The notes under the pieces: generated by a model
Seen by the model: the letters and a program-made list of their open reading frames with translations, nothing else
What the model was told of the DNA's origin: nothing
Databases searched by the model: none
Made by a program: the position numbers and the translations under genes
Assembly (NCBI GenBank): GCA_964016885.1
Contig: OZ024763.1
Coordinates: 21,576,001-21,640,000, forward strand
Length of the DNA: 64,000 nucleotides
From: Eledone cirrhosa
Taxonomy: Eukaryota
Direction of reading: 5' to 3'
Shown: one piece after another, positions 1-64,000 of the stretch
How the letters are laid out: each line of letters begins with the position of its first letter
Position numbering within the stretch: the first letter of the stretch is position 1

Positions 1-13465: not shown

Positions 13466-13526
13466 TTTATTCTGATGACTGAAGACAGACATAACATCTG
13501 CCTTCAAGAAACCACTGGTAAATGAA
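13466..13526 (+). ncRNA. Type I hammerhead ribozyme motif
   Basis: tttatt CTGATGA ctgaagacagacataacatctgccttcaa GAAA ccactgg TA aatgaa. The tail runs into (TA)n at 13558. 13258-13299 is an inverted copy of 13517-13558. Confidence 0.78.
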
Positions 13527-13702
13527 ATAATTATCTTATGTTGTTTATTATATAACTATATATATATATATATATATAGTTACATCAGTGACGTATATAG
13601 GTACTTAAGTTTTGTTGGGTTCTGGACCACAATTCATTCAGTTTGTCATAAGAATGAACTGAGTTCTCTTATCTTGGATATTTCTAGCAAAATTTTACTA
13701 CA

Positions 13703-13746
<44 letters not shown>

Positions 13747-13757
13747 TTTATAGAAGG

Positions 13758-13808
13758 AGCTTCTACAGGACTAGTACTGTTTCATTCAGATGAAATCTTC
13801 AGGAAGCT
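13758..13808 (-). ncRNA. Type I hammerhead ribozyme motif (inverted copy)
   Basis: Exact reverse complement of 13827-13877. Confidence 0.88.
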
Positions 13809-13826
13809 GAAGATTCAGGAAGCTGA

Positions 13827-13877
13827 AGCTTCCTGAAGATTTCATCTGAATGAAACAGTACTAGTCCTGTAGAAGCT
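13827..13877 (+). ncRNA. Type I hammerhead ribozyme motif, GUA cleavage triplet
   Basis: agcttc CTGAAGA tttcatctgaat GAAA cag-tactagtc-ctg TA gaagct. 6-bp stem I, 3-bp stem III extension, loop containing palindromic ACTAGT. Confidence 0.9.
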
Positions 13878-13989
13878 CCTTCTATAAAATAAAAAAATTT
13901 TACTCTGCCATGTATTGAGTACCTTACTTACTGTGGTTATCCCCGACTCAACCTGGGACCTACGTATATATATATATATATATATATAT

Positions 13990-14220
13990 CATCATCATCA
14001 TCATCATCGTTTAACGTCCATCTTTCACGCTAGCATGGGCTAGACGGGAGTTGTCCCACTTGAGGCAAGGTTGGTCGGATGACCGTGTCTTGCTCGTATA
14101 GGAGTATCTGGCAGGCTTTCTACGGCTGGATGCCCTTCCTAACACCAGCCACATTTACAGTGTGGAACTGGGAACTTTTTACCGTGTTACCTACACGGCC
14201 ACATTACAGCGTGGACTGTG
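13990..14220 (-). mobile_element. SINE 3' portion (same family as 8729-9000)
   Basis: (CAT)n tail followed by ggatgcccttcctaacacc body. Confidence 0.75.
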
Positions 14221-14280
14221 AGTAGTTTAATTTTATTTTATATATATATATATATATATATATTCAAAGGAAATCATCAG

Positions 14281-14334
14281 GGCTTTCCTGATGATTTCCC
14301 TCGAATGAAACAGTTCTATATTCCTGTAGAAGCC
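14281..14334 (+). ncRNA. Type I hammerhead ribozyme motif (13827 family) with short 5' fold-back
   Basis: ggctttc CTGATGA tttccctcgaat GAAA cag-ttctatattc-ctg TA gaagcc. 14263-14281 is an inverted copy of the core. Shares the atgtattgagtacctta tail with the 13827 element. Confidence 0.8.
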
Positions 14335-14410
14335 GTTTCTATATTACATCTGTTGCATACACTCTACTAATGTATTGAGTACCTTAGTTGCAGTGATTAC
14401 CTCTGATTGA

Positions 14411-14468
<58 letters not shown>

Positions 14469-14520
14469 CATCATTATCCACATGATCTTTATCATTATCC
14501 TTTTGCATATAGTATATATA

Positions 14521-14564
<44 letters not shown>

Positions 14565-14579
14565 TATATATATACTATA

Positions 14580-14678
<99 letters not shown>

Positions 14679-14948
14679 ACGATAATGAAAGTGTCTCTAG
14701 AAATGTATTATTTATTGCTAAGATGTCTATCTTTACTGAAAAGTGCAAAGTGGTGTGGGTGGAGTGGGACGGTGTGGTGGGAAGAGCTGGCAGGAACTGT
14801 TAATTAAGAAAGTCAATATTGTACATGAATAAAAGTTTATAATACTATAATAATAAAATATAGTATTATAAATTTTTTATTTGTGTAAACTATTCCTGTC
14901 CTATTGTATTGTCCCCTATATGTCGGCCCTTGTGACCAATAAGGAATT

Positions 14949-15135
14949 GGTGGATTGGCAGTATCGAGAGAGGGTCGGATACTATGCTTTGCAGCATAAA
15001 GTTACGGCTTTTTATTGTCTGAGTTCAGATCCTGCCGAGGTTAACTTTGCCTTTCATCCTTAGAGGGTCGATGAAATAAAGTACCAGTAATGTACTGGGT
15101 AATTGCTGGCCTTCTGCCAATAGTAGAAACAATTA
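14949..15135 (+). mobile_element. Meta-like SINE
   Basis: Same head and core as 739-983. Confidence 0.8.
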
Positions 15136-15492
15136 TTATACTTGGTATCTCAGTCATTGATGTTATTCAACTGGAATAGTTGCCCTAATTAACATCAAGT
15201 CACTACCTGATACCTCAGATATTCAGGACATATTGGAGGGGGGGGGGGGTCCTGTTGTTCCAAGTAGGCATGCCTTTTGAAGTGTTCCAAAAAAAGGGGT
15301 GCTAGGCTAATGGTCTTTAGCCAGCCTTGGAAACTCTTCAAGACAGAACCCAGTGCTCCCGTGATGATGGGTAAGGCCTTGATATCATGACAGTCGTAAA
15401 TCCTTTTCAGTTCCTACTTCAGATCCTTGTCCTAGTTAATTTTTCCCCTCTACTTTTCCTGTACTCTTGTGTCGAAGGGGCAAGCTACACCT
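15136..15492 (-). mobile_element. Decayed RLE-type (R4/Dong-like) LINE C-terminal fragment
   Basis: Minus-strand translation GVACPFDTRVQEK*..ELKRIYDCHDIKALPIITGALGSV matches the C-terminal half of the RLE domain. Bounded by (TAA)n-type repeats. Confidence 0.7.
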
Positions 15493-15516
15493 ATTATTAT
15501 TATTATTATTATTGGC

Positions 15517-15730
15517 AGTGGATTAGCAGTATCAGTAGAACACCGGACATCATGCTTCGTAGCATAGAGTTACGGCCCTTTACAGACTGAGTTCAAATTC
15601 CGCCGAGGTTAGCTTTGCCTTCCATCCTTCCTGGGGTCGATAAAATAGAGTACCAATAACCTGCTGGGGTTGATTTAATCGACTTTCCCCTCCCCTTCAA
15701 ATTGCTGGCCTTGTGCCTAAAGTAGAAATT
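15517..15730 (+). mobile_element. Meta-like SINE
   Basis: Same head and core. Confidence 0.8.
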
Positions 15731-16073
15731 GTTGTTGCTGTTGTTGTTGTTGTATTTCCATTTTAAAAAGTGTTAAAGGTGCCAAGTTTTATATTTACAA
15801 GAAATATTTCATCATTGTCTATTAGATAATCCTCAGAATCATAATAGTACTGGCTTTATGTTAAGTTCTATTCTTTTGTTGACATGTTGGCATTAGTTGA
15901 GTGGGTTTGCAAGAGATGTGTTCTCTAATATTTATCAATTTCATAACCTCAAGTAGGAATCATGCCAAATAAAAAAACAAAATAAAAAATAAATTAAAAT
16001 GAAATAAAAAAAAAAAAAAGGTGCTGAAAAAAAATCTTTTGTTGTATCAGGGTCATGTCAACCTCCCATTAAA

Positions 16074-16262
16074 GGGCGGTGGATTGGCAGTATCGGTAGA
16101 GGGTCGGACGCCATGCTTTCCAGCATAGTTACGTCCCTTTACGATCTGAGTTCAAATCCCGCCGAGGTTGACTTTGCCTTTCATCCTTACAGGGTCGATA
16201 AAATAAAGTACCAGTAATGCACTGGGTAATTGCTGGCCTTGTGCCTAAAGTAGAAACAATTA
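16074..16262 (+). mobile_element. Meta-like SINE
   Basis: Near-identical to 41446-41635 and 43785-43970. Confidence 0.85.
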
Positions 16263-16339
16263 ATGTGGTTCATGATGATATGCACCCAGTACACTCTGTA
16301 AAGTATAAACTGGTTGCCATTAGGAAGAGCATATATTTT

Positions 16340-16612
16340 GTCTTCACCTACTTATTCCTGAGAGAAAGAGTTGTGGGTGTTGAATCCTCAAACACTCCCT
16401 CCAGTGGGTCCTGTCAGAAGGTCCCTGCCTCCAACTGATCTGGCTGGAGGATCTCCAAACGAGACCAGCCAAGCTCATGGATGTTATCCAACCATCTTGC
16501 TCGGGGTCATCCCCTGGGTCTCCTACCAGTTGGTTTTGCCCGTAAAACCTCTCCAGTGATTCTTTCCTCAGACATTCTAACCACATGTCCATAGTATCAG
16601 AGCTGGATCCCC
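16340..16612 (-). mobile_element. RTE-clade LINE 3' fragment
   Basis: QLRYYGHVVRM..GRPRG..RARWLDNIHEL-type motif. Homologous to 18720-19015 and 32278-32810. Confidence 0.7.
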
Positions 16613-17190
16613 AGTGGTGGTGATGGGGGTGATGATGATGACTGTGATGGTGGTGATGGGGGTGATGGGGGTGATGATAATGATGATGACTGTGATGGTG
16701 GTGATGGGAGTGATGGGGGTGATGGTGGTGATGGGAGTGATGGGGGTGATGGTGGTGATGATGACTGTGATGGTAGTGATGGTGGTGATGGTGATGGTAG
16801 TAATGCTGATGATAATGATGATGACTGTGATGGTAGTGATGGTAGTGATGGTGGTGATGGTAGTGATGGTGGTGATGGTGGTGATGGTGGTGATGATGAT
16901 GGTAGTAATGCTGATGATGATAATGATGATGACTGATGGTAGTGATGGTGGTGATGGTGGTGATGGTGGTGATGGTGGTGATGGTGGTGATGGTGGTGAT
17001 GATAGTGATGGTGGTGATGGTGGTGATGGTGGTGATGGTAGTGATGGTGGTGATGATGATGGTTGTAATGCTGATGATGATAATGATGATGACTGATGGG
17101 GTGATGGCAATGATGATGATGGTGGTAGTAATGCTGATGATGATAAGAATGGTGGTGGTGATGGTGGTGATGGTGGTAGTGATGGTGATA
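16613..17190. repeat. (GAT/GGT)n microsatellite
   Basis: Seen directly. Confidence 0.95.
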
Positions 17191-17378
17191 ATAATTGTTT
17201 CTAATTTTGGCACAAGGCCAGCAATTACCCACAGCGCATTACTGGTACTTTATTTTATCGACCCCGTAAGGATGAAAGGCAAAGCTAACCTCGGCGGGAT
17301 TTGAACTCAAAATGTAAAGGGCCGTAACCCTATGCCGCTAAGCATGTTGCCCGACGCTCTACCGATTCTGCCAATCCA
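17190..17378 (-). mobile_element. Meta-like SINE
   Basis: Reverse complement of the family consensus. Confidence 0.8.
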
Positions 17379-17689
17379 ATGATGGTGATGGTAGTGATGA
17401 TAATGGTAACAATGATGATTTGCTTATATAACTATAGTTAGTCAGTTAGTAGCATCTGTCTTATTCTTAGTATCTTTATATTTGTGTCTATAGACAATAA
17501 CTTATCTCTGGTTTAGTACATCAATATTGATAAGTGACTCGTTTACTGTTTAGTATACTAAGTATTGATAAAAGCAAGCCTTCCTGTTTAGTGTGTAGTT
17601 AGTCTAGTCTTGCAGTATTAATAATATTATGTATGTATTAGTAGCTAGTGTCTTGTTTGGTCATAACTATTGATACTAGCTGCTGGATT

Positions 17690-18256
17690 CCTGTTTACTG
17701 GTATATATTAGTTAAACTACTAGTAGACTTAGTTGGTACTAACTGGAGTCTTGTTTACTGGTATATATTAGTTATTAGTTAAACTACTAGTAGTCTTAGT
17801 TGGTACTAACTGGTGTCTTGTTTACTGGTATATATTAGTTATTAATTAAACTACTAGTAGACTTAGTTGGTACTAACTGTAGTCTTGTTTACTGGTATAT
17901 ATTAGTTATTAGTTAAACTACTAGTAGACTTAGTTGGTACTAACTGGTGTCTTGTTTACTGGTATATATTAGTTATTAGTTAAACTACTAGTAGACTTAG
18001 TTGGTACTAACTGGTGTCTTGTTTACTGGTATATATTAGTTATTAATTAAACTACTAGTAGACTTAGTTGGTACTAACTGGAGTCTTGTTTACTGGTATA
18101 TATTAGTTATTAGTTAAACTACTAGTTGACTTAGTTAGTACTAGCTGTAGTCTTGTTTACTGGTATATATCAGTTATTAGTTAAACTACTAGTAGACTTA
18201 GTTGGTACTAACTGTAGTCTGGTATATATTAGTTATTAGTTTAACTATACTAGTAG
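17690..18256. repeat. 67-bp tandem repeat, about 8 copies
   Basis: tcttgtttactggtatatattagttattagttaaactactagtagacttagttggtactaactgg.. recurs at 17749, 17816, 17883 and onward. Confidence 0.92.
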
Positions 18257-18719
18257 TCTGATTTGACAAGCTCCACCCCACTCAGTAATTGAATGAGGTC
18301 TGGAACCTTGTCAATCGACTGTCCTCCGAAGCCCTACTAATAGACTCAGTTGATACTAATAGAAGTCTTGCTTACTAGTATATATTAGTTATTAGTTAAA
18401 CTATACTTTAGTGAAGGTGTGTGGCTTAGTGGTTAGAGAATTGGATTCACAATTGTGAGGTTGTGACTTTGATTCCTGGACAAGCAATGTGTTATGTCCT
18501 TGAGCAAGACACTTTGCTTCACATTGCTCCTTCTGCCAGGAGTTGCAACCAGTAGGTAGTATTAACAATTGGAAAGACCAATGGAAACATTGTTTCCTCA
18601 GTCTGAATGAAGTCTGAGATCTTGTCGATTGACTGCTCTCCTAAATCTAACTAGTAGACAGAGTTATTACTAACTGGAGTCTTGTTTGCTAATATATATT
18701 AGTCATTTTGTAATGGAGT

Positions 18720-19015
18720 TCTTCACCCACTTATTCCTGAGAGGGTCATGGGGGCAGAGTCCTTAAACACTCCTTCCAGCAGGTCCTGTCAGAAGCAACC
18801 ATCTCCAACTGATCTGGCTGGATCCCCAAGCGAGACCAGCCAAGCTCATGGATGTTATCCAACCATCTCTCTCAGAGTCTCCTGCTGGTTGGTTCGGCCC
18901 TTAAAATCTGTCCAGCAATTCTTTCCTGAGACATTCTAACCACATGTCCATAGTATTGGAGCTGTGATCTCTCAAGTCGTAGAAGTAACTGCTCTACCTG
19001 GAGTGACTCTCTGAT
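18720..19015 (-). mobile_element. RTE-clade LINE 3' fragment
   Basis: Homologous to 16340-16612. Confidence 0.7.
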
Positions 19016-19456
19016 CTCCAAGTTACGCTAAACAACACTTAAAATATTTTAAACATCAAAATATTAAAACATCATTGATGTATTTTATACTCCTGAGAAT
19101 TTCAAAACCACACCATCTAAACATAATGTAGTGATTAGTTCCCTTGGATTATAAACGGGATTTAGATTTTGACCCATTTCTCAGACATGAAAGAGTGGGG
19201 TCGGCTTATATTCAAGTATATACTTTAGTTACCAATCCAGCCAAAACTGGTTCTGGTTCTATGAAATAAATCTACTCATCTTTAAGGTTTCCAATTTAAA
19301 TTAAAATCTTCCAATATAATCTTATATACGAACCTTACATTAAGTTACTATTTTAGTCATGAAATGATTAATAATTTCAGTAAATCCCTCAAAATTCTTC
19401 ATTAATTAATTAAAATAGAGTGTATTTCTAATGAAATACTGTCGTGAAAGGGTTAA

Positions 19457-19644
19457 CCCTTTAGCATTTACATTACTCTATATTTACTTTTGTATTGAGG
19501 TTGGTGCTAGGAAGGGCATCCAGCTGTAGAAATCAAGTCCAAATCAGTTCCGTATGAGCAAGACATGGTCACCTGACCTGGCATTGCCCACAACAAGACA
19601 ACCTGTCTAACCCATGCTAGCGTGAAAGAATGGACATAAAACAG

Positions 19645-19679
<35 letters not shown>

Positions 19680-19847
19680 ACGGTAAAGGCTTTACCTCAC
19701 ATAATCATCTCACATAATATCGAATCTATGAGATTTTGATATTATTCATTTTGAGAACAATACTTCAACGTCAGTATGTGCAGCCAGTTTGGACAGAAAT
19801 AGGTGAGAGAATTGTGGCCAGATATGGCCAGTTTAAATGCTAAAGGG
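19457..19847. mobile_element. piggyBac-type MITE (TTAA target duplication, CCCTTTAGCATTTA TIR) interrupted by a SINE fragment
   Basis: ttaa|ccctttagcattta ... taaatgctaaaggg|ttaa. SINE 3' piece at about 19497-19675. Confidence 0.8.
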
Positions 19848-20306
19848 TTAAAGTGTACTAGCAGACAGAATTGTTACTAACCAAAGTCTTGTTTGCTGGT
19901 ATATATTAGTTATTTAGCTAAACTATACTAGAAGACTGAGGAGAGGTCTTGCAAAGCAAACATCATGGATGCTTTCAGCCTCTCCTTATCTCACCATCTC
20001 CTCTCACCACCAACACACCACCCAATTACCTTCAATGACTAACGTAAACATACAAATTTGTACTAACAGTTTTGTTAGTAATGATGGTTGTTTGTTACAA
20101 TAAATAATATTGATGGCTCTCTAACTATAAGTGATAGCAGCTTGAGGAATCTGAAGAGAATTTTTTGGATATTAAATAAACTAATAACTTTATATGTGTG
20201 TGTGTAGGTGTAGGTGTAGGTGTAGGTGTGTGTGTCTGTATGAGTGAGGGAAACAGAGAGAGAAAGAGGGAGAGAATGGAAGCAAGGAGAAATGAAATAA
20301 AGAGTA

Positions 20307-20341
<35 letters not shown>

Positions 20342-20565
20342 CATATATGTATATGGATGTATGTATATATATATACATATATATATATGGATGTATGTAT
20401 ATATATATACATATATGTATATGGATGTATGTATATATATATACATATATGTATATGGATGTATGTATATATATATACATATATGTATATGGATGTATGT
20501 ATATATATATACATATATGTATATGGATGTATGTATATATATATACATATATATATATATGGATG

Positions 20566-20610
<45 letters not shown>

Positions 20611-20702
20611 ATATGTATATGGATGGATGTGTGTATATATATATATATGGATGTATATTGTATATATATATATGTGTGTATCTGTGTGTGTGTGGATATA
20701 TA

Positions 20703-20769
<67 letters not shown>

Positions 20770-21571
20770 TTGTGTATGTATATATATAGAGAGAGAGAGA
20801 GAGAAAGAGAGATAGAATAACTATTTTCTGCCTGACTAAAATATTTATCAGTTCATTGGGGAACTGAACTTCATCCCAATATTGGTTGTATTTCATCTGA
20901 AGCACAAACTACTTAAATTTGCACAGAGAAGTCAAACTGCAGTGTTTGCTATGTTAATATAAGTTCTTTTGTTTCATAAATTTTTCATTTCAAATCATGT
21001 GAACTTATTAAATCATAGAATTTTAAAAGCATGTCCTATTGAATAATAAATTGTGATTTTCAGTATACCCAATTTAAATAAATATTGATTAGCTGAAGAA
21101 ATTAGTGCTTCCACAGTGCATTGTGTTGAGAAATGGCATTTAAGATATCTCTGTTGCCATAGCTAATGGTTTATTATAATAATGGTTTATGGTTAAGCAA
21201 CAAGGTCAATAATTCTGAGGGGAAGGGTGAAAGTCAATTAAATCGATCCCAGTGCATTACAGGTACTTTATTTTATTGATTTAATGATAATGGTTTCGGA
21301 TTTAGACGCAAGGAAAGGGTGAAAGTCAATTAAATCAACCCAGTGAATTACTGGTACTTTATTTTATTGATCTGATAATGGATTTAGACGCAAGGCCAAC
21401 AATCTTTTGGCAAAGGCTAAAGTTGATTATATTAACCCCAGTGCATTACTGGTACTTTATTTTATTGACCCTGTAAGGATGAAAAGCAAAGCTAACTTCA
21501 GCAGGATTTGAATCCAATACACTTATATATATACATATATATATATTATACATATATATATATATATATAA

Positions 21572-21903
21572 TGGAGGCACATGGCTTAGTGGTTAGAGCA
21601 TTGGCCTTGCAATTGAAAGGTTGTGAGTTCAATTCTCAGACCGGGTGATGTGTTGTTTCCTTGAGCAAGACACTTTATTTCACATTGCTCCAGTTTACTC
21701 AGCTGTAGAAATGAGATGATAGGGACTGAGGTCCCTATCATCCACTGCAAAGTGGTCGTGGAGGTGCCACGGCAAAAAAGCACCCAGCACTCACTGTAAA
21801 TGAGGTTGGTGTTAGGAAGGGCATCCACCTGTAGAAATCAAGCCAGAATCAGTTCCCGTCTCACCCTTGCAAGCAGGGAAAAGTGGACGTAAAATGATGA
21901 TGA
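21572..21903 (+). mobile_element. CORE-type SINE with RTE tail
   Basis: Full head, CORE-like segment, internal hairpin tgatagggac..gtccctatca, (GAT)n tail. Confidence 0.85.
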
Positions 21904-21965
21904 TATATATAAATGCAAGAAGTGTAAGTCAACAAGGTAAAGTTGGCTTCGTTTATTCATATTCG

Positions 21966-22022
21966 CTGCTATATATATTTCAGAAATAGCCATTATTCAA
22001 CAGCTATGACCTCATCAGGCAA
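21966..22022 (-). ncRNA. Minimal type I hammerhead ribozyme motif
   Basis: Reverse complement: ttgc CTGATGA ggtcatagctgttgaataatggctatttct GAAA tatata TA gcag. Stem II atagct/ggctat. Confidence 0.75.
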
Positions 22023-22249
22023 TAAGAACTTGAACAGAAGAAACAGGAAAACATAATGTTGTAATAGATTTTACCTTGTTAATCCATTGATATGTTCAGA
22101 TCCAGAGTGTCGTGTTAGTACTCTAAGGAACTGAAAGCATATCATATATATATATATAATACATATACTTATTTTTCTGGTTGTTTGTGTGTACGTGTAT
22201 TTTACACGGCAACATAGCGATGGGTTTTACTAGTAATGATAATAATAAT

Positions 22250-23140
22250 AATAATGAAATTATTGTGTACAGTGTTCAGGTGCACTACAACTCATCAAAG
22301 GTGCATGTATAGTACATACAATAATATACAAATGTCAGGGAAGTGAATAGTGTATGAGTCATGATATACATGTGTGCGCGTGTATGGAGGGAGAATATTA
22401 GGTGCAATGTTGGCGAATCTCAGGAAGTATGGAGGTTTTAAAAGATGCAATGTCTCGACAGCTAATAACTGATGCAGGTAGTTTGTTCCATGGAGGTTTT
22501 AAAGGATGCAGTGTCCCAACAGCTAATAACTGATGTAGGTAGTTTGTTCCATGGAGGTTTTAAAGGATGCAGTGTCTCGACTGCTAACAACTGATGCAGG
22601 TAGTTTGTTCCATGGAAGTTTTAAAGGATGCAGTGTCTCGACAGCTAATAACTGATGTAGATAGTTTGTTCCATGGAGGTTTTAAAGGATGCAGTGTCTC
22701 GACAGCTAATAACTGATGTAGGTAGTTTGTTCCATGGAGGTTTTAAAGGATGCAGTGTCTCGACTGCTAACAACTGATGCAGGTAGTTTGTTCCATGGAA
22801 GTTTTAAAGGATGCAGTGTCTCGACAGCTAATAACTGATGTAGATAGTTTGTTCCATGGAGGTTTTAAAGGATGCAGTGTCTCGACTGCTAACAACTGAT
22901 GTAGGTAGTTTGTTCCATGGAGGTTTTAAAGGATGCAGTGTCTCGACAGCTAATAACTGATGCAGGTAGTTTGTTCCATGGAGGTTTTAAAGGATGCAGT
23001 GTCTCGACAGCTAACAACTGATAAAGGTAGTTTATTACATGCTTCAGCAACTCTAACCATGAAAAAATGTTTCCGACTGTCATGGGAGCTGTGCTGTTTT
23101 CTGACTTTGTTGGCCTGGCCACATGTGTTTGACACATGGA
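22250..23140 (-). mobile_element. CR1/L2-type LINE 3' end (ORF2 C-terminus, 3' UTR, (ATT)n tail)
   Basis: Minus-strand translation RKHFFMVRVAEACNKLP..SFK matches the R..FF..RV...WN.LP C-terminal motif. The same UTR occurs at 42640-42945 and 47178-47270. Confidence 0.75.
22430..23040. repeat. 61-bp tandem array derived from the LINE ORF2 C-terminus, about 10 copies
   Basis: Unit ggaggttttaaaggatgcagtgtctcgacagctaataactgatgcaggtagtttgttccat. Its reverse complement encodes WNKLPASVISCRDTASFKTSM. Confidence 0.9.
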
Positions 23141-23149
23141 AATCAATGA

Positions 23150-23372
23150 TGGTTTCTGATTTAGGCACAAGGTAACAATTTTATAGGGAAGGTGAAAGTC
23201 AATTAAATTTTCCCCAGTGCATTACTGGAACTTTATTTTTTATTAACCCCTGTAAAGATGAAAGGCAAAGCTAGCCTTGGTGGGATTTGAACTCAGAACA
23301 TAAAGGGCTGTAACTATATACCACAGAGCATGTTGTTCAATACACTGCCAATACTGCTAATCCACCACCCTT
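23150..23372 (-). mobile_element. Meta-like SINE
   Basis: Reverse complement of the family. Confidence 0.75.
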
Positions 23373-23662
23373 ATACCAACAACAACAACAACAACAATAA
23401 TAATAAATCGATTGACTTAAGAAATTAGTGCTTTTAGAGTGCATTCTGTGTTGAGAAATGGCACCTAAGACATCTCAATTGCTATAATTAGTGATTTATT
23501 ATATTTAACTCTAGGCCTGTACCGAGAGAGATGCCTAGGATTACAGCCTGTTTCAAATGGTCAGCAACTAAACCAGTTCCCCAGCACCACACAAATAAAT
23601 AAAAAAAATGGGGAGGTGACCACCGTCAAATAAGGTGCTGAATATGTTAGTAGAGTATAGGT

Positions 23663-23719
23663 ATAACTAATCCTGATGATTTATTACAAATGAAACAGTT
23701 CTAGTCCTGTAGAAGTTAT
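23663..23719 (+). ncRNA. Type I hammerhead ribozyme motif (13827 family)
   Basis: ataact-aa-tc CTGATGA tttattacaaat GAAA cag-ttctagtc-ctg TA ga-agttat. Confidence 0.72.
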
Positions 23720-24034
23720 TTTTACAATAAAATGAATACGACCCGACGTCCCACGGGTACAAGCCGAAGCTGAAGCATATAGACAATATGCCCCCACCCC
23801 CTCCCACTGCAAAGTGGTTGTGAAGGTCCCACGCAAAAAAGCACCCAGCACTCACTGTAAATGAGGTTGGTGTTAGGAAGGGCATTCAGCTGTAGAAATT
23901 AAGCCAAAATCAGTTCCCTAATGAGCAAGACAAAGTTAGCTGACCGGGCACTGCCCACAACAGGACAACTCGTCTAACCCATGCTAGTGTGGAAGAATGG
24001 ATGTAAAACGGTGATGATGATGATGATGATATAT

Positions 24035-24290
24035 TCAGCTCAAAAGTGACTCAGAAGAGACTGTGGTTAGCTGGACATGCTCATGACATTCAGAGTTGAC
24101 ACTGCATTCAGTGGTCCTGTGGCAGTCCCTACATGGACACACTGGAAGAGGGAGACCGAGGTTGACTATGTTAATGCCCTAAGGAGAGACTCTGGTCTCT
24201 GGGAGACACAGGACATTGCAGCTGTGATGATGAGGGACAGAGACTGCTGGAGAGAACTTGTCCATGGATCTCGGAAATTTTACCTGTCTT
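24035..24290 (+). mobile_element. RTE-like LINE 3' fragment
   Basis: RLWLAGH..GRGRPR..RDRDCWRELV motifs across frameshifts. Confidence 0.6.
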
Positions 24291-24442
24291 TGAAGATATA
24301 TATATATATAAATGCTAGCATGGAAAAATGGACGTAAAACGGTGATGATGATGATGATGATGATATATATATATGTATGTATGTGTATATATATATATAC
24401 GATATATTAACAAATGGAAACTATATTTATAAAACCATATTT

Positions 24443-24505
24443 ATTTCATTATACATATTTCAAGGACACCAAGTTAAATTATGGTGTGCTTTCATCAGAT
24501 AAAAT
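24443..24505 (-). ncRNA. Minimal type I hammerhead motif (inverted copy)
   Basis: Reverse complement of 24901-24963. Confidence 0.8.
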
Positions 24506-24900
24506 ATATAGAGTAGTTTTAATATTGACATACCCTTAAAGAATGCGACCATTTCTGTTGGATTTCTTTTTTCGTTTCTCTCTTTTCTCTCTCTCCTCTT
24601 CTTTCTCTCTCTCCTCTTCTTTCTCTCTCTCCTTTTCTTATTTTCCTCTTAGAGTTTGCTCTTTTTTCTCTTTTTTCTCTTTTTTTTATATCTCTCTTTT
24701 TTCTCTCTCTTTTTTCCCTCTCTCTCCTTCTCCATAACCCAACGGCTTATTTAAATCTACTATGATTTTAAAATATCCAAAACTAATTTACATAATAGTA
24801 TTAATAAATTTATAACCCCACTATCCGGGAGCTTCCAACAGAAATGGTTGCATTCTTTAAGGGTATGTCAATATTTATTTATAAAACTGCTCTATATTAT

Positions 24901-24963
24901 ATTTTATCTGATGAAAGCACACCATAATTTAACTTGGTGTCCTTGAAATATGTATAATGAAAT
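24901..24963 (+). ncRNA. Minimal type I hammerhead motif
   Basis: attttat CTGATGA aagcacaccataatttaacttggtgtcctt GAAA tatgta TA atgaaat. Stem II acacca/tggtgt. Confidence 0.82.
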
Positions 24964-25152
24964 AAATATGGTTTTATAAATATAGTTTCCATTTGTTAAT
25001 ATATTGTATATTTACTCCAATAATTTGTTGAGAGCTTTATATCAGTTATAAAAATATTTGCTTGTTGTATCCCAATAATTTAAATAGAACTTCTACATAT
25101 ATATTTATATATATATGAGTGAGTCTGTGTGTGAATATGTATGCATGTATAT

Positions 25153-52298: not shown

Positions 52299-53494
52299 GT
52301 ATATATGTATACATATATACATACACACACATGCATATATGTACATAGTAAGAGCATAGATTTGTATATATATATACATATATATAAATATATATACATA
52401 TATATATATATATACATATGTATATATATATGTATATATATAGATATGTGTATATATATTTATATATATACATATATACAAATATATGCTCCCACTATGT
52501 ACATATATGCATGTGTGTGTGTATATATATATGTATATATGTATGCATGAGTATATATATGCATGTATGCATGAGTATATATATGCATGTATATATATAT
52601 ATATATGCATGTATGCATGTATATATATATGTATGTATGCATGAGTATATATATACATGTATGCATGTATATATATATGCATGAGTATATATATACATGT
52701 ATGCATGTATATATATATATATGTATGCATGAGTATATATATGCATGTATGCATGTAATGTGTGCATATGTATATATATATATGTATGTATGCTTATTTT
52801 AGATCATATGAAGAATTAAATGAAAAAGAGATAACGCAGACATTTGAACAATTTCAAGATATTGATTGTAGAATTGACATGAGAAGATAATGAAGTGTTT
52901 TCTATATAATTGTTGAAATGTGTTAGTTGTAAAATATAGATAGATCTCCTTAGAAATCAATGTTTTAAACACATTCTTACACAGACAGTAAACATACAAT
53001 TGTTGACAGATATAGATACTAGAAGCCTTATCACAGTTTGTGAAAATAACTGGTAAATATGTAATAATTTCACTGTATGGCTACCCCTTTCCTGAAGACA
53101 TAGCCAACACTATACAGAAAAGGGGTTCCCCCAACAAGAGTGGGACGGCCCTAACCCTAAATGTGGATCAGGTCATAGACTGTAAAATTTGTCAGTGTCG
53201 TAGTTTGTGGTGGAGGGGTTGGCAACTAAACTGGCTCTCCCCATCAGAATCTAGTATGGTGAAGAGGGAAAGTGGAACCCCAGCAGCACAAAAGAACAGG
53301 AGCTGTAAAAAGGGCAGGTAAACTCCTTAGTGTCAATGGCCATTCATCCCCAACTATGGGTTACATAGCCTGGACAACCTGCAATTGACCAAGCGTGGGG
53401 AGTATAGCTATACTCTTGAAGACAGTCAAAACTACCCCTAATCTTCAATTTGGTATTTGTGCCAACCCTTACCTAATGTTATGAATCTTGGATA

Positions 53495-53645
53495 ATGACC
53501 AAAAGAATATGATCGTGAATATAAGTTGCTGAAATGGGATTCCTCCGAGGGGTCTTTGGCGTAACGTTACTGGATAGAATACAGAGCTCGGAGAGTCACT
53601 CCATGTGGAGCTGCTACTTCTCCGAACTGAGAGATCACAGCGAGA
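53495..53645 (+). mobile_element. RTE LINE ORF2 fragment
   Basis: VAEMGFLRGVFGVTLLDRI motif. Confidence 0.6.
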
Positions 53646-53917
53646 ACTAAACAGAAAACAGTAGAGGTCAATGAAGGAAAGGTTCCTCCAACAAGAGTGA
53701 GAAGGCCCTAACCCTAACTGTGGATCAACTCATAGTTTGTGAAAATACACACACATGCACACACATATATATACACACACACACATATATATATATTTAA
53801 TCAGGTTTGAGGTTCACCACTGGATAGAGCTGGTCAATTCCATATGGCGGTCGTCCTCGGGTCTTTGATTTTCAGCCCCATGGATTTTATCTATTACATT
53901 CACTTATTATATTTCGA

Positions 53918-53975
53918 ATACCTGATGATATCACCGGATTCATACGGAACCCGGTCATTGAAATGATCATAGTAT
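53918..53975 (+). ncRNA. Minimal type I hammerhead motif
   Basis: atac CTGATGA tatcaccggattcatacggaacccggtcatt GAAA tgatca TA gtat. Stem II accgg/ccggt, palindromic UGAUCA loop. Confidence 0.82.
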
Positions 53976-54047
53976 AATAAACCTTTCAAGGATTTACACA
54001 AGTCCAACCTCCTGTCATTTCATTATAATTATTATATATATATATAT

Positions 54048-54258
54048 AACGAAGGAGGTGTGGTAAGGAACCAGATGGACCATAACGCACCAGAGTACTC
54101 AATACTTAGGGTAGTAGAGTGGGTAATAGGAAAATAGTCAGGACTCCGACGGCAGAGCTCAAGCCGTTTCGACGGCTATTTCTGGACTCAGAAACAGCGT
54201 TCCGAAATAACCGTTGAAACGGCTTGAGCTCTGCCGTCGGGGTCCTGAACATTTTCAT
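54048..54258. mobile_element. Fold-back PLE-like end fragment (half-hammerhead family)
   Basis: Homologous to 8178-8365. Inverted arms around a longer loop (ctggactcagaaacagcgttccg). (TA)n on both sides. Confidence 0.7.
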
Positions 54259-54359
54259 ATATATATATATATCATCATCATCATTTTACGTCCGCTTTTC
54301 CCTGCTTCCAAGGGTTGGACAGGTCCTATTCAGCACATCATCTCTCCACTTGACACTGT

Positions 54360-54452
<93 letters not shown>

Positions 54453-54656
54453 GTCTGTGGTACCATGTTTCGATGGCTATTTCTGGACTAAATTTAGTCC
54501 AGACGTAAAAATGATGTAAGATGATGTAATATATGTTATACTTATCTTCAACCAAAACACAACCACCTCTAGTTACTGTACCAGTTCTATTGTTACCTAC
54601 TCTATATATGTCTTCTATGACTTAATTTCCTAAATTAGGTTCCTCTTATATATTTT

Positions 54657-56305
54657 CTCTCAGACCTTCTATCAATGTCTCAGACCTTCTATCAATGTCT
54701 CAGTCCTTCTATCAATGTCTCAGTCCTTCTATGAATGTCTCTGTCCTTCTATCAATGTCTCAGTCCTTCTATCAATGTCTCAGACCTTCTATCAATGTCT
54801 CTGTCCTTCTATCAATGTCTCAGACCTTCTATCAATGTCTCAGTCCTTCTATCAATGTCTCAGTCCTTCTATCAATGTCTCTGTCCTTCTATCAATGTCT
54901 CAGTCCTTCTATCAATGTCTCAGACCTTCTATCAATGTCTCAGTCCTTCTATCAATGTCTCTGTCCTTCTATCAATGTCTCTGTCCTTCTATCAATGTCT
55001 CAGTCCTTCTATCAATGTCTCTGTCCTTCTATCAATGTCTCAGTCCTTCTATCAATGTCTCAGTCCTTCTATCAATGTCTCTGTCCTTCTATCAATGTCT
55101 CAGTCCTTCTATCAATGTCTCAGTCCTTCTATCAATGTCTCAGACCTTCTATCAATGTCTCAGTCCTTCTATCAATGTCTCTGTCCTTCTATCAATGTCT
55201 CAGTCCTTCTATCAATGTCTCAGTCCTTCTATCAATGTCTCTGACCTTCTATCAATGTCTCAGTCCTTCTATCAATGTCTCTGTCCTTCTATCAATGTCT
55301 CTGTCCTTCTATCAATGTCTCAGACCTTCTATCAATGTCTCAGTCCTTCTATCAATGTCTCAGACCTTCTATCAATGTCTCAGTCCTTCTATCAATGTCT
55401 CAGACCTTCTATCAATGTCTCAGTCCTTCTATCAATGTCTCAGTCCTTCTATCAATGTCTCAGACCTTCTATCAATGTCTCAGTCCTTCTATCAATGTCT
55501 CAGACCTTCTATCAATGTCTCAGTCCTTCTATCAATGTCTCAGTCCTTCTATCAATGTCTCAGTCCTTCTATCAATGTCTCAGACCTTCTATCAATGTCT
55601 CAGTCCTTCTATCAATGTCTCTGTCCTTCTATCAATGTCTCAGTCCTTCTATCAATGTCTCAGTCCTTCTATCAATGTCTCAGCCCTTCTATCAATGTCT
55701 CAGTCCTTCTATCAATGTCTCAGACCTTCTATCAATCTCTCTGTCCTTCTATCAATGTCTCTGTCATTCTATCAATGTCTCAGACCTTCTATCAATGTCT
55801 CAGTCCTTCTATCAATGTCTCAGTCCTTCTATCAATGTCTCAGTCCTTCTATCAATGTCTCAGTCCTTCTATCAATGTCTCTGTCCTTCTATCAATGTCT
55901 CAGACCTTCTATCAATGTCTCTGTCCTTCTATCAATGTCTCAGTCCTTCTATCAATGTCTCTGTCCTTCTATCAATGTCTCTGTCCTTCTATCAATGTCT
56001 CAGTCCTTCTATCAATGTCTCAGTCCTTCTATCAATGTCTCTGTCCTTCTATCAATGTCTCTGTCCTTCTATCAATGTCTCAGTCCTTCTATCAATGTCT
56101 CAGTCCTTCTATCAATGTCTCTGTCCTTCTATCAATGTCTCTGTCCTTCTATCAATATCTCAGACCTTCTATCAATGTCTCTGTCCTTCTATCAATGTCT
56201 CAGTCCTTCTATCAATATCTCAGTCCTTCTATCAATGTCTCTGACCTTCTATCAATGTCTCAGTCCTTCTATCAATGTCTCTGTCCTTCTATCAATGTCT
56301 CAGTC
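54657..56305. repeat. 20-bp tandem satellite, about 82 copies
   Basis: Unit cttctatcaatgtct(cag/ctg)(t/a)c with perfectly kept phase. Confidence 0.98.
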
Positions 56306-57899
56306 TCTCAGTTGACTCTACTTCTGTCACTTCCACATTTACCACAACATTCTTTCTTCTCCTTCTTAAATACACTTCCAAATCTCTCATTCTCTCTCTC
56401 TCTCTCTCTCTCTTGCTGTCTCTGTCCCTCATTCTCTCTCTCTCTCCGTCCCTCTCTCTCTCTCTCTCTCACTCTTTTCTTCTCTACATCTCTCTTTCAC
56501 TTTTTCTCTGCATTTCTCTCTCTTTCTCTCTATCTCCATCTTTCTCACTTTCTCCCTCTCTCCTCTCTCTCCCTCTAGCCCCAATCTCTCTCTCTCTCTG
56601 CCTATCTCTCTCACACTTCCTCTCTCTCTCTCTCTCTCTGCCTATCTCTCTCTCACACTCTCTCTCTCTCTCTCTCAGTATAAACGTTATACATTTATCA
56701 AGCATATATATATAATTGTTTTAGATAACTCTTGTTTAATCTCACCCCCCACCCAACCCCACACCCTCTTCCCTTTCCCCCTCACATGTGTATATATATA
56801 TTTTTTCTCAACCTGTTAGTTCTTTCGTTACTTTGGTATTGTGTCTTAGATTCTGCCTACCTCAATGTTCAATGTGTCAAGCTATTTAAATGTCTGTTGT
56901 TACTCTAAGGTCCTACCTCGTTGAGTGCTTTGCTAACTCATTCATATCGTAGGTCGACTTTGCTTGCCCACAGCCAAAGATTCGATTTTACTAAGCCTCC
57001 AATTATATATGTATATATATATATATATGTATGTATATATATATATATATGTATGTATATATATATAATATATACGGGTATATATATATATATATATATA
57101 TACCCGTATATATATATATATACCCGTATATATATATATATATACCCGTGTATATATATATATATAACTCTCATAATATAATCAAGATTCACTAAACTTT
57201 GCAATGGTATCCTTCTCACCCAGTTTCTCAGAAATAAAACGAACTTTTCAATATATGTGTATATATATATATATCATCATCATCATCATTTATTTTACGT
57301 CCGCTTTTCCCTGCTTGCAAGGGTGGGACAGAACTGATTCTGGCTTGATTTCTACAGCTGGATGCCCTTCCTAACACCAACCTCATTTACTTTCGATTGT
57401 AAGGCCAATGCTCTAACCACTAAGCCATGTGCCTCCATAAATATATATGAAAAAGAAGGGGAGAAGAATACTGTATGGTTGCACATGGATTACATATTAT
57501 AAAATTAGTCCCTCATCAGTGATTTTGCCAACCATCATTGGTATTTCATCGCATTAAAAATCAGATACCTCAGGTTGGTGCGAGCAATAACTAAAATAAG
57601 CTATTGGGACAAGTGAATCGCGTAAAGCGAGTGAGACAAGTAAACAACAGAAGGAAAAGTAAACCGAAGGTTGGAAAAACAGCAAGCCACGTGGTAGTTA
57701 TCCGATCAGCATGAACTGGGTGAATTTCATGAGCGGTCAGAGAAGCAGACCGTACGCCGTGAATGCGGTGTGAGAAAGAAGGAACCCCACGACTAGCGAA
57801 CGGGAGGAAGTGAGAAGGGGAGAAACAGAGAGTGAGTGAGTGATATATGTATGTATGTATATATTAGGGAGTGATATATATATGTATGTATGTATATAT

Positions 57900-58437
57900 T
57901 ATGGAGCTGCTTCCTCTGTTGACGAAGAAGGGTTTCTCCCTGCGTACGAAAGGCCGGTTGTATGATGCCTGTGTGAGGAGCGCGATGCTGCATGGTAGTG
58001 AGACATGGGCAGCAACCGCAGAGGATATGCGACGGCTGGAGAGAAATGAGGCAAGCATGCTCCGTTGGATGTGCAGTGTAAATGTGCGTGAACGACCCAG
58101 CATAAATGTGTTGAGAGAGAAACTGTGTCTGAGAGGGATAGAATGTAGTGTACGGGAGAGGAGACTGAGGTGGTATGGACATGTGATGCGCATGGAGGAT
58201 GACCGATGGGTGAAGAAGTGCCAGGAAATGCCAGTTGAAGGAAGACGTGGTAGAGGTAGACCACGAAAAACATGGGCGGAGGTGGTGAGAACAGACCTCA
58301 GATCATTGAAGCTCACGGCGAAGATGACGAGGGACCGTGACGAGTGGAGAGATGCTGTGCTGAATAAGACCCGTCCCACCCTTGCAAGCAGGGAAAAGCG
58401 GACGTAAAATGATGATGATGATGATGGTGATGATGAT
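57900..58437 (+). mobile_element. RTE-clade LINE ORF2 3' end (uninterrupted frame) with (GAT)n tail
   Basis: LLTKKGFSLRTKGRLYDACVRSAMLHGSETW..LRWYGHVMRM..GRPRKTW..DRDEWR. 5'-truncated in TA repeat. Confidence 0.9.
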
Positions 58438-58904
58438 ATATATATATGATTGTTGTTTTCTTCAACAATAGAAAGTAGTGTAGAGATCAGAAATATGGCG
58501 TCTACTTCTACATCTTATTGAAGTTGGTAGCTTTTTAGTGTTTGGTGTTAGTGGTGGTATTGGTGGTGGTGGTATTGGTGGTGGTGGTGGTATTGGTGGG
58601 ATTTGAACTCAGATCATAAAGGGAGGTAACTCTATGCTTCAAAGCATGGTGTCCAACCCTTTACGATACTGCCAATCCACAATGATGATGATCGCAATGT
58701 TGATGGCGATATTGATGATGATGATGAGGAGGAGGAGCAGGATGAAGGAAGATTCTGTCCACCCCCTACTAAGCTAATAACCTCCTCCTCCCTCCCCCCT
58801 CTCCTCCCCCCTCTCCTAGACTAACTCCACAACACTGTAACCTCCATGTCAGCACACTTCACTAATCTTTATAATTGTTTATCATTTGATATCAAGATAG
58901 GGAT

Positions 58905-59605
58905 TTAGTGTTGTTGTTGGTGGTGGTGGTGGTGGTGGTGGTGGTGTTGGTGGTGGTGGTGGCGGTTGTGGTGATGATGGTGGTGTTGGTGATGGTGGTC
59001 ATGATGATGATGATGGTGCTGTTGGTGATGGTGGTGGTGGAGGTTGTGATGATGAAGGTGTTGGTGGTGATGGTGGTGATGATGGTGATAATGGTGGTGT
59101 TGGTAATGGTGGTCATGATGATGATGATGGTGATGGTGGTGGTGGTGGTGGTGGTGGTGGTGATAATGGTGGTGTTGGTGATGGTGGTGGTGGTGGTGGT
59201 GATGGTGATAATGGTGGTGTTGGTGGTGGTGGTGATGATGATGATGATGGTGGTGGTGGTGGCGGTTGTGGTGATGATGATGATGGTGCTGTTGGTGATG
59301 GTGGTGGTGGTGGTGGTGGTGGTGGTGATGATGAAGGTGCTGGTGGTGATGGTGATGGTGATAATGGTGGTGTCGGTGATGGTGGTGGTGATGGTGATAA
59401 TGGTGGTGTTGGTGGTGGTGGTGATGGTGATGATGATGATGATGATGGTGGTGTTGGTGATGATGATGGTGGTGACGATGATGATAATGATAGTGGTGCC
59501 AGTGATAAGCATGATGATGATGATGATGATGGTGGTGGTGAAGATATGGACAATGATGATTATGATGATGATGGTGGTTATTATTATTATTGTTGTTGTT
59601 GTTAT
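58905..59605. repeat. (GGT/GAT)n microsatellite
   Basis: Seen directly. Confidence 0.95.
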
Positions 59606-59657
59606 TGGTAATATACTTTACACACTTCATTAATTTATCAAAGTATTTTTGATAAAT

Positions 59658-59727
<70 letters not shown>

Positions 59728-59806
59728 GTGTGTTTGTGTGTATATGTATGTATGTGTATATATATGTTAAGACAAGGAAAGCGGACGTATGATGACGATG
59801 TATGCA

Positions 59807-59873
<67 letters not shown>

Positions 59874-59979
59874 GCTATTGATGTATTTCCCAATATTTTA
59901 TTAGGGCATTGGTAGTAGGAGAGGGTTTCATTAATTTATCACATTTTTTGTGAATTATAACATACATACATATATATAA

Positions 59980-60325
59980 TGGAGGCACATGGCTTAGTGG
60001 TTAGGGCATTGGCTTTGCAATCGAAAGGTTGTGAGTTCAATTCTCAGACCGAGTGATGTGTTGTTTCCTTGAGCAAGACACTTTATTTCACATTGCTCCA
60101 GTTTACTCAGCTGTAGAAATGAGATGATAGGGACTGGGGTCCCTATCATTCCACTGCAAAGTGGTCGTGGAGGTGCCACGGCAAAAAAGCACCCAGCACT
60201 CACTGTAAATGAGGTTGGTGTTAGGAAGGGCATCCAGCTGTAGAAATCAAGCCAGAATCAGCTCCCGTCCCACCCTTGCTAGCAGGGAAAAGCGGACGTA
60301 AAATGAAATGATGATGATGAATGAT
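59980..60325 (+). mobile_element. CORE-type SINE with RTE tail
   Basis: Full-length copy. Tail cccgtcccacccttgc..agcagggaaaagcggacgtaaaatga matches the end of the RTE at 58370-58415. Confidence 0.87.
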
Positions 60326-60350
60326 GATATGTACATACATATATGTATAT

Positions 60351-60407
<57 letters not shown>

Positions 60408-60648
60408 TTATTGCACTATGTACAATTGATATTACTTTGCCCCTCACCGAAAAAAAAACCCCTCCATTGATGTATTAGTGGGGTGGAGTAGCGTGGAGGG
60501 GAGAGAGTGGGGGGGGGGGGGAGAATCTATTTAGAATCTGAAAAAATAAGACAAAAAAGAACATGAAGGAATAATAATTAAAAAAATCATTAAAAAAATA
60601 ATAAATTCAGAAAAAAAAATCTTTTCTGTTCAAATAAAAAGAAGTGAA

Positions 60649-60717
<69 letters not shown>

Positions 60718-61431
60718 CAATCATAAATATGTATACACATTTACAAACTTGCATATTGATTTATTATACACATATATACATATACATACACACATATGCA
60801 TACATGCACACACATATACATATATATACATACATACACAAACATATATATGCATAAATCACACACATATACATACATACACATATGCATACATGCACAC
60901 ACATACATATACACATATACATAAGTTGACATATACACATATTTGCTTACATACACACACATTCATATATATATGCATACATGCACACACATACACCTAT
61001 ATGCACACATAAACATGTACAACAAAAGGGATACACATACAGAACACACACACATGCATACATACACACATGCACATCATAAACATGCATACATAAACAC
61101 ATGCACATCATAAACATGCATACATAAACACAGGCACATCAACATATAGCGCTTGTATAAAATTCTGTTAGAATATTTTAATTTAAATAAGAATTTTTTT
61201 TTTAAATGTGTGGTTTTATTTCATAGAACCAGAACCAGATTTGGGCAGGCAGCTAACAATAGAGTAAATAAAGAATTTTAAGGGTTTTACTAACATAGAA
61301 ACATATGGCTCTTATATAAAATTATGCTGGAAGATTTTAGTTTAAATACAAACCAAAACCAGTTTAGGAGGGACTGGTATCAAAATGGTTGAGACTTTTC
61401 AAATAAACATGAAAGTTTAAAAATTAGGATG

Positions 61432-61928
61432 TCATCATCATCATCATCATCATCATTTTACGTCTGCTTTTCCCTGCTTGCAAGGGTGGGACGGGAACTG
61501 ATTCTGGGTTGATTTCTACAGCTGGATGCCCTTCCTAACACCAACCTCATTTACAGTGAGTGTTGGGTGCTTTTTTGCCGTGGCACCTCCACGACCACTT
61601 TGCAGTGGGATGATAGGGGCCCCAGTCCTATCATCTCATTTCTACAGCTGAGTAAACTGGAGCAATGTGAAATAAAGTGTCTTGCTCAAGGAAATAACAC
61701 ATCACCCGGTCTGAGAATTGAACTGAAGAAGTGCCAAGAAATGCCAGTTGAAGGAAGACGTAGTAGAGGTAGACCATGAAAAACATGGGCGGAGGTGGTG
61801 AGAACAGACCTCAGATCACTGAAGTTCACAGTGGAGATGACGAAGGACCGTGACAAGTGGAGAGATGCTGTGCTGAATAGGACCCATCCCACCCTTGCAA
61901 GCTGGGAAAAGTGGATGTAAAATGCTGA

Positions 61929-61932
<4 letters not shown>
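61432..61932. mobile_element. Inverted fusion of a CORE-SINE (minus) and an RTE 3' end (plus)
   Basis: SINE sequence to about 61722 (gaattgaac) joins directly to tgaagaagtgccaagaaatg (RTE). Both outer ends carry the same tail. Confidence 0.75.
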
Positions 61933-61978
<46 letters not shown>

Positions 61979-62021
61979 AAATGTGAAATAGTTGCAGATG
62001 AACAAGTTCCTTATTGATAAG

Positions 62022-62096
62022 GCTGCGATACATATTTCAATGATGACAGTGGCCTCGCAATTTCGCTTAACCAGTGCCCTGATCTCATCAGACAGC
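62022..62096 (-). ncRNA. Minimal type I hammerhead motif
   Basis: Reverse complement: gctgt CTGATGA gatcagggcactggttaagcgaaattgcgaggccactgtcatcatt GAAA tatgta TC gcagc. Confidence 0.72.
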
Positions 62097-62221
62097 TTCA
62101 TTACATAATAAAGTTACGTTCTCGAGGCAATCCAAAATTGGAAAAAGTGTTTTCAGAGACAAATAACAGGTCAATTCATATGTATATATGTATGTATATA
62201 TATATATATATATATATATAC

Positions 62222-62256
<35 letters not shown>

Positions 62257-62410
62257 AGGAATTTCATCATTTTCCTATGAGAAGTAGCTTATATAAGTTT
62301 CTTCAATGTAAATAATGCTGTAATGTTCCAAACTCTTTACATTCTCTTTCATTTCTGACAAGAACCATTCAGCTATGAAATTCAATTGCTACATATATAT
62401 ATGTGTGTGC

Positions 62411-62451
<41 letters not shown>

Positions 62452-62477
62452 CGTGTGTGTATATATATATATATATA

Positions 62478-62578
62478 CAGAGTGTCCCCCAAAAAATATA
62501 TACACACTTTGATTACCTGTACAGGCAATGTTTATTAGAATTCTGTTGAAGTGTGTATACATTTTTTGGGATGCCGTG
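62478..62578. mobile_element. Tc1/mariner-type MITE (TA target)
   Basis: ta|cagagtgtcccccaaaaaatatatacacactt ... aagtgtgtatacattttttgggatgccgtg|ta. Confidence 0.7.
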
Positions 62579-63014
62579 TATATATATATATATATTCAGT
62601 TATTTAAGCACTATAAAGAGCCTGAAGTTGTTCTGGGCTTACATCTAAACAACTAAACCGTAATCTTTTACAATAGAACTTCACAGCTTGCATCATACAA
62701 ACTATCTGATGTTTTTATATAACTTCTAAATACACTCTGATTTCATTTTGTTTCAATGAATTTCATGGCTATAAAACTAAATAGGACATTGCATCTGGTG
62801 TGTTTCAGTATAGTTTGTTTCACCAGAGAACATCTTGAAATTTTTATATGTCTTTAATCTTTTACCGTACTTTCCGTCTGGATCTCTTGAATATATTTAT
62901 ACACACACACACACACATATATATATGTAAAAGGTAAACAGAAATAACAACACAATCGGTACAGTAATATGGAAGGGATATATTAGGTTAACGCTTGAAA
63001 TAACAGGAAGAGGG

Positions 63015-63050
63015 TCTTAACGTTTCGGGCGCTAGTCCTTCATCAGAAGA
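63015..63050 (-). ncRNA. Very small type I hammerhead motif (GAAACGUU type)
   Basis: Reverse complement: tctt CTGATGA aggactagcgccc GAAA cg TT aaga, with AACGUU palindrome. Confidence 0.75.
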
Positions 63051-63214
63051 AAGAACGAGAAATAAGATAGATTGGAGTTGGAAAAAATGTCTTTAGATGA
63101 AAAATAACAGCTCCATTCATGTTGACATCTCTTGCAAAACTGTTGGTGCTGGAGTTTTGTGTATGATATATTTTTTAGAAAAGTGGATGATGATGGAGGT
63201 GTGTATATATATAT

Positions 63215-63592
63215 ATCATCATCATCATCGTTTAACGTCCATGTTCCACACTTGCATGGGTTTGGACGGGAGTTTTCCCACTTGAGGCAAGAGTGGTTGT
63301 CTTGCTCGCATAGGACTGTCTGGCGGGTTTTCTACAGCTGGATGCCCTTCCTAACACCAACCACATTTACAGTGTGGGTCTGGGAGGTTTTTACCGTGTT
63401 GCCTACACGGTCACATTACAGCGTGGACTGTCTGGCGGGTTTTCTACAGCTGGATGCCCTTCCTAACACCAACCACATTTACAGTGTGGGTCTGGGAGGT
63501 TTTTACCGTGTTGCCTACACGGCCACATTACAGCGTGGACTGTGTGTTTTTTTGTCGTGACACCTACACAACCTCATTTGTTTCGGCCTGGA
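63215..63592 (-). mobile_element. SINE 3' portion (8729 family) with about 111-bp internal duplication
   Basis: ggactgtctggcgggttttctacagc block repeated at about 63313 and 63426. Confidence 0.78.
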
Positions 63593-63743
63593 TTTTGTGG
63601 CACCAACATAACTTTATATTGAAAGGGGCGGTGTGGATGGGGTGGGGGTGGTGGGACGGGGGTGTATTTTGTTAGAGATGCCTACTGACTGTAGTAGGTT
63701 TTACTTTGTATTTAGGTAAGGCGGGTCTTCTCTATTACTGAGT

Positions 63744-63780
<37 letters not shown>

Positions 63781-63781
<1 letters not shown>

Positions 63782-63935
63782 CGAAGGAAGTGTGGTAAGA
63801 TACCAGGTGGACCATAACACACCAGAGTACTGGATACTTAGGGGAGTAGAGTGGGTAATAGGAAAAGAGACAGGACCCCGACGGCTGAGCTCCAGCCATT
63901 TCGACAGATAGATCCGGCGGACTCCGGATCTAAAT
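63781..63935 (-). mobile_element. PLE-like end fragment (half-hammerhead family)
   Basis: Reverse complement: tagatccgg-agtccg-ccggatcta (stem II hairpin) tctgtc GAAA tggctggagctcagccg TC ggggtc. CUGANGA is missing. Confidence 0.62.
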
Positions 63936-64000
63936 TTCCTTATTTTTTAATATATACACTCTGCCTGTGTCTAGAGTGCTTGTTTTTGGTACCACCAGTA

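What the first reader, a model, noticed from the sequence alone, without database searches (positions are those of the whole stretch)
13742..13965. Compact double-hammerhead palindrome with a template-switch footprint at its axis
The inversion axis lies right at the 5' edge of stem I, so the element is little more than two back-to-back ribozymes plus a tail. The axis contains a 15-nt direct duplication, ttcaggaagctgaag (13798-13812 and 13814-13828), which suggests repeated re-priming by the RT. Relatives at 14263-14400 and 23663-23735 also begin at stem I, so the ribozyme boundary may define the 5' end of the mobilised unit (inference).
Basis: partly seen in the sequence, partly recalled or inferred. 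Interest (0 to 1): 0.72.

Follow-up and report, generated by a model that had tools for sequence, protein, structure and literature searches.

The report
Penelope twin copies stopping at cap
This 224-base mirror-image repeat is one of many short, back-to-back copies of the front end of a Penelope-type jumping gene, and across the family both halves stop at one fixed base, often with an extra G, which likely marks the capped start of the uncut RNA rather than the ribozyme's edge or cut site.

Summary
Confirmed: two head-to-head type I hammerhead motifs, a 15-nt duplication at the join, and a tail, inserted in (TA)n. It is not a stand-alone element but the 5' end of a young 4.25-kb Penelope-like retrotransposon (1,654 exact tail matches). 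In 98 copies chosen by tail alone, 56 of 131 short arms end at one wall (-46..-44 from the predicted cut; window 13827), 0 in the next 13 bases upstream, 2 at the cut site. The wall lies 29 nt below a TATA box, and an extra G often precedes it (9 of 13 clean junctions, against 8 of 40 elsewhere). A second family has its wall 30 nt below a TATA box, about 50 nt from stem I, so the stem I match is a coincidence of this family. Best reading: two cDNAs primed at both ends of a (TA)n break ran off the capped 5' end of uncleaved sense RNA and were joined. The start site is inferred; no RNA data. A third family has a wall but no clear TATA or G. The architecture is published; the cap footprint was not found in my searches. 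The scan noted the same reading in another genome (e1-8021554).

The parts
13706..13741 (.). (TA)n target, left flank; no TSD can be read
   Evidence: 53 of 58 inverted arms start in TA-rich flank
13742..13808 (-). Inverted arm: parent positions -45 to +22 relative to the predicted cut; outer end = predicted priming site 1
   Evidence: outer ends of 57 of 58 inverted arms lie at +15..+27
13764..13802 (-). Type I hammerhead core of the inverted arm; predicted cut between 13764 and 13763
13809..13826 (.). 18-nt junction insert built from alternating sense and antisense pieces of the arm's first 15 nt; creates the 15-nt duplication 13798-13812 / 13814-13828
   Evidence: similar templated inserts in other copies
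13827..13827 (+). Family-wide wall of 5' ends = first base of stem I = predicted transcription start of the parent (29 nt below TATAAATA, which is absent from this truncated copy)
13827..13877 (+). Type I hammerhead: stem I 13827-13832 with 13872-13877, core from 13833, short stem II with U.U at its base, stem III 4 bp with palindromic loop; predicted cut between 13871 and 13872
13894..13965 (+). Penelope 'tail', about 70-78 nt present on one arm only; its end = predicted priming site 2; in full-length parents it runs on into the RT ORF
13965..13989 (.). (TA)n target, right flank
   Evidence: 92 of 98 tails end in TA repeat
14263..14413 (+). Older relative with short inverted piece, hammerhead at 14288 and tail
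23613..23735 (+). Older relative: hammerhead arm from about 23663 and an inverted piece of tail at 23613-23659

Best explanation
The element is a head-to-head pair of short 5'-end copies of a Penelope-like retrotransposon, and both copies likely ended because the reverse transcriptase ran off the capped 5' end of an uncleaved sense transcript. Shown: parent layout promoter-like region, hammerhead, tail, RT plus GIY-YIG-like ORF, 3' UTR, repeat; two fixed outer ends in (TA)n; a sharp wall of inner ends 29 nt below a TATA box; an extra G before the wall. Inferred: the TATA box starts transcription at the wall; the element's protein cuts (TA)n and primes one cDNA from each end of the break, at +15..+27 and at +93 of the RNA; when it uses the 5'-proximal pair of sites each cDNA is only 65-140 nt long (a strong-stop-like product) and often gains a C opposite the cap; the two 3' ends are then joined through the AGCT palindrome, a cap-derived base or a few rounds of snap-back and re-priming, which in this copy left the 15-nt duplication. 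The hammerhead is a passenger here: it must have been uncut in the template.
For: Wall: 56 of 131 short arms at -46..-44, 0 at -47..-59, 35 at -43..-31, 2 at the cut; 40 of 98 insertions have an arm at the wall. Genome-wide 1,533 -> 644 matches over 3 bases, against 644 -> 566 over the next 10 (patterns differ at their right ends). 31 of 56 wall arms do not overlap the partner arm, so the AGCT palindrome does not explain them. Direct tandem jumps also land at the wall in 7 of 13 loci (by eye). Extra G: 9 of 13 non-overlap wall arms against 8 of 40 off-wall arms, Fisher p=0.002; 33 of 54 non-parent arms, 19 of 40 after dropping partner-templated cases, p=0.002; 75 of the first 100 of 329 genome matches, by eye, none with the parent's C above it. 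G on both arms in 4 of 17 spaced junctions. Family B: wall 30 nt below TATAAATA at a TCACT-type initiator, no palindrome, G in 11 of 15 non-parent arms. An untemplated 5' G is read as cap copying for L1 (PMC9341517, passages). In vitro, a Penelope-like RT starts at two internal sites, extends both strands and uses uncleaved RNA (PMC11167929, parts 1-2 of 4).
Against: No RNA evidence for the start site. The window's own copy has no extra G on either arm. Family C has a wall (-69/-70 from C3) without a canonical TATA box, on a 6-nt palindrome, with G in only 2 of 25 non-parent arms. Several G's in family B and 14 of 54 in family A can be templated by the partner arm. 7 of 17 spaced junctions have no G. 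Families B and C were 30 best-scoring of 1,364 and 293 candidates, not random draws. The 98 copies are the first 100 hits on one contig (two tandem duplicates dropped). The studied D. virilis Penelope promoter is internal and TATA-less (PMC2377424, passages), and the in vitro element primed without homology to the target, whereas here both ends share TA with it.
Confidence: 0.75

Rival explanations
1. The ribozyme fold sets the 5' end: the RT stalls or jumps at the edge of stem I, or ribozyme cleavage makes the template end.
For: The wall is exactly the first base of stem I in this family; relatives at 14288 and 23673 also start near stem I.
Against: 2 of 131 arms at the cut site. Walls of families B and C lie 64 and 69 nt before C3. 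A stall would be expected at the 3' foot of a stem, not after unwinding it (inference). It does not predict the extra G.
Confidence: 0.07
2. Self-priming fold-back at the 4-nt palindrome AGCT, possibly on an antisense template, as proposed for Adineta Penelopes.
For: Perfect palindromic axes are common (11 of 65 non-parent arms; 26 of 58 junctions overlap); family C's wall is on a 6-nt palindrome; proposed in PMC3846280 (Discussion read). Six subfamily-type variants are shared by both arms of one insertion, so both arms come from one source.
Against: 31 of 56 wall arms have no overlap; direct tandem jumps hit the same wall; family B's wall has no palindrome; G on both arms in 4 junctions; other palindromes in stem III are rarely used.
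Confidence: 0.08
3. The wall is a splice acceptor (the parent reads CAG at -46..-44), as in D. virilis, where an intron ends at the 5' edge of helix I.
For: The D. virilis case is stated in PMC4209133 (part 2 of 4); the AG is there in the parent.
Against: Arms keep the AG itself and gain no fixed upstream exon; family B's wall is not after an AG.
Confidence: 0.03
4. For the 15-nt duplication only: it was made by host end-joining (polymerase theta-type templated insertion, recalled knowledge) or by later rearrangement of the palindrome centre, not by the RT.
For: The insert alternates sense and antisense pieces and its first piece is a perfect snap-back, which needs a DNA template (sequence); 16 of 58 junctions carry inserts of 6 nt or more.
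Against: The second antisense piece reaches the wall base again, which fits re-priming on the RNA; inserts occur also at small asymmetric junctions that are poor palindromes.
Confidence: 0.4

Closest known systems
EN+ Penelope-like elements, Neptune/Nematis type (Craig et al. 2021, PMC8557442, passages; Arkhipova et al. 2013, PMC3846280, passages and Discussion)
   Same: pLTR partial tandems, adjacent inverted 5'-truncated copy, tail on one end, (TA)n targets, RT followed by a Cys-rich linker and GIY-YIG-like domain, hammerhead in the pLTR, TATA plus initiator in the pLTR.
   Different: Here over half of the insertions (54 of 98) are compact two-arm copies with a sharp 5' wall and an extra G; the tail is about 70-78 nt, not 30-40; the passages read explain head-to-head palindromes by self-priming, perhaps on antisense RNA.
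Minimal PLE hammerheads, including dual motifs on opposite strands 100-700 bp apart (Cervera and de la Pena 2014, PMC4209133, parts 1-2 of 4)
   Same: Type I core, palindromic loop 3, opposite-strand pairs ascribed to truncated PLEs.
   Different: U.U replaces G10.1-C11.1, stem II is short and stem III has 4 bp; the pair is only 31 nt apart; no 5' wall is described in the parts read.
Poseidon element of Anolis in vitro (Frangieh et al. 2024, PMC11167929, parts 1-2 of 4)
   Same: Two internal RT start sites bounding the tail, both target strands extended, uncleaved RNA as main template.
   Different: There priming needed no homology to the target and the joining of the two cDNAs was not studied; here both ends share TA with the target and the inner ends are mapped.
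Untemplated 5' G of full-length L1 insertions (PMC9341517, passages)
   Same: Extra G at the base before the start site, read as cap copying.
   Different: Here it marks 65-140-nt products on both arms of one insertion.
Metazoan non-LTR retrozymes (Li et al. 2026, 10.64898/2026.07.22.740005, part 1 of 5)
   Same: PLE-derived, hammerhead-bearing, non-coding.
   Different: Retrozymes are head-to-tail tandems thought to move through cut, circular RNA; this copy is head-to-head, begins 45 nt before the cut and lacks its own promoter.

Membership tests
EN+ Penelope-like element | Single ORF with RT followed by C-terminal GIY-YIG endonuclease | tested here: met
   772-aa open segment in L255 with YRDD and a C-terminal domain; atlas look-alikes RVT_1/HTH_animal clusters at 0.93-0.98 and GIY-YIG clusters at 0.95-0.96. 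Pfam and PDB sequence searches gave no significant hit. Most copies are frameshifted.
EN+ Penelope-like element | pLTR from partial tandems flanking the ORF | tested here: met
   promoter-hammerhead-tail block on both sides of the ORF, 4,251 and 4,266 nt apart in L254 and L256
EN+ Penelope-like element | Inverted 5'-truncated copy at the 5' end and a tail on one end only | tested here: met
   58 of 98 copies have an adjacent inverted arm, 57 of 58 starting at +15..+27 while the other arm ends at +93
Neptune or Nematis clade | Cys-rich linker CX2-5CxxC before the endonuclease | tested here: inconclusive
   three-Cys linker present but spaced C-x-C-x5-C-x5-C, not the spacing quoted in PMC8557442
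Neptune or Nematis clade | RT phylogeny | not tested
   no named reference PLE proteins were fetched
Type I hammerhead ribozyme | Core CUGANGA, GAAA, UH with three stems | tested here: met
   in 17 divergent variants the first 4 pairs of stem I hold in 14 and three inner pairs of stem II in 16, with a compensatory change in stem I
Type I hammerhead ribozyme | G10.1-C11.1 pair closing stem II | tested here: not met
   U.U in the main variant and all 17 divergent variants; no Rfam hit
Type I hammerhead ribozyme | Self-cleavage | not testable with these tools
   needs an in vitro assay
Non-LTR retrozyme | Head-to-tail tandem units, each with a complete hammerhead | tested here: not met
   this copy is head-to-head; short tandems are rare in the family (23 read-through matches against 1,654 tails)
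Independent non-autonomous element (SINE or MITE-like) | Copies made from a compact master with one fixed junction | tested here: not met
   junctions differ from copy to copy and compact copies lack the TATA region, so each appears to be made anew from the parent

The most novel reading that the evidence does not exclude
Penelope-like elements insert by double priming: both ends of a (TA)n break copy the same capped, uncleaved sense RNA, and when the 5'-proximal sites are used they yield paired strong-stop cDNAs that are ligated head to head. Genomic copies then act as a fossil CAGE library: they record the start site, the cap (extra G) and perhaps the modified first nucleotide (G-T in place of G-A). 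This would settle the sense-versus-antisense template question for these elements and show the hammerhead is dispensable for insertion in vivo.
Probability: 0.55. Interest if true: 0.72.

Novelty: new variant of a known kind. Interest (0 to 1): 0.55.

Why it matters
How Penelope-like elements make their head-to-head inverted ends, whether they copy sense or antisense RNA, and what their hammerhead does are left open in the papers read (PMC3846280 Discussion; PMC8557442 passages; PMC11167929). A young family with over a thousand junctions gives base-level footprints: two fixed priming sites, one wall, and a cap-like G on either arm. That makes a specific model testable with one CAGE library and one in vitro reaction, and offers a way to map PLE start sites from genome sequence alone. 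The element itself is an ordinary truncated retrotransposon copy, and the ribozyme-boundary idea does not hold.

Tried and rejected
Rfam: no match at gathering scores. Pfam on 7 ORF segments and a PDB sequence search: nothing significant. Sequencing runs: no RNA holder listed, so no reads were laid; this says nothing on expression. One search's 30 loci were biased toward perfect axes by the query and were left out of the distribution counts (they are included). Family B's first reference (L205) carries a variant that shifts the apparent wall to -61; the true wall, -64, was read. One row of alignment A1 had wrong coordinates and the alignment was not used. The listings are counted by eye only, without a scripted test. 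Single-strand folding gave no significant z-score. Stand-alone SINE, MITE and retrozyme readings were rejected (membership table). Literature searches for a cap or strong-stop footprint in Penelope elements returned no paper on it; closed-access papers and supplements were not seen, so absence from print is not shown.

Full report
Observation. Positions below are relative to the predicted cut (13871|13872). The left arm covers -45..+22 (13808 down to 13742), the right arm -45..+94 (13827-13965), and 18 extra bases sit between them. Rfam has no match and the fold is not better than shuffles, but the core is complete, and among 17 divergent variants in my loci stems I and II are mostly kept, with a compensatory change; all have U.U where G10.1-C11.1 is usual. 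Cleavage is untested.

Family and parent. A DNA search of the own genome gave 959 candidates, the best 99-100% identical; a tail pattern has 1,654 exact matches. Some copies continue upstream (566 matches) and 23 continue downstream into an ORF. Long loci show promoter-like region, hammerhead and tail on both sides of an ORF, 4.25 kb apart. One copy has a 772-aa open segment with YRDD, a Cys-rich linker and a C-terminal domain; atlas look-alikes are RT/HTH_animal and GIY-YIG clusters, while Pfam and PDB gave nothing. This is the layout of EN+ Penelope-like elements (PMC8557442, PMC3846280; passages). The clade was not tested by a tree.

I took the first 100 tail hits on contig C1 (selected on the tail only; two tandem duplicates dropped, 98 left) and mapped both arms on a natural long copy. 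58 of 98 have an adjacent inverted arm; 54 of 98 are compact, 31 of 98 carry two full cores; 25 direct arms run more than 150 nt past C3 into the parent. Outer ends are fixed: +15..+27 in 57 of 58 inverted arms, and a TA repeat follows +93 in 92 of 98 tails. Inner ends form a wall: 56 of 131 short arms at -46..-44, none at -47..-59, 35 at -43..-31, 2 at the cut. Genome-wide, 1,533 matches reach -45 but only 644 reach -48, and 566 reach -58 (by hand about 25% against 1.3% loss per base; the last pattern has a different right end).

What sets the wall. Not the cut site. Not only the AGCT palindrome that overlaps it: 31 of 56 wall arms have no overlap with their partner, and direct tandem jumps land there in 7 of 13 loci (by eye). 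In the parent the wall is 29 nt below TATAAATA. As a discriminating test I took two other hammerhead families of the window (30 best-scoring loci each, queried from C3 downstream). Family B's wall lies 64 nt before C3, about 50 nt from stem I, 30 nt below TATAAATA, at a TCACT like the initiator noted for Adineta pLTRs, with no palindrome. Family C's wall lies 69-70 nt before C3, but on a 6-nt palindrome and without a canonical TATA box. So the wall does not follow stem I; it follows TATA in two of three families.

The extra G. The parent has C just before the wall. Truncated arms have G there in 33 of 54, or 19 of 40 after dropping cases the partner arm could template; in 9 of 13 non-overlap wall arms against 8 of 40 arms ending elsewhere (p=0.002); and, by eye, in 75 of the first 100 of 329 genome matches of a pattern that excludes C at that base and G one base further up. 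Four of 17 spaced junctions have G on both arms, 6 on one, 7 on none, the window's own copy among the last. Family B: 11 of 15 non-parent arms, several of them partner-templated; family C: 2 of 25. For L1 such a G is read as reverse transcription of the cap (PMC9341517, passages). Where the wall base is not A it is T in 55 of the first 100 of 300 matches, G-T in 28 and T-T in none (by eye); misreading of a methylated first adenosine is one untested reading.

Mechanism. Inferred model: the pLTR promoter makes a capped RNA that begins at stem I; the protein cuts (TA)n; each end primes one cDNA at one of two sites 70-78 nt apart; on the 5'-proximal sites both cDNAs run off at the cap after 65-140 nt; their 3' ends are joined by microhomology or short rounds of snap-back and re-priming. 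Both arms come from one source, as six variants are shared between arms. Because the arms contain the bases on both sides of the cut, the template was uncleaved. This fits in vitro results for a Poseidon element: two internal start sites, both strands extended, ribozyme mutants without effect (PMC11167929, parts 1-2 of 4). It differs from the antisense self-priming proposed in PMC3846280. In this copy the insert reads, left to right: antisense to the wall, a snap-back sense piece, antisense to the wall again, a shorter sense piece, then the right arm. 16 of 58 junctions have inserts of 6 nt or more, and 8 of these match the first 37 nt of the element better than shuffles at p below 0.03. RT or host end-joining cannot be told apart.

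Novelty. Inverted 5'-truncated PLE ends, tails, (TA)n targets and opposite-strand hammerhead pairs are published. A start-site wall with a cap-like G on both arms was not found in four searches; an octopus repeat paper has no word on hammerheads (PMC13282606, passages). Supplements and closed papers were not seen. No RNA run was available, so the start site stays a prediction.

Verdict. Interest 0.55.

Noticed in passing
family-wide, base equivalent to window 13827: At the wall the first A is often replaced by T, mostly after G (G-T 28, T-T 0 of the first 100 of 300 matches, by eye); may be misreading of a modified cap-adjacent adenosine or an untemplated addition.
   Followed up: partly
window 9320-9710: Another head-to-head double hammerhead of an unrelated family (cores -9471 and +9554, very short stem II), axis about 40 nt before C3.
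   Followed up: no
window 13258-13558: Inverted repeat with a hammerhead core at 13472, a different family, 200 nt left of the finding.
   Followed up: no
window 8440-8690 (-) and 43030-43300 (-), 51100-51280 (+): Hammerhead PLE families B and C, used as controls; each has its own wall of 5' ends and two fixed outer ends.
   Followed up: partly
window 24450-24956, 22018, 53922, 62091: Further type I hammerhead motifs of other families, two of them head to head 410 nt apart.
   Followed up: no
L184/L185 (G000:C11:50145817) and L028/L186 (G000:C17:16794029): Short head-to-tail tandems of 174-176-nt hammerhead units made by jumps from the ORF start back to the 5' end: a possible first step towards retrozyme-like arrays.
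   Followed up: no
L097 (G000:C1:118475164-118477730): A whole two-arm insertion is repeated three times at 1.06-kb spacing.
   Followed up: no
L038/L039 (G000:C1:23353458-23353575) and L092:6430-6640: Two family members inserted into the same (TA)n tract, tail to tail or next to each other.
   Followed up: no
all 18 variants: U.U opposition at the base of stem II is invariant in this hammerhead group, in place of G10.1-C11.1.
   Followed up: partly
window 54658-56270: Tandem satellite of a 20-nt unit, about 1.6 kb.
   Followed up: no
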